IMG/VR virus record: IMGVR_UViG_3300033747_000027
Coordinates: 1-54,836 of that record
Length of the DNA stretch: 54,836 nucleotides
DNA from: a virus
Taxonomy: Duplodnaviria > Caudoviricetes
Strand: one strand, 5' to 3'
In this document: positions 1 through 54,836 of the stretch, in pieces
How positions within the stretch are numbered: the stretch's first letter is position 1
How the letters are laid out: the number at the start of each line of letters is the position of its first letter
Made by a program: the position numbers and the translations under genes
The notes under the pieces: model-generated
Database searches by the model: none
The model's input: only the letters and a program-made list of their open reading frames with translations
Told to the model about the DNA's origin: nothing

Positions 1-165
1 CTATCCATCTTTCTCCTTGTTCTTTTCAAATGTTTCTATGAGCCGATCAGGGATCTTTACCTTAGGCCGCTTATAAAAATAAGCCTCATCCAATAGATCA
101 AACATATCCTCAGGCATTAACCTGAAAAGATCAGTCTGGTAGTATTCGGAAACTGACACTCTCAT
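1..165 (-). CDS. Small hypothetical protein (54 aa, MRVSVSEYYQTDLFRLMPEDMFDLLDEAY...)
   Basis: Hand-translated: ATG at 165, TAG at 1-3; co-oriented downstream of the lipoprotein. Confidence 0.6.
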   Translation of the reverse strand: MRVSVSEYYQTDLFRLMPEDMFDLLDEAYFYKRPKVKIPDRLIETFEKNKEKDG

Positions 166-184
166 CGCACCCTGATTATAACTT

Positions 185-640
185 CTAATTAATTAATTCA
201 ATGGCCAGACCACTTATTTCAAAGTCTGTAGAGCCACTATGCCCGGTACTTGTCAACCTTATATTAATGACGCCGTCTGCTCCAATTTCTTTAGCTTCGT
301 CGTATAAAAGGTCAAGCACTTCTTGAACCTCCCACTGCTTATATTTTCCCTTCTTAATAGTGTATGAAGAATAAATAGGATTTTCATCCGATCCGACTCC
401 TGGATTATCTATCTGATTTGGAGATTTACCATCTTTGGTTGTATAGCCTGATTCGCATTCAATCATAATATCACCAAGTGCTTTGTATGATTCCCCAATT
501 GTAGTTGTACTCATCAAAAAACCTTGATCAGCATAAGGTCTGAAATCAAGGAGATAAGTATTTTTCGAATAATATTTAGTTGTTGTGCAACTTGTAATAG
601 TTATAAAAACTGTAAAGAAAAATAGTAAAAATAGTTTCAT
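185..640 (-). CDS. Lipoprotein with YbjQ/heavy-metal-binding-like domain (lysogen-expressed accessory gene)
   Basis: Signal peptide with lipobox ITSC; C-terminal AKEIGADGVINI...SGLAI motif. Confidence 0.7.
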   Translation of the reverse strand: MKLFLLFFFTVFITITSCTTTKYYSKNTYLLDFRPYADQGFLMSTTTIGESYKALGDIMIECESGYTTKDGKSPNQIDNPGVGSDENPIYSSYTIKKGKYKQWEVQEVLDLLYDEAKEIGADGVINIRLTSTGHSGSTDFEISGLAIELIN

Positions 641-664
641 AGTAATTTTGGTTATTTATATGTT

Positions 665-1381
665 TTAAAGTTGCTTTCTGGTAATCTTTCCTTTTATTGT
701 ATAAAGGTTAAGAATTGATTCTTTCGGAATAACAGTGTCCCCTTTGAAGTTCGGATTGGATGCTCTAAGGATAATTTTGTCCTCATCATCATGAGGATAA
801 AGCAATTTTACTGTCTTCATATTATTAGCAATCTCGTTTGTGATTATCAAATAAGCTTCACCCCAAAGTATTATATCTGGATTATCTACCTTTTTAACTG
901 CAACAATTTCACCGCTAGCGTAAGTTGGGAACATGCTGTCTCCCCATACAGGGAGGTAGGCAGTACAATCATTAAATGGCTTAAAATCTACGTAAAACTC
1001 TGGCTCTTCCATAACGTCGGTAAAGCTTTCTTTTATTGATGCTGTAATGTCTATATCATAATAGGGAACAGCCTTTATAGTTGTGGTATGCAGAAGTTCA
1101 GGTGGTAGTTTGTCAATATCAGGTAAATAATCTTCATTTATCATTTTACCCTTCCCGGTGACAAGCCAACCTGAATTTAGTTCTTCAAACGCGTTTGATA
1201 TATCCTGAATTATATCATAGGAAGGTTTGGCTCCATCTTTCTTCAACCGATTAATTTTTTCAGGCGAATCATATCCAAGGTTCTTTTTTGCAAATTCAGA
1301 CACATTCTTAATGTTGTAGAATTCAATTATTTGCAAAATTCTTTCAAAGAAGTTTGAGTTATTTTTCAATTTTGTTTGCAT
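665..1381 (-). CDS. CI-like repressor (HTH plus S24 autopeptidase)
   Basis: N-terminal HTH with WLVTGKG; GDSM serine motif and VK lysine; LRASNP; divergent from a Cro-like gene. Confidence 0.9.
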   Translation of the reverse strand: MQTKLKNNSNFFERILQIIEFYNIKNVSEFAKKNLGYDSPEKINRLKKDGAKPSYDIIQDISNAFEELNSGWLVTGKGKMINEDYLPDIDKLPPELLHTTTIKAVPYYDIDITASIKESFTDVMEEPEFYVDFKPFNDCTAYLPVWGDSMFPTYASGEIVAVKKVDNPDIILWGEAYLIITNEIANNMKTVKLLYPHDDEDKIILRASNPNFKGDTVIPKESILNLYTIKGKITRKQL

Positions 1382-1407
1382 TTATCAAACTTGTTTGTTT
1401 ATCTTTA
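1344..1407. promoter_or_regulatory. Candidate operators and rightward promoter of the lysis-lysogeny switch
   Basis: Three imperfect palindromes TCAA(A/T)-N4-TTTG at 1344-1357, 1366-1379 and 1385-1398. TTTG (1376) and TATCTTTA (1400) resemble the Bacteroidota -33/-7 promoter. Confidence 0.5.
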
Positions 1408-1455
1408 CACCAAGTAAAAACCAAGAGCGCACCGCTCAATAGTTTTTACAAGATC

Positions 1456-1501
1456 AAAAAACGGGAGGCAATCCACGACGGCAATCTGAAAATTGCCTCC
1501 C
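1456..1501. terminator. Hairpin GGGAGGCAAT...ATTGCCTCCC in the cro leader; followed by a U-tract on the - strand
   Basis: Perfect 10-bp inverted repeat at 1463-1501 preceded by an A-run. Confidence 0.55.
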
Positions 1502-1549
1502 TACTTGATTATTCAATCAATAAGATTCAATAACCAATATTCAAATATA

Positions 1550-1828
1550 ATGAATAAACAGAATGTAAATCCAAAAATCCGCCCAAATGTTGAAAATCTA
1601 CCATTTGTGGAGTATTACAATGCGCTAAAGGATGAGCCAAAAACAAACCCCAACAATCCATTAACACCGCTTGACGAGTTTCTTTTTGTTGCTGCTCAAA
1701 AAACAGGGAAACACCCCGGGAGCATTCGTAGGTGGGCATATGGCACAGCTAAACCTAACCTTCTGGAAAAACAGGCAGTGGCCAGGCTCCTCAAGTGTGA
1801 TGTAGAACCTCTTTTCCCTGAAAATTAG
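1550..1828 (+). CDS. Cro-like HTH protein
   Basis: SIRRWAYGTAKP...VARLLKCDVEPLFP XRE-type motif; first gene divergent from CI; ATG at 1550. Confidence 0.75.
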   Translation: MNKQNVNPKIRPNVENLPFVEYYNALKDEPKTNPNNPLTPLDEFLFVAAQKTGKHPGSIRRWAYGTAKPNLLEKQAVARLLKCDVEPLFPEN

Positions 1829-1833
1829 GCATT

Positions 1834-2013
1834 ATGAAACCACAAAACAGATCAACTGATGCAAGCCTAACCTCTAAAAGGAGTCAATTCATCAAGTCTA
1901 TGGGCGAAGAGGCTTATTTGAAATCGTTCGAAAATCATCTCAAAGAGCAGCAGCTGACCAACGAGCAAAAATTTGAAGAGTACTACAGAACCAGACAAAC
2001 AATCATCAGCTGA
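1834..2013 (+). CDS. Small hypothetical protein (59 aa)
   Basis: Hand-translated MKPQNRSTDASL...QTIIS; exactly fills the gap between cro and the LuxR gene. Confidence 0.55.
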   Translation: MKPQNRSTDASLTSKRSQFIKSMGEEAYLKSFENHLKEQQLTNEQKFEEYYRTRQTIIS

Positions 2014-2014
2014 C

Positions 2015-2566
2015 ATGAAAAACATTGAATTTTACATTACCCCAAAAGGAGACGTTATGATTCACTCTGAGAAAGGCGTTAGACAGCTCAAAGTAAGCGA
2101 TAGGCAGTTCATCTCATCAATGATGAACATTATAGATGAATTCTATCCCCAATCATTAACAGCTTTATCAAAAGTTTATGAGAAGCTGAAGTCAGTACCT
2201 GGGTTTTATGAATTTCACATCGCTCGCAGATTCATCAAATGCAATTTTGGAAAGTATGACAGTATATTGGATATTGACCAGTTCGGGAGCCTGAATTTTG
2301 AGGAAATAGAGTGTCCGCTTAGGGGAGAATGTCCGGTTGAAGGAATCGTTTGTAAGCCGAAGTTCAACTCTAAGCTTACAGATAGAGAACTTGATGTAAT
2401 GCAGCTCTATTATGAAGGAATTAAACCGGAGGAAATAGCTGAACAAACATGCCTCTCAGTATCAACAGTCAAAACCCACAAACGAAATGCATTCCGAAGA
2501 GTGAATGTTCACTCAATAGCTGAATTCTTTTCCTACGCAAAACAGCACAATTTATTCGAACATTAA
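2015..2566 (+). CDS. LuxR-type HTH transcriptional regulator with Cys-rich linker
   Basis: LTDRELDVM...EEIAEQTCLSVSTVKTHKRN GerE motif; CPLRGEC...C cluster. Confidence 0.85.
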   Translation: MKNIEFYITPKGDVMIHSEKGVRQLKVSDRQFISSMMNIIDEFYPQSLTALSKVYEKLKSVPGFYEFHIARRFIKCNFGKYDSILDIDQFGSLNFEEIECPLRGECPVEGIVCKPKFNSKLTDRELDVMQLYYEGIKPEEIAEQTCLSVSTVKTHKRNAFRRVNVHSIAEFFSYAKQHNLFEH

Positions 2567-2650
2567 CAGCACAGCCCTGCGAAGCGTCGCAATGGTGTTA
2601 AGAACATATTTTTTCAACTCGCTTATCTCAACTCAAATTAACAGTGCAAA

Positions 2651-2962
2651 ATGGATGATAAAATTGACAAAAAGGTAGAAAAGGCTTTTGCAATTGGAAT
2701 ACAAGTAGGAGTCATCAATCTAGCCAAAGAGCTTGGGCTCATAGAAGAAAACATTAGTGAAAAACAAGCAAATACAATCTATGGAGAAAAACAAGTGAAA
2801 GAATGGCGCAGAAAGCGCTGGATAGTCGGTTATCCATCCGGCAATAAAACAAGAGCAAAGTATTACTACAAACGATCTGAATTAGAAACCGCAAGCCGGA
2901 TGCTTGACATGCAAAATGTTATACCGGCCACAAAAATCAAGCAAATTATAGAAAACAGATAG
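2651..2962 (+). CDS. Hypothetical DNA-binding protein, possibly excisionase-like
   Basis: Short winged-HTH-like segment ISEKQANTIYG...VKEW...YYYKRSEL. Confidence 0.45.
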   Translation: MDDKIDKKVEKAFAIGIQVGVINLAKELGLIEENISEKQANTIYGEKQVKEWRRKRWIVGYPSGNKTRAKYYYKRSELETASRMLDMQNVIPATKIKQIIENR

Positions 2963-2990
2963 TCTCAGTAAAAATCAAAAGAATCAAATC

Positions 2991-4940
2991 ATGAAACAGG
3001 TAAAAATTAAAAAGCTGATCCTTCACAATTTCAAAGGGATCAAGGATTTCGAGACCGTTTTTAACGGTACCACCAAGATTTTTGGTGACAATGCCACCGG
3101 AAAAACAACCCTTGTTGATGCCTTTACATGGCTTCTATTTGGGAAAGACTCAACAGGGAGGAAAGATTTCTCTATCAAAACATTTGATGCGAACAACCAA
3201 CCGATTCACAAGCTAGACCACGAAGTTGTCTGTGAATTTGATGTAGATGGTGAGGATATGATCCTTAAACGTGTTTATCGCGAGAAATGGGTTACCCGTC
3301 GCGGATCAAGCGAACCGGAGCTCCAAGGCCATGAAACGCTATTCTACTGGAACGATGTGCCAATGCAGGCCGGTGAATTTCAAAAGAAAGTCGATCAGGT
3401 TATTTCGGAGGATACTTTCAAAATGCTTACATCTCCTTTCTACTTTAACACCCTAAAATGGCAGGACAGAAGAAGCATTTTAACGACCATTGCCGGAGAT
3501 GTGTCCGATCAGGATATCGCATCAGGAAACCTTGAGTTTTCGGCTCTCATTGAAAATATGGGAAATAAAACCCTTGACGAATTCAAAAAGGAGCTGGCAG
3601 CCAAAAAGAAAAAGCTGAAAGACGAACTGAAGCAAATTCCTGCTCGAATTGACGAGGTTACCAGAAACACGCCTGAAGCTAAAGACTGGGCTTGGATTGA
3701 GGACGAAATTAAAACGGTTGAGAAAAACATCGCTATCATCGATGAGCAGCTTCAGGATTCATCAAAAATTTTTGACGATTTCTACAAAAAGAAACAGGAG
3801 CGCCAACAAAAGATCCATGTAATAAAATCAAAAATCTCTGACATTGAACATGAAGGCCGGTTGAAATTCAATAATCAGGTCAAAGAGAAAAATGAATCAA
3901 TTGAAAATGCGAAATCAGAAATCCAAAGGATCAACAGAAAAATTGAAACCGGAGCCAAAGAAATCAAAGATCTGCAGGAAAGGATTAAGACCTATCAGGA
4001 TGAGCAGAACCGATTGCGCCAAGAATGGGGAAAAGTAAATGAAGAGGAATTTCCAGGGTTCGGCGATGAAGGCAATTTCAAATGTCCCACATGTCAGCAA
4101 GACCTTCCAACTGAAACTATCGAAAGCAAAAAAGCTGAAATTAAAGTGAACTTCAATGCTGAAAAAGAAAGAAAGCTTGCCGATATATCAGCTCAAGGAG
4201 TAGGCTACAAGATAAAAATTGAGAATACACAAAAGGATATTGGACAGCTTCAGTCTGTAGACTATGAATCACAAATTAAAGCTCATGAGGCTGTCATTAA
4301 AGAATGGCAGGAAAAACACCTTGAGTCTGTTCAAGCATTGATTTCTGGAAATGTTGACTACGAGCGATTGAAGAAGGAACTTGAAGAATTCGAGAAAGAA
4401 CCAGTTGAAGAAGAAGCTCCGAAGGTTGACAACTCAGGCCTGAAAGAAAAAAAGACAGCTCTCAATTCTACTCTTGACGGATTAAAAAAGAACCTAAACT
4501 CAAAGTCACAGATTGAAACCGCTGACAAACGGAAGAAACAGCTTCTGGATGAGGAAAGAAAATACTCTCAGCAGCTGGCAGAATTGGAACAATCCGAATT
4601 CACAATACAGGAGTTCACGAAAGCCAAGGTTGATCTACTTGAAGCAAAAATCAACAGTCTATTTGAAGGTGTGAGATTTCGGATGTTCGACACACAGCTG
4701 AATGGGGGACTGATTGAGTGCTGCGATACGATTATTGATGGCGTGCCTTGGCTTGATGCGAATAACGCTGCAAAGATTAACGCAGGAATAGAAATCATCA
4801 ACGTGCTTTCAAAACACTACGAACAAGTCGCTCCTATATGGATCGACAATGCGGAAAGTATCACCAAAATTACGGACTCAGAGGCTCAAAAGATCGAACT
4901 ATACGTCTCAGAAGCTCACAAAGAATTAGAAGTCGCATAA
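2991..4940 (+). CDS. SMC/Rad50-like AAA ATPase
   Basis: NFKG; Walker A GDNATGKTT; long coiled coil with CPTC zinc hook; IWIDNAES Walker B. Confidence 0.88.
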   Translation: MKQVKIKKLILHNFKGIKDFETVFNGTTKIFGDNATGKTTLVDAFTWLLFGKDSTGRKDFSIKTFDANNQPIHKLDHEVVCEFDVDGEDMILKRVYREKWVTRRGSSEPELQGHETLFYWNDVPMQAGEFQKKVDQVISEDTFKMLTSPFYFNTLKWQDRRSILTTIAGDVSDQDIASGNLEFSALIENMGNKTLDEFKKELAAKKKKLKDELKQIPARIDEVTRNTPEAKDWAWIEDEIKTVEKNIAIIDEQLQDSSKIFDDFYKKKQERQQKIHVIKSKISDIEHEGRLKFNNQVKEKNESIENAKSEIQRINRKIETGAKEIKDLQERIKTYQDEQNRLRQEWGKVNEEEFPGFGDEGNFKCPTCQQDLPTETIESKKAEIKVNFNAEKERKLADISAQGVGYKIKIENTQKDIGQLQSVDYESQIKAHEAVIKEWQEKHLESVQALISGNVDYERLKKELEEFEKEPVEEEAPKVDNSGLKEKKTALNSTLDGLKKNLNSKSQIETADKRKKQLLDEERKYSQQLAELEQSEFTIQEFTKAKVDLLEAKINSLFEGVRFRMFDTQLNGGLIECCDTIIDGVPWLDANNAAKINAGIEIINVLSKHYEQVAPIWIDNAESITKITDSEAQKIELYVSEAHKELEVA

Positions 4941-4956
4941 TTAAAAATCAAATCAA

Positions 4957-5922
4957 ATGAAAGCTGAAAGTAATGAAGTGGCGGTAAGACAACAATCCGC
5001 CCCAGTACAATTTAATTTTTTTGACAATAACCACTTCGCAACAATGCAAAGGGTTTGTGGTATGTTCTCTTCAAGCGAACTGGTACCTAAAATGTATCAA
5101 ACAAGTGAGGTTGGCAAGGAAAAAGCAGTGGCAAATTGCATGATCGCAGTTGAGACCGCTCAACGCATCGGCGCCAGTCCACTAATGGTCATGCAGAATA
5201 TGTATATAGTACATGGCCAGCCAGCATGGAGTGCAAAATTCTTAACGGCTACGGTTAACGGTTGCGGTCGGTACAACTCCATTAAATACAAATGGGAGAA
5301 TCTCGGAAAACTTGGGAAGGTTGAATATACAGATTATGAGTATAAAAACAACCGAAGAGTGCCAGTTACCAAGCATTTTGACGCATCCGGACTGGATAAT
5401 TGGCAATGCATTGCTTATACGACCGAAAAAGGAACCAATGAAAAATTGGATTCAATTCCTGTTTCTCTTGAAATGGCCATTAAAGAAGGTTGGTATACAA
5501 AATCCGGTAGTAAATGGCAAACCATGCCAAAACTGATGCTTCAATATCGGTCTGTTACTTTTTGGACTCGTGCATACGCACCGGAGCTTTCCATGGGAAT
5601 ACGAACAGAAGATGAAGTTAAGGATATTATCGATGTTCCTTATGAAGAAGTCAAGGAAACCGAAAAAAAGAAGAACGCTAACCAAAAGGAGGTTTCTATT
5701 CCTGTAAATGAACCAGAATCCAGTAAGTCTGGAAAGGCGGAAGATACAAAAGAATCTCTCTCTCAAGTCACCGTGAAGTCAATTGATGAAGCGAAAAAAT
5801 TCTTAGTGGATGATTTGGGAGTGTCACAGACTGCAATCGGTGATGAAGCTTCTATTTTATCAATAGCCAAGGAACATGACATTGAGTTAACAATCGAAAA
5901 ACAAACCGGCCCCGGATTTTAA
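4957..5922 (+). CDS. RecT-like single-strand annealing protein
   Basis: VMQNMYIVHGQP and SKWQTMPKLML...FWTRAYAPELSMG motifs; lies between the AAA ATPase and the MBL hydrolase. Confidence 0.75.
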   Translation: MKAESNEVAVRQQSAPVQFNFFDNNHFATMQRVCGMFSSSELVPKMYQTSEVGKEKAVANCMIAVETAQRIGASPLMVMQNMYIVHGQPAWSAKFLTATVNGCGRYNSIKYKWENLGKLGKVEYTDYEYKNNRRVPVTKHFDASGLDNWQCIAYTTEKGTNEKLDSIPVSLEMAIKEGWYTKSGSKWQTMPKLMLQYRSVTFWTRAYAPELSMGIRTEDEVKDIIDVPYEEVKETEKKKNANQKEVSIPVNEPESSKSGKAEDTKESLSQVTVKSIDEAKKFLVDDLGVSQTAIGDEASILSIAKEHDIELTIEKQTGPGF

Positions 5923-5925
5923 GCT

Positions 5926-6216
5926 ATGGAATATCATTTTAAAGTTGAAACCAAAGAAGCTGGGCAAAGACGCCCATATGGTGATTCTTATTATCACTAT
6001 ATCGTCAAGAACGAAAGTAAAACCCAATATCATGAATCTATAATTAAGAATTTCTGTGTTGGCTTTTTGAAGCCTGCTATATCAGAAAAACTTAGAAGAG
6101 AGCGTATGGAAAAAGAGGGTTTTGGATCAGCGACATTTGCCTCCTACTGGACTGTTTTTAGACAGATTGATGATAGAACATTTGAATACAAAGTTACTCA
6201 ACCTTCAACGCATTAA
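5926..6216 (+). CDS. Hypothetical protein
   Basis: ORF tightly packed in the operon. Confidence 0.65.
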   Translation: MEYHFKVETKEAGQRRPYGDSYYHYIVKNESKTQYHESIIKNFCVGFLKPAISEKLRRERMEKEGFGSATFASYWTVFRQIDDRTFEYKVTQPSTH

Positions 6217-6222
6217 TAAGCT

Positions 6223-6528
6223 ATGGAAAAGAAGTTTTCACAAGGATTGTGGGAAAGGATTGGAAACACAATAGTTGTCGGTAAAAAGACAATTGCTGTA
6301 GCTACTAAATGTGATCCTAAATCAAATTATGCAAGGGATGGCAAATACCCCTATAATTTCGATGAGGTGGAAGCCAATGCAAAACTACTTTATTCAGCTC
6401 CTGAACTTCTAGAGTGTTGTTTGACTGCCAAAGCAATGTATGAAGCTCAAGGAATAACTGAAGATAGTAGAATTGGTGGATCACAACTCAAAGAATTGAA
6501 TTTAGTCATCAAAAAAGCGACAGAATGA
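6223..6528 (+). CDS. Hypothetical phage protein
   Basis: EANAKLLYSAPELLE motif common in small phage early proteins. Confidence 0.7.
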   Translation: MEKKFSQGLWERIGNTIVVGKKTIAVATKCDPKSNYARDGKYPYNFDEVEANAKLLYSAPELLECCLTAKAMYEAQGITEDSRIGGSQLKELNLVIKKATE

Positions 6529-7262
6529 AACTCAAAGTACTCGGAAGCTCCAGCAAGGGCAATAGCTATCTACTTGAATCTTCATCTGGTCAAATACTGG
6601 TCCTTGAGGCCGGTATTCGGCTGGCGGAGATAAAAAAGCAAATTGAATTTAAAATCATGGACATTATCGGTTGCCTGATAACTCACGAACACGGCGATCA
6701 TGCCGCATACGCCAATCAGTTCACCGAAGCTGCGATTGATGTTTATTGTTCGAAAGGAACAGCGACCAAATTCAAGCCACATCACAGGATTAATACAATT
6801 ACGGCTTTGGATTCCGTGCGCATAGGAGAGTTCAAGGTAGTCCCTTTTAACGTGATACATGATGCTGCTGAGCCTTTCGGGTACTTAATCAATCACCCGG
6901 AATGTGGTACGACCCTATTCCTTACTGACACTTTCTATTCTGAGTTCACATTCAAGGGCTTAAACAACATCATTCTTGAAGTGAATTACGATGTGGATAT
7001 TCTTGATGCAAATATAGAATCAGGACGCTTAGCTCCATCGATTAAGAGTAGAATAATTACCAGCCACATGAGCATTCAAACAGCTCTGGAATTGCTAGAA
7101 GCAAATGACCTTTCAAAGGTTAACAACATCGTCCTAATCCATCTCTCTGACGGCAACAGCCATGAAATCAACTTCAAAAAAGAAATCGAAGTTGCGACGG
7201 CTAAAACTGTAACTGTTGCTGATACCGGAACTGAAGTATTACTCAATAAGACACCATTTTGA
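6525..7262 (+). CDS. Metallo-beta-lactamase-fold hydrolase (YycJ-like exonuclease)
   Basis: GSSSKGN, THEHGDH, HDA, TDT, HMS and HLS motifs. Confidence 0.9.
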   Translation: MKLKVLGSSSKGNSYLLESSSGQILVLEAGIRLAEIKKQIEFKIMDIIGCLITHEHGDHAAYANQFTEAAIDVYCSKGTATKFKPHHRINTITALDSVRIGEFKVVPFNVIHDAAEPFGYLINHPECGTTLFLTDTFYSEFTFKGLNNIILEVNYDVDILDANIESGRLAPSIKSRIITSHMSIQTALELLEANDLSKVNNIVLIHLSDGNSHEINFKKEIEVATAKTVTVADTGTEVLLNKTPF

Positions 7263-7540
7263 TCATGATGTACAGATTCTCACTAAGAAATCAAGCAAAA
7301 ATTGCAAAGGCTTTGGGTGAAGACTATTTAAAGCTATTACTCGACTCTTTAGAGGCGTACTTCTGTGATAGAACTTCTCCTATTGATGAAGTAGGAGAAG
7401 TAAAAGACAACAAGACAACAGGCCGCATTTACATCTTTATTCCATCTGTTGCAAGCAATTCTGAAATAGAGTTTCAGTTCGCAGTGATACGAAAAACTTT
7501 CGACGTGTATAACCTAGCTTATTATAGTTCAGTGGGCTAA
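7259..7540 (+). CDS. Hypothetical protein
   Basis: ORF overlaps the MBL stop codon. Confidence 0.6.
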   Translation: MIMMYRFSLRNQAKIAKALGEDYLKLLLDSLEAYFCDRTSPIDEVGEVKDNKTTGRIYIFIPSVASNSEIEFQFAVIRKTFDVYNLAYYSSVG

Positions 7541-7552
7541 ACCAAATATATT

Positions 7553-7723
7553 ATGGACAAACTTATCAAATTACAAAGCAGAATATTCTCATTACTATTC
7601 TTAGTTCTAGGTATCGCCGAGTTTATCGGATTCCTTTTAGAGGGGAAAAAGCATTGCCTATATGCCTTCTTGTTCATGATGATGCTGGCACTAATATTAC
7701 ATATTGACTACAAAAGAAATTAA
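7553..7723 (+). CDS. Small two-TM membrane protein (56 aa)
   Basis: Hand-translated MDKLIKLQSRIFSLLFLVLGIAEFIGFLL...LALILHIDYKRN; two hydrophobic helices. Confidence 0.6.
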   Translation: MDKLIKLQSRIFSLLFLVLGIAEFIGFLLEGKKHCLYAFLFMMMLALILHIDYKRN

Positions 7724-7841
7724 TAAATGCCCACGGACGGCTCAAACCCGGAGTTCTAACAATTCATAGCTAATGTACTTTACGGTTGTTAAGTCATTGG
7801 CATATCGACAAGACAGCCTCCCAGGACCATGGGAGGCAAAC

Positions 7842-7967
7842 GGAGTGGTGGCGAAATTGGTAGCCGCTGAAGCAATATGCTGCAATCACCCATGATGAGA
7901 GGGGAACTTGTTTGGGACTTTCATAAGTAGAACAACCCTCGTGCTGGTTCAAGTCCAGCCCACTCCA
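7842..7967 (+). ncRNA. tRNA-like RNA: acceptor, D and T arms intact; about 74-nt structured insert in place of the anticodon/variable arm
   Basis: GGAGTGG (7842-48) pairs with CCACTCC (7960-66); D arm GCG-AAATTGGTAGC-CGC; T arm GCTGG-TTCAAGT-CCAGC. Confidence 0.75.
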
Positions 7968-7989
7968 CAATCACATTAACCAAAAAACT

Positions 7990-8214
7990 ATGAGCAATTT
8001 CAAAACTATTGATGTGCACGGCAAAAAGCACGTGGTAAAGAACGCGAAAAGGGTTACATCACATTTCACAAGTAACGGTGAAAAGACTGAGTTAATACCC
8101 GAGGCCAATTACAGAGGAACCGGCATGTGTCTTTGTGGTATTCTAGGCGCAAAGCAAAAACTATCCGACTTCATATACAACTACAAATACAAAGGGAAAA
8201 AGCAGATAGTATGA
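7990..8214 (+). CDS. Hypothetical protein
   Basis: ATG after an A-rich leader; stop overlaps the next start. Confidence 0.6.
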   Translation: MSNFKTIDVHGKKHVVKNAKRVTSHFTSNGEKTELIPEANYRGTGMCLCGILGAKQKLSDFIYNYKYKGKKQIV

Positions 8215-8618
8215 AGCTAACAATTACACCTCCACAGCAAATCATTGAAGAGCTCACATCTATTGACAGCTTTCTTAACATCACTCAAAGTGAGGATGCT
8301 GAAGAAGCACAGGAAAGAGGTAATCAACTGTCTACCTACATGGCCAGAACAGGCAAACTATTGGCCGATGCGAAACATCATTTGAATACAGCCTTAAAAA
8401 GTGACTTGATGGAAGTTCTACGCGATAATGCAAAACGGGCTAACGTCAGCCATAAGGCAACAAACACGCTCATTGACTGCCTGTGTAAGGATCAGCGATA
8501 TCTCGTTGACTGGGCAGAAAGAAACAACCGCTCAGCAACACATCAGCTCGACTGGTGTCGGACAGTAATCAGTAAAGCAAAAGAAGAAATGCGCCTTGCA
8601 GGAATGCAACGGACTTAA
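8211..8618 (+). CDS. Hypothetical helical phage protein
   Basis: Likely ATG at 8211 (ATGA coupling). Confidence 0.7.
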   Translation: MKLTITPPQQIIEELTSIDSFLNITQSEDAEEAQERGNQLSTYMARTGKLLADAKHHLNTALKSDLMEVLRDNAKRANVSHKATNTLIDCLCKDQRYLVDWAERNNRSATHQLDWCRTVISKAKEEMRLAGMQRT

Positions 8619-8629
8619 TACTAAAATTT

Positions 8630-8854
8630 ATGATACGAGTAAAGAAAGTGATCCTTCGCAATACTTCTATTATGCTGAAGGACGAAAAAAACTTAGAAGA
8701 ATTCAGGGGGCAGCTGGCGGAGTTGCTTGATGTTGATTTAACTCAAGTAACATTCACTCACGATGAACTGGCAGGATACCTGGAGGAAGATGATCCTTGT
8801 TTGAAAACAATCAAAAAGCTTAAAGAAGCGCCTGTTAATAAAAATGTCTCATAA
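8630..8854 (+). CDS. Hypothetical protein
   Basis: ORF in the operon. Confidence 0.6.
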   Translation: MIRVKKVILRNTSIMLKDEKNLEEFRGQLAELLDVDLTQVTFTHDELAGYLEEDDPCLKTIKKLKEAPVNKNVS

Positions 8855-8873
8855 TCAATTAATAGAAATTAAT

Positions 8874-9425
8874 ATGGAAAACGTACGTAACGAAATTAAA
8901 AAAGTAAGCCTCAAGAATGAGAGGCTTGATGTCACCTTCTCGCAAGAGTTTTTGGAAGATAACTATTCCGATGAAGTCACCAGAAAATGCAGCCAAATAG
9001 TGCATGCTGACTTTAAAGCGGCACTAGACACGCTTAAAAAGCACCTTGTAATAATCTGTGAGCAGCCAGAGGCTAACGATATTCTTGATGCTGGAGTCGA
9101 TAACTACGATGTCGAAAAGCTGGATAATTATGTTGTTACAGGTTATTCAACCGGCGGATCTGATGAAGATGCCGGAGTTACTATCATCGGACAAAAGCTC
9201 CTTAAATCCGGCAAAGTAGTAAATATCAATGCTCCATTCACTAAATATGAGGACTTTGACACATACAAACACGGAACTGAATTGAGTGGGGATATTTATT
9301 CCTGTAACAATGAAGTTGTCGAATATCTTTTCAAAGGGAAATGGGGAATTAAACAGCAGGAGTTTGACTTTGACGTTCCCGATGAAGCCATGACCGAAAC
9401 GACTTCAGATACAGAAGCTGCCTAA
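8874..9425 (+). CDS. Hypothetical phage protein, acidic C-terminus
   Basis: ORF in the operon; ends with QQEFDFD and an acidic tail. Confidence 0.7.
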   Translation: MENVRNEIKKVSLKNERLDVTFSQEFLEDNYSDEVTRKCSQIVHADFKAALDTLKKHLVIICEQPEANDILDAGVDNYDVEKLDNYVVTGYSTGGSDEDAGVTIIGQKLLKSGKVVNINAPFTKYEDFDTYKHGTELSGDIYSCNNEVVEYLFKGKWGIKQQEFDFDVPDEAMTETTSDTEAA

Positions 9426-9436
9426 ATCAAAAAATC

Positions 9437-11107
9437 ATGGATATTAAACTCGAATCAACAGGCAACTATACAGTCAGCTTTAATTATAAGCCAGGATTGG
9501 TTAATATGGTTAAACAGATTCCGGGAAGATCTTTCAATCCAAAAACTAAAAATTGGATTGTACCAAGAACTTCAAAACCTCACTTAGAGGCCATGGCAAA
9601 CCGGATAGTAAGCTTCGAGAGAGTAAGGTGGGTGAATGGTAGGGTCGTGGAGCAATTGCCAGGAAGGGATCTCAAGATTCCAGAAATGCCAAAACTGAAT
9701 ATTGACCATGGGCTTAAAATTGAGCCCTATCCTTATCAACTAGAAGGAATAGCCCGAGGACTTGAGTTAAAAAGGTTCATGAATACTGATGAACCAGGCT
9801 TGGGAAAGACTTTGCAGAGTATTGCAACGGTAAACATAGCAGATGCTTTCCCCTGCCTGGTTATTTGTCCAAGCTCTTTAAAGATAAACTGGGAACGCGA
9901 GTGGCATAAATTCACAGACAAAAAAGCGATGGTGCTGACAGATAAGGTCCGTGATAACTGGCCTTTCTTCTGGAAGACAGGATTACACCAAGTGTTTATC
10001 GTAAACTATGAAAGTTTGAAAAAATATTTCGTTAGTTATATCAAACCATCAAAGCGGTTCACCCTGCGCGATGTTGTGTTCAACGAGTCAGTAAAGCTAT
10101 TCAATTCTGTTGTTATCGATGAGAGCCATCGCTGCAAATCTACTTCCACCCAACAAGCGAAGTTTGTCAAAGGTATAACGAAAGACAAAGAGATGGTCAT
10201 CGAATTAACGGGCACCCCTGTTGTAAACAAACCTAAGGATCTAGTATCACAATTATCGATCTTAAACAAATTGGAAGAGTTTGGCGGATATAGATACTTC
10301 GTACAACGTTATTGCTCCGGGCCAAACGAGGCATCAAATCTCAAAGAGCTTAACGCTCTGCTTTGGCAAAAATGCTTCTTTCGCAGAGAAAAGTCAGCTG
10401 TATTGAAAGACCTCCCGGATAAGATCAGACAAGTGCTTACGAATGACATAACAAACCGAAGAGAATATAAGGAGGCTGAACGCGACCTTATTCAATACCT
10501 CAGGAAATATAAGGAGGCTGATGATGACAAAATCCAGAAAGCGCTCAAGGGTGAGGTTATGGTTCGAATTAACATCCTCCGTCAAATTTCTGCCAGAGGA
10601 AAGGTTAAAGCTGTTTCCGAATTCGTGAAGGACTTCATGGAAGAAGGACAAAAAATTGTACTATTCGCGTCACTACATGAGGTGGTTGATCAACTGAAGA
10701 GTATTTTCCCAAGTGCAGTATCTGTAACAGGCCGAGAGACATCAGAACAGAAGCAAATGGCTGTAGACGCATTTCAGCGCAATCCAAAAACAAATATCAT
10801 TATTTGCTCCATTCGTGCAGCCGGTGTTGGCTTAACTCTTACGGCTGCTTCAAACGTCGCTTTTGTTGAATTCCCTTGGACTTATGCCGACTGCTGTCAA
10901 TGTGAGGATAGATGTCATCGGATCGGCCAGAAAGATAGTGTTACCGCTTATTATTTCCTTGGAAAGAATACTATTGATGAAAAGGTCTACAAGATTATCC
11001 AGATAAAGAAAAACATTGCAAATGCTGTAATGGGAGCGACAGACAACATTGATGAAAACATTGTTGACATGGTCGCCAATATGTTTAATGACGAAATTGA
11101 GGAATAA
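9437..11107 (+). CDS. SNF2-family helicase with N-terminal HARP-like domain
   Basis: DEPGLGKT, DESH, LTGTP, GVGLTLTAA and QCEDRCHRIGQ motifs. Confidence 0.92.
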   Translation: MDIKLESTGNYTVSFNYKPGLVNMVKQIPGRSFNPKTKNWIVPRTSKPHLEAMANRIVSFERVRWVNGRVVEQLPGRDLKIPEMPKLNIDHGLKIEPYPYQLEGIARGLELKRFMNTDEPGLGKTLQSIATVNIADAFPCLVICPSSLKINWEREWHKFTDKKAMVLTDKVRDNWPFFWKTGLHQVFIVNYESLKKYFVSYIKPSKRFTLRDVVFNESVKLFNSVVIDESHRCKSTSTQQAKFVKGITKDKEMVIELTGTPVVNKPKDLVSQLSILNKLEEFGGYRYFVQRYCSGPNEASNLKELNALLWQKCFFRREKSAVLKDLPDKIRQVLTNDITNRREYKEAERDLIQYLRKYKEADDDKIQKALKGEVMVRINILRQISARGKVKAVSEFVKDFMEEGQKIVLFASLHEVVDQLKSIFPSAVSVTGRETSEQKQMAVDAFQRNPKTNIIICSIRAAGVGLTLTAASNVAFVEFPWTYADCCQCEDRCHRIGQKDSVTAYYFLGKNTIDEKVYKIIQIKKNIANAVMGATDNIDENIVDMVANMFNDEIEE

Positions 11108-11109
11108 AA

Positions 11110-11670
11110 ATGGATAAAAAACAAAACACAGATCATATTACTGTCTCCATCCACATGAAAGTAGATGGAAAACTCATGAATATGAAGGAAGTCACCTACG
11201 AACGTGGCCGTGAAACAGGTGGCTTTACCCTTGATAGTTTAGCGAGGCTGCTATTTATGTGGGAGCATAGATTTAGTTCAGGATCAACCTACCTAATGGA
11301 TGGGCTACTACAGGAAGCAGAAAAAAAGCTTCCCAAGGAGGATAACGAAACAGCCCAGTCCGTATTTGAAAAATACTGGATTAATTGGGAAAAGACAATG
11401 AATGAAGAATTTGAAAAACTAAATCAAGGCGATAATGAATCTGAATTTCCCTTATGGCCAGAAAAGAACGATTTTCTAATATTTGAGATTTGGCAGCTAC
11501 TACACAACTTCTCTCGTAATACAATGCCTGTGAAATATGGTTTCCTCTATTGGTTTCACAAATATATCATGCACTCTGACATCAATGAGTATTTATCCGA
11601 CTTAAACAATATACCCGACTTTATAAAAGAAATTGTGGATGAAAAAATCATAGATCAAAAAAAGAAATGA
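11110..11670 (+). CDS. Hypothetical protein
   Basis: ORF in the operon. Confidence 0.65.
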   Translation: MDKKQNTDHITVSIHMKVDGKLMNMKEVTYERGRETGGFTLDSLARLLFMWEHRFSSGSTYLMDGLLQEAEKKLPKEDNETAQSVFEKYWINWEKTMNEEFEKLNQGDNESEFPLWPEKNDFLIFEIWQLLHNFSRNTMPVKYGFLYWFHKYIMHSDINEYLSDLNNIPDFIKEIVDEKIIDQKKK

Positions 11671-12326
11671 AATCAATCTACATCAATATCCTCTCTTGGC
11701 TCTTATTTCATGCAAACCAGAAGCCGAGTCCAGAGTTCTACGAAATCAAAAACAGGATCCTGTCTAAGTATGGAAAGCACATCTGCTACGATGTTCAATT
11801 TATTGAAGGCAAAGAATGCTGGTCTTGTGGAGGTACCGGAATCCACAAACATTACAGCTGGTACGATGGAAAAGTAACAGACATTGATGCTTGCTGGAAC
11901 TGTAACGATGGATGGTATAAACTTCCCGTTTGGAATATCCTTTCCCGGGTTCAATTTGGAAAATACGACAGCTTTCATCAACCATGGAAACGAGTATATG
12001 AAAAGCCTGATATCACTAATCAAATCATTGAAGGCTACATCGAGAAAACTCCCGACAAATACAGTTCGTTTGCATTAACAATCCTCTTTCTGACCTATGA
12101 AAAAGGATATCTGAAACGATGGTATAAGTCGCAAGGATTAGGCTATTACAGCAGCTGGAAATCTCCGTCCAAATTCATTAATAACATCATTCACATCTTA
12201 AAGAAAAAAGGCGATGCTATCCCATTCATGGACAGGAGACGAAATATTGAGCGACGCCGGATTGAAAGGCAAATAAAGCACCCGAACTATTATCCGAATA
12301 CAGAAACAGATGACTTACCATTCTAA
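11667..12326 (+). CDS. Hypothetical protein with DnaJ-like Zn finger and DDLPF tail
   Basis: CWSCGGTG...CWNC; ends TETDDLPF. Confidence 0.65.
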   Translation: MKSIYINILSWLLFHANQKPSPEFYEIKNRILSKYGKHICYDVQFIEGKECWSCGGTGIHKHYSWYDGKVTDIDACWNCNDGWYKLPVWNILSRVQFGKYDSFHQPWKRVYEKPDITNQIIEGYIEKTPDKYSSFALTILFLTYEKGYLKRWYKSQGLGYYSSWKSPSKFINNIIHILKKKGDAIPFMDRRRNIERRRIERQIKHPNYYPNTETDDLPF

Positions 12327-12336
12327 AAATCAAATC

Positions 12337-12693
12337 ATGAGTAAAACAGTGAACACCGTGAACGTGGGTGATCAGATTTATCATCCAATAGTCGACGAAA
12401 TTGAAGAAATACCTATCTCTGAAATCAGAAAAACTTCTGAAGGTATATTGATTGGGACTAAAACGTATGGATTAAAAATTAATGACTCCTCATCTAATGC
12501 GGCAATATCCCGAGAGGTGAAATTCGAATCCTATAAGAGCGGGCGATACTTTTTGAATATAGAAGATGCTAAAAAGTACCAGAAACACCTCCAAGAAAGG
12601 CGTCTAAAATATCTGCAAGAAGAGGCAAATAAAGCTTTGCAAACATTGAACGAATTCACACTTAAATATTTTACAAATGAAAACAATCATTAA
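12337..12693 (+). CDS. Hypothetical protein
   Basis: ATG at 12337 after AAAATCAAATC. Confidence 0.65.
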   Translation: MSKTVNTVNVGDQIYHPIVDEIEEIPISEIRKTSEGILIGTKTYGLKINDSSSNAAISREVKFESYKSGRYFLNIEDAKKYQKHLQERRLKYLQEEANKALQTLNEFTLKYFTNENNH

Positions 12694-13153
12694 ATGTCCT
12701 AACTGTACAAAAGTGCAAGCAGTTAAACCCGGAATGGTTAACTGCTCAACATGTAATTTCCGTTTCAATACGGAGAGTCGACAACCTCTTAGAGCGCTTT
12801 CAATTCAACAGCCTTGGGCTTGGGCAATCCTTAACGGGTTGAAAGATATAGAAAACCGGAAATGGACAACAACATTCACTGGTCAAATACTCATCCATGC
12901 CGGCCAGAAATTCGACAATGAAGGCCTTAAGTTCATTAAAGATATGAATCCGGATATTGAGATCCCGACAGAAAAAGAGTTCAAAAAAATGATGGGTGGC
13001 ATTGTTGGCAAGGCTGTTATTACAGGATGCGTCGAAGAAAGCGATTCTCCCTGGTTTTTTGGTCCTTTTGGATTTACGCTGGCTAATGCTAAAGCGATCG
13101 ATCTGATTCCCTGCAAAGGACAGCTTAAATTTTTCACACCTAAAATCGACTAA
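12677..13153 (+). CDS. ASCH-domain protein with N-terminal Zn ribbon
   Basis: ALSIQQPWAWAILNGLKDIENR...ILIHAG; CPNC...CSTC. Confidence 0.88.
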   Translation: MKTIIKCPNCTKVQAVKPGMVNCSTCNFRFNTESRQPLRALSIQQPWAWAILNGLKDIENRKWTTTFTGQILIHAGQKFDNEGLKFIKDMNPDIEIPTEKEFKKMMGGIVGKAVITGCVEESDSPWFFGPFGFTLANAKAIDLIPCKGQLKFFTPKID

Positions 13154-13155
13154 CC

Positions 13156-13677
13156 ATGTGTGACGGAAATTTAGCTATGGCAAATGTGCTCGAATATGAT
13201 AATGACTATCTAGAATCAATATTTGAAAATAAACTAATGAAACGAAGTGAAATAATAGACAACTATAAAGCATTCTTCGGGCTTGAGGATATGCCCTTAG
13301 GAGAAAACGACAATCTAATGATTGCTTGGGCTGAAAACCTATTGGCTGATGTCAAAAAAGACAGAGGTGTAATGATCTTAGGTGACCACATGGACTACGA
13401 AGCATTAAAACGAACCATTGAAATACTCGACATCCAAAAAGAAGATGGAAAAGGAATTGCAATCGTTGGTAGTCGTCAGGTTTATTCGAAGGCCATTGAG
13501 TTGGCACAAGATGAAGCTCATAGAGCTTTTAAAGAATCCAAACCAGAAGTTATGGAATTGCTACCGCGATTGATTGAACCAACAGTTTATGACTTAGAAC
13601 GCCCAAGCAAACGTGAGAATAAAAACAAAAAAGGCCGTAACTCTCACCGCTATGGCCGCAGACCAAGTAAATTTTGA
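13156..13677 (+). CDS. Hypothetical protein
   Basis: ORF in the operon; basic C-terminus. Confidence 0.6.
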   Translation: MCDGNLAMANVLEYDNDYLESIFENKLMKRSEIIDNYKAFFGLEDMPLGENDNLMIAWAENLLADVKKDRGVMILGDHMDYEALKRTIEILDIQKEDGKGIAIVGSRQVYSKAIELAQDEAHRAFKESKPEVMELLPRLIEPTVYDLERPSKRENKNKKGRNSHRYGRRPSKF

Positions 13678-13680
13678 GCT

Positions 13681-14388
13681 ATGCCACTAAATAAATCAAA
13701 AGGAAACATGTACGAATGGATTACCCACACTTGGAATCCATTAGCTGGTGAATGTCCTCACAGATGTAGTTACTGCAGTACTAATAAATTAATGCGATAT
13801 CCAGCTATATTAGAAAAATACAGTGGAGATCCTCGCTTGTCCGGACACGAACTTCTATGCAGCCTGGGAGAGGGAAACTTTATATTTGTGGCTGCTCAAA
13901 ACGATCTGTTTGCTGAAGCTATTCCGGACACCATAATCAAGAGGATTCTAAACCATTGCCGGAAGTTTAATAACAAGTACCTATTCCAGACAAAAAACCC
14001 AAGAAGATTATTCGACTTCGAATTTGAGCTTGCCGGGCTTGATTTTGTCCTGTGTACTACCATTGAGACAAACCGATTCGATCCAGAAATAATGAATAAC
14101 TGCCCCGATCCAGAAATAAGAGCTGATATGATGAACGAGCTTTGGCATGAGTTCAGAGGGATTGAATTAAAAAACTATGTCACCATTGAACCGATAATGG
14201 ATTTTGATATGGAAGAAATGGTTGAAATGATTGAAACCTGTTTGCCAGAACAAGTAAACATCGGCGCGGACAGCGGAAACAATAACCTTCCTGAGCCATC
14301 AAAGGAGAAGATTCAGGCACTTACAAAGAGGCTTGAGGTATTCACTACTGTGAAACTGAAAAGTAACCTTAAAAGGATAATGGATTAA
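13681..14388 (+). CDS. DUF5131/Gp37Gp68 radical-SAM-like protein
   Basis: TWNPLAGECPHRCSYC (CxxxCxxC), DLF, QTKNP and EP motifs. Confidence 0.8.
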   Translation: MPLNKSKGNMYEWITHTWNPLAGECPHRCSYCSTNKLMRYPAILEKYSGDPRLSGHELLCSLGEGNFIFVAAQNDLFAEAIPDTIIKRILNHCRKFNNKYLFQTKNPRRLFDFEFELAGLDFVLCTTIETNRFDPEIMNNCPDPEIRADMMNELWHEFRGIELKNYVTIEPIMDFDMEEMVEMIETCLPEQVNIGADSGNNNLPEPSKEKIQALTKRLEVFTTVKLKSNLKRIMD

Positions 14389-14912
14389 TGCCACTACTAA
14401 ACGATTTTAGAGGGAATTACAGCCTTGGTTATTGCGAAGATACCATGCAAGCCAATGTTGAAAAATGGCTGTTGGATTATACTTTCTGGAGGTCAACGGA
14501 AGGGGGGTATTCCCGGGAGAAAGTTAACCCAAAAACATACAGAGAGGTGCATATTCCTGAAATCGGGCGACGATCGGATTTGATAGTATATTTTTCAAGT
14601 AGAAAAGTCTTCAATATTGAATGCAAATTGTTCAATGTCGAAGAAGTCGTTAAGCAGGCCAAAGATCATCTCTACTGGGCTGATTACTCATACATCTGTT
14701 TTCCTCACAATGTTTACATGCCAAACTATCAAAAAAAACAAATACTTGAGCACGGGATTGGTCTTCTGTATTGGATCCCTGAATTTGGATTGGTTGAATC
14801 TATCATGGCAGAGCATAATAAGAGTAAAAAAGACAAGCTGATACGCAAAAATGTACTTAGAAAGCTCAAAAAAATAGATATGCAAAATAGTCAACAACAC
14901 ATTAATTTTTAA
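14388..14912 (+). CDS. PD-(D/E)XK nuclease (MmcB-like)
   Basis: REV...RSDL...IECK...Q...ADYSY...GIGLL. Confidence 0.65.
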   Translation: MPLLNDFRGNYSLGYCEDTMQANVEKWLLDYTFWRSTEGGYSREKVNPKTYREVHIPEIGRRSDLIVYFSSRKVFNIECKLFNVEEVVKQAKDHLYWADYSYICFPHNVYMPNYQKKQILEHGIGLLYWIPEFGLVESIMAEHNKSKKDKLIRKNVLRKLKKIDMQNSQQHINF

Positions 14913-14915
14913 TTT

Positions 14916-15383
14916 ATGAAAGCAAGAAAATTTAATGAAGCCAATACAGTAATTGGTTTCGGACAAGATGAGTATCAAGGAATTCCAGCACGTAAGGAAA
15001 CACATCCTGAATTCAAAGGAATGGATGTATTTACCATGTGCTTTGAACTGGATGAAGAAGAGCGGAAACAAGTGGCAGAAACAGGCTGTATATGGCTTAA
15101 AAGGCTTCAGCCTAAAAACGTTGGATTTCACCCAATCGGTCCTGACGTATTGAAGCCAGAAAACTTTCAAAACGTTGATGAGGCCAACAAAGGAGAAGGA
15201 TTCGACCCTGAAACATTCGATATCAAAACGCTCGATTTGGATAAGGTTAATTACTTCTATAAAAGACAAGCAGCTGCCCATTTGGAACTCAAGCCAAAGG
15301 GGAAAAAAGAGGAGGATTACGATGCTATTCTCATGGAAGCTAAAGAAGCTGCAATGTCAGGAACTTCTAGCCCTGGATTTTAA
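14916..15383 (+). CDS. Hypothetical phage protein
   Basis: Last gene before the cassette array. Confidence 0.65.
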   Translation: MKARKFNEANTVIGFGQDEYQGIPARKETHPEFKGMDVFTMCFELDEEERKQVAETGCIWLKRLQPKNVGFHPIGPDVLKPENFQNVDEANKGEGFDPETFDIKTLDLDKVNYFYKRQAAAHLELKPKGKKEEDYDAILMEAKEAAMSGTSSPGF

Positions 15384-15441
15384 ATCTGACAGCGGTATAT
15401 TGTCGGTTTCCGATTGAACTTCCGGCTGATTTTATACGAGT

Positions 15442-15717
15442 AAATAACGTTGAGTGTTTGTGGAGTGCGTGAAATATCTACTACTGTTGATTAGAAAGAA
15501 TAACTTTAAAATACATAAGTAATGAGCGAATTTGAAAAAGAACATTTAGAACTTATACAAAGTAATTGCTTTTGGGCTGGTTACTTGATTGATTTACCGA
15601 AAGATGAAGCGTGGAGATTAGCTAATGGAATAGTGGATGAAATAAAGTTTGCAATACAGCAAGCGAATGGGGCTGAACAAAGCACCGACCAAGCATTACA
15701 TAAACATAGTGTTATGC
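15442..15717 (-). repeat. Giant attC-like site of the distal cassette
   Basis: TAACGTTGAGTGTTTGTGGAGTGC (15445-68) pairs with GCATTACATAAACATAGTGTTA (15693-714) using G.T pairs on the + strand. Confidence 0.7.
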
Positions 15718-15893
15718 CCTCGTTGCATCTTTTTAAAGAGCGTAGGGATAAATTGAACTTAACACTAAGACAAGTTGCTGAACAAACAAAAGTGAGTGCT
15801 GCCACTATAAGTAGAATTGAGAGAGGGGAGGGAGAATGTAGCTACCATAATGTAGTACAGTTAGATGATTATTATTGCCGCAACGGGGCATAA
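15522..15893 (+). CDS. XRE-type HTH protein (cassette-borne; reads through the GTTA core; TAA stop lies in the TAAC core)
   Basis: LTLRQVAEQTKVSAATISRIERG. Confidence 0.8.
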   Translation: MSEFEKEHLELIQSNCFWAGYLIDLPKDEAWRLANGIVDEIKFAIQQANGAEQSTDQALHKHSVMPSLHLFKERRDKLNLTLRQVAEQTKVSAATISRIERGEGECSYHNVVQLDDYYCRNGA

Positions 15894-16647
15894 CGAAAAA
15901 TGTATGTTTTGTAGCGTGAAATATGCACTACCGTTTATTCGAAGCACAAAATAAAAAACAGAAGGGAAGGAATTTTTAAATTTTAAATATATGACTTGTA
16001 TAGTAGGTTTAATTGATAACAAAAATAAAAGTGTTTTGATTGGTGGCGATTCAGCCGCTGTTTCTGATTCAAATATTTTTATAAGAAAAGATGCGAAAGT
16101 ATTTAAAAACTGTGATTTTGTGATTGGATGCACTTCTTCATTTAGAATGATTCAACTTCTAAGGTATTCATTTAAGCCACCAAAAGTTGAATCGAAAGAC
16201 GTTTATGAATATATGTGTACCGATTTTATAAATGCAGTTAGAGAATGCTTTAAAGAAGGTGGATATTTGCAAAAATATACCGATGGAGACGAAAGGGGAG
16301 GAACTTTTTTAGTTGGCTATAAGAATAGACTATTTAAGGTTGAAAATGATTTTCAAGTTGCTGAAAATATGAACGGTATTGATGCTTGCGGATGTGGTCA
16401 AGATTTTGCTCTTGGTGCTTTGTATTCATTAGTAAAACACAATATTTCGACAAATGATAAAATATTAAAAGCATTGGAAGCGGCTGAGTTTTTAGGCAAT
16501 GGTGTACGAAGACCATTTACGCTACTTGGAACTTAACAAAACGGTTTTGAAAAAACCGAAGTGCGCAGGGGTTTTTTATTTCCTCAATTACGCAGAAACG
16601 TTGATTAAATGAACGATACAGCTATAAAATATACATGGTGTTATACC
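15888..16647 (-). repeat. Giant attC-like site of the proximal cassette (loop contains the peptidase gene)
   Basis: TAACGAAAAATGTATGTTTTGTAGC (15891-915) pairs with GCTATAAAATATACATGGTGTTA (16621-43). Confidence 0.7.
15991..16536 (+). CDS. HslV/proteasome-beta-like Ntn peptidase
   Basis: N-terminal M-T-C-I-V-G (Thr nucleophile), GGDS, K at about position 36, GCG...ALGAL. Confidence 0.78.
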   Translation: MTCIVGLIDNKNKSVLIGGDSAAVSDSNIFIRKDAKVFKNCDFVIGCTSSFRMIQLLRYSFKPPKVESKDVYEYMCTDFINAVRECFKEGGYLQKYTDGDERGGTFLVGYKNRLFKVENDFQVAENMNGIDACGCGQDFALGALYSLVKHNISTNDKILKALEAAEFLGNGVRRPFTLLGT

Positions 16648-16728
16648 AACAAAACCTTTTTCGGTTTTGTGTGCGTTGCGCCATGTATTTAGCTTTCAAA
16701 TTTATTTACAATTGTTTTGGCGCAATGA

Positions 16729-16757
16729 GGTATAACGTGTGCGTATAAAAATCTAGC
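16729..16757 (-). other. attI-like recombination site 5' of the recombinase
   Basis: On the - strand it reads GCTAGATTTTTATACGCACAC-G|TTATACC; the flank is an imperfect inverted repeat of 15425-15438. Confidence 0.6.
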
Positions 16758-16786
16758 TTGAAAATCAATCATTTAAATCAAATATA

Positions 16787-17599
16787 ATGAATAAATTTTT
16801 ACAGAAATATGAAATGGAGTTACGGCTTCGAAATTACAGTCAAAACACGATTAACAGCTACATGAGCGAGGCTAAACTGTTTTTGAGGCATTTCAACCAT
16901 CCGCCTGGAGAAATATCCGAAACGGAAATCAAGAAATACCTGAAAGCTTCTAAGTCAACCTCGCAATTAAAACAGCGAATCGGAGCGCTTAAACGCTTCT
17001 ATCAGTTAGTCGTTAAACAACCTCTAAAGTTTAAGTACATCGACTATCCGCGTAGGGAGGAGCATTTGCCGGTTGTACTTTCACAGGATGAAGTAAGGCG
17101 GCTGTTTACCGTTTGTAAATACCCAAAGCACAGGGCAATTTTGTTTCTATTTTACTCAACGGGGATGCGCGAAGGAGAGCTGATCAATCTGAAGATCACC
17201 GACATTGACAGCGACCGGATGGTGATTCACATCCGGCAAGGCAAAGGCAATAAAGACCGACTGGTACCGCTTTCCGAAAAGACGCTCGACGCGCTTCGGA
17301 AATACTACAAAAAGGACTGTCCGACCAACTATTTATTTAACGGGCAATTCCGGGATCAATACTCCGCCACCTCAATTTACAATATGGTGAAAGACTATGC
17401 CCGCAAAGCAGGCATAAAAAAGCGCGTTTACCCGCACCTGATACGCCACTGCGCCGGCACACACCTTTACGAAGAGGGCACGGATATGTCGAAAATTCAG
17501 GAAATTTTTGGACATAAGCAACAAAAGACAACCAGGCGTTACGCCCGCATGTCCACTCGCATGATTTCTCAAGTTAAGACACCAGATTCATATTTATAA
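16787..17599 (+). CDS. Tyrosine recombinase, integron-integrase-like (SAM_4-type N-terminus)
   Basis: LRLRNYSQNTINSY, LPVVLSQDEV, GMR, GKGNKDR, HLIRH, FGH and TTRRY: full catalytic set R-K-H-R-H-Y. Confidence 0.9.
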   Translation: MNKFLQKYEMELRLRNYSQNTINSYMSEAKLFLRHFNHPPGEISETEIKKYLKASKSTSQLKQRIGALKRFYQLVVKQPLKFKYIDYPRREEHLPVVLSQDEVRRLFTVCKYPKHRAILFLFYSTGMREGELINLKITDIDSDRMVIHIRQGKGNKDRLVPLSEKTLDALRKYYKKDCPTNYLFNGQFRDQYSATSIYNMVKDYARKAGIKKRVYPHLIRHCAGTHLYEEGTDMSKIQEIFGHKQQKTTRRYARMSTRMISQVKTPDSYL

Positions 17600-17627
17600 A
17601 AACCCCGGATCAACACGTGATCCGGGG
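17598..17627 (-). terminator. Intrinsic terminator where the two arms converge
   Basis: CCCCGGATCA/TGATCCGGGG 10-bp stem with a T-tract on the - strand. Confidence 0.8.
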
Positions 17628-17649
17628 CAACTAACCTTAATCCATAAAA

Positions 17650-18063
17650 CTAAACTGAAGTATCTGACCTAATCCTAATCTGGCCGACTAATTCTTTATT
17701 TTTTGGTAATAAATTCACTTCTTTTGTTCGGAATCTATGCCTATCATACTTCCGATTTTGACAATGAACATAGGCGCTTTCTGTAGTATTCATCACTCCA
17801 ACTCTATTAAAGTATAATGGCTGTTCTGCAACCGCTGATTGCGTATGAACTCCACCTCCTTCCTTTTGAATGAATTGCGGTTCAACACAACTAACTACTA
17901 CATACTGTACATCTACAGCCTGAATGGCAGCAAATGACAATGTTGGTCCATTGTCGGCTACAAAGCATACCTGATCGGCAGCTGTAGCCTGAACCTGGCT
18001 CCCGGGCGGCATGGCCACGAGTAACCCAATCGCGAGAGCAAATAATGCTAGAAAAATTTTCAT
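17650..18063 (-). CDS. Hypothetical exported protein
   Basis: Signal peptide MKIFLALFALAIGLLVA. Confidence 0.6.
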   Translation of the reverse strand: MKIFLALFALAIGLLVAMPPGSQVQATAADQVCFVADNGPTLSFAAIQAVDVQYVVVSCVEPQFIQKEGGGVHTQSAVAEQPLYFNRVGVMNTTESAYVHCQNRKYDRHRFRTKEVNLLPKNKELVGQIRIRSDTSV

Positions 18064-18105
18064 TTGATTGAATTTAAGTTAAACATATATACAACAGGCA
18101 AAAGC

Positions 18106-18666
18106 CTATCTCTTCAATATTAATTTCAGGATATTAATTATTGGGCTCCTGAATCGATAAACAAAGGCCAGCACAACTAACAGGATAAGAATATAAAAGA
18201 CATATTTTATCCTTGATGGTCTGGTCTTCTCAATTTCCTTTTTATCGGTATCAGCAGTTTCCTTTATATCTTCATGAACCTGCTTTTCTTCCGTTTTTTC
18301 TACCTTAATTTCTGCCTTGCTTTCGGACTTCTTTCGAACGGTATAGGTTTCAATAGATTTGATATTGCCAGATTTCCGGGATGATTTTGGAGTACTTGAA
18401 ATTTCTAATGAATCTGATTTGATACCTGTCATGGTTGAGTCATATTCATTAGAAATTGGGGCGAAATACTCGATCTTAGTATATGTGATCTCTGTGTCTG
18501 AAGTCTTGGAAGTATCGATTGTGATAGCTGACTTCACAGCGCTTACCTCTTCGTGCTCAATCCACTTTTTTGTAGTTGTCTGCTCCGTTGTGATCTTCTT
18601 AGTTGAAGAACATGAGAATGAAAATACGACCAATACCAGGCTCAGGAATTTTAAAAATGGTTTCAT
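18106..18666 (-). CDS. Putative unimolecular spanin (lipoprotein with C-terminal TM helix)
   Basis: Lipobox FSFSC, polar linker, C-terminal YVFYILILLVVLAFVY; downstream of the endolysin. Confidence 0.7.
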   Translation of the reverse strand: MKPFLKFLSLVLVVFSFSCSSTKKITTEQTTTKKWIEHEEVSAVKSAITIDTSKTSDTEITYTKIEYFAPISNEYDSTMTGIKSDSLEISSTPKSSRKSGNIKSIETYTVRKKSESKAEIKVEKTEEKQVHEDIKETADTDKKEIEKTRPSRIKYVFYILILLVVLAFVYRFRSPIINILKLILKR

Positions 18667-18667
18667 A

Positions 18668-18874
18668 TTATGGTTTCTGTATGTCTTTGTTTAATACTTT
18701 GTCGATCAATTCCCGGGCTGCATCCTCCTTAAACCAAATGAGCACCATTGCTGCAAATGACATAAGTAGAAAATCCCAGGCGCAAAATGTTTCTTTTACA
18801 TAGACCAGGTATGCTGCATAAGGAATGATGATCAATCCCATCAATGTTGTCGTTAGGTTGACGATGGCTTTCAT
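18668..18874 (-). CDS. Two-TM membrane protein (holin/antiholin-like)
   Basis: Two hydrophobic helices and a charged tail; within the lysis cassette. Confidence 0.55.
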   Translation of the reverse strand: MKAIVNLTTTLMGLIIIPYAAYLVYVKETFCAWDFLLMSFAAMVLIWFKEDAARELIDKVLNKDIQKP

Positions 18875-18960
18875 GCATAAATCTTAACTGCATATCCTGA
18901 CCATTTCCAACCTGATAATATAATTAAGCCAATACAAATGATAGATGTGATTGTGATCAT
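18871..18960 (-). CDS. 29-aa single-TM peptide
   Basis: Hand-translated MITITSIICIGLIILSGWKWSGYAVKIYA; ATGA-coupled at both ends. Confidence 0.5.
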   Translation of the reverse strand: MITITSIICIGLIILSGWKWSGYAVKIYA

Positions 18961-19361
18961 GACAATTCATTTTGAACATTGAAGCAGGGGCAGGCTTTTT
19001 GTTTATTTAGTTGGTTGTGGCCAACTACTGCAGCAGACGGGTAGCGTTCGCGAAGCTCGGCAACTAGGCTAATGATAGCTGCTTTCTGTTCTATTGTTCG
19101 GTTATCTTCAGGGGTATTATTGTCTCCCTTGCCTCCAGCATAGCAGATACCAATTGAAGTATCATTGTGCCCGTACGCATGAGCTCCAATTACCGTTTCC
19201 GGACGACCCTTTTCAATGATTCCATTTCTACGAATCACGTAGTGATATCCGATGCCATCCCATCCACGTTGTTTGTGCCATTCATCAATTTCCCTTACTC
19301 CAATATCCATCCGAGAATAGGTATCGGCGCAATGAATAACGATTAATTCAATCTTCCTCAT
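18957..19361 (-). CDS. Endolysin, N-acetylmuramoyl-L-alanine amidase (T7-lysozyme-like Amidase_2)
   Basis: IVIHCA, GIGYHYVI, GAHAYGHN, SIGICYAGG, GH...KACPCF. Confidence 0.93.
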   Translation of the reverse strand: MRKIELIVIHCADTYSRMDIGVREIDEWHKQRGWDGIGYHYVIRRNGIIEKGRPETVIGAHAYGHNDTSIGICYAGGKGDNNTPEDNRTIEQKAAIISLVAELRERYPSAAVVGHNQLNKQKACPCFNVQNELS

Positions 19362-19533
19362 TTCGTTTGTTTTTGTGAAATCTTGCATAAATTCGGTTGT
19401 GCAAGGCCTTCCCGGCTGCGGCTAATAATCCACCGAAAAAGGCGATTAGTAAGCTGACGAAAATATTTTCCCACGTTTCCCAGCTAGCTATTGAGAGGAC
19501 AAATCCAATTACGAATTCTTTAGCGTGTTGCAT
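19348..19533 (-). CDS. Holin-like membrane protein
   Basis: Hydrophobic helices and a basic C-tail, directly upstream of the amidase. Confidence 0.6.
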   Translation of the reverse strand: MQHAKEFVIGFVLSIASWETWENIFVSLLIAFFGGLLAAAGKALHNRIYARFHKNKRNEED

Positions 19534-19547
19534 ATTGGTTTTCTGTT

Positions 19548-19583
19548 AAAAAAAAACTGGTGCAATCACTCGGACTGCACCAG
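19548..19583 (-). terminator. Intrinsic terminator in the lysis-cassette leader
   Basis: On the - strand: CTGGTGCAGTC-CGAGT-GATTGCACCAG-T9. Confidence 0.75.
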
Positions 19584-19711
19584 CTAAAAATCAAATCATT
19601 CTCAAATTACAGTCTCTGAATTAAAATATAGGAAGACTGAAATATTTACTACTTATTGTAATTGCAAACATTAGCCGGGGGCTTCTTTCATCCCCACGGC
19701 TAATAAAAAAA

Positions 19712-20176
19712 TCAGTCTATCGTAAACGTCAAACTTCCTGCTGAAATTCGAAAAGTCTTTCCTGCGACCATCGTTATCGTTTGGCTAAGTTGACAGTGCG
19801 AAATGCGTTTGCTTTCAGTACTCGAACTGTTATCAAGCCATAATTCGGCAAACTTTACGTCTTCAGATCCACCATAACCTGCATCAGCGACTACCTCAAT
19901 GTTGTTTGCATTTGAAACAACATTGGTGGTAACGTCTAGGTCGTTCCCTGATCCGCGAGCCAAGGCAATCCCTCCCGACGTATATCCAGTAAATGCGCAC
20001 TCGGTGCCAATTGTATCATCGTCGACTACGACCGCATCGGTGCAAAGTCGCAGGTATAAATTGCCTTCCGCTGCGGATGGTTGCAACCCGCTTGCATCTC
20101 CAAATCCTGCTATTGCCTCATTGTGTGCCAATAGCTTTGCCAATTCGTTTTTAAATGTTGTGGATAGTTGTGTCAT
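19712..20176 (-). CDS. Tail-associated structural protein
   Basis: Beta-rich, ends FRISAGSLTFTID; follows the tail tip gene. Confidence 0.6.
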   Translation of the reverse strand: MTQLSTTFKNELAKLLAHNEAIAGFGDASGLQPSAAEGNLYLRLCTDAVVVDDDTIGTECAFTGYTSGGIALARGSGNDLDVTTNVVSNANNIEVVADAGYGGSEDVKFAELWLDNSSSTESKRISHCQLSQTITMVAGKTFRISAGSLTFTID

Positions 20177-20189
20177 AATTTATAAAATT

Positions 20190-23100
20190 TTACCAGCATT
20201 TTCCTTCATTATAGTCGCATACAGCTTCTTCGTCGTTTATTGCATGATCGTATATCTTCAAGTCGTCAATGTAGAATTCCTGAAAATCATGGTATGCCCC
20301 AGAATAATATCTGCAACCAATATTTAAAAATTTAGCCCATGCATTAGCCTGAAAAGAAGATGAATAATCATAAACTAAAAGATAACTGTCAACAAATTTA
20401 GCCCCATTTCTGTACGCTGAAACATAGATAGTTGATTTATCAACTCCATTGTCAACTCTTGTATATGTAGCTGCAATTCTATGCCATGTGTCAAAATTAA
20501 ATGGATCAGAATATACAGATGCTCCATACGTGCCAGTGCCAACTCCAAGGTCAAAATCGCCAGCACCACCAGGAGGAGTTATTGTTATAACAGGGCCATA
20601 CTCAACCGGATAGCCATCATGGTGAACTCCAAAAATGTATTTAAATTCTGCAAGTGACGCACCACTTGGTATCATTACCCAAAATGCTATCGTAAATTCA
20701 TCTCCGGCAAAAGTGTCAAATGGCAACTGTGCCCGTGCGTTCGAGCCATTGAAGTAGTATGAATAACTGCAATCCGCTACTGATGCTTGCTCTTTTGTTA
20801 CATTTATTTCTGTGCCGTTATTTGAATTTTCTTCAACCAGAGAGCCGGAAATATTATCATCCATCTTAAACCAACGATCAAGCGAGTTAAGCATTGAAAC
20901 AAAATCACAGCTCTCCACCTCCTCCGCTTCTGCACCCATTCCAACACCGATACCCATAACTGCGAAGGTATCTTCAACGAGCGTACCCGCAGCACTCATG
21001 TCGACGCCTAATCCCATTTGCCCAGTTGTTGCCTCTGCACGTTGAGCCAACACACATCTTTCAAAGCAAAAGTGAATGCGCTTAGCATCAGAGGCGGTTT
21101 CTACGGTCGCATATAGTCTTTTACTGGCATCGATGCCAAGTACAAGCGTTGTGATTGCCTCGGTGATAATGTCGTTTTGAATGCTTAGCTCAGCTGCGGG
21201 GTCGGTGTAGTCGAAAGAAAGTACAGACATGACCGTGTGCATCGTGTCGTCATCTTTATCTCGCACGGTGACGGTTGCCTTGTATTCGCCCATCAGCTCG
21301 TTATAGGCAATTACCGACCAGCTAGATAGCTGTGTCTCTGCGGCATTTGTGGTGTGCTCGATTATAAAGCTCTCTTTGTAACCACCCTTACTATTATTAA
21401 TTAGGTTCGTGATCGCCTCAATGATCGTAGTGTTATTTTCAACCTGATCAACGATTTCCTTTTGCACCTGAGACATCGAAGGTGTTCGGGTATTACCCCA
21501 AAGCATCGCCGCATAGCGGGGTGAGGCTTTGTCGCTGATATGCCCTAGCTTATATTTGATGTACCCGGTTTCAACCTGGAGTTTTACCTCTTTGTGATCT
21601 TCATACACTTCAAGAGTGCACTCGCTCGAACCATCGGCCATGTTCAATTTGGCGTAAATCCAGTATCCTGAGGCTGTTGGTAGGTTGAACTCTGTTTGTT
21701 CAATTACCCACGTTCGGGTTGGGTCGTAATCGATCAGCTGATCCTTTAGCTTTTTAATACCAAAACGGTCGCGTGTATTATCAGCATAATTGTGCATGAC
21801 CAGGTGGCCTGCGCCCACCACTACCTTATCTGGGTCATCGTCCACGTTTGTCTCAACAAGTGCATTTCTTAAAGAGAACTGAGGCACTCCGGCATCGTAG
21901 GAAAGCATGCGCGGATCAATACTCTCATCACGCACATTGCGATCTGCATTAAACTTATCGTCGGTTGGGTCAAGCAGGCGGTTGCGAAGTTCGTTGGTGG
22001 TTTCTTTTTCCTTCCGCATGCTCTCAACGGTGTCCTTTTTCGTGTCAGCCACAGCGCGCTCAACAGCTGCCAGTCGTGCCTCTGTTTTCTTTCGGTTCGA
22101 TAAGATCACAACATCCGACAAGGTAAACTCATACCGCTGTTTGTATACGTCGTACACCAGCGCACTGATCCGAAACAAGCCACTAATATTGTAATCTGTA
22201 TCGACAACCGTAAGTCGGTCGCCTACTTCGAAGCCTGTCGGGTTGGCTTTCAGGTATGCCGGATCGGTAACCACCCGATATGGAAACTTGGGCGACGAAA
22301 ACTCATTGATGTAATCGGTCGCTGCGGCCTCCAGTGCGGTTTCAGCTGTGGTAACATATGTACCGGGCTGGTCGATATCAACAAGCGTGTACTCGTCTCC
22401 AATGGCAGGCTGAAAGGTGTCGTTTGGCCACAATCTGCCACGCTCATCCTTGTAAGGTATCAGGTAAATCTGCTTTGTGTCGTCGTAATATCGGGCTATT
22501 TCAAGTTCAACACCCGCCAAGTCGCCTGTCTTTATTCTTATTTTAGCCGTCAGACCGCCCATAAGGTAGTCGTTTAGGTCAAAGTCGAGTGTTGAGTCGG
22601 TTATGATGTATAAGCCTTCGGGGGTCGATGCTTTTTCAGCAACGCTTAGCTCATCTGGCAATTTCTGGTAGTAGTCGGTAACGGTAGCTGTGCGGTTTGG
22701 GTAAATCTCGTCGAAGTACACGGTCTTTTCGCGCACTCCCCACTCGCCATCAGCGTATGTGAAACCATAATTTTTAGTTAGTGGGTTGTTGGTAAACGAA
22801 AGGCGTTTCAATCCACCACGATAGTCGGGTTTTAAGTTACGAGCTGCTCCATAGGCATGGAGCACGGTACACAACTCATCCTTGAGCATGGCACCCCTTG
22901 TAATTTCGTACAGGCCATTGCCTTTGCCATATTGCAAGGTAATTGCCTTGTCGTTTGCTACCTGGTCTTTGATGTTGATATCGAACAAGAAAATCAGCCC
23001 ATCGTGAAACTGAAATTCGTATTCCAGCTCGTATTCTTGACAGATACGGCGTAATACACTCAGGCAGTTCTCGCCTGAAAACTTATGATTTCTCCTTTCT

Positions 23101-23933
23101 GTTGCCGCGATCGAACCTTTAAAAAAAGTCTGCCCCGGGTACTTGCGGTTATGATTCCACAGTATTAAATCAAAAATCTCCTCTAAATTGGCGAAATAAT
23201 AAAAGTCGGCCTCTTTATTCAGATTTAAAAACTGAGAGTGGGAAAACCAATTACTGATGTGCTCGGCGCGAATATTATAAACATACTTATTGGTCGACAC
23301 TTTCTTGAACTCAGGCTCGGTCTCCAGATAATAACGCTCAATGCCTACTCCGTTTGAGTTGATATCTATCTCATCAAAAAATTGAATGTCGAGCTTCTTG
23401 TTAGACTCAAAACTAAAAGTGGCGTAGAAGTCGCCTTGCAGGGTTTTACTGATTTTTAAATCCCGCGTTAGCACCGTTGCAATGGTGTTGTAGGTGTAGT
23501 ATCGGTTGATATTTAGGCTTAGAAAGTCTGGATCGCCCGGAACTGTAAGAGTTAGAATAAACACCCCCGCTTGCTTGCTCCCAATGTACCTTGTTTTACG
23601 ATCAAGACTGATTCCTTTTTCTAGATAACATTCAATGTTTGAAGTTGTATAAGGAGTTGAAAGCAACCTCTTGTTCTCTGACATCAACGCGTCATAGAAA
23701 GATTTTATCTGGGTGATAAAGCCGGCATAAGTATCGTTAAGAATGAAGCAGTTGAGATTTATAATTTGTTTATCATACTTCTGATCCGTAATGTCATGCC
23801 AATAATCTTCTCCATCTTCGTCCAACCACTTGTTTGGTTCATTTAGAACTCTAGGAAGATCAAATAAACCTGAGGCCTTTGATACATAAACGCCGTAAGT
23901 AGAAAAATCAATATTATCTAGTTTCCAACTCAT
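20190..23933 (-). CDS. Multidomain tail tip/receptor-binding protein (Dit-like N-terminus, Tal-like core, C-terminal LamG/ConA lectin)
   Basis: YGKGNGLY...GAARNL...FDEIYP Tal-like motifs; C-terminal FTIAFWV...WHRIAATY...IDDLKIYDHAI. Confidence 0.8.
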   Translation of the reverse strand: MSWKLDNIDFSTYGVYVSKASGLFDLPRVLNEPNKWLDEDGEDYWHDITDQKYDKQIINLNCFILNDTYAGFITQIKSFYDALMSENKRLLSTPYTTSNIECYLEKGISLDRKTRYIGSKQAGVFILTLTVPGDPDFLSLNINRYYTYNTIATVLTRDLKISKTLQGDFYATFSFESNKKLDIQFFDEIDINSNGVGIERYYLETEPEFKKVSTNKYVYNIRAEHISNWFSHSQFLNLNKEADFYYFANLEEIFDLILWNHNRKYPGQTFFKGSIAATERRNHKFSGENCLSVLRRICQEYELEYEFQFHDGLIFLFDINIKDQVANDKAITLQYGKGNGLYEITRGAMLKDELCTVLHAYGAARNLKPDYRGGLKRLSFTNNPLTKNYGFTYADGEWGVREKTVYFDEIYPNRTATVTDYYQKLPDELSVAEKASTPEGLYIITDSTLDFDLNDYLMGGLTAKIRIKTGDLAGVELEIARYYDDTKQIYLIPYKDERGRLWPNDTFQPAIGDEYTLVDIDQPGTYVTTAETALEAAATDYINEFSSPKFPYRVVTDPAYLKANPTGFEVGDRLTVVDTDYNISGLFRISALVYDVYKQRYEFTLSDVVILSNRKKTEARLAAVERAVADTKKDTVESMRKEKETTNELRNRLLDPTDDKFNADRNVRDESIDPRMLSYDAGVPQFSLRNALVETNVDDDPDKVVVGAGHLVMHNYADNTRDRFGIKKLKDQLIDYDPTRTWVIEQTEFNLPTASGYWIYAKLNMADGSSECTLEVYEDHKEVKLQVETGYIKYKLGHISDKASPRYAAMLWGNTRTPSMSQVQKEIVDQVENNTTIIEAITNLINNSKGGYKESFIIEHTTNAAETQLSSWSVIAYNELMGEYKATVTVRDKDDDTMHTVMSVLSFDYTDPAAELSIQNDIITEAITTLVLGIDASKRLYATVETASDAKRIHFCFERCVLAQRAEATTGQMGLGVDMSAAGTLVEDTFAVMGIGVGMGAEAEEVESCDFVSMLNSLDRWFKMDDNISGSLVEENSNNGTEINVTKEQASVADCSYSYYFNGSNARAQLPFDTFAGDEFTIAFWVMIPSGASLAEFKYIFGVHHDGYPVEYGPVITITPPGGAGDFDLGVGTGTYGASVYSDPFNFDTWHRIAATYTRVDNGVDKSTIYVSAYRNGAKFVDSYLLVYDYSSSFQANAWAKFLNIGCRYYSGAYHDFQEFYIDDLKIYDHAINDEEAVCDYNEGKCW

Positions 23934-23934
23934 C

Positions 23935-24312
23935 TCAACTTGCTACCCATTTAGAATTTGCAACTGTTATTTTCATCGTTATTTCTGCAACTGTTCGGAT
24001 TACTTGAACTTTATACCCATCCTTGAAAGTTGCCTCGCTAAAAGCTGGCAAATTATACTCATCAAGCTCAATAGTGTGTTTCACACTGCTATTTATCAAT
24101 GCTTGTAGGTTATTCAGCCCAATCTCAAGCTCTGCAGGAGTTGCCCAATCTCCAAAGAGCACAATTGTTCCTTTAGCGGAGTCGTATTTAGCATCATTAG
24201 TAGTAAACTTTTGTACATCAAGTATGTCCTTCCGTTTTGGAAAATCTAAAAAACCCGTTGCTTTCAAGAGGATAAGACCATACACATTGATATTTACGCC
24301 GTCTATAATCAT
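23935..24312 (-). CDS. Distal tail protein-like
   Basis: Follows the tape measure gene; IDGVNINVYG start resembles the N-terminus of the next gene. Confidence 0.6.
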   Translation of the reverse strand: MIIDGVNINVYGLILLKATGFLDFPKRKDILDVQKFTTNDAKYDSAKGTIVLFGDWATPAELEIGLNNLQALINSSVKHTIELDEYNLPAFSEATFKDGYKVQVIRTVAEITMKITVANSKWVAS

Positions 24313-27300
24313 AGAACTTCTTTTAGGTTTCTGTTCATCGTTTGCAACTCTTCATAAATTGGCTTCAGGTTTTTGTTGTAAGATGTATTATCAGCTATCT
24401 GCTGCTGAATAGCCACGCTTTGCATTAGATAGTCAGTTGACTGAGTTGTGTTCTCATCTATTGATTTCAGATCAACTCTCATGGCAGTGAATTGCCCGGC
24501 AATTAGGCTTCCTGTTTCTTCTGTAATTCCACGGATTGCACCGGTCAATCCCTGACTATCCGCTGCACTCCCGAAATCAAAACCATATTCTGAAAAAGAA
24601 TCGATCATGACTTGAAAGGCGGGTTTAGCGGTGTCGTAAATATCCTGTATTGATTCTCTAAAGTTCGCAGCCTCTTCAGGGGTTAATCCAATGTTTATCT
24701 CTTCTGAAGAACCTCCTCTCCCTGTTTTCTCTCCGTCGCTACTATCTTTTACGAGCTGCTTCACGGCATTTTGGATTGGCGCTGTAAGCAGATCGGCAGT
24801 AAGCTGTTTTATAATGACATTTTTTATTATACCATCAATCTTTTCTCCCCAAGCCACAGCTGCATCTTCACCAGCCAAAAAAGCATCAGCTAATGATTCT
24901 GATAAATCTTTTACTGTAGTACCAGTTACCTCCTGTGTTATCGTATCTATTTGAGCCATTAACTCATTATAGCTTGACAAAACGGCCTCTATTGCTTCGC
25001 GTTGTTCATCTGATAAATTACCACCTAACAGCCGTTCTCCCAATTTCTCAATTTCTTCGTTTAAAGAAACTGCTTTATCGACCATATCTCCATAGTATTG
25101 TATATAACTGGGAGAACGACGCCTACCGTATGAAGATCCTCCCAACTCATCGTTTAACCGCTTGGCTTCATCTCCTAAATCAGACATACGACGCTGTATG
25201 GAAAATAACGATTGAGATACGGCACTGCTCCCCATGTTAGCTAACGACTGGGTGGCAATGTCAATTGAGGAAAGCATGGTGTCGATTTGTTCCTGCACAT
25301 TTTTGAAATGTTCACTTAGTTTTTCTGGTGCTTGCAAAAACAGGCTTAGTGATGCATCCAGCAACTTTGCCGCTCCCTGTATTACATTACCGCTTGCTAT
25401 ATCTGCAATCCCGCTCATGGCCTGCAATCCATCCTGCAAAAGCTGACCCTGTTCCTCTGTTAAACCTAATTGTTCAGCATATTTGTCTGTAATGCCCTGA
25501 ACATGAAAAAGAATCTCCTGAGTGACTTCAAGTGTCTTCTTGAACTTCTCAGCATCAATGGCGTTTTGCATTTGCTCAGCCTTTTTCTTTGCCTGTTCAA
25601 TCTTTTTATTTAGCTTATCAAATTCAGCATTGACTTTTTTGATAGGATCTATGTTCCCTTCAAAGATATTCTGCTGAATAGGTTTGGTTTTCCCGGGAAC
25701 AAATTCATTTCGCACCGCTTTCACCGCTGTTTCTGCAATTTTCTCCCGGAGCAATAATTCCTGCTGGAGTACTAAAATCCTTGCAGCTATAATCTGCCTG
25801 TCTGATTCATCAGCAGTTTCGAGGTCTTTATACAGCTTGTCAATTTGCTGTTTCAGGTCATCGACTTCTTTGGATGATTTCTTCTTAACACCTGTTAATA
25901 GTTCAAGCTTTTTGGTCAGTTCTTCAACAACCTTTTTCTGATCTTCAATGTCTTTTTCTGCACTTCCTGATCTACGGGAAGGATCCATTAATTCATCCAG
26001 CTTCTTTTGAGCTTCGGAAATGTCTTTTATTAATTTTTCAATCTTTTCCTTATTTGTTGGCTCTCCTAACTGTGCAGCAATGTCATCTATTTGCTCCTTA
26101 ATCTTGGTTTCAGCATCTACCCCCAACCCTTCACCTAATAGCCCCGTCAGCTTGGCCTTGGTGTCATATAACTGCTTTGTAGTGTATTCGCTTAAATCTT
26201 TAAAAAGCTCTTTGTATGGCTTTAATGCTTCCTCTGCGGTAACAGACCCGAGTTCGAGTAATTTCCTTTGACTTTCGGTTAACTTTGAGGCAAGTCCGTC
26301 AATATCTTTGATGACACTATCAAGATCTTCTTTGTTTTGTGAAAGCTCTGTTTTGTTCAGCTCTACGGTCTTTTTAGTAGTCCCTCCTGCCAAGCCGCCT
26401 GTTCCATAGCTCCGCTCTCCGTATCCTGTATTGATTTCCTTAACAAGCCTGTCCCTTGTTGATATAAGTTCATTTAGCTTTTTCTGAGCCTCATCAATTT
26501 CTTGCTTGGTTGAATTTTCAAGAAACTTTTGCAATTCGGCGTTGCTGCCAACGAGTTTTTCCCTCACAACATCAACGGCCTTCCCGTATTGATCGATCCT
26601 GCTAATCGCCTCCGGAAATATAGTTGACAACTGCCTGATTGTATCATTCAGTTCTTTTTGCTCGTCATCGGTAAGTTTGGTCTTACCTTTCAGTTCATCA
26701 TACTTCTTGATAAGTCCATTGATCTCTTGCTGCTTTCCAATTTGAGATATGGAGTCGTTCAAGTCATCAGCCATTTCCTGTGCTGTTTTTGCCTTTTTTG
26801 TGAATGCCACTAAAGCGGTCACTAAGGCAGTCAGTCCAAGTGCAACCAAAACATAAGGATTGTTGAGCATCGTTTTGTTCAGGAAGCTTTGAGCCCGTGC
26901 TGCTCTGATTTCTGCCGCAGTTGCCGTTTGTGATGAAATAAGCTTTTTCCTGTCTGCGGCTATCCCAGCTTGCTTGGCAGCTACTTTTTCAGCTTCTGAT
27001 TTGGCGACGGCTTGAGATTCCAATCTTGCATTGATAACTGTTTCTGCAGTGATTGTCTTTTCCACTGTTGCATTTGCTTTTGAAGCTGTTACCCGTGCTT
27101 TTTCAACTACTGCCAGATCCTTCTTAAGATCCGATGCTTGCTTAGTTGTCAAAGCCCCGGCCATGTATGCAGCATTGGTTTCTGTTACAGTAATTGCATA
27201 GGCTTTCTCTGCGGCTATAAGTTCTGCATTTGCAACAGTAGCTGCCTGTTTAGCAGCTACTGTTTTGGCGGCGGCGGCTTGTTTGGTGGCTGCGTTTGTT

Positions 27301-28349
27301 GCCGCCATGGAGGCGGCGGCTTGTTCCTTTTTTGCTGCGGCTGCGGCTGCGGCTGTTGCGGCTTCTTCAGCAATAATGGCCTGCTTAATGGCAGCTACCT
27401 TTGATTCTATGATTCCGGTCCTGATAGCTTCATTTTTCGCCGCAATCGATTCAGATATAGTGACCGCAATTGTTGCGGCTTTGTAAGTTCCAAGTCCAAC
27501 AGCAAGATATTTCAATACCTCCAATACTTCTTCGTAATTCGCTACCAGGTTACTTAATCCTGATATACCCCCATAAATCACCCCTTCATTAGCTTCTCCG
27601 ATAGAATTCAGCATCACTTGAATCTTATCCTGAAGGTTTGATATCTGCCCGGTAACAGAGGCATTCTGTTTTTCCATGAGGTTGTAAAACTTGCCACCCT
27701 CACTAGCCATGCTTTGGAATGCTTTTTCAACAGCTGGGAATCCAATTTGTCCAGCTTCAACCATATCTTGAATTTCAGCTGATGTTTTACCAAATTGAGT
27801 TGCGAGTTGTTCTACAATTGGGATACCTGCCATCGCAAAATCTCTAATCTCTCGCTGTTGCAATCTACCTAGTGCAGCAACTTGACCGTAGTTAATCGCT
27901 ATCCTTGAAATTGGTACTGAAACGCCTGCAGCAACATCACCCAGCGATTTCATTGTATCCATGACCTTTTCAGTCTCGATACCCATAGCCATCAACTGCT
28001 TGACATTTGATGCAACATCGGTAAGAGTGAAGGGTGTTTTCTGAGCAAATACAATAGCCTCTTGCATTAATCGGTCAGCTCTGGCTTTGCTGCCCAACAT
28101 CGTTTCAAATGCAATTCCAAGCTGTTGGAATTCGCCCCTGACCGATATAATCTCTTTACCAATCTGACTTGCAAAACGCAATGATACGTATGCGGCAGCA
28201 GCCTCCGTAACCCTCCGAAAAGTACGTTCTACTGTCATTCCGCTCTTTTCGGCATTTCTTGCCCATTCAGAAACGGTTTGATTAGAACGTCTTAATCCTG
28301 AAGTTAATTTACTATCGTTGTATGTTGATTCGAAATGTATGGCACTCAT
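24309..28349 (-). CDS. Tail tape measure protein
   Basis: FETMLGS...FAQKTPF...LGDVAAG...GQISNLQD tape-measure domain; 1346 aa, helical. Confidence 0.93.
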   Translation of the reverse strand: MSAIHFESTYNDSKLTSGLRRSNQTVSEWARNAEKSGMTVERTFRRVTEAAAAYVSLRFASQIGKEIISVRGEFQQLGIAFETMLGSKARADRLMQEAIVFAQKTPFTLTDVASNVKQLMAMGIETEKVMDTMKSLGDVAAGVSVPISRIAINYGQVAALGRLQQREIRDFAMAGIPIVEQLATQFGKTSAEIQDMVEAGQIGFPAVEKAFQSMASEGGKFYNLMEKQNASVTGQISNLQDKIQVMLNSIGEANEGVIYGGISGLSNLVANYEEVLEVLKYLAVGLGTYKAATIAVTISESIAAKNEAIRTGIIESKVAAIKQAIIAEEAATAAAAAAAKKEQAAASMAATNAATKQAAAAKTVAAKQAATVANAELIAAEKAYAITVTETNAAYMAGALTTKQASDLKKDLAVVEKARVTASKANATVEKTITAETVINARLESQAVAKSEAEKVAAKQAGIAADRKKLISSQTATAAEIRAARAQSFLNKTMLNNPYVLVALGLTALVTALVAFTKKAKTAQEMADDLNDSISQIGKQQEINGLIKKYDELKGKTKLTDDEQKELNDTIRQLSTIFPEAISRIDQYGKAVDVVREKLVGSNAELQKFLENSTKQEIDEAQKKLNELISTRDRLVKEINTGYGERSYGTGGLAGGTTKKTVELNKTELSQNKEDLDSVIKDIDGLASKLTESQRKLLELGSVTAEEALKPYKELFKDLSEYTTKQLYDTKAKLTGLLGEGLGVDAETKIKEQIDDIAAQLGEPTNKEKIEKLIKDISEAQKKLDELMDPSRRSGSAEKDIEDQKKVVEELTKKLELLTGVKKKSSKEVDDLKQQIDKLYKDLETADESDRQIIAARILVLQQELLLREKIAETAVKAVRNEFVPGKTKPIQQNIFEGNIDPIKKVNAEFDKLNKKIEQAKKKAEQMQNAIDAEKFKKTLEVTQEILFHVQGITDKYAEQLGLTEEQGQLLQDGLQAMSGIADIASGNVIQGAAKLLDASLSLFLQAPEKLSEHFKNVQEQIDTMLSSIDIATQSLANMGSSAVSQSLFSIQRRMSDLGDEAKRLNDELGGSSYGRRRSPSYIQYYGDMVDKAVSLNEEIEKLGERLLGGNLSDEQREAIEAVLSSYNELMAQIDTITQEVTGTTVKDLSESLADAFLAGEDAAVAWGEKIDGIIKNVIIKQLTADLLTAPIQNAVKQLVKDSSDGEKTGRGGSSEEINIGLTPEEAANFRESIQDIYDTAKPAFQVMIDSFSEYGFDFGSAADSQGLTGAIRGITEETGSLIAGQFTAMRVDLKSIDENTTQSTDYLMQSVAIQQQIADNTSYNKNLKPIYEELQTMNRNLKEVL

Positions 28350-28627
28350 TTCTTTTTCTTCTTAAATTTGTTCAGGATAGATCTTGCTTGCTCTCTATCA
28401 GTAACCTTAATTACTTCTTCTTCAGCCTTATTATCATAGTCCCACCAGGGCAAATCACCCATTTTTAGATTCAGGCTTATCCAAGGTTCTGACATTGCTT
28501 CTTTGGTGGAAATACCAAGTGTTTTCTGGATTACAGCTATGCGTCCCCAGATGGTTTCGCCGCCGACAAGTTTTCCCTTGGTTTTAGTTTGTCTAGCCCC
28601 TTGGCCAACTTTATACCTAAAAAAAAA
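28346..28627 (-). CDS. -1 frameshift extension of the chaperone (gpGT-like)
   Basis: T9 at 28619-28627; the -1 frame is open (FRYKVG...GGETIWGRI...KKKKK) to TGA at 28346, which overlaps the tape measure ATG. Confidence 0.75.
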   Translation of the reverse strand, partial: FFFRYKVGQGARQTKTKGKLVGGETIWGRIAVIQKTLGISTKEAMSEPWISLNLKMGDLPWWDYDNKAEEEVIKVTDREQARSILNKFKKKKK

Positions 28628-28989
28628 GCCTCCGGATCGGACTTCTCTTTTATAATTTCAAGTAATTGCCTTATGTCTTTTGGTTTTCCTTTGCCAATTA
28701 ATCTGCTTAAAAATGGGAACCAGGATCCAGTTGCAATTGCAATAGCCCTACATTCAAATTTTAAATTTTTAGCTGTACGCATCATTTCAGTAAACATATC
28801 AGCGTCAACATTCGGACTCTCGACTTTTGACAGTTCTCTGGATATCCGAACAATGGTATTGGCATCTAAATAGGGTATCGATAAGTTCAATTTTAAATAT
28901 TTCCAGAATCTAACCTGAAACTTATCGGATTCTCCTGTTTCGCCCAAAATGAGATTTGCGGCTTCAATAGAAATATTATTTTTTTTCAT
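28537..28989 (-). CDS. Tail assembly chaperone (gpG-like)
   Basis: Lies between the tail tube and tape measure genes; contains a T9 slippery run. Confidence 0.75.
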   Translation of the reverse strand: MKKNNISIEAANLILGETGESDKFQVRFWKYLKLNLSIPYLDANTIVRISRELSKVESPNVDADMFTEMMRTAKNLKFECRAIAIATGSWFPFLSRLIGKGKPKDIRQLLEIIKEKSDPEAFFLGIKLAKGLDKLKPRENLSAAKPSGDA

Positions 28990-28995
28990 AGAAAT

Positions 28996-29021
28996 AAAAA
29001 TTCCCCGGAGAATCCCGGGGA
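28996..29021 (-). terminator. Terminator after the major tail gene
   Basis: CCCCGG...CCGGGG hairpin followed by a T-rich tract on the - strand. Confidence 0.55.
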
Positions 29022-29026
29022 GTTTA

Positions 29027-29554
29027 TTATGCTGGAATATCTACATCTTTAATTTCATAATCTCCTGACAAATCAGCTGCTAATTGAGCTGTCGCCTTCA
29101 TTTCTACAGCAATCATTCCGTCGCGGCTTCCGCTACCGTTGATTTTTGTTTCAATGTAAGCATTGTACATCAGTATTTTTTGTCCTGAATCAAGCTCCAA
29201 TTCAAGGGCTTTTTCGATGTCCTCAAATGATGCTCCATTTTGCCAAGCTGCAGGAGAAGTGGCTGGAACAGCAGCAACTGATGTTCCCCCCTTAATGGCT
29301 TCAAGAACATCATAGGTCATGTCATAAAACTGCATTGTTACTGAAAACTCACCATCTTCTGTTTTTACAACTCGGATTGGTGCTTTCTTCTGATCAGTGC
29401 GAAATTTTGACACTTGTGGATCACTCTCGTTTAGAGATACGGATCCCTTTACGGTATCTGGCAGTGCTGTCATACTACCAGCATCTGGCATTGTGTTTAA
29501 CCCCGTAGGAGCACCGTACTTTGTGCTTTTCAGCGAAAATAAGTATTTAGCCAT
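29027..29554 (-). CDS. Major tail tube protein
   Basis: Position, size and beta-rich sequence. Confidence 0.75.
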   Translation of the reverse strand: MAKYLFSLKSTKYGAPTGLNTMPDAGSMTALPDTVKGSVSLNESDPQVSKFRTDQKKAPIRVVKTEDGEFSVTMQFYDMTYDVLEAIKGGTSVAAVPATSPAAWQNGASFEDIEKALELELDSGQKILMYNAYIETKINGSGSRDGMIAVEMKATAQLAADLSGDYEIKDVDIPA

Positions 29555-29565
29555 TTTAATTCTTT

Positions 29566-29949
29566 TTAATAGTTGATAATGTTTACTTTAAATCTCAAAT
29601 TCATATAATGCTCATCAAATTGTTCTTCTCTGAATAACTCAGATTTCTCAAAGTCAACGAGCATATCAGTTAATGTTACCTTCTCAAGAATGGACAAAGC
29701 AGCGTTGGCCATTGCATCGATTTTAGACCTGTTAGGAATACCTGTCATATTTGTGGCCCGTATATCCTTCGCATGGCAGTTGACATTCACATAAGTCCCT
29801 TGCATTACTCCAGCTGGTACAGGTAGAGAATTAACAACAATGTATTCGTCCTGTTCTAAACCTGTTGGTTTGCTGTGTAAATGCTTTGGTGTCTCAATTC
29901 CTTCAAGCAATGAATAAACCTGATCAGCCGAATAAGTTGATAACTTCAT
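29566..29949 (-). CDS. Tail terminator protein
   Basis: Position in the neck module. Confidence 0.6.
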   Translation of the reverse strand: MKLSTYSADQVYSLLEGIETPKHLHSKPTGLEQDEYIVVNSLPVPAGVMQGTYVNVNCHAKDIRATNMTGIPNRSKIDAMANAALSILEKVTLTDMLVDFEKSELFREEQFDEHYMNLRFKVNIINY

Positions 29950-30389
29950 TTGTTCTTCCTTTCAATTGCATTGAAAAAACTTGTCAGATCAACGATAGCA
30001 GCATCAGCTTGAAACGAGATAACATTATACCCTCTGCTTTCAACTGCAGAAGCATAGTTCATTCCAGCAACCCCGATAAGCTTCAATTCAGAGCTTGATC
30101 CAACTAAATTCAAAACAGCCATAGCAGCTTCTTTTGCTATTTGGCGCTGATCTTCAAATTTCTGTTCAACTATTCGACCATTCTTCATGATGAAGTAGCC
30201 AATGCTTGCCCGGAGATTTCCTGTGACATCTCCAAATCCTCCAGCTTCCTTTGTCATTGATCTGGCATCGGTAACAAACTTTTCACCAGCATATCGCATC
30301 GCTTGTATGACATCGTTCTCAATTCGCTGAACAACTTTCATCTGCTCAGCTATCGAAGCGTTTTTATCAAATCTTGCTTTTAAAGCCAT
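29946..30389 (-). CDS. HK97 gp10-like neck protein
   Basis: DVTGNLRASIGY and AGMNYASAVESRG motifs. Confidence 0.75.
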   Translation of the reverse strand: MALKARFDKNASIAEQMKVVQRIENDVIQAMRYAGEKFVTDARSMTKEAGGFGDVTGNLRASIGYFIMKNGRIVEQKFEDQRQIAKEAAMAVLNLVGSSSELKLIGVAGMNYASAVESRGYNVISFQADAAIVDLTSFFNAIERKNK

Positions 30390-30679
30390 ATTCTGGAATT
30401 TAATTGTCCGTTGTTTGCACCTTTAACCTTGCCCTTATGACTGCCATTTAACTCGTAATCGGCACCGTATGGTATTCCAACAGTAGTAAGGGGCATGTAC
30501 ACCAAGTAAGAATAGTAAATCATCGATCCATCAGCTCCGGGTATTGTTCTGGCCTTAGTATTGGCCTCTTTGCGACACTTAAACGTGTGACTTACGTCTT
30601 CACCTGGTGTCCATTGGCCACCTGCTCCTTTTACCGGATCAGTTTTCCATCTGACAATTATTGAATCCGGATATTGCAT
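30380..30679 (-). CDS. Head closure protein
   Basis: Position and size. Confidence 0.6.
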   Translation of the reverse strand: MQYPDSIIVRWKTDPVKGAGGQWTPGEDVSHTFKCRKEANTKARTIPGADGSMIYYSYLVYMPLTTVGIPYGADYELNGSHKGKVKGANNGQLNSRIWL

Positions 30680-30680
30680 A

Positions 30681-31016
30681 CTACCAACTTTTTGAAGCTC
30701 TACCTCTTGGGACTTTTATCTGACCGACAACGGGTTCATTATACTTTCGATAAATATCGTTAGCGAGCTTTCTAAGCTCTTTTTTCTCAGTTATAGAGAT
30801 TCGATATCCACCCTCAGAAATATTCGGAACAGTGATAAGAGTTATATAAACATCAGCTTTAGCGAGCTCAAACTCTTCAGAAGAATCGCCATAGTCAGCC
30901 GCAGCAGAAAGCCCTCGATCTGTTAGAATACGTTCAAATGTGTTCGCATCCAAATGATCTTGCAAGTGCTTTGCTACGGTTGACTTTATGGCTTCAAGTA
31001 CTGTCATGTTCTGCAA
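30681..31016 (-). CDS. Head-tail adaptor
   Basis: Follows the major capsid gene; ISEGGYRIS motif. Confidence 0.65.
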   Translation of the reverse strand: MQNMTVLEAIKSTVAKHLQDHLDANTFERILTDRGLSAAADYGDSSEEFELAKADVYITLITVPNISEGGYRISITEKKELRKLANDIYRKYNEPVVGQIKVPRGRASKSW

Positions 31017-31023
31017 ACTTCGC

Positions 31024-32172
31024 CTACTCCTCTGTTACCTCTTCTCCTAAGAAGTATGCAGGAACATTATCAGTACCTTCTGTATCTTCGGTTCCACTCC
31101 ATGCTACACCATCAGCCTTGATGATCCACATGGATTCTGGATCATTGATCACCGGAATCGCATTAGCTTCAGCCATGGTCCATTCTTTGAACGGATCCAG
31201 TGTTGACCACTTCTGAAGAAAAACAAAGTCTCTCTTAGTGGTAATAGCTTTCTTCTTAACAGCCTCGGAAGTTTCCGCGGCAATAGGACCATGCTGCACA
31301 TCGCCAATACTCAAGTCAGGAACCAGAGTAACCCTACGAGATTCCCAAGGATTAACGGTAGTACGCTTGTGGCTCTTGTCCTCAATGCGAACGGAAGGTC
31401 TAACGATCACAATTGTTGGTAGCCCCTCAGCTTCCAGGTATTGATTGATCGTTTCCTTGTTGGCAACTACATTACTGGTAAGCTGCTTCCAGCCCTTAAT
31501 TCGTGCGATAGTTGCTGCTTGCTTTTTGAGTTTCAAAAACTCATCATTACGCATGATGGCGTATTTCAGCTCAATACCTTTTGCATCAGCAGCTTCAACA
31601 GCAGCTTCAATATCAGCAATACCATCTGCGGTTGCAGAAGTATCCCAGTTAGTATCAGCAACCAACTTATTCTCTGATGGCATTCCACATCCTACAAACT
31701 CAGCAGTAACAACACCGGCGTTATTGGCGGCATTCAACAAGAAACCACCACGGCTCATCAACTGCATTGACCACCACTCGAAACGACCTCGAACAGCGTT
31801 ATAAACGAAGTCCTGATCTTTGAATGCCAGGTTAAGGATTTCCAATTGATCAGAATCATTCTGAGCATCACGTACCAACTGCTTATATTCGTTGTACTCA
31901 CTTTCGTTCATACCACGCTTCACAGCTGTTTTAGGGATATCCCCAGACATTTTAGAGATTACTTCGCGGGTTTTTTGAGGAGCTGAAGCGTCAAAGCTGA
32001 TCACATCAGCAATAACAGGAGCACCTTTTTCACCAACAAGAGTTTCCCATTTCAGGGAAGTCTTTTTCTTCATACCAAAGAAGTTTGGGTAGTACACAGG
32101 CTTAACCTTATTGGTTCTAAGCCGTGCTGTCATATTCTTTTGGTTTACTTGTTTGATTAACGATCTTTCCAT
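31024..32172 (-). CDS. Major capsid protein (lambda gpE-like)
   Basis: 382 aa; ADVISFDASAP...GDIPK; follows the scaffold and decoration genes. Confidence 0.85.
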   Translation of the reverse strand: MERSLIKQVNQKNMTARLRTNKVKPVYYPNFFGMKKKTSLKWETLVGEKGAPVIADVISFDASAPQKTREVISKMSGDIPKTAVKRGMNESEYNEYKQLVRDAQNDSDQLEILNLAFKDQDFVYNAVRGRFEWWSMQLMSRGGFLLNAANNAGVVTAEFVGCGMPSENKLVADTNWDTSATADGIADIEAAVEAADAKGIELKYAIMRNDEFLKLKKQAATIARIKGWKQLTSNVVANKETINQYLEAEGLPTIVIVRPSVRIEDKSHKRTTVNPWESRRVTLVPDLSIGDVQHGPIAAETSEAVKKKAITTKRDFVFLQKWSTLDPFKEWTMAEANAIPVINDPESMWIIKADGVAWSGTEDTEGTDNVPAYFLGEEVTEE

Positions 32173-32191
32173 TTATCTAAGAATTAATAGA

Positions 32192-32791
32192 TTACACAAA
32201 GCGAATTCCATCGAGTTTAGCTTTCAAGGCCGTATCGATTGGAAAGGGCATTACTGACTCATTAACCTTTCCGGCTTCCAGCAACCCTGATTGCTGATTG
32301 GCAACGGTAAGATCAACCTTGTTCATCGTGATACACTCTGGAGTGTATTTGTAGGCAGCACTTCCTGCAGCAGCATCAGCATTGGCAAGAACAAGAACAT
32401 CACCTTCTGAAACAGCATCAAGAGTAGAAGCAACCGTAATTACATCGTAATCAGCATTGCTTTTGTCGATAGCCGAAATTGTGTTAGCAATCTCTGCCAA
32501 TCCAGAAGCGGTAATTTTATCACCGACTTTAAAAAGGTGGTTCTTCTTCACCGGATAGTCCGTATCAGCGTCAGCAGCATCAGCATGAACCTTTGCTGTT
32601 TTCACGACATGGTAGACACCAGTACCGGAGTCCTTGCCAACAATTGTCAGAGGTGGAAGCTCCTTCAACTGTACTCCTAAAAATGATACATCAAGATCTG
32701 AACGATCGATAGTACCACCACCAATTACATCCATCAAGACTTTTTCGATCCCGGGATGGTATTGGAATTCCTTTTCAGTTTTTCTGTACAT
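32192..32791 (-). CDS. Head decoration protein
   Basis: Lies between scaffold and major capsid genes. Confidence 0.65.
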   Translation of the reverse strand: MYRKTEKEFQYHPGIEKVLMDVIGGGTIDRSDLDVSFLGVQLKELPPLTIVGKDSGTGVYHVVKTAKVHADAADADTDYPVKKNHLFKVGDKITASGLAEIANTISAIDKSNADYDVITVASTLDAVSEGDVLVLANADAAAGSAAYKYTPECITMNKVDLTVANQQSGLLEAGKVNESVMPFPIDTALKAKLDGIRFV

Positions 32792-32810
32792 AACTTACTA
32801 TTTTTGATTA

Positions 32811-33500
32811 TTACTTAATTCCCAAGTCAACCACACCCGGGTCGCTTGATTCTTCGCTCTCGTCCATTAATTTGGCCCATTCTTCTTCAGAGCGTTCCTT
32901 TGGCTGCTGGAAACTTGGCGAATATTCACCTGATTCAACCTTGGCATTGATTGCTGTTTGTTGGATTTCGGTGTATTCAGTTTTCAGAGCCTCGACTTGA
33001 TCTTCCAGAGGTGTCTCAGAAGTCAGATCAACACGACCAACCCATGATTCTGGAAGCTTTGCACCACCGATCAACTTAACTGCTTCAGATTTTCTTTCAG
33101 CAGTGACAGCTTCTGTCTTGCCGGTTTTGATTTCTTTCTTCAGATCTTCAATCTCCTGATCCTTTTGCTCACGATAAGTCTTAAACCAAGACGGTTCATC
33201 TTCGCCTGGCTTTGGATCTTCTTTTTTCACCGGCTTTCCATCCTCTTCAAGACCATGTTTTTCTCTCCAAGCTTTTACAGCTTCTTTTGATGCTGTCTTT
33301 TTAGCTTCTTTTTCAGCATCCTTCTTTGCAGTAGCCTCAGCTTCTTCAATCACCGGGAGAATATTTTCTTTGAAATTGTCGACAGCAGTTTCAACGTCTT
33401 CGGCCTTTGTGACCTTCAATGTTTTTTCAATCCTCGCGGCGTGTTTAGCATCTACACCTTTGGTTTTGCAGTTCTTTTGGAGTAATTCAAGTATTGTCAT
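32811..33500 (-). CDS. Capsid scaffolding protein
   Basis: Highly charged coiled coil with DEPSWFK; likely ATG at 33500. Confidence 0.75.
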   Translation of the reverse strand: MTILELLQKNCKTKGVDAKHAARIEKTLKVTKAEDVETAVDNFKENILPVIEEAEATAKKDAEKEAKKTASKEAVKAWREKHGLEEDGKPVKKEDPKPGEDEPSWFKTYREQKDQEIEDLKKEIKTGKTEAVTAERKSEAVKLIGGAKLPESWVGRVDLTSETPLEDQVEALKTEYTEIQQTAINAKVESGEYSPSFQQPKERSEEEWAKLMDESEESSDPGVVDLGIK

Positions 33501-33558
33501 TCTTAAAAGTTTTAATTTGACTTTACTTAAAATATAAAGTGGAGGTATTTTTACCGAT

Positions 33559-33655
33559 TTTGATAATTGGCAGGGAATATTGTATCTTTGTGGTCTCGAT
33601 GCTACGGCTTCGATGAACCACAGGGCTTGACACATTGTGCCAGGCTTCTGTTTTT
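33559..33655 (+). ncRNA. Candidate sRNA (about 60 nt) with its own promoter and terminator, convergent with the MuF toxin gene
   Basis: TTTG (33559)-N20-TATCTTTG (33583) promoter; hairpin GTGGT...ACCAC; hairpin AGGGCTTGACAC/GTGCCAGGCTTCT followed by TTTTT. Confidence 0.55.
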
Positions 33656-35126
33656 AATAGACCTTGTTTAATTCACCCTTCGCAGACAAAAGCCATACTT
33701 CATCTATTTTCTGTCCACTCTTAATCCTGGCTATAATATTGTTTTTCATATAGCGCGTAGATATACCACAATCTTCTATGACTATCCGTGAACTTTGCTT
33801 TAATCCTCGATTCATCATGTTACTGTAGTTCCTTTTGGGATTCTTAGTTCTAAAGCCTTCGTGCTCAAAAAATTTCCCATCAACGGTGAAGTCAGGGCTT
33901 TTACCTTGATACTTTGTACCATTTAATTTTCCAAATATTTGCTGGTACCGTTTATCTTTCGGATGGACTCGCGGTAGTATCTCAACAGACCTACCTGACT
34001 CGGAAAACCCTTTACATGCTTTTAACACGCTATTGTAATCCGGAGATGATTTGTCCACACCATGAAGAATATTGAGAGAACCGTTACCCTTGATGGGTAT
34101 TGCATTATCGAAATACTTAGCATTGTCAACAAACAGATATGACTTTGTTGAAACGTTTTTCTTTGCAAGCATATCCTCGAGATAGCTCCTCGGTCCTTTT
34201 GGTATGTCCTGAATATATTGTGCTGAAGAAAAATCATCATTAACAAGCGAATCGATAAATGCATCTTCCTCCATCAAAATTGGAGTGGCGATACAGATAC
34301 ACCAGGGGTGCCAACCTTTAAAAAGGAAGCTTTTAGGGTATTTACCAACCATTGCATCACAGATAGGACATGCTCCTCTATTTGATGGAGATCGGCGTAT
34401 ATCTACCCCCTTAATAAATGGCATGTTTTGCCACCGTTCATGATCAGTAATGCGATATATTTCGTTAGTATTGGTTACAGCAAGTCGCAAGGCGTTTTTG
34501 TAACTCGATCGGTAAATTCCCCGCCCCGGCTTGTATGCTTCCATAGGAGCAGAAGGAACGAGCTTACCATCTGCATTCCTTATTCTGTGGAATCTTCTGT
34601 CAGGCTCTTTCAAAAGCTGCCTTACATCCTGACTAATTAATGTTGCTGGCCGACCGGTTGATAATCCTGAAGAAAGATAATGTTCAATGTTATCTTTTGC
34701 AGTTCCAGTGATATTCCAGATTCGATCAGAAAGGCTTAATCCTTCAACCTTCCGATTTAGAAAGGTTTTAAGCACCTCTTCATTTCTGGCAAACATACCC
34801 TTCCTTGCTACCTCTCCAATGGATAAGTCCTTAATGAATGAAGTTACGAGATCATCAGCTTTGACATTACTTCTGTTCCATGCGTCCGAAGAAAATCTAT
34901 TTACGTTTTCAATAATATCATCGCGCAATTGAGAAAGCTCTTCTTCAATTGCTTTTTCAACATTAGCATTCCTTATCCAAACACCTTCACTGCCCGAATC
35001 AGACCATCCGGTCATGTGCACCCCAATTCTACGAACAAAAGCATCGAATATATATTTGATGCTTGATTGTTGCTGGAGGAGCTTCTCCAAGTGTTTACGT
35101 TCATGGAATGATAGGCTTGATTTCAT
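33654..35126 (-). CDS. MuF/SPP1 gp7-like minor head protein with C-terminal CdiA-type PD-(D/E)XK nuclease toxin domain
   Basis: LSDRIW, CPICD...GKYP...GWHPWCIC; C-terminal KSPDFTVDGKFFEHEG...GLKQSSRIVI. Confidence 0.8.
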   Translation of the reverse strand: MKSSLSFHERKHLEKLLQQQSSIKYIFDAFVRRIGVHMTGWSDSGSEGVWIRNANVEKAIEEELSQLRDDIIENVNRFSSDAWNRSNVKADDLVTSFIKDLSIGEVARKGMFARNEEVLKTFLNRKVEGLSLSDRIWNITGTAKDNIEHYLSSGLSTGRPATLISQDVRQLLKEPDRRFHRIRNADGKLVPSAPMEAYKPGRGIYRSSYKNALRLAVTNTNEIYRITDHERWQNMPFIKGVDIRRSPSNRGACPICDAMVGKYPKSFLFKGWHPWCICIATPILMEEDAFIDSLVNDDFSSAQYIQDIPKGPRSYLEDMLAKKNVSTKSYLFVDNAKYFDNAIPIKGNGSLNILHGVDKSSPDYNSVLKACKGFSESGRSVEILPRVHPKDKRYQQIFGKLNGTKYQGKSPDFTVDGKFFEHEGFRTKNPKRNYSNMMNRGLKQSSRIVIEDCGISTRYMKNNIIARIKSGQKIDEVWLLSAKGELNKVY

Positions 35127-35350
35127 TTTTCAAGCTTCTTTTGGTTGTATAGAAAGAAGAATGTAGGACCTGATATCGTTGTAAATAATCCGCCAGTAAC
35201 CCCAAGTATACCGACTGCTTTGTCTGCGTGGATAAAGCAAAAAAAGACCATAGCGAACACCACTACCAAAGCTGAAAAAATAACAACCACGGCTATTAAC
35301 CGACTTATACTTGTTTTACCTTGATGATCTTGTAATGCTGTTGTTTTCAT
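35123..35350 (-). CDS. Two-TM holin-like membrane protein
   Basis: D..GK.S.SR start followed by two TM helices. Confidence 0.55.
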   Translation of the reverse strand: MKTTALQDHQGKTSISRLIAVVVIFSALVVVFAMVFFCFIHADKAVGILGVTGGLFTTISGPTFFFLYNQKKLEK

Positions 35351-35439
35351 TTTACTCTTTTTTACTTAGCAGCACGAACAACCGGGGGTCAACACCCCCG
35401 GTCTCCGTACTACTTTATCGTGAAATTGAACGTGTGTGC

Positions 35440-35937
35440 TTATTTTCCTAACCACGGATTATCCCACATTCGTTTGCGGGATGAATCTTTAAATAGTAAT
35501 TTCTTTCGCTGAGGCACGTTTTTAACGCCTTTTAGATTGACTGTAAGTGATCCTGCAAATGCAAAAACTTCATTGACCTTGCAATATCCATAAAGCTTGT
35601 TATCCCACATCTTGATGCGTATAATTCCGGAATCATTAACAGAAATTAAATCCCCTTGAATATTCGCAATCTGTATCCCGTTCTTTTTATAAGAGAAAAA
35701 ATTCAAACGGATCTGAAATCCATTTGCAGCTGATTCTAAAGTATCCTTGCCTTCGACCAGTGTTGCATTGTCAAACAAATTCAATAAAAACACATCTGTA
35801 GTATACACTCGGCCTGTTTTTATCGAGTAAAACTCTGCATATACATTTTCATTATTTCCTCCTCGAAAATCATACGACTGCGAAAAGCATACAGCCGAAG
35901 TAGTAATCAATATCAATGTGAACAAGAGTTTTTTCAT
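35440..35937 (-). CDS. Hypothetical exported protein
   Basis: Signal peptide MKKLLFTLILITTSAVCFS. Confidence 0.65.
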   Translation of the reverse strand: MKKLLFTLILITTSAVCFSQSYDFRGGNNENVYAEFYSIKTGRVYTTDVFLLNLFDNATLVEGKDTLESAANGFQIRLNFFSYKKNGIQIANIQGDLISVNDSGIIRIKMWDNKLYGYCKVNEVFAFAGSLTVNLKGVKNVPQRKKLLFKDSSRKRMWDNPWLGK

Positions 35938-36090
35938 GCTAATTTCTAGTTTTTATAAATTGAGGTGTGTTCGTCCCTTCATCATTCTGCTCTAATCAAC
36001 AACATCGTTCAACACCACACCTCAAATTATTATTTTTAGTTTTAAAAAAAATAGAATAGTTCAACAAGCCCCAAATGAAAACTATTTCAA

Positions 36091-37506
36091 TTAGACGTTC
36101 AGTAGATTTATTTTGCCTAAAGCCAATTGGGCGGAAACTAAATCTCCCCCATCAGGAGTAAGATGCAATCCATCTGAATAATAGGTTGTGTTTGTAGGAT
36201 CGTCTAACTCTGAAACAGTGTCTGTGTCTAAAATATAAACCCCATTAAGCAATGATAAATCATCCCGTAAATTATCATTGAAGATATGGCGTTCAACTGT
36301 TTCAAACTGACTTCCAGCACCACGTCCACTAAGAGTTGCTGGGGTGCATGTATATACTAAGATTTTATCCCAACCTGCCGTTAAACGAGCTTGGATATAA
36401 GGTTTAAGTGCATCGTATGCCGCTTGTCCGCTACCAACTGTGTTGTCAATCTCGTTTACGCCCAGCCACACAACCAAATAGTTATCGTGACTAGCATCAA
36501 GCATAGCATCAAGTGCAGCCGAGCGCGAAACAGCCCCTGCTATTGTGCTACCATTGACGGCGTTATTGTTATTTTGAACAATATTAAGAGAATCAGCTAT
36601 TTTATGTCCTATCCTAGTATAAGAATTGCTGATGGTCATAAAAGAATGTCCCTCTATTGCTAAGTTAATTCGAGGAGTTGCTACTAAACCTGTTCCAACA
36701 GCTTGCAAATACTCTTCCATTATGTCCATCACAGCACGAACCTCAGCTGGCGTTAAATAACTACAGACTATTGCATACCGCAAATGCTTATTGTTATAAT
36801 TTGACGGGCTACCTAGATATCCAAACGCACAAGCATACATGTCTGTTCCAAGTCCAGAACTGACTGTATTTGTAGCGTGCTCTACATTAAACTTAGAACG
36901 ATTTATATAAATATCATAATTAGCACCATTGTTTCTAGAAATAGCATAATGTTTTTTTGTGTTTGAGTTCCAATTACCATTTGTATAGAACTCTGACAAG
37001 CTTGTCTCATAACCATTTACTGAAGTCTTTTTTGCATTAATTCTGAATCGTGTAGAGCCAAAATCTACAGCATTTTCTTCATCTAAATCATCCCCAACTC
37101 CAATGATAGCGCAAGCGTCATCTTGCCCAACTTTCGTAGCCTGTGTTGAAGGATTAAAATTTAATTTCAAACATGAGTTAGTTGCCGAAACACCTTTGAA
37201 CCCCTCATAAGCATCGAATACAGGAGTATTTACTTCGGTAGGATCGAATGTACCTGGGTTTACCCAATTTAGTTTTGCTGATTGCCTATCGTGCGTAGCC
37301 CAAACATCCACAAATTCACATCTGGATAAAACATTTAAACTATCCAAACCAGACATCATTTTATTTTGTGCAACTTGATCAGATTCAGAAGGCTTAACGG
37401 TCATTGCTTCCAGCACTGCTGCATATGCTGGCAAAATTGGAAGTTGGTAGTTCAACACTGCCGCTTTTCGAACCTTCCCAATTCCTATATTCAGTCCTAA
37501 TCTCAT
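36091..37506 (-). CDS. SGNH/GDSL esterase-domain protein, possibly virion-associated
   Basis: C-terminal GHSF, NGST, GVNE and DGLH blocks. Confidence 0.75.
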   Translation of the reverse strand: MRLGLNIGIGKVRKAAVLNYQLPILPAYAAVLEAMTVKPSESDQVAQNKMMSGLDSLNVLSRCEFVDVWATHDRQSAKLNWVNPGTFDPTEVNTPVFDAYEGFKGVSATNSCLKLNFNPSTQATKVGQDDACAIIGVGDDLDEENAVDFGSTRFRINAKKTSVNGYETSLSEFYTNGNWNSNTKKHYAISRNNGANYDIYINRSKFNVEHATNTVSSGLGTDMYACAFGYLGSPSNYNNKHLRYAIVCSYLTPAEVRAVMDIMEEYLQAVGTGLVATPRINLAIEGHSFMTISNSYTRIGHKIADSLNIVQNNNNAVNGSTIAGAVSRSAALDAMLDASHDNYLVVWLGVNEIDNTVGSGQAAYDALKPYIQARLTAGWDKILVYTCTPATLSGRGAGSQFETVERHIFNDNLRDDLSLLNGVYILDTDTVSELDDPTNTTYYSDGLHLTPDGGDLVSAQLALGKINLLNV

Positions 37507-37509
37507 AGC

Positions 37510-37848
37510 TTATGATTCTTGAACATTAACAGGAGCTCCCCAGTAGACATCATAAGTAGTCAAGTCGATTGCGTCCGCTGATATCTCTTGAATAGCGGCT
37601 TCGGTCCATTGATTAAATAGTACTGGAAAATCAGAACTATCATCGTCCTGATATAACTTGCAATCGACCATCAAACCGGCATTATCCGGAACGCCAATTA
37701 CTCCGGCCGTTACATTTGCCTTCGGTACAATAAACAGAGTAAAATGTGTTCCATTTTCCAACTTAAAACCATTTGTCAGGTCTGTAATTTTTTTATGAGA
37801 CGATATGCGCCCTGCGGCCATTTCTGATGATACAAATCCTTTATTCAT
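37510..37848 (-). CDS. Hypothetical phage protein
   Basis: Downstream of the portal gene; ends YDVYWG. Confidence 0.65.
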   Translation of the reverse strand: MNKGFVSSEMAAGRISSHKKITDLTNGFKLENGTHFTLFIVPKANVTAGVIGVPDNAGLMVDCKLYQDDDSSDFPVLFNQWTEAAIQEISADAIDLTTYDVYWGAPVNVQES

Positions 37849-37867
37849 AATATTTTTGCTTTAGTTA

Positions 37868-39343
37868 CTACTCTCCTCCAAATGCATTCAATCCAATCTG
37901 ATTATTCCGATCAGATTCCTTCTTTTCATCTTCCTCTATTCTTTTGATCTCATCTTCAACATCACCTGCGGCAGTAAGTGGTGACTTAGCAACAATTGTT
38001 TCTCGAGAGTTGAAAGCCTTGCCGCCACCTGCGATATTGAGCACATGAGCGTCTTCAACAGGATCTTTAGGAAGAATAGAATCGAAGGTTACTGATATCC
38101 AATTGTTAACAAGCTGGCTTCTGTACTTGATATTTGTGATGTTTGAGATTCCGGCCATAACAACTGAAACGCATCGTTGTACTGCCGGCTCAAAGGTTTC
38201 TAAGTTCTCAGATGCCTTAATTTGAGCATCAAGCGTCATGAATCTACGGGCAACACCGGATAGATTACCCATACCTTTTAAGTTATCAAATGAAAGGTCG
38301 GGAGTTGAAGAACCACTGAACAGCTCGTTCTTAGTCTCCTCAAGCTCTTTCTTAACTGAATCAATAGATTGTTGCCAGTCTAGAAAATCAGCATCACCAT
38401 GAATCGGTTTGCCTGTGTCCTCATCATATTCAACCGGGAATTGTAATTCTTTTCCCACCGTCCCCTTGCTTGGCAAATTAGATTCACCGAACACCTTCAT
38501 AATCGGCTCAGCAAAATAATCATTGGTATCAGCTGTTCTTGAAAGTCTCATTTCCCGGGCATCCATTACCGGGGCAACTTCATCCCATTCCGGAGCAAGG
38601 ATATCGGCATAGACAACAGGTATTAATCCAAACGGATTTACAGATTCAGTGATTTGCCAATCTGAATAGCTTTTCAAAGCTATTATCATCTTTTCCCTGG
38701 TCCAAATGACAATCTTATCTCTAAGGATATTATCAATTCGGATTTGGGTTTTATGAATAAAACCATCCATGTCCTCATTGTCATCGAAGTGAGGGAAGAA
38801 ATCAGACTCAATATCTTGCTGTTCGGGGAGCTTGAGGAGTTTAGCACTAAGCGTTATTGTTTTTGTTCCAGACCAATGCACTGATGCTCTTGGATAAAAG
38901 ACAATAGCTGCTTTTGTTTCGGAGAGAACAGTCCTGGCAAACTGTTTTAACAAGGAGTGCATTTTTAGTTTCTTTTCCCATAGCTCCTTGAATTCTTCCA
39001 CGCCATCATTGAGATCATCTGCGTTGATGTGCATTCGACCTCCAAACATGAATGCCACAGAGGTACGAACTATCTTCTTGGGAAAGTTGGTGATAATCTT
39101 AGCTACTTCAACAACCTTATCTTCAAGCTTTAAAGCATTACCATCCTTATCAGTAAGTGTGTCAGAGAATACCTCCATTTTTTTCGGCTCCCGCCAACCA
39201 ACAGAAGTAGTTCTCCTGGTCCGTTCACCTTTGTATTCGTCAAGATATTCGCGAGGCTCCCGTCCTTCTATCGTATCAACACACAACTCAGTAACAACCT
39301 GATTGAAGTCTTCATTTTCGAGAATAGAATATATATCCGGCAT
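37868..39343 (-). CDS. Portal protein (SPP1 gp6-like)
   Basis: NPFGLIPVVY, DTNDYFAEP and TPDLSFDNLKGMGNLSGVA motifs. Confidence 0.92.
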   Translation of the reverse strand: MPDIYSILENEDFNQVVTELCVDTIEGREPREYLDEYKGERTRRTTSVGWREPKKMEVFSDTLTDKDGNALKLEDKVVEVAKIITNFPKKIVRTSVAFMFGGRMHINADDLNDGVEEFKELWEKKLKMHSLLKQFARTVLSETKAAIVFYPRASVHWSGTKTITLSAKLLKLPEQQDIESDFFPHFDDNEDMDGFIHKTQIRIDNILRDKIVIWTREKMIIALKSYSDWQITESVNPFGLIPVVYADILAPEWDEVAPVMDAREMRLSRTADTNDYFAEPIMKVFGESNLPSKGTVGKELQFPVEYDEDTGKPIHGDADFLDWQQSIDSVKKELEETKNELFSGSSTPDLSFDNLKGMGNLSGVARRFMTLDAQIKASENLETFEPAVQRCVSVVMAGISNITNIKYRSQLVNNWISVTFDSILPKDPVEDAHVLNIAGGGKAFNSRETIVAKSPLTAAGDVEDEIKRIEEDEKKESDRNNQIGLNAFGGE

Positions 39344-39437
39344 ATTCTTTCTCTTAAAATATAAGAGATTTCAAATAGTTATTAAAATATAAAAGCCCCA
39401 CTAAAGTGAGGCCTATTTCTTTTGGTACAATGCGTTT

Positions 39438-39746
39438 CTAATGGGGTCTTCGATGTCTAGCGATCTTGTCATAATAGCCTAAAATACGCTTAGCAGTATC
39501 TCTTGCTTCTTCATCTGACATTCGCTTAATTGTTGCATGTATTTTACCTTCTTCCCCATCAGGATTCCCACTTGTTAAATCTTCGATTAATGACATAACA
39601 TCATCCTTTACATCCTCAGGGATTGTTTGATGTTTCAGCGCAATGATAGACTGTGCTGCATATTCCAAACGAGCCCTTAATGGTAATTCACCTACCAATG
39701 ACATCATCGCGCCAAAGAACTTTTCCCAAACATAACTGTATTCCAT
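39438..39746 (-). CDS. Moron-like hypothetical protein between terL and portal
   Basis: Followed by its own hairpin terminator (about 39395-39412). Confidence 0.6.
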   Translation of the reverse strand: MEYSYVWEKFFGAMMSLVGELPLRARLEYAAQSIIALKHQTIPEDVKDDVMSLIEDLTSGNPDGEEGKIHATIKRMSDEEARDTAKRILGYYDKIARHRRPH

Positions 39747-39820
39747 AAAATTTGATTTTTAATTAAACAGAATGCAATTTACGCTATTGGTATAATTAAT
39801 GAAAGACATCGGGATAGAAT

Positions 39821-41140
39821 TTAACGTGCACCTGTAGACTTTGCCACTTGACGTTTTTTCTTTTTACCAGTTCGTCCCAATATATTGTACCAAACCCAAT
39901 ATCGGATAGCATCCATAGCGTGGTTCCAGTCATCAATTGGTTCATTTATGTACTTTCCATCTTTATCAGTATCCCATGTGTAATGTTTACGCTCCTTAAG
40001 TATGTTGTTTGAGTTTTCGGTTATCTTAAGATTTAACTCAAGCATCTTATCAATACCGGCTTTTACCGAACCTTTGGGCTTGTCTACAGGATGTATTTTA
40101 ATACCACCATTTCGAATTTCAGTTATCAACCTAGGATCGGCGCTTTCAGATATAACCTTAAAGTGGTTATGTGGCTTCAGTTCCTTAATAATGTCCTTGC
40201 CTAACATCTGTGTGCGATAGGCTAGCTCATCAACATACAGGTCATTATTCAGAGGATCGTAAGCACATTCTATAATAGCTGTAGGGTCGATTGTGAATCC
40301 AAAATCCATACCCAAACCACGCTTTTTAACCCAGTCCGGAATGCATGGTACTATTTCATAAGAAGTGAATATTACTCCTTCGCTATTCTCGGCCCATCTA
40401 CCAATAATCTTTTGAGCATACTTCGATTTGTTGAACTTGTGCTTATCAATAGTGCCATCGGCTTTTGTAGAATCTTTAATGGCTTTGTCTCGAATCTGCT
40501 TAACTTCTGATTTGAACTCTTCTGATAAGTGTTCTTCATTGTCGAAGTAGGTTGTATGAATATGCAAGACATTCGGGTGAGTACTTACCTGGACTTCAAC
40601 TCCATCAATCTCAACAATCTTATGCGTGTCCTTGAGATATTTTTCATAAATGAAGTGGTTAACATCTGACGGGTTCATAATAATAACCACCCGGTTCTGG
40701 ATACCTTTCTTACGAATGGATAGAACTATCTTATCATAGTCCTCTTCATTAACCCATTCCTCACCTTCATCTACAACAAATGTTGTTAATCCCTGTATCG
40801 ATTTAAGATTCGCGGTTTGGTTCCCGGAAGATGTTTTTATTCCCCGGAACATGATCTCGCTGCCTGAGAATTTATTTACAATGTCTTTTTTGTTAATTGC
40901 AAAATGTTCCTCGGCTCCGTCTAGAATTATCTTCTCATTAAATTCGGGAATAATAGAAACCTCGGCAGAAGTAAGCGTATACCTTGAGAATAGAATTTTA
41001 TGTAGTTCTTCAAATGAAAGTCTTTCCAGAAAAGTAGAGGCATTAAACGACTTCCCGGAACCACGGCCCCCGGTTACAAGTATGATGAATTTATCCTTGT
41101 TCTCATACAGAGGTTCGTAGACCGGTTGAACTTCTATCAT
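39821..41140 (-). CDS. terL: Terminase large subunit (PBSX family)
   Basis: GGRGSGKS, VVDE, GMDFGFT..P and NHAMDAIRY motifs. Confidence 0.95.
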   Translation of the reverse strand: MIEVQPVYEPLYENKDKFIILVTGGRGSGKSFNASTFLERLSFEELHKILFSRYTLTSAEVSIIPEFNEKIILDGAEEHFAINKKDIVNKFSGSEIMFRGIKTSSGNQTANLKSIQGLTTFVVDEGEEWVNEEDYDKIVLSIRKKGIQNRVVIIMNPSDVNHFIYEKYLKDTHKIVEIDGVEVQVSTHPNVLHIHTTYFDNEEHLSEEFKSEVKQIRDKAIKDSTKADGTIDKHKFNKSKYAQKIIGRWAENSEGVIFTSYEIVPCIPDWVKKRGLGMDFGFTIDPTAIIECAYDPLNNDLYVDELAYRTQMLGKDIIKELKPHNHFKVISESADPRLITEIRNGGIKIHPVDKPKGSVKAGIDKMLELNLKITENSNNILKERKHYTWDTDKDGKYINEPIDDWNHAMDAIRYWVWYNILGRTGKKKKRQVAKSTGAR

Positions 41141-41667
41141 TCTTCATCTGAGTTGGGTGATTTGTTTTTCTTCAGCCAGGCAGTGATTGGAACAGACCCT
41201 TTTTCTGATACTTGAAGCTGATCTGGCTCATCGTAGCCAAGCATTTTACAAATCCTCTCAATTGTCCAGGATTTGCCGTGTAACTTTAATTCAATCCCGT
41301 GAGCATTCTGTTTAATGCCCTCAATAGCCTTTGCTTGCTTGTCAGTTAGCTTACTAAAATCCTTGAATGTTATTTTTGTTCCATCAAAATCAACGTAATC
41401 CCGAATGTCAGAAAATGCGACACATGAAAGTTCTTCTAAAATGTCCTCTTTTCGTATATCAGAGTTTTTTTTTAATTCAGAACGCAGTAGCCGTATAGTT
41501 GCCGAAATCTTATTATGATCGATTAGTTCTTTTGCTTTTCGCTTTATCGTGTTAGGTTTCATTTTGGCGCATGAATAAGCATGACGATAAGCTTCAGATG
41601 CATTACCGGCCTCAATGTATTTATGACAAAAAGCCTCTTGTTTAGGTGTTAATTTAACTATGGCCAT
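41137..41667 (-). CDS. terS: Terminase small subunit
   Basis: LTPKQEAFC..Y...NASEAYRHAY. Confidence 0.92.
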   Translation of the reverse strand: MAIVKLTPKQEAFCHKYIEAGNASEAYRHAYSCAKMKPNTIKRKAKELIDHNKISATIRLLRSELKKNSDIRKEDILEELSCVAFSDIRDYVDFDGTKITFKDFSKLTDKQAKAIEGIKQNAHGIELKLHGKSWTIERICKMLGYDEPDQLQVSEKGSVPITAWLKKNKSPNSDEE

Positions 41668-41738
41668 GCTTTAAAATATAAAACGACGAAATATTTTTAT
41701 AGTAACACCCACCCGTCTCTTTGCCACTATTAATAGCT

Positions 41739-42515
41739 CTAGGCCAATTTTTGTGAATTTAAAAACTTATTCACAAAATATATCTGACCTTTTCCGGTCA
41801 CTTTCGATGTTGTACTAATCAACACAGTACCATCTGGTTTATTGATCGTGGTTTTTTTCATTTCAAATAAACCTAATTCCATTGCTTTTTGTGTTGGCTG
41901 GTTGTAATATTCGCCTCTTGATCCAAGATATCCCTTTGCCCGAAGCCACTTAAACATACGATTTTGCCCCATATCAATGCCATTTTGCTTTAAAACTTTT
42001 GCTAGTTCTCCAACCAAGCAGCTTCTATCGCTGGTAGCAACTGCATCTGCAAATAAAGCTTTGGGTTTCATTTTACGGTTATGTTCCGCTAAAACGAGTG
42101 CTTTCTCTTCGGCTTCAATGCGTTTTTCCTGTTCTTCCTTCCAGTTCTGGGCAAGTCTTAGAACAGTTGTAGGGTCTGAGAAATCAACCTCTTTAGCTGA
42201 AATTGCCTTGGCCTTCATTTCCATGTCAATAAAGTACCTCCGAGCCTGACGTCCTTTATCATTATTCTCAACCATGCATAATTCTTTGGCCATATCTAGG
42301 GTGAGGCCGTATTCTTTAGAGGGTCTACCTCCTTGGGGTTTTACTAAATTTTCAGTAAAACATATAAAGTCCTGATTTTCTTCGAACCCAAACTTATCGA
42401 TTCGATTTATAACCCAATCGTTGAACCGTGTTTGTACTTCCAAAAACTCGTGAAGTTCACGTGCATCTACAAGCTGCCGGCCTTGGTGTTGTTTTATTTT
42501 AATAATTTCATTCAT
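41739..42515 (-). CDS. Antirepressor (AntA/AntB plus KilAC/ANT)
   Basis: VDARELHEFL...MAKELCM; KPKALFADAV...KVTGKGQIYFVNKF. Confidence 0.92.
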   Translation of the reverse strand: MNEIIKIKQHQGRQLVDARELHEFLEVQTRFNDWVINRIDKFGFEENQDFICFTENLVKPQGGRPSKEYGLTLDMAKELCMVENNDKGRQARRYFIDMEMKAKAISAKEVDFSDPTTVLRLAQNWKEEQEKRIEAEEKALVLAEHNRKMKPKALFADAVATSDRSCLVGELAKVLKQNGIDMGQNRMFKWLRAKGYLGSRGEYYNQPTQKAMELGLFEMKKTTINKPDGTVLISTTSKVTGKGQIYFVNKFLNSQKLA

Positions 42516-42535
42516 GATTTTTAATTTAGGTGAAT

Positions 42536-42657
42536 AAAAAAAGCGGTAAAGTTTCGGAAGCCTAATATGGACGACAGCTTCTTACTCCTTTCCGCTTAAA
42601 TTCTTTTTTTACCGGGCGTCCATTCCACGGGTTGAAACGTTTCAGGATTAAAATATA
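42536..42657 (-). promoter_or_regulatory. Attenuator-like leader of the antirepressor
   Basis: Stem AAGCGGTAAAG/CTTTCCGCTT with a T-tract on the - strand; loop ATGGACG (42567) is complementary to CGTCCAT (42617); TTAAAATATA motif at 42648. Confidence 0.55.
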
Positions 42658-42665
42658 AACCGCTT

Positions 42666-42869
42666 TCAGTTTTCTGAGAATTCAGGCTTGTAGCTACTAA
42701 ACTCAGACATTAACCCCTTATCTACCAGATAGAAATAAGCCTTATTTTTTAAATTTATCTCGCTATAAAGCAAGCGTATAAGATCATCTTTGCTACTGTT
42801 TAGCATTCTTACTAATGCATCTGGGCCCGAACGTTTTGTAAATTCTTTAATTTCTGCATCTGTTAACAT
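42666..42869 (-). CDS. Hypothetical protein
   Basis: KNKAYFYL..GL..EF motif; upstream of the antirepressor. Confidence 0.6.
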   Translation of the reverse strand: MLTDAEIKEFTKRSGPDALVRMLNSSKDDLIRLLYSEINLKNKAYFYLVDKGLMSEFSSYKPEFSEN

Positions 42870-42880
42870 GGTATTTATTT

Positions 42881-43102
42881 TTAGTTGTATTTATAATTCT
42901 TCTGCATTTCGTAAATGGTGCTCCAGCGTACCCGATTCATTTCTTTCTGAATTTCGTGGTGTCTTAACCATTGGGTGTTTAAATAGCACTCGTACGAGTT
43001 TAAATACTCTTGTAAACCTTCTTCGTTTACTATCCGCATTTTGGCTGCATTTAAATTTTTGCCGCTTCGTTCTGGGAATTCTGATGTGAGTATGTCTTTC
43101 AT
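42881..43102 (-). CDS. Hypothetical protein
   Basis: ATG start downstream of a TATATTTG promoter. Confidence 0.5.
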   Translation of the reverse strand: MKDILTSEFPERSGKNLNAAKMRIVNEEGLQEYLNSYECYLNTQWLRHHEIQKEMNRVRWSTIYEMQKNYKYN

Positions 43103-43132
43103 GATTCAAGTATTAACTGAATTATTATACAA

Positions 43133-43221
43133 CAAATATAAGCAGAACCTAAATACCATACAAGCAAAACCTAAATTATTTTTATTTTTATTCAACTTAA
43201 ACCTAAATTTTAGTATATTTG
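43133..43221. promoter_or_regulatory. Divergent promoters with three AACCTAAAT repeats (candidate operators)
   Basis: TATATTTG on - (43133-40) and on + (43214-21); AACCTAAAT at 43146, 43168 and 43200. Confidence 0.65.
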
Positions 43222-43240
43222 CTTCATAAAATTTTAAAAT

Positions 43241-43507
43241 ATGGGAGTACTAAGATTAAAAGAACTGTTACAGGACAAAGGTGTGACAGGAAAGGATTTA
43301 GCAGGAAAAGTAGGAATTTCAACAACTGGGATGTCAGCAATTGTCAGCGGAAAAACATTCCCGAGACAGGAAGTATTAATAGAGATAGCGAATGTTTTGG
43401 ATGTAGATATCCGAGATTTGTTTGAGCCAACGAAAGAAGGGGCAAGCGATTTTGATTTCACTTGCCCCAATTGTGGGGTTAAACTAAAGGTTGATAAAAA
43501 AGGTTAG
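43241..43507 (+). CDS. XRE-family HTH regulator with C-terminal CxxC
   Basis: LKELLQDKGVTGKDLAGKVGIS...IANVLDVDIRDLF; CPNCG. Confidence 0.85.
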   Translation: MGVLRLKELLQDKGVTGKDLAGKVGISTTGMSAIVSGKTFPRQEVLIEIANVLDVDIRDLFEPTKEGASDFDFTCPNCGVKLKVDKKG

Positions 43508-43538
43508 ATGTATGTGCCTATTAATGAAGGCAAGTACA

Positions 43539-43850
43539 TCAATAGTCGTCGTTTACTTTTTTAATCTCATATCCTTCGTGCTCGGATTTCTGCTCTGCTA
43601 TTTTTCTCATAAACAGAAGATGTTCCAGCGCCTTAGATACCACCAGAAACATCAACAACCACAGAATACTCATAATAAGTATTTTAAAAGCGTCTAAAAC
43701 GATTTCATCCCTGTGCCAACTTTCGGTACTAAAAATAAAGAATAAGTCGCCAATAACACCAAAGACGAAAAACAGCCAACCAATAACTTTTGTTGTTTTA
43801 ACTAGGCTTCCAGAATAATCTACATTGATTTTTTTTAAATTTTCACTCAT
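43539..43850 (-). CDS. Two-TM membrane protein (moron)
   Basis: Two hydrophobic helices; AT-rich. Confidence 0.6.
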   Translation of the reverse strand: MSENLKKINVDYSGSLVKTTKVIGWLFFVFGVIGDLFFIFSTESWHRDEIVLDAFKILIMSILWLLMFLVVSKALEHLLFMRKIAEQKSEHEGYEIKKVNDDY

Positions 43851-43939
43851 AACTATATTCAAGGGTTAAAGATTAAAGCCTTGAATATAAAAATTTTCAG
43901 CTACATATATGTTTATTGTTCTTTGTTTATTTATACTAC

Positions 43940-44053
43940 TAATGCTTTATCATGTGCTTTATACTATGCTTTGTACCGTGCTTTGTTAAAATTTGACAGG
44001 GCAGATTATTTGCTCTATCAAGTGCTTTATTAAAATTTGATAGAGCAAAATTA
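43940..44053. repeat. Iteron-like array (possible origin or relic of a replication gene)
   Basis: TGCTTT at 12-bp spacing (43943, 43955, 43967, 43979); about 30-bp direct repeat at 43978/44022; 13-bp perfect inverted repeat at 44009-21/44037-49. Confidence 0.75.
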
Positions 44054-44206
44054 ATAATTACCTCTTTAGGCTAATTTGCAAAATTGATTTTAAGGCTGTT
44101 TTTAGCCACTTAAATTTTGCGCATGATAGTTTTGTCATCTTTGAGATAAAAATTGAAATACGGTCAATTATGGGCTACCAAAATGCAAATAACGTTTGCA
44201 TTTCTA

Positions 44207-44770
44207 TCATATCAATGTCTTCCCGTTCAATTTTTGCTTAATCAGGTTTACAACCTTGTTATAGGTTTCATAAAGCTCTTTCTTCTGTTCCGGACCATCC
44301 CACTCACTTAAAGGCAACCCAAGTATAAACCGGTGTTTAAATATCCGCTTAGCCTTATCAGAAAGGTTCAATTCATCGGCAATAGTCCTGACCTGATTTA
44401 TTTGATCAAATATTCTAGCCGGTTTGTCATCATCATCATCATCATCATCAAAATCAACAAGCTTAATACAAGAAAGCTCAACCTCTTCTTTTGGGATAGG
44501 CTTATATCGATTCTGGTAAGGAGATGTCGGAGAGTAGATGTTCAACTTGATCATCCGAAGCACATAAAAATCGAGTTCGCGATATTGTCCTTTTTTAGTG
44601 TTATAGAGCGTCAGTAGCTTGCATTCATTCTTCTCAAGAAGATACAAAACCACCTCATTAAGAACGTCACTGGCCTCATCAGATATCCCAGCCTGCGTGC
44701 AATGGAAAAGAGAATAATCGAGCCACCTGGCGTATCGATGTTCGATGTATCTGGTAATTTCTTTGTCCAT
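44207..44770 (-). CDS. Sigma-factor-like putative late transcription activator
   Basis: ASDVLNEVVLYLLEK...FYVLRMIK resembles region 2; LSDKAKRIF resembles region 4; ends the replication operon. Confidence 0.55.
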   Translation of the reverse strand: MDKEITRYIEHRYARWLDYSLFHCTQAGISDEASDVLNEVVLYLLEKNECKLLTLYNTKKGQYRELDFYVLRMIKLNIYSPTSPYQNRYKPIPKEEVELSCIKLVDFDDDDDDDDKPARIFDQINQVRTIADELNLSDKAKRIFKHRFILGLPLSEWDGPEQKKELYETYNKVVNLIKQKLNGKTLI

Positions 44771-44773
44771 ATA

Positions 44774-45082
44774 TTAAAATAGATCAGCTGAGAATAATTC
44801 CATCTGTTGTTTTTCCAATCCACATCCTCCACAGGCCATCCCAAGCATGCTGAAGCCGAACATCGGATTAACGGTACATGGAAGGCCAAAATCCTTACAC
44901 CAGGCATTGTCCAAATCCAAATGGATACATCCATGACATGCTTGCGTGTCTATCCAGTACTTCACAGTGCTTTGCGAGTTGGCTTTTTTCCACTGCTCCC
45001 ATCGTTCTTTTCTTTCTTCTTCAGTATAGGCGTTTGAATAATCGCCGAATATTTCCTCAAATGTTGATTTGGCTGTTATCAT
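44774..45082 (-). CDS. Cys-rich hypothetical protein
   Basis: CHGC...C...C...CGGC; ends QMELFSADLF. Confidence 0.6.
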   Translation of the reverse strand: MITAKSTFEEIFGDYSNAYTEEERKERWEQWKKANSQSTVKYWIDTQACHGCIHLDLDNAWCKDFGLPCTVNPMFGFSMLGMACGGCGLEKQQMELFSADLF

Positions 45083-45091
45083 GGTTCTATT

Positions 45092-46516
45092 TTAAAAGGG
45101 TTGATCATCTTTACCGTTTGAAAAATCTTCATTTGCTGGCACAAGATCAAAAGGTAATTCTTCAGCTGGGTTCTTATCTGAAAACTTGGTCTTTTCTGAG
45201 TTTGCCCAGAATTCCGGATGACCTTTTTTGCCTCTTCTGTTTTTTGATATCTTCAGTTTAATCTCACCAGAAATTTCATAAAGGAAAATAACCACGTCTG
45301 AATCCTGTTCGATTGCTCCGGATTCTCGTAAATCAGAAAGATTAGGCTCTTTGTCTGTTCGTTTATCAATGTCTCTATTCAATTGCGATAGTTCGAGAAT
45401 TGGTATCTCTTCACGCAAAGCTGCCTGCTTCAACTTTCTGGTAATATCTGCTATTTGTTGCTCCCTGATAGCCTTTTTATCGGATGGAGCTGCAAGCTGC
45501 AAATAATCAATAATGATCATATCACACTTACCGGCTTTTCTGTTTCGACGTGTATTTGCAACAATTTGATTGATATTCATATCTGGGTTATCATTCCAAA
45601 GAATAGGTAGCGTTTCTAGTTCCCCAACAGCAATATTGATCTTTGCCCAATCTGGTTCCTCAATCCTTCCATCCCTGATATCGGAGCGATCGATATCAGT
45701 TTCACCTGATAGTAGAATCCTGAATAGATCTGAACTTTTCATTTCTAATCCGTAAAAATTAACCCACTTGCCTTGCCTTGCAGCTGTAACTGCCAGGTGC
45801 AATGCAAACGACGTTTTCCCAACGCCAGGGCGGGCAGCTATGGTGATAAGATTTGTATCCCTCCAGCCTCCGGTGGCAGCATCCAATGTGGGGATTCCGG
45901 TCGTAATACCAGGAGACAATCCATTTTTGAACGCTTCAACATCTGCCTCAAGCTCATCAACGGCCTCTTTTGCAACTATTTTTGTTGTTTTGCCCGGGTT
46001 GCTACCAGCCATAAAATTGTCGATATCACTCAGCTTACCTCTCGCTTCCGATAGTAAATCTTCAATGTCGATATTATCATCATATGCGCTGGTCTGGATT
46101 TCAGAAGACACCCGAATCAATTCACGTTGAATATATTTCTGAGCAATGATACGTGCGTGAAATTCGATATGAGCTGCCGAGGCCACCCGACTTGTCAACT
46201 GCGTAATATAAAGTGGACCTCCCACTGCGTCCAGTGTTTCAATATCTTTCAGTTGCTGAGTCACCATCATCAGATCGACAGGTTTCTCATGTGTGGAAAG
46301 GTATTTTATTGCTTCAAATATCTTACGGTGCTCTTGCTTATAGAAACTCTCGGTATCAACAATAGCTGAAACAATTTGGTAAGCATCACGCTCTAACATC
46401 AAGGCGCCCAAAACAGCCTCTTCAACATCAATAGCCTGAGGAGGCAATTTCCCGTATTTGGAATTTATATCCTCTGTTTTATCGCGTTGATTTCTATTAT
46501 TTTTCTTGTCTACCAT
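45092..46516 (-). CDS. dnaB: Replicative DNA helicase
   Basis: PPQAIDVEEAVLG, AARPGVGKT, IIDYLQL, LSQLNR and SDLRESGAIEQDSD. Confidence 0.96.
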   Translation of the reverse strand: MVDKKNNRNQRDKTEDINSKYGKLPPQAIDVEEAVLGALMLERDAYQIVSAIVDTESFYKQEHRKIFEAIKYLSTHEKPVDLMMVTQQLKDIETLDAVGGPLYITQLTSRVASAAHIEFHARIIAQKYIQRELIRVSSEIQTSAYDDNIDIEDLLSEARGKLSDIDNFMAGSNPGKTTKIVAKEAVDELEADVEAFKNGLSPGITTGIPTLDAATGGWRDTNLITIAARPGVGKTSFALHLAVTAARQGKWVNFYGLEMKSSDLFRILLSGETDIDRSDIRDGRIEEPDWAKINIAVGELETLPILWNDNPDMNINQIVANTRRNRKAGKCDMIIIDYLQLAAPSDKKAIREQQIADITRKLKQAALREEIPILELSQLNRDIDKRTDKEPNLSDLRESGAIEQDSDVVIFLYEISGEIKLKISKNRRGKKGHPEFWANSEKTKFSDKNPAEELPFDLVPANEDFSNGKDDQPF

Positions 46517-47322
46517 TTGTCTGGTTTGTAGGGTTCTTTACTTGCTGTAACCTCACCATCTTTTGGCTTATAAACCTTATTCATGTCGATCGCATTGGTC
46601 AGCGTGGTTTTCCAATTAATGTCCTTGGATCGCTTTTTCTTTTTGTGCGTCCACCCGGCATCAGTCGCCCAAAAATTAGTGCAAGCTTTTTCAAGTGAAA
46701 GTTTGATGTCTACATTCGGGTGAAATTTTTCCTGTGTCCGGATATACTCAGGATCTTCAATCAACTTCCGATAAGCAATTCGTAATTCTTTCAAATAGAT
46801 TTTGATATCTTTCTTCCAAGAAACATCACCACCATCAGGTTCCCCCTTGGGGGGTAAGGGGGTATTATTCTTTACTTTACTTTCCTTTACTTTACTTGTT
46901 ATCGGAATTTTGTCTTTTGTTATAACATTGCTATCCGTTTTTGTAACATTGTTATCTTTTTTACCATTCCACCGTTTTTCCATCCCTTTTTTTCCAGCGT
47001 CTGAACGTCTTTTGGTTTTTTCATCTTTCAATTTCATCCTTTCCATGAAGCTTTCGGAGTAGAATCGCTTACCGTCATCGGTAAATGAAAATAGCCCGAA
47101 GTCCTGGACAACAGATTTAACCTTTTCAGCACTAACACGAAGGTCAAAAGCTATCATATTGTAATCTTTGACGCTCGTATAATCGGCTTCATCGCGAAGA
47201 CGTTCAATCAGCATGAAATAAACTCCATACCCTTCAGCACCGTGTCTCATCCGCATGGCGAGAATCTTCTCATCATTGCGAGCGTTACTATCGTGACTGA
47301 AGTATGAGGTCTTTTTACTCAT
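46510..47322 (-). CDS. Phage replication initiator (DUF4373/Lin1244-like)
   Basis: YFSHDSNARNDEKI...GYGVYFMLIE; RSDAGKKG; internal DNA repeats; directly upstream of dnaB. Confidence 0.8.
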   Translation of the reverse strand: MSKKTSYFSHDSNARNDEKILAMRMRHGAEGYGVYFMLIERLRDEADYTSVKDYNMIAFDLRVSAEKVKSVVQDFGLFSFTDDGKRFYSESFMERMKLKDEKTKRRSDAGKKGMEKRWNGKKDNNVTKTDSNVITKDKIPITSKVKESKVKNNTPLPPKGEPDGGDVSWKKDIKIYLKELRIAYRKLIEDPEYIRTQEKFHPNVDIKLSLEKACTNFWATDAGWTHKKKKRSKDINWKTTLTNAIDMNKVYKPKDGEVTASKEPYKPDKW

Positions 47323-48095
47323 ACCTTAATTGCATTTACATTCATAGATTCTAAGTTTAAATATGCCCCATGGTGATCAATGGAACCGGAGCTAAGAAGC
47401 TTCCAGAGGATTGCACACCCAATTTGCGCCAAGGTTGAGTTAATGAACAGATCTTGTTTGGTTAAAGCTTCAGCCAGAGAGCAGCTGGGCCCAGAATCTT
47501 TATCCTTCACATTTGAAAGATCATGAAGCTCTCCAATAGTCTTGAGCGTTGAAACTGTTTCGACATCTTGAATATTTGGCTGCTTAATTTGTCTTATAGA
47601 GCCAAGAACAACCTGTCCGGTCTTTTGAGTGTTCCCAAAGTCCATCCAGTATATAGGTCTGTTTTCGGTGCTTTGATGGGTATTTGATTCGTTTAACGCT
47701 TGATACAGATCAATTCTGGACTGAAGAGTATCGACGCAGGTGATTGTGATATTGGCCAACTCGTGACAGATAGAATCGTTCAACTGAGCTTTCTCCGGAA
47801 TTGCTTCCCAGGATAGACCAAAGAACCTATTGACACGGGTTACGAAAACATCGGCTTTATTTACGCCTAGATCAGATTCACTAAAAAGCTGACGACCAAG
47901 ATTACTCTCAGCAACAATATCCGGATCATACGCTCTCACGTGTAATCCGGGGTGCCCTAATTTGTATAGTGCGTGATCAATTCTGGCCAATGCTGTCAAC
48001 ACCTGACTTCCGGTACCACCAACACCGATCAGATTGACTGTCACAGGGTGTGACGGATTGAGAAGGTATTTGTCTGTGTAGTGCACTCTTTTCAT
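47319..48095 (-). CDS. PRTRC system ThiF/E1-like protein
   Basis: IGVGGTGS, D.D.V.ESNLGRQLF, NKA, CVD, DFGN and PSCSLAEALTKQDLFIN. Confidence 0.92.
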   Translation of the reverse strand: MKRVHYTDKYLLNPSHPVTVNLIGVGGTGSQVLTALARIDHALYKLGHPGLHVRAYDPDIVAESNLGRQLFSESDLGVNKADVFVTRVNRFFGLSWEAIPEKAQLNDSICHELANITITCVDTLQSRIDLYQALNESNTHQSTENRPIYWMDFGNTQKTGQVVLGSIRQIKQPNIQDVETVSTLKTIGELHDLSNVKDKDSGPSCSLAEALTKQDLFINSTLAQIGCAILWKLLSSGSIDHHGAYLNLESMNVNAIKV

Positions 48096-48784
48096 TTCAA
48101 TAGAGATTTGAGGGTTAATTTTTCCAATGGCTTTAACTCGTCCAATGGGAAGTCACAACCGGTTTTAATACAGCGCTTGGTAATGGTGCTTAGATTTCCT
48201 TTTATTGGGTTACTACCCAAGATATGATCGAATTCAGAAAGCCAAAATTTATCTTCCCAGTACTGGATAATTCTATCATAAGTAAGCTCTTCCGGCCATT
48301 TCATTTTTGCATTTCCCATGCAGACTTTCGCGTTGTTACTAACGTTGAAGAATGGAGCAGAATACAGTCTAGTGCTCATTCCCACCCTGGCCTTACTTTT
48401 TACTGCAAATACAGATAGAGTTTTACCTTCGACCATGTACACAAGACCCGGGAGCTTGATCTCTCCATTTGGAATATTTAATGCCTTAGTAAAGTACATC
48501 TGTCGTTTTTCAGGCTTCCGGTACCAGATGTATTTTTCATTACCAGGCCTTGGATCAGCGTAAAGCATATAAGATGGGATAAGGCCATGAATCATTTTCA
48601 CAGATGTATGTGAAATCACTTCTGATATATCGCTCAGGCAATCCTCTGTCAATGGAACTCCAGCTGTCATCTTTCCATTGATGATATCCCGACGTTCAAG
48701 GTAGTAATCACCAACACCTTCATAGACAATAATCGCCATTTTAGGCTCGACATTGGCTGTTAGTTTTTCAGTTATGCTGTTCAT
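48092..48784 (-). CDS. PRTRC system protein B (prokaryotic E2 family D)
   Basis: LYSAPFFNV....VCMGN...FWLSEF.H with the catalytic Cys. Confidence 0.88.
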   Translation of the reverse strand: MNSITEKLTANVEPKMAIIVYEGVGDYYLERRDIINGKMTAGVPLTEDCLSDISEVISHTSVKMIHGLIPSYMLYADPRPGNEKYIWYRKPEKRQMYFTKALNIPNGEIKLPGLVYMVEGKTLSVFAVKSKARVGMSTRLYSAPFFNVSNNAKVCMGNAKMKWPEELTYDRIIQYWEDKFWLSEFDHILGSNPIKGNLSTITKRCIKTGCDFPLDELKPLEKLTLKSLLK

Positions 48785-49901
48785 AAGCTTCTAATTTTTC
48801 ATATAATTCACAAAACCATTTATGAAACTGCATAGGATATTCTGATACTGACAGGGTTTCTTTTGTCTCCGGAGAAAGGATAATATATTGAGTTGGACCA
48901 CTACACCCGAACTCTCCAATGTCACAATTGATGAATTCCTGTAAATTTTGGCCGATGAAATCATCATCATCCCAAAGCACCGCAAGGGTACGGTCAAACT
49001 CAACCATAGCCCTACCGTCATATTCAAATTCACCTAAAGAGTCTCTATCCTCCGAATAGTCAAATCTCCCAAGAGAATTGTTTTCCATTAATGAAATGCC
49101 ACTAACGATTACTGATAGAAGCTCTTTATCCTTGTTATTTAATGATTTATTGGGAGTCATACACTTCTCAAGGAGTCGTTTTGAATCGACTTCAATATTG
49201 TTTATCTCTCTGAACAACTCTGGTATTCTCCCGTCTGTGTACTCTTTAGCTAAATCCTTGCACTGTTCATCGAGTTCATCATTGTATAATTCCTCGGGGA
49301 GCCAACATTCAACTATATAATCATAGTCTTCGTTATCTCCAGGCACATTGATATACTGAGATTGAGAAAATAAAGCCACAAACTCTTTGAATATCCCAGC
49401 CATTGTAGAAGACATATGGTCGATAAATTTCAAAGGCAGAAATACAAACTGATCCGGAAATTTGGATGTAGCATAAACAGTAAAAAATAAATGTCCTCCA
49501 TCTCCTTCGCAAGCATCAATATTCAGTTCGTGCGTAGATGGAATCGAAGCATCTAGTTCTTGATAGATCCTGAAAATGTCAGTATAATGATTTCCGGTAA
49601 GTGTGGTTTTAAAATCCTTATTCAGCAACTGACAATAGTTTTTTGCTGAATTGAACAGGTATTTTACACTGTCTTCCAATTTAAGGTTGTGTTCACGGAA
49701 CATCCTAACTCTTTCGCTCGACGAATGAATGATTGAATTGAAAGTTTCATTCAGAATACTGGATCCAATACTACAGCCGGAGGAGAACGCCTCTTTTGAC
49801 GTTCTCTGACTCCGTGTTGTATCTGTGACCTGTTTTTTTCTTGCAAGAATACTCGCCCTAAAGCCCGGTGAAATTCTTCTATGTTTCGTTTCGATTTGCA
49901 T
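48768..49901 (-). CDS. PRTRC-associated protein (protein F position)
   Basis: Lies between proteins C and B; likely ATG at 49901. Confidence 0.6.
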   Translation of the reverse strand: MQIETKHRRISPGFRASILARKKQVTDTTRSQRTSKEAFSSGCSIGSSILNETFNSIIHSSSERVRMFREHNLKLEDSVKYLFNSAKNYCQLLNKDFKTTLTGNHYTDIFRIYQELDASIPSTHELNIDACEGDGGHLFFTVYATSKFPDQFVFLPLKFIDHMSSTMAGIFKEFVALFSQSQYINVPGDNEDYDYIVECWLPEELYNDELDEQCKDLAKEYTDGRIPELFREINNIEVDSKRLLEKCMTPNKSLNNKDKELLSVIVSGISLMENNSLGRFDYSEDRDSLGEFEYDGRAMVEFDRTLAVLWDDDDFIGQNLQEFINCDIGEFGCSGPTQYIILSPETKETLSVSEYPMQFHKWFCELYEKLEAYEQHN

Positions 49902-49908
49902 TTCTTCA

Positions 49909-50118
49909 TTATCCTTTCGTTCCAACTGTGGTTTTAAACTCATACACTGCCTTTTCATCATCGATTTCCGGGCCATGAACAGTTGATGTCGTCAACTCTG
50001 GATAGGTATTCGAATAGAAGTTCATCACTTCATCAGGAGAGAAGTTTTTATTTGGATCGGACAGCTGATTGCCGTCATATTTAAATACTCGCGTTAAACT
50101 TTTAATATCTAGTGCCAT
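49909..50118 (-). CDS. PRTRC system protein C (ubiquitin-like)
   Basis: LTRVFKY...LSDP...V..FYSNTYPELTT...GP...VGTKG. Confidence 0.9.
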   Translation of the reverse strand: MALDIKSLTRVFKYDGNQLSDPNKNFSPDEVMNFYSNTYPELTTSTVHGPEIDDEKAVYEFKTTVGTKG

Positions 50119-50123
50119 AATTA

Positions 50124-50642
50124 TTACTCCCCGCCAAATAGGCTATTTTGATTCAACTTCTCTTTTAATTCAGTAATCCTTGTTTGGATTTTTTGAGTGT
50201 CTGAAGTGACTTCCAAAACAGCAGTTAATGTTTTGACTGCACCGCGATAATCTTCTTCATTTTCCTGCTCATCGGCCTTTTCAAACAGCTTTTTTTCTTT
50301 CTTCTGTCGAGCTTCAGCCTCTTTCTTTTCCTTATCCTTTTTATCCTTTTCAGCCTTGCTATTGGCCGCGGCTTCTTTTACTGATTTTTCATGTTCAGCC
50401 ATGTTAGCTAATAGTCCTGTTGATTGTGAAAGAGGTGACTTAATCGCAGCAACGAATTCATTATCTAGTTCTTCAGGAGTGCCGGTGATTATCAAGGGCT
50501 GAATTTTAAACTGAGCTGGATCATCGACTTTTTTAGATTTTGGCATCAAGCTGACTGTAACTTCAGCGCCTTTCTTCCTAATGGTTAAGCTTAAATCAAC
50601 ACCATCTGGAAGCATGTTTGATAATTCTGTAAATAGATTCAT
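50124..50642 (-). CDS. PRTRC system protein E
   Basis: PLIITGTPEELDNEF motif; charged C-terminus ending QNSLFGGE. Confidence 0.88.
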   Translation of the reverse strand: MNLFTELSNMLPDGVDLSLTIRKKGAEVTVSLMPKSKKVDDPAQFKIQPLIITGTPEELDNEFVAAIKSPLSQSTGLLANMAEHEKSVKEAAANSKAEKDKKDKEKKEAEARQKKEKKLFEKADEQENEEDYRGAVKTLTAVLEVTSDTQKIQTRITELKEKLNQNSLFGGE

Positions 50643-50661
50643 GATTTGATTTTTATAGTGA

Positions 50662-51807
50662 TTAAACGGCAATCATCATTGGCATAATTAGGATTGTAAG
50701 AGAGTGATATTCATCTCCTTCATCGTAAACTGGTGAAATAAGAGCAGCTGTGTTTGATTCTCGCATTGTGATTCTAACTTCTGGAGTATCAATAGCATTT
50801 AGACATTGGAGTAGAAACTCGCTCTTAAAACCGATCTCAATTAATTCAGTGGACGAATACTCAACAGACATTTGCTCTTGAGCTGACATTTGGAAATCAT
50901 CATCTTTTCCACTTACTGTTAAGTTTTGATCTGAAATCGAAAGGCTAACAAGAAGTGAGCTCTTATTGGCAAAAATGGATGTCCTTTTCAATGCTCCATT
51001 AAAGCTCTTTACATCTGCTTTAACTTCCTTGTCATTGTCTCGTGGAATTACCGCTCTGAAGTTTGGATAATTGCCTTCTATCAAACGGTACACTATTTTA
51101 GTATCGCCAAACATGGCCGTCAAATTTCGACTTCCTATTTGTAATTCTATAGTATCTATTCCATCTGCGAGTTCGGAAATAATCTTACCAAACTTCAACG
51201 GCAAAACAATATTGAAATCATCTAAGTCAGTATTGAATACTTCGTAAATACCCATCATATTGGAGTTGGTAGAAGTAAAGGTCAATTTACCTTCCTTACT
51301 CTCCATAAGCACGCTATTCATGATAGGCCTCAATTCATCGTGACCTGCAAATCCGATAACCTTTTTTATACCATCAACCAAAACATGACTTTCAAGTGTA
51401 ATTGGTCGAATCGTTTCTCCTGCCTTTTGCTGAATAACAGAAAAGTCATCGTTTGATATTACTGGGATTCTGTAGATTCCGCTTTCATGCTTCAACGTTG
51501 CATTTCCAGAGCTTCCTTTTATTTCTACATCAATTATTAACGGTTGTTCAGGGAGAACCTTTAAACCATCAAGCATTATCTTGTGCTCGATTTGGAACTT
51601 ACAATTTTCCATCGACTGAGAAACACACTCGATCGTTTTAGTAATATTACCCTCTCTGTCCGCACCAGTGACCGATAAAACTCCATCATTAATTTCAAAC
51701 AAAAAGTTGTCGTGACAAGGTATTAAGCTTTTATTGCTTACGACCTTTCCCACTGCTGTCAGCTTATTCAGCAGTTCATTTCTTGATACTGTAATTTGTC
51801 CATTCAT
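50662..51807 (-). CDS. dnaN: DNA polymerase III beta sliding clamp (phage copy)
   Basis: DELRPIMNSV, RLIEGNYPNFRAVIP, IGFKSEFL and ILIMPM motifs. Confidence 0.93.
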   Translation of the reverse strand: MNGQITVSRNELLNKLTAVGKVVSNKSLIPCHDNFLFEINDGVLSVTGADREGNITKTIECVSQSMENCKFQIEHKIMLDGLKVLPEQPLIIDVEIKGSSGNATLKHESGIYRIPVISNDDFSVIQQKAGETIRPITLESHVLVDGIKKVIGFAGHDELRPIMNSVLMESKEGKLTFTSTNSNMMGIYEVFNTDLDDFNIVLPLKFGKIISELADGIDTIELQIGSRNLTAMFGDTKIVYRLIEGNYPNFRAVIPRDNDKEVKADVKSFNGALKRTSIFANKSSLLVSLSISDQNLTVSGKDDDFQMSAQEQMSVEYSSTELIEIGFKSEFLLQCLNAIDTPEVRITMRESNTAALISPVYDEGDEYHSLTILIMPMMIAV

Positions 51808-51832
51808 ATTAAATTGATTTTTAGAATTATAT

Positions 51833-54454
51833 TTAAATTGCTATTTTATCGATTGCATCAAAAAGTGTAGGCATATCCACGTTTTGTTCAGCTCCTCGGC
51901 AATATGAAACGCCGTCAAGGAAATAACCAGGAGCTAGTTCTATTCCATAACCTATTCGCCCTTTTAGAATAGCTCTGTAAGGAGTGGTTCCAATACCCAT
52001 AAATGGATCCAAAACTATTTCTCCGGGATTGCTCATCTGCTCGATCACACGATCAGCTATATCGAATTGCATAGGACATAGATGCATCTCTTTTCCTTTG
52101 CTCCATTGTGATCCGTTCAAGGTCAGCATTCGGGTAATGTCTGTCCAGACTTCATCAGACCAGCTCTGAGGTTGCAGCAACATGAATCCGGATGGAAGCT
52201 TGCCATGAAGCTCCAGTGTTTCCGCAATGGTCACCACCTCTTCAAAGTCCCAAATCTCGTTCAAAGTGTATTTTCGGAACCACTTGAAAATCTTATCAGG
52301 CTCCATGGATGCGATCTTTTGAATTTCTTCGGGTTTCATTCCACGGTTACCGGAAGATCTTGTGTAACCAGCTGCATCCATCTGCCATCGAGCCCGGGAA
52401 TATCCGTTTGGGTTTTCGGTACCTTCTTTCCTGATGGTCTTCTTTTCCTTCACGACAGGAATGTCAGCGTAGGCGTTTGCCGTGTCGGTTGCCGGCTTAC
52501 GGAAGTATAATAAATACTCCGGCATACCTACTCCCATTTTAGTACCGTCTTTACATTGTTCAGTCCATCCTAAACGGTAGGTTTGATTATTCTCACGTAC
52601 AACATCTGTGACAATTGTTTTCATTCCCATGAAAGCAAAACCATGATTGATATAATGCCTGATGCAATCAGCGTGAAAAGGATAAACCGTCTGAACTCCC
52701 ATGCCGCTCAATCCCATCGGGACAATCCGATCCTTTACATGAATAGCTGCTATTCGCCCAGGCATTAGTTTTTTGTACAGATTAGGTGTTAGAAAGTCCA
52801 TTTGTTTAAAAAATTCCTCATTACTCTCTGAATGGCCGAAATCGGAATAATTTGGAGAGTATTCATACTGTGTTGAGAAAGGAATTGAAGTCAATATCAA
52901 CCCAACTGAATCATCTTTGATCTTGTTGTGACTTGACAATTCTTCTACATTATCGTTATTGATTACCAGAAACTTTCGACCTTCAATAACAACTCTTTCA
53001 ACTCCGATCTTTCGGGTAAGTGCCTTTGACATATCAGAATGTGAGAGGCCATATTTTTTAATTATTTCTGTCATTTTTTGCACCATTTTGTTGTGATTCT
53101 TCCATTTTGTTTCGAGAGATTTACGAACGCCCCTTTCGGCTTCTGTGTAGATCAGATCAACCCTGACCTTGTTCTTTTGCAGAAATCGTTGAAGTCGGTG
53201 AACGGATTGAATAAAGTCATTAAACTTGAAACCAATTCCGAGGTATATTGCCCAAGAACAATGCCTTTGAAAGTTACATCCTGAACCTGCAATTACCGGC
53301 TTTGCTGCAAGCTCTCGAAACCGACCATAGGTAAAGTCTAAAATTGCCTGTTCGCGCTTTTCGTAGTCCTGAGAACCGTAAATTGAAACTACATCCAGTA
53401 TGGCCTTTTCAATTTCATGGCGTTCTTTTTCTAAGTCGTGCCAGATTATACGGTGTGCGTTGATGTCCTCTTCACGAAGCTCCATCATCTTTGCAATCCG
53501 ATCATTTAGGCTCTCCCGCTTTTCCTTTGCAGCTCCTTGCAGTCCTCCAGCCGAAACATCATTGAACATCTTAAATTGACGGCCGTCTTTACCGGTACCG
53601 GCTTTTGTGTGATCGGATGGAATTTCGTGCCACCTTAAATCCAACTCAGGGAGAATGTAGCCTTTGTCATCTTCTGGGTTCATGGTTATATCGGATGGCC
53701 GATTGACGAATATCGCCCAGCTGCTCACCCATAGCCAAAATTCCTCTTCTTTGTGAGCGTGAAGTGTTAATTTGTCAGCTTTGGTTGAATCACGTTTAAA
53801 GAACCTAGTTTTAGCTTGACTTACATCCATTACCCCGAGAAAATCAGCATAGGCCAATAATTCAATGTAATCATTTGGGGAAGGGGTAGCAGTGGCAACA
53901 AAACGATATTTCACCTGATCCTCTCCACGACGGCAACCCATAGGCCCTCCGTCTCCTGTAAACAATCGCATGAACTCCCGGAATGTCTTTGAACCGCCCA
54001 AGCCTCTTAGTATGGATGCTTCATCCAATGAGGCAACATTGAATAATGACGGGTTCAACTTCCCGTCTCTAATGCTTTCGTAATTGGTCAGGTAAATACC
54101 ATCTCCTTCAAGCTCTGAATTTCGCCTGATGAATTTTGGCAAGACTTCCCATCCTAAAATATTCCGGGAATCTTGAACAAATTCCTGCCGGATATTAAGA
54201 GGGCAAACAATCAACCCCTTCCCACCTCCTGTCTTTTCCAGGGTTATTCTGACCGCTTCCAGTTGTGTAACGGTCTTATGCAAACCAAAAGAGGCAAAAC
54301 AAGCCCTTCTACCGCCTTCGACCAGCCACTTCACCATGATCTTGTTATGTGGCTTCAGTCTCGTGTTGATCAGATCAATATCCAAATCAAACCCCTGTTT
54401 CGGTGCAATCTTAATCTTGTTATGTAAAAATTGATTATACTCTGTAATTTGCAT
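51833..54454 (-). CDS. SNF2-like helicase fused to an N4/N6 DNA methyltransferase
   Basis: N-terminal FGLHKT, DEAS and ATATP; C-terminal TSIPF, HLCPMQ and DPFMGIGTT (beta-class motif order). Confidence 0.85.
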   Translation of the reverse strand: MQITEYNQFLHNKIKIAPKQGFDLDIDLINTRLKPHNKIMVKWLVEGGRRACFASFGLHKTVTQLEAVRITLEKTGGGKGLIVCPLNIRQEFVQDSRNILGWEVLPKFIRRNSELEGDGIYLTNYESIRDGKLNPSLFNVASLDEASILRGLGGSKTFREFMRLFTGDGGPMGCRRGEDQVKYRFVATATPSPNDYIELLAYADFLGVMDVSQAKTRFFKRDSTKADKLTLHAHKEEEFWLWVSSWAIFVNRPSDITMNPEDDKGYILPELDLRWHEIPSDHTKAGTGKDGRQFKMFNDVSAGGLQGAAKEKRESLNDRIAKMMELREEDINAHRIIWHDLEKERHEIEKAILDVVSIYGSQDYEKREQAILDFTYGRFRELAAKPVIAGSGCNFQRHCSWAIYLGIGFKFNDFIQSVHRLQRFLQKNKVRVDLIYTEAERGVRKSLETKWKNHNKMVQKMTEIIKKYGLSHSDMSKALTRKIGVERVVIEGRKFLVINNDNVEELSSHNKIKDDSVGLILTSIPFSTQYEYSPNYSDFGHSESNEEFFKQMDFLTPNLYKKLMPGRIAAIHVKDRIVPMGLSGMGVQTVYPFHADCIRHYINHGFAFMGMKTIVTDVVRENNQTYRLGWTEQCKDGTKMGVGMPEYLLYFRKPATDTANAYADIPVVKEKKTIRKEGTENPNGYSRARWQMDAAGYTRSSGNRGMKPEEIQKIASMEPDKIFKWFRKYTLNEIWDFEEVVTIAETLELHGKLPSGFMLLQPQSWSDEVWTDITRMLTLNGSQWSKGKEMHLCPMQFDIADRVIEQMSNPGEIVLDPFMGIGTTPYRAILKGRIGYGIELAPGYFLDGVSYCRGAEQNVDMPTLFDAIDKIAI

Positions 54455-54519
54455 AGCGTCTGATTTTGACGCCCTGCGTTGCGAAGAAAAGTGTTAAGAA
54501 CAGTAGTGAAAATTTGGCA

Positions 54520-54604
54520 TAAAAAAAGCCGGAGCACGAACTTTCGTTCATGTCCAACTCGCTTAACTCAGTGCAATAATAAAAGCATTTTTTTAAAATT
54601 GCAA
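54520..54604 (-). promoter_or_regulatory. Promoter followed by an intrinsic terminator in the leader of the replication operon
   Basis: TTG (54602-04)-N20-TATTATTG (54574-81), then AGTTGGACATGAAC-GAAA-GTTCGTGCTCCGGCT and a T-tract on the - strand. Confidence 0.6.
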
Positions 54605-54620
54605 CTTATACCGAAATTAT

Positions 54621-54836
54621 TTATTTCAATAAGTCCAAAACCTTTCTGTTAACTTCGTCATATATAGAGTAATCAATCTCAATATAAATATCTGCCATTT
54701 TATAATCGTTGTTGACGTGTCCAAGGCAAAAGTCAATATCAGCTTTCGAAATTCCGGCTTTGTTCCTTGCCAGGCTTGCCCATGTATGACGAGCCCAATT
54801 TGTGGTGATCTTTGGATACTCCAACGTTTTGCAAAT
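54621..54836 (-). CDS. Tyrosine integrase, C-terminal part (ORF open to the window edge)
   Basis: WARHTWASLAR...LGH...IY box II motifs. Confidence 0.85.
   Translation of the reverse strand: MCKTLEYPKITTNWARHTWASLARNKAGISKADIDFCLGHVNNDYKMADIYIEIDYSIYDEVNRKVLDLLK

Follow-up and report, generated by a model that had tools for sequence, protein, structure and literature searches.

We describe here a pair of leaders, L and R, that mark the two early control regions of a temperate phage of Bacteroidota, and whose shared sequence blocks change together across related phages, such that the two copies match within each genome. We propose, as a tentative reading held with a little less than even confidence, that the RNA of the early leader (L) would pair in trans with R-type leaders and relieve the termination of transcription within them. 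The sign of this effect is suggested by geometry, in that complementarity to a ‘seed’ and to the base of a terminator stem reproduces the layout of the engineered small transcription activating RNAs (STARs); the transcripts themselves, and their pairing in vivo, we infer from the anatomy, conservation, co-variation and thermodynamic feasibility that are set out below.

Two early control regions

The stretch of DNA analysed (the window) is a complete IMG/VR provirus record of 54,836 bp, with an estimated completeness of 97%. Shine-Dalgarno sequences are absent from it, and its promoter boxes are of the Bacteroides type. The left end carries an ORF of 151 aa on the minus strand, a CI-like repressor with an S24-peptidase domain (665-1381, minus strand) and a cro-like HTH ORF (1493-1828, plus strand). 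A 10-bp inverted repeat at 1463-1500, in the intergenic region between repressor and cro-like ORF and just 5' of the latter, could be an operator or a leader hairpin. There follows the gene for a LuxR/GerE-type (sigma region 4-like) regulator of phrog_10300 (1973..2566, plus strand; Pfam GerE E=1.8e-14, phrog_10300 E=1.5e-57), which sits immediately 5' of L; homologues of it precede L in 6 of 11 other genomes, and the protein used as a query against the viral collection returned no relatives.

L is the untranslated gap of 84 nt between this regulator and orf103 (2567..2650, plus strand), and carries a hairpin, P1, as well as blocks 1-4 (see below). The first gene 3' of it, orf103 (2651..2962, plus strand), stands in that position in 12 of 12 genomes and encodes a small basic protein, possibly of winged-helix type; its predicted model is weak (pLDDT 51.7, with all fold matches at E>=0.08), and neither a family search nor a comparison with solved structures found a relative. 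SbcC-like and RecT-like genes lie downstream.

From about 17.6 kb to the right end, the genes of the window run leftward. A fusion of SNF2 helicase and DNA methylase (51833..54454, minus strand) heads the leftward replication operon, with DnaN (50662-51807, minus strand) as the second gene, 3' of the fusion. Relatives of this helicase and N6/N4 methylase fusion (51833-54454) are present in 317 phage records, at up to 70% identity, and their hosts are very diverse (Mycobacterium, Flavobacterium, Pseudomonas and cyanobacteria). The R leader is the 166-nt gap between helicase and integrase (54455-54620, minus strand). Beyond it lie the C-terminal 71 residues of a tyrosine integrase (phrog_1; 54621..54836, minus strand), a fragment that is 73% identical to the integrase of the related record G002; the end of the record cuts the integrase gene (int) about 1 kb before its start, so that the true right end and the attachment site are missing from the window.

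Sequence blocks shared by L and R

As the preliminary description had reported, four blocks are found in the same order and on the same strand in both leaders, exact at every position given for them: block 1, GCCCTGCG (2574..2581 in L and 54471..54478 in R, with a third copy at 37809); blocks 2, GTGTTAAGAACA (2595..2606 and 54491..54502), and 3, CAACTCGCTTA (2615..2625 and 54555..54565), each restricted to these two sites; and block 4, CAGTGCAA (2642..2649 and 54569..54576, with one reverse copy at 49258), all being read on the plus strand. Since the blocks share a strand and the operons that flank them run in opposite directions, an RNA of L would be complementary to an RNA of R, in keeping with the earlier supposition.

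Blocks 2 and 3 are spaced by 8 nt in L and by 52 nt in R, and it is within those 52 nt that a hairpin and an A-run sit; L lacks exactly the terminator hairpin of R, a claim that is borne out here. Block 3 of L is also complementary to the 5' base of the terminator stem, as had been proposed, with 6 nt within the stem and 5 nt before it. The set of four fares less well as a set: blocks 1-3 stand, but block 4, the right copy of which extends over the -7 promoter box and into the very beginning of the transcript, has no L/R match in the relatives G002 and G007.

Taken within the window alone, the match is modestly beyond chance and thus suggestive (p ~0.004). Against first-order Markov versions of the window, with 54455-54620 as the fixed query, 4 of 1000 simulations reached the observed score of 42 when the score favoured long exact blocks, and with a cruder sum of lengths none of 300 reached the observed 39 (maximum 35). 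It is the conservation of the blocks in relatives, described below, that makes a chance origin untenable.

Anatomy of the R unit

R opens with a promoter of the Bacteroides type (54574..54605, minus strand), in which the -7 box TATTATTG at 54581-54574 is separated by a 20-nt spacer from a -33-like GTTG at 54605-54602. The corresponding -7 box of relatives is a perfect TAnnTTTG, the -7 element consensus of the Bacteroides primary sigma factor as quoted in PMC7366714. Next comes an intrinsic terminator, T_R (54521..54560, minus strand), made up of a stem-loop (54526-54560) and a U-run from 54527 down to 54521; the hairpin has 15 pairs and a GAAA loop, is followed by seven U and folds at -18.8 to -19.1 kcal/mol, and the same shape persists despite pair changes in 8 related units (types A to C). 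A small hairpin with 5-bp arms, identified by eye from the sequence (54456..54472, minus strand), ends 1 nt 5' of the helicase start codon and shares 2 nt of its 5' arm with the complement of block 1.

The same succession was found in the loci that were read, where the -7 box is followed by 8-17 nt that are single-stranded, an intrinsic terminator, a leader of 60-130 nt and a small hairpin that reaches, or contains, the start codon of whichever gene comes first leftward (DnaN or helicase). Start-codon hairpins folded in 11 of the 11 relatives parsed. Upstream of the hairpin, an exact L-complementary block of at least 7 nt is present in 7 of these 11, and by eye abuts or overlaps the 5' arm in those seven, the remainder being shorter or wobble-dependent. 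Judged by their sequence, the two places at which L could pair thus each fall at the 5' arm of a hairpin expected to impede expression. Inspection by eye of the stretch between terminator and start codon, in the window and in types C and F, found no consensus -7 box; if none is there, the leftward operon would depend on read-through.

How widely such units occur was followed through their neighbouring genes. The integrase of G002, used as a query, returned 85 relatives from the viral collection (80 were kept), nearly all at the extreme end of a provirus, and this phage family is common in human gut samples; within 230 nt past the int stop, 77 of the 80 loci have a box TAnn[T/A]TTG followed by CA. 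Relatives of the helicase (291 found, 80 kept) have an integrase just upstream in one case of the 80, L041, which is G002 itself, and none of the 24 upstream regions read at helicase-relative loci was R-like. An Rfam scan of the window gave no matches at gathering score, with only a chance-level hit near L (E=0.16) and none at R. Repressor operators at R were considered and rejected, as only AT-rich 8-mers are in common.

The L leader and its hairpin

Hairpin P1 (2575..2595, plus strand) has block 1 as its 5' arm and AGCG as its loop. When 11 L leaders are compared, pairing holds in 90.9% of cells, both sides have changed in 6 of the 8 pairs, and the covariation score was reached by none of 500 shuffles. 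This co-variation points to a role at the level of RNA, on the plus strand. The non-Watson-Crick cells (7 G-T and 4 C-A among 88 cells) give, in their excess of G-T over C-A, a weak pointer to the same strand.

An alignment of orf103 proteins fetched 12 loci, and 11 of them have the L architecture, in the order P1 with block 1 as its 5' arm, block 2, an A-rich spacer, block 3, a short conserved motif and the start codon. A distant relative retrieved by pattern scan (G001; ~68% DNA identity across the early genes) has kept the L blocks between its regulator and orf103 homologues, although the flanking coding DNA has diverged. Scans with block 2-3 and block 1-2 patterns returned one locus (L083) from the viral collection, and none from the genome or metagenome collections. 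We also rejected a leftward promoter within L, since types B, C and F do not keep its box.

L and R change together across relatives

The set of relatives comprised 15 records, the window included, available whole or as far ends. An L/R pair on the same strand was found in 12 of them (the window, G002, G007, G013, G014, G015, G016, G018, G019, G020, G021 and G026), each at least 93% complete; G017, G024 and G025, which are 74%, 88% and 70% complete, showed no such pair in their 14-kb end pieces. The block sequences fall into six types (A-F), and L and R change together and match within each genome, so that the test proposed in the preliminary description, joint co-variation in related phages, has a positive outcome.

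The extent of this matching can be gauged from the longest exact match between the 5' unit of R (30 nt past the -7 box) and the complement of L. Within a genome or type it spans 7-17 nt; across the type groups {A,B,C}, D, E and F it is 4-7 nt, save for a single case of 12 nt, R of G018 (type E) against L of G021 (type F). In 12 of 12 rows, the partner predicted to form the strongest duplex was of the same type. A comparison of types D and F is particularly instructive: the terminator stem and blocks 1 and 2 are nearly the same, orf103 is 79% identical and the recognition helix of the regulator is the same, whilst the ~12-nt seed has been replaced jointly with its counterpart in L.

Spacing follows another pattern, since blocks 2 and 3 lie 14-20 nt apart in L and 52-130 nt apart in R. 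RNA pairing tolerates such variation, which a promoter or an array of protein sites hardly would; a reading of blocks 2 and 3 as a promoter was rejected on the range seen in L.

Some changes are uncompensated. The R copies of G029 and G067 are one base off, with L (G029) or the copy beside the attachment site (G067) unchanged, and four records have another R variant, again with the att-side copy unchanged. Records whose R seed bears a single change include G024, G030, G031 and G066. The mismatches between L and R (n=68) do not mark the strand on which pairing would take place: 20 could form wobble pairs in L(+).R(-), 14 could do so only between the opposite strands and 34 are transversions; this wobble-pair test gave no strand bias, and the duplex of the opposite strands is equally or more stable in 10 of 12 genomes. 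A search among named phages turned up Bacteroides phage Versailles, in which a regulator homologue is set in a different layout that lacks an L leader, and no other named phage of the family.

Pairing geometry

The longest L-complementary stretch straddles the 5' edge of the terminator stem in 11 of the 12 genomes parsed, taking in 3-10 nt ahead of the stem and 3-11 nt of the stem itself (5 and 6 in the window). When R was cofolded with its cognate L, 5-6 of the 6 outermost stem pairs were broken in 11 of 12 genomes, the remaining one being G016 (2 of 6), where the seed hardly enters the stem; with one L of another type per genome, none of the 6 was broken in any of the 12.

R has the layout of a STAR target, namely a single-stranded 5' region and then an intrinsic terminator upstream of the operon, and L has that of the trans-acting RNA, being complementary to the linear region and to the 5' side of the stem. 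Antisense attenuation is a different arrangement, in which pairing promotes the terminator and the antisense lies within or opposite the same leader; here, the modelled pairing removes the base of the stem, and L lies in another operon.

Further copies and the circular form

The system has members beyond those visible to the preliminary description. Additional units of the R type are found at the attachment site. Among 10 records examined, five (G007, G018, G020, G021 and G023) have a junction tRNA gene, 25-45 nt, a type-matched seed (the complement of block 3) with its own terminator, and then int; the remaining five end at the start of int. The tRNA was called by Aragorn in G007, G020 and G021, and its 3' part was recognised by eye in G018 and G023; the loci behind two of these records are L119 (G007) and L132 (G023). 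The attachment core in relatives is the 3' end of the tRNA. On the sequence, transcription of the host tRNA would end in a seed-bearing RNA, or would enter int if the terminator were opened. As the window ends inside int, an att-side unit is not visible there.

A scan of 40 type-F records with a 15-nt pattern, allowing up to 2 mismatches, found up to four copies (tRNA-side, R, a second leftward unit and L), and the matches with 0 or 1 mismatch all lie on one strand per record. The second leftward unit, ~5.8 kb beyond R in type F, is a full series of promoter, seed, terminator and leader before another leftward gene; in G020 (at ~47576 in the orientation of the window) the base of the stem has changed and the seed is the same. 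The att-side and the second leftward copies are both of the same type as L. The window itself showed no second R unit. Eleven records from the type-F scan are at least 90% complete, and L is present in 8; as to the other three, the L region of G043 is beyond the contig end, and G047 and G048 are without orf103 in their last 15 kb.

The joined contig G053 (L230) represents the circular form, and runs from the L leader through 4.6 kb to an att-side unit and through a further 1.5 kb to R; the arms of the prophage map are thus neighbours in the phage genome. The separation of 52 kb given in the preliminary description is therefore right for the prophage map, but not for the circular phage, in which L and R lie a few kb apart and flank the module of int, attP and immunity. 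G053 has three copies only, one of them near the attachment core. We rejected attL/attR or arm-type sites of the integrase as an identity for the blocks: L is 2.5 kb inside the left end and R is inside of int, and the copies do not bound the element.

A model for trans-acting relief of termination

Bringing these observations together, we suggest how L might act on R. L would be the leader of the rightward early operon, 3' of the repressor-controlled cro-like and regulator genes, and the promoter of R, beside the integrase, would be followed ~45 nt on by the intrinsic terminator, the leader and the hairpin at the start codon of the helicase and the replication genes. The L RNA, or a processed piece of it protected by P1, would pair in trans with R transcripts as these are being made; contact would begin with block 3 at the single-stranded 5' end and proceed into the base of the terminator stem, such that polymerase reads through, and blocks 2 and 1 would then pair beside the start-codon hairpin. 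In this way the replication operon would respond to the repressor-controlled early promoter while lacking an operator itself.

We prefer direct RNA-RNA pairing because it makes the fewest assumptions in accounting for spacing, co-variation and the identity of the tracts. What counts against it is that antitermination in trans must win a race of ~30 nt of transcription, which is kinetically demanding, and we know of no natural case of trans antitermination at an intrinsic terminator. A wider reading, possible if doubtful, is that of a regulon, in which one short early-leader element, in a widespread family of temperate gut phages of Bacteroidota, would open through pairing in trans the terminators that gate integrase, replication and a further leftward operon, and would then free their start codons, with at least six types of 12-17-nt seed that resemble immunity groups.

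Premature termination brought about by antisense RNAs is a classic mechanism; relief of an intrinsic terminator by an RNA acting in trans is, to our knowledge, so far confined to engineered devices. In the literature searched, we came across neither an account of this system nor one of a natural RNA that acts in trans as antiterminator at an intrinsic terminator. If the model is true, L and R would be a natural counterpart of synthetic STARs, and their co-evolving pairs would represent the same design as used in nature and a source of orthogonal parts. It would also explain how a leftward operon with a consensus promoter is coupled to the repressor switch, in a group, the temperate Bacteroides phages, for which we are aware of almost nothing being known about gene control.

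Alternative readings

One alternative reverses the direction. R and the tRNA-side units would give RNAs of ~45 nt (a 5' seed and a terminator hairpin), made constitutively in the lysogen; by pairing with block 3 of whatever L transcript arises, these would keep the early operon silent, forming a type-specific layer of RNA immunity. This would make sense of a consensus-type promoter with a strong terminator at once behind it, of a seed that begins a few nt from the expected 5' end, of the presence of two or three units per genome and of seeds that have diversified into types, as immunity determinants do; short RNAs from always-on and promptly terminated phage promoters are, in addition, described in PMC7547250. 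It sits less easily with the position of block 3, 25-60 nt upstream of the orf103 start and away from the initiation site, and would leave unexplained why the complements of blocks 1 and 2 are kept 3' of the terminator, by the start-codon hairpin, and why the seed complement always runs into the stem. We regard the reversed direction as unlikely; it is compatible with activation by L, and both may coexist.

A second alternative, which we judge to be quite unlikely, takes the blocks as sites, in DNA or in RNA as it is made, at which a protein of the phage binds (a Q-like antiterminator, an excisionase-like protein or the integrase). That protein would act at all R-type units, and L would serve for autoregulation or as a decoy. 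Protein antitermination units, as PMC7547250 sets them out, do have a constitutive promoter with a terminator directly behind it; L is flanked by the genes of a DNA-binding regulator and of a possibly winged-helix protein, and one copy of the blocks adjoins the attachment site. Yet neither neighbour has changed as the seeds have: the recognition helix of the regulator is the same in types B, D and F, in which the seeds differ, and orf103 retains its 79% identity between D and F. The repressor-cro intergenic region holds no copy of a block, the spacing of the blocks differs several-fold between L and R, and the three copies of G053, one near the core, are unlike arm-type sites. A protein that recognises RNA would be unable to read L, the transcript of which is the complement; the same-sense sites that mark all regulated transcripts of N/nut and Q/qut systems are not what is seen here, L being the complement of the R-type units.

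That the blocks are a duplication relic, a possibility raised in the preliminary description, or short homology bordering an exchangeable int-attP-immunity module, and have no regulatory role, is scarcely credible: L and R do flank the lysogeny module in the circular genome (G053), but the coding DNA of relatives is ~67-70% identical and the sequence between blocks unrelated, whilst blocks of 8-17 nt are identical within a genome and different between types, tracts that are too small for gene conversion.

Comparison with known systems

The preferred reading, relief of termination by L, can be set beside several systems already described. STAR activators bind the 5' side of a stem in trans and block formation of the terminator, as laid out in bioRxiv 10.1101/022772; their target is a linear 5' region and an intrinsic terminator before a gene, and the geometry of R is the same. 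A 5' hairpin stabilises the activator according to the same preprint (bioRxiv 10.1101/022772), and P1 here lies 5' of blocks 2 and 3. STARs, however, are engineered, and the putative activator here would be part of an mRNA leader, with extra pairing blocks near the start codon. The passages of bioRxiv 10.1101/022772 cited here state that no natural sRNA activating transcription was known.

Immunity of the satellite phage P4 (CI RNA, seqA/seqC) likewise has replication genes behind a leader that terminates early in the lysogen, and an RNA complementary to sites in the leader that decides on termination, in the account given by PMC4825925. The P4 antisense causes termination and is processed from the same leader, whereas L belongs to another operon and its geometry predicts relief; the sequences are unrelated. 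The lambdoid PR'-tR' region and StxS, as presented in PMC7547250, share with R an always-active promoter, immediate termination in lysogeny, a trans-acting short RNA and an operon opened by read-through, but it is the Q protein that gives read-through there; here, the 10 ORFs scanned with Pfam and PHROGs included no member of the N or Q families, and the partner sequence is in another transcript.

IsrK of prophage Gifsy-1 offers a further likeness, in that a short terminated RNA and a read-through form pair in trans and switch on downstream phage genes (as related in PMC4825925); in that case, however, the two are isoforms from one promoter, and the effect is on translation. The relatives' tRNA-int unit may be compared with the terminator at the end of Tn916, which in the description of PMC11658703 insulates the integrated element from host transcription and is overcome by antitermination; element and mechanism are different, and the comparable tRNA-int unit lies outside the window.

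Other repeats in the window

Two further sets of repeats were noted. A repeat of ~45 nt is present three times (14331-14375, 15467-15511 and 15914-15958), the copies being 62-100% alike, and copies 2 and 3 (15467-15511 and 15914-15958) occupy gaps directly before the starts of plus-strand ORFs; these may be a repeated regulatory site of the rightward genes. Among the leftward genes, the gap 43863-44206 holds two adjacent repeats of 37 nt (43967-44003 and 44011-44047), each with an internal palindrome.

Follow-up and report, generated by a model that had tools for sequence, protein, structure and literature searches.

In a Bacteroidota prophage, the 1.3-kb interval that separates the early operon from the gene for a XerA-like tyrosine recombinase is probably a short integron-like array of two cassettes. 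The best explanation overall, and one that we favor reasonably but not strongly, is that the units of this array are joined at TAAC|G beside the recombinase gene and that the two mirrored motifs at its ends (the arms) come from two different sites. A broader proposition, for which we would claim slightly better than an even chance, is that such arrays are an IntI-independent counterpart of integrons in Bacteroidota phages, in which the XerA-like recombinase captures, stores and reorders single-gene cassettes, read toward its own gene behind the early operon, via folded TAAC/GTTA sites; the arms would then be binding boxes, and the dyad obtained by joining them a product of whole-array excision. 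Arrays of this kind were found at ∼60 distinct loci, including one in the cultured Polaribacter phage Leef_1.

Genome organization and the recombinase

The window analysed here is the 54836-nt IMG/VR provirus record IMGVR_UViG_3300033747_000027 (Caudoviricetes), taken whole and with a completeness rating of 97%; the host phage is a prophage of Bacteroidota. Pfam and PHROG scans show an S24 repressor and a LuxR/GerE protein at the left end of the record, and an early operon on the + strand codes for an SMC-like ATPase, RecT, a metallo-beta-lactamase-fold protein, an SNF2 helicase and a DUF5131 protein. The last gene of this tightly packed operon (14916–15383, +; 155 aa) belongs to no Pfam family and has no relatives in the viral contigs or the fetched loci, and the array starts past its stop codon. 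Two small + strand ORFs, 15522–15893 (HTH) and 15991–16536 (PHROG 1040), lie between the operon and the recombinase gene (16787–17599, +), on which lysis, tail and head genes converge from the − strand. The genes neighboring the array are not conserved among the fetched loci. No similar DNA was recovered from the INPHARED phage collection with positions 13600–18100 as the query, an Rfam search of 15000–17000 gave nothing at E ≤ 1, scans for sigma-70-type promoters and terminators gave counts no higher than those in shuffled sequences, and neither tRNA genes nor repeats at the record ends were found. A Mu-like transposable phage was considered and rejected, the 649-aa and 321-aa ORFs being an SMC/Rad50-like ATPase and RecT, and the record having no rve match; serine recombinase matches are likewise absent from it.

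The recombinase is a 270-aa protein with SAM_4 and Phage_integrase domains (Pfam, PHROG and protein-family models), and is co-linear with the XerA structures 5hxy (E 4e-41) and 4a8e. It just passes the XerA model NF040815 (221.1 vs a cut-off of 220) and fails both integron-integrase models, with 164.5 bits vs a cut-off of 265 for TIGR02249 and 96.4 vs 435 for NF011946. In alignment with IntI4 (2a3v) its residues 172–191 (20 aa) face residues 179–241 (63 aa), and the ∼40-residue insertion of IntI is missing.

A fixed site adjacent to the recombinase gene

Database searches returned 563 relatives of the recombinase at E ≤ 1e-20 among 940 candidates, the named ones from Bacteroidota, and 80 genome loci and 80 viral loci were fetched for comparison. 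In the seven closest relatives (63–65% recombinase identity) the DNA is conserved from a TAAC to the recombinase start codon and is unrelated left of the TAAC. The form TAAC-G-N6-(C)TATACAAAAC is common to six of the seven, the exception being L085 with CAAC...TATACGAAC; more distant phage loci (41–50% identity) have YTAAC-TAYTATATGTAA at the equivalent distance. A strict form of this pattern is present in 62 of 77 distinct upstream sequences whose recombinases are at least 41% identical, vs 1 of 41 below 41%.

The corresponding site of the window spans 16737–16786 (+), and its position and form are those of the relatives, although the version here is divergent. It follows directly on the right junction core TAAC (16733–16736, +; then G) and consists of the spacer GTGTG, a box CGTATAAAAATC (16742–16753) and repeated AAAATC-like words that continue up to the start codon. 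The window fails the strict pattern because its box reads CGTATAAAAATC. On this comparative evidence the stretch from the TAAC at 16733 to the recombinase start is shown to be a fixed recombinase-proximal site of this phage family. The right arm, CGTATAAAAATCTAGC (16742–16757, +), is by virtue of that conservation the box of the family-wide site, in a divergent version. The right-flank 21-mer of the window had no matches in viral or genome contigs, and the collections searched contain no relative closer than 65% recombinase identity, so that variation at the window's own site has never been seen.

Exchange of blocks at TAACG

Between loci L148 and L150 the identity is 99.9% across the proximal site and recombinase gene, and 99.3% across 963 nt of backbone. 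Their arrays have four blocks in common (97.7–100% identity) that stand in different order, start with TAACG, end in TAAC(G) and have unlike flanks, and one block that is internal in L148 is recombinase-proximal in L150. When breakpoints are defined as the ends of blocks at least 95% identical and common to related arrays, 24 of the 33 distinct breakpoints at all loci have a TAAC at most 6 nt away in both partners, vs 26 of 5000 random position pairs. Within the L148 sister group, the same left flank and proximal site enclose arrays of 1717 nt (four loci), 2658 nt (two loci) and ∼5.0 kb. Moreover, an independent metagenome run (X5) contains at least four contigs that match the window from 16632, 16660 or 16671 to 16737 and are unlike it after 16737.

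Breakpoints, reordered blocks and X5 contigs together give good support both to a crossover in TAAC and to a cassette model. Each had been proposed in an initial sequence-only reading of this DNA. The crossover is borne out by the breakpoints, the conservation of the proximal site and the X5 contigs, and is placed more exactly at TAACG; the cassette model gains from the relatives, with their conserved proximal site, hairpins between ORFs and reordered TAACG-bounded blocks. Cassettes that appear to have moved as units bounded at the crossover are thus seen in relatives and not in the window. Contigs of the source run (X1), a form of data that drops rare variants, contained no excision or alternative joint, and no strand-changing joint was present in the contigs examined. 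Runs X3 and X4 were rejected as evidence, having only ∼135–150-nt pieces of the HslV-like ORF, as was an X5 joint (15477>15691) with only 24 letters on one side.

The mirrored arms and the question of an empty site

The left arm, GCTGATTTTATACG (15425–15438, +), has the character of an L' box, with CGTATAAAATCAGC as its reverse complement, and is separated by 6 nt from the left junction core TAAC to its right (15445–15448, +; then G), a core read directly from the sequence and seen in alignment with L004. The reverse complement of the left arm aligns with the right arm over 14 positions with two 1-nt gaps, around a perfect 9-mer core (TTTTATACG/CGTATAAAA). Each arm is 5–6 nt from a TAAC, and the TAAC cores are direct, not inverted. 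That these motifs form an imperfect inverted repeat was the starting observation of the sequence-only reading, and direct inspection finds every position correct. Joining at the two TAACs does yield a dyad as it was written there, with 15 nt (AGTAAA + TAAC + GTGTG) between the perfect cores.

We compared the arms with 4947 random TAAC-flank pairs from the same window, taking 30 nt left of one TAAC and 30 nt right of another. The probability of a score at least as high as that observed is 0.0024 and that of a perfect run of at least 9 is 0.0028, both being single-feature figures for a repeat picked out from many features. The 9-mer CGTATAAAA has three copies on both strands of the 54836 nt vs 0.59 expected, and 4 of 100 shuffles reach three. 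Two of these are the arms; the third (301–309) was rejected as a further site, lying in a coding frame with no adjacent TAAC. The arm pair is missing among the 25 longest of 46 inverted pairs because its ungapped stretch is short. Given the low P values, the rare 9-mer and the coding position of its third copy, the repeat is real and no typical accident, and the observation of mirrored motifs is confirmed. Both arms are versions of a box motif (GTATA + A-run) that recurs in hairpins and proximal sites, and this shared motif raises the odds of an arm match.

The initial interpretation was that the arms are the halves of a palindromic, ancestral attI-like site into which the array was inserted at TAAC, and which exact loss of the array would regenerate. 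The repeat is indeed real and rare, each of its arms is close to a TAAC, and in the L148 group the variable zone has a related left-flank word, TATACG-NN-TAAAT...TAAC, as its boundary. Under the established integron model, moreover, the DNA past the last cassette of a platform derives from the distal side of the site first used for insertion, which counts in favor of this interpretation, and the boundary word of the L148 group and the improbable repeat together mean that the left arm could be a functional boundary site. We nonetheless consider an ancestral site unlikely.

The left arm is part of an element, w0 (15384–15448, +), that appears from alignment with loci L004 and L167 to be a truncated 'leader-type' cassette recombination element ending in TAAC. 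It is homologous along its length to L004:3083–3149 and L167:1397–1460, its 5' end reading TAAA where both of these have TAAC; the similarity to L004 extends over ∼65 nt and ends exactly at TAAC, and everything past the internal TAAC of the L004/L167 element is missing from w0. The left arm is identical at 19/19 positions in L004 and L167, where it lies within the arrays, in an element headed by a TAACG of its own and flanked on either side by hairpin sites and cassettes. That element continues not with attI-type sequence but with 17 nt and the ATG of an ORF, and therefore cassette 1 of the window is joined to what in the relatives is an internal (secondary) TAAC. Since cassette 1 starts with the usual post-junction sequence and w0 is truncated, we do not read the left junction as half of a platform. 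Furthermore, the identical left arm of L004 is accompanied by a different right arm, the consensus CCTATACAAAAC, and the inverted repeat there is at the chance level (P 0.51); in the L148 group it has P 0.02–0.10, via a different word. The left and right arms do not co-vary.

A search for the empty junction, which the sequence-only reading had offered as a check, used as queries the unchanged left-flank 19-mer (ending in the left TAAC) and the right-flank 21-mer. The 19-mer matched no viral contig, four genome sequences and three metagenome sequences. One match in each of the latter collections is real in the sense of having similar flanks (L165, which is the contig of L004, and L167), and chance alone would give a 19-mer ∼4 matches across 596 billion bases; L163, L164, L166, L168 and L169 were rejected as chance, their flanks being unlike. 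The empty junction is absent from the viral, genome and metagenome collections and from seven sister-group loci, albeit that this is weak evidence, and no locus among those examined has the left flank abutting the proximal site.

What stands of the initial interpretation is the TAAC crossover and a cassette array beside an attI-like, recombinase-proximal site. The dyad as the ancestral empty site is not supported, in view of the left arm inside the L004/L167 arrays, the lack of co-variation and the failure to find an empty junction, and the mirrored motifs seem to belong to two different recombination sites instead of being the halves of one ancestral empty site. The absence of the dyad in relatives leaves the window's P of ∼0.003 partly unexplained, and the arms may have a real boundary function.

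In the two-site explanation that we favor, cassettes, each comprising one small ORF and an imperfect hairpin, are exchanged and reordered exactly at TAACG, as comparison shows for the relatives. These exchanges would be the work of the recombinase, acting probably on a folded single strand, and the proximal site would presumably be where new cassettes enter. The right arm would be the box of the proximal site, and the left arm a matching box in inverted orientation inside the truncated, cassette-borne w0. The mirror symmetry would then reflect a single recognition motif (GTATA + A-run) present in both orientations, much as on the two sides of a hairpin site. A deletion between the direct TAACs would yield the dyad, although nothing shows that the dyad ever existed or that it equals the empty platform of the family.

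Cassettes of the window and of its relatives

Cassette 1 (15449–15894, +) was delineated from the sequence, repeat pairs and Pfam, and its layout parallels that of L167 and L004. It has a 5' box TGTTTGT (15456–15462), an internal TAAC (15501–15504) followed after 17 nt by the ATG at 15522, a partner box ACATAAACA (15698–15706), a second partner box GTTATGCCC (15711–15719) and a 3' end GGGCATAAC (15886–15894), all on the + strand. Its ORF (15522–15893) codes for 123 aa with HTH_3/HTH_31 matches, and an alternative in-frame ATG inside GTTATG (15714) would give a 59-aa HTH protein. The proposed box pair has P 0.59 in the box-pairing test, in which another partner scored better. The junction core TAAC between the cassettes (15891–15894, +) overlaps the stop codon of the HTH ORF. 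Metagenome contigs bear on it as well: one ends at 15893, and another has TAACG and 19 unlike letters before it matches 15915–15980.

Cassette 2 (15895–16736, +), drawn from the box-pair test, the sequence and PHROG, has a 5' box ATGTATGTTTTGTAGC (15900–15915, +) that is complementary at 14/16 positions to the partner box GCTATAAAATATACAT (16621–16636, +), 700 nt away (P 0.003 vs shuffles). The partner box is followed by GTTATACC (16640–16647), which is complementary to the 3' end GGTATAAC (16729–16736, +). The ORF (15991–16536) codes for 181 aa and matches PHROG 1040, 'peptidase HslV family'. Stop-codon context alone probably accounts for the TAAC at 16534, which would then be no junction. 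As compact hairpins the window's own sites fold poorly, at −4.5 and −8.3 kcal/mol. We also note a word, G(C/A)NTGAAATAT..ACTAC, with three copies on the + strand, one of them far from the array.

In relatives, small ORFs are split by 90–130-nt imperfect hairpins of the form TAAC-G-spacer-box...box-spacer-GTTAT, and at 60 of 61 distinct loci the 1.5 kb preceding the recombinase gene has its coding strand in common with that gene. In seven relatives 20 of 21 sites fold at −26.7 kcal/mol or better (RNA parameters, with ends chosen by a script and hence biased), and with DNA parameters 7 of 10 hairpins have z ≤ −2 vs shuffles. A crude count over 99 loci finds 181 hairpins in the 366 kb on the upstream side of the recombinase gene (0.49/kb) vs 94 in the 543 kb on its downstream side (0.17/kb). 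Some cassette sites span 250–750 nt and enclose coding sequence. In the L004/L167 element the pairing partner of the 5' box is found ∼250 nt downstream, immediately ahead of a GTTA, and such long-range pairs have changed on both sides, from GCGGTTTGTT/AATAAACCGC in L004 to ATGTTTGTGT/ACATAAACAT in L167. Seventeen of 20 cargo ORFs belong to no Pfam family, and Bro-N and P22_AR_N were each found once. Leef_1, whose recombinase is 35% identical, has CTAAC|GCCCCTATATACG 60 nt before its integrase gene and TAAC/CAAC...GTTG/GTTA hairpins upstream of that gene.

Of the two strands, the one bearing the ORFs has the better fold in 9 of 10 hairpins. This is how RNA elements would behave, and the bias fits a role at the RNA level as well as one in single-stranded DNA. 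The hairpins and TAACG might accordingly be intergenic regulatory or RNA elements between which cassettes are shuffled by homologous recombination, much as has been suggested for the promoter stem-loops of T4-type phages, with the recombinase at work elsewhere, for example in dimer resolution; a protein that passes the XerA model would suit such a task, and a repeated word with a copy far from the array would suit such elements. The exchanged blocks, however, have only TAACG in common at their ends, with unlike flanks, a stretch too short for homologous exchange. That core also heads the conserved recombinase-side site in 62 of 77 distinct loci, and the arrays lie upstream of the recombinase gene throughout the family. 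We regard this combination of roles as improbable, and prefer cassettes moved by the recombinase.

The second integrase and the attachment-site question

A boundary between conserved and variable DNA next to an integrase gene resembles an att junction, and the 270-aa recombinase is the sole PF00589 match above threshold within the record. The TAAC beside its gene could on these grounds be the phage attachment site, with the variable DNA to the left belonging to the neighbor of an integrated phage. Phage genes lie on both sides of the TAAC, though, with RecT, the SNF2 helicase and the S24 repressor to the left and lysis and tail genes to the right, and the TAAC is found 16.7 kb into a provirus record of 54.8 kb, rated 97% complete. 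The variable DNA, moreover, is made of reorderable units common to several phages. The edge of the record cuts a second tyrosine recombinase gene, whose C-terminal 71 codons are present (54621–54836, −). At full length, on the same 228-kb parent contig, this is a 410-aa protein with an arm-DNA-binding domain, and it is likely to be the integration enzyme of the prophage. With such an integrase at the prophage edge the small recombinase is not needed for integration, and we consider an attachment site at the TAAC very unlikely.

That the 1.3-kb interval is an invertible segment, flipped at its inverted arms by the adjacent recombinase, is barely credible: inverted repeats do surround a segment beside a tyrosine recombinase gene, and models of tyrosine-type DNA invertases match the protein weakly (58 and 54 bits vs cut-offs of 222 and 221), but a single orientation is seen at 60 of 61 distinct loci, contigs contain no strand-changing joint and the TAAC cores are direct.

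Comparison with known systems

An array of cassettes that the adjacent recombinase would move recalls the integron. Both have a tyrosine recombinase gene beside a fixed site, followed by an array of one-gene cassettes that are reordered, are common to several hosts and carry cargo mostly of unknown function. The cassette sites of the relatives, like attC, are imperfect hairpins with ...AAC/GTT... ends, inner boxes, unpaired spacers and bulges, and the junction read on the other strand is G|TTA. Compared with attC, the window itself has weak compact folds and long-range box pairs, significant for cassette 2 and not for cassette 1. A conserved site adjoins the recombinase gene and starts at the junction core; it may correspond to attI if cassettes enter there, and one cassette is indeed proximal in L150 and internal in L148. 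In contrast to integrons, the phage recombinase has no IntI insertion and scores below the cut-offs of the integron-integrase models, some sites are as long as 250–750 nt and enclose coding sequence, and the system is phage-borne. The cassette ORFs, furthermore, which in integrons are read away from attI with expression from Pc, are here read toward the recombinase gene and on its strand (60 of 61 loci), and each hairpin therefore precedes its ORF. Although integron-like in its workings, the system departs from integrons in two defining features, the IntI domain and the orientation of the cassettes.

XerA is the best sequence match of the recombinase, and the rebuilt dyad superficially resembles the arm-spacer-arm core site of Xer/dif systems. 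Sites of the dif type are about 11-6-11 bp, and the pdif modules of Acinetobacter plasmids are a related system for comparison. The perfect 9-nt arms, however, stand 15 nt from each other in the rebuilt site and are separated by 1.3 kb in the actual DNA, and in place of a single dif-type site with a 6–8 bp spacer there are many TAACG sites per genome. In T4-type phages, repeated intergenic stem-loops containing early promoters flank small mobile genes, and the exchange is regarded as homologous; these are not known to have a dedicated recombinase or a 5-nt junction core.

If the recombinase does move the cassettes, these phages would own an integron-like device for swapping accessory genes, and it would run without the domain thought to define integron integrases. 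The cargo seen includes antirepressor-like Bro-N and P22_AR_N proteins, an HTH regulator and an HslV-like peptidase, along with a majority of unknowns. Such a device would bear on the origin of integrons from Xer-type enzymes and on the spread of phage accessory genes, possibly including counter-defence genes. The TAACG junction and the identified fixed site provide exact substrates for binding and recombination assays, which Leef_1, as a cultured phage with the same layout, makes feasible.

In the paper describing Leef_1 the integrase is taken to indicate a temperate phage, and the term integron does not occur. Classical IntI/attC components were identified by means of integron models in Vibrio, E. 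coli P1 and Shewanella phages by Qi et al. 2023 (PMC9892861); cassette recombination sites in phages are common to that report and ours, and its abstract and outline describe no Xer-like system. Our search of the literature, which covered main texts, found no description of such a system.

The rAID-1 arrays of Bacteroidales (recombinase-associated acquired interbacterial defence; Ross et al.) are closer. In these, a co-directional array opens at its 5' end with the recombinase gene (10.1101/471110) and consists of short co-oriented genes with repeated intergenic motifs, which their authors call 'reminiscent of integrons' (10.1101/471110; 10.1101/2025.05.03.651265). Shared with the present system, on those descriptions, are the Bacteroidota hosts and a Xer-type recombinase next to co-oriented short genes with repeated intergenic motifs. 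The same descriptions have the rAID-1 genes running away from the recombinase, immunity cargo and a chromosomal location, whereas here the array is upstream and phage-borne. Membership of rAID-1 is defined by a recombinase >44% identical to BF9343_RS08045, and the likeness here is drawn from the descriptions. A more direct link was dropped, the genus reached via L163 having given only housekeeping-like Xer genes (27–36% identical). On the accounts cited, the nearest described analogue of this phage system is rAID-1 of Bacteroidales, with a different gene order.

Cassettes and cassette sites in related phages and genomes

A cassette of ∼980 nt is common to two phages that encode recombinases of different groups, and the copies (3961–4943 of locus L105 and 4949–5930 of locus L132) are at least 95% identical; it is internal in the first and recombinase-proximal in the second. 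The 3′ part of cassette 2 in the window (16520–16737), which is devoid of an ORF and includes a 26-nt imperfect palindrome (16631–16688), turns up again in a variety of sequence contexts, many in number, in a separate metagenome from marine sediment, with a summed contig depth of up to 297.

The layout of the window's phage family is also present in the cultured Polaribacter phage Leef_1 (locus L187; MT732473: 23636–33400), with a proximal CTAAC site, small ORFs separated by hairpins, and one long-range box pair that encloses the start of an ORF. Acidobacteriota genomes (loci L016–L060) encode recombinases 38–40% identical to that of the window in many copies per genome, with 13 loci on one 6.6-Mb contig. 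Their conserved upstream sequence differs from that of the window's family, and judging from this sequence they are therefore probably a multi-copy element of another kind.

Other features of the window

The word G(C/A)NTGAAATAT-NN-ACTAC-N-TT occurs three times on the plus strand, twice in cassette 5′ regions (15467–15488 and 15914–15935) and once between the lysis and tail genes (19635–19656); a possible role is that of a promoter or a site for a regulator. Among the phage's genes is one for a LuxR/sigma-r4-like protein (1973–2566).

At 54621–54836 on the minus strand a gene is interrupted by the end of the record. Over its last 71 codons the product matches, at 100% identity, the C-terminal end of an arm-type tyrosine integrase of 410 aa encoded on the parent contig (228 kb), so the phage's likely integrase is cut by the provirus boundary.

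Hairpin folding and an alternative start

In nine of ten hairpins from seven loci of recombinase relatives (L084, L004, L085, L086, L083, L003 and L148), the ORF-bearing strand, which also carries the recombinase gene, gives a better fold under DNA parameters than the opposite strand does, because of G.T pairs. This bias hints that the hairpins function as a single strand, either DNA or RNA.

Within the HTH ORF of cassette 1, an in-frame ATG lies in a GTTAT core (15711–15716), and a start there would yield a 59-aa HTH protein of Xre size. Locus L084 likewise has an ORF whose start lies in a hairpin-terminal GTTATG.
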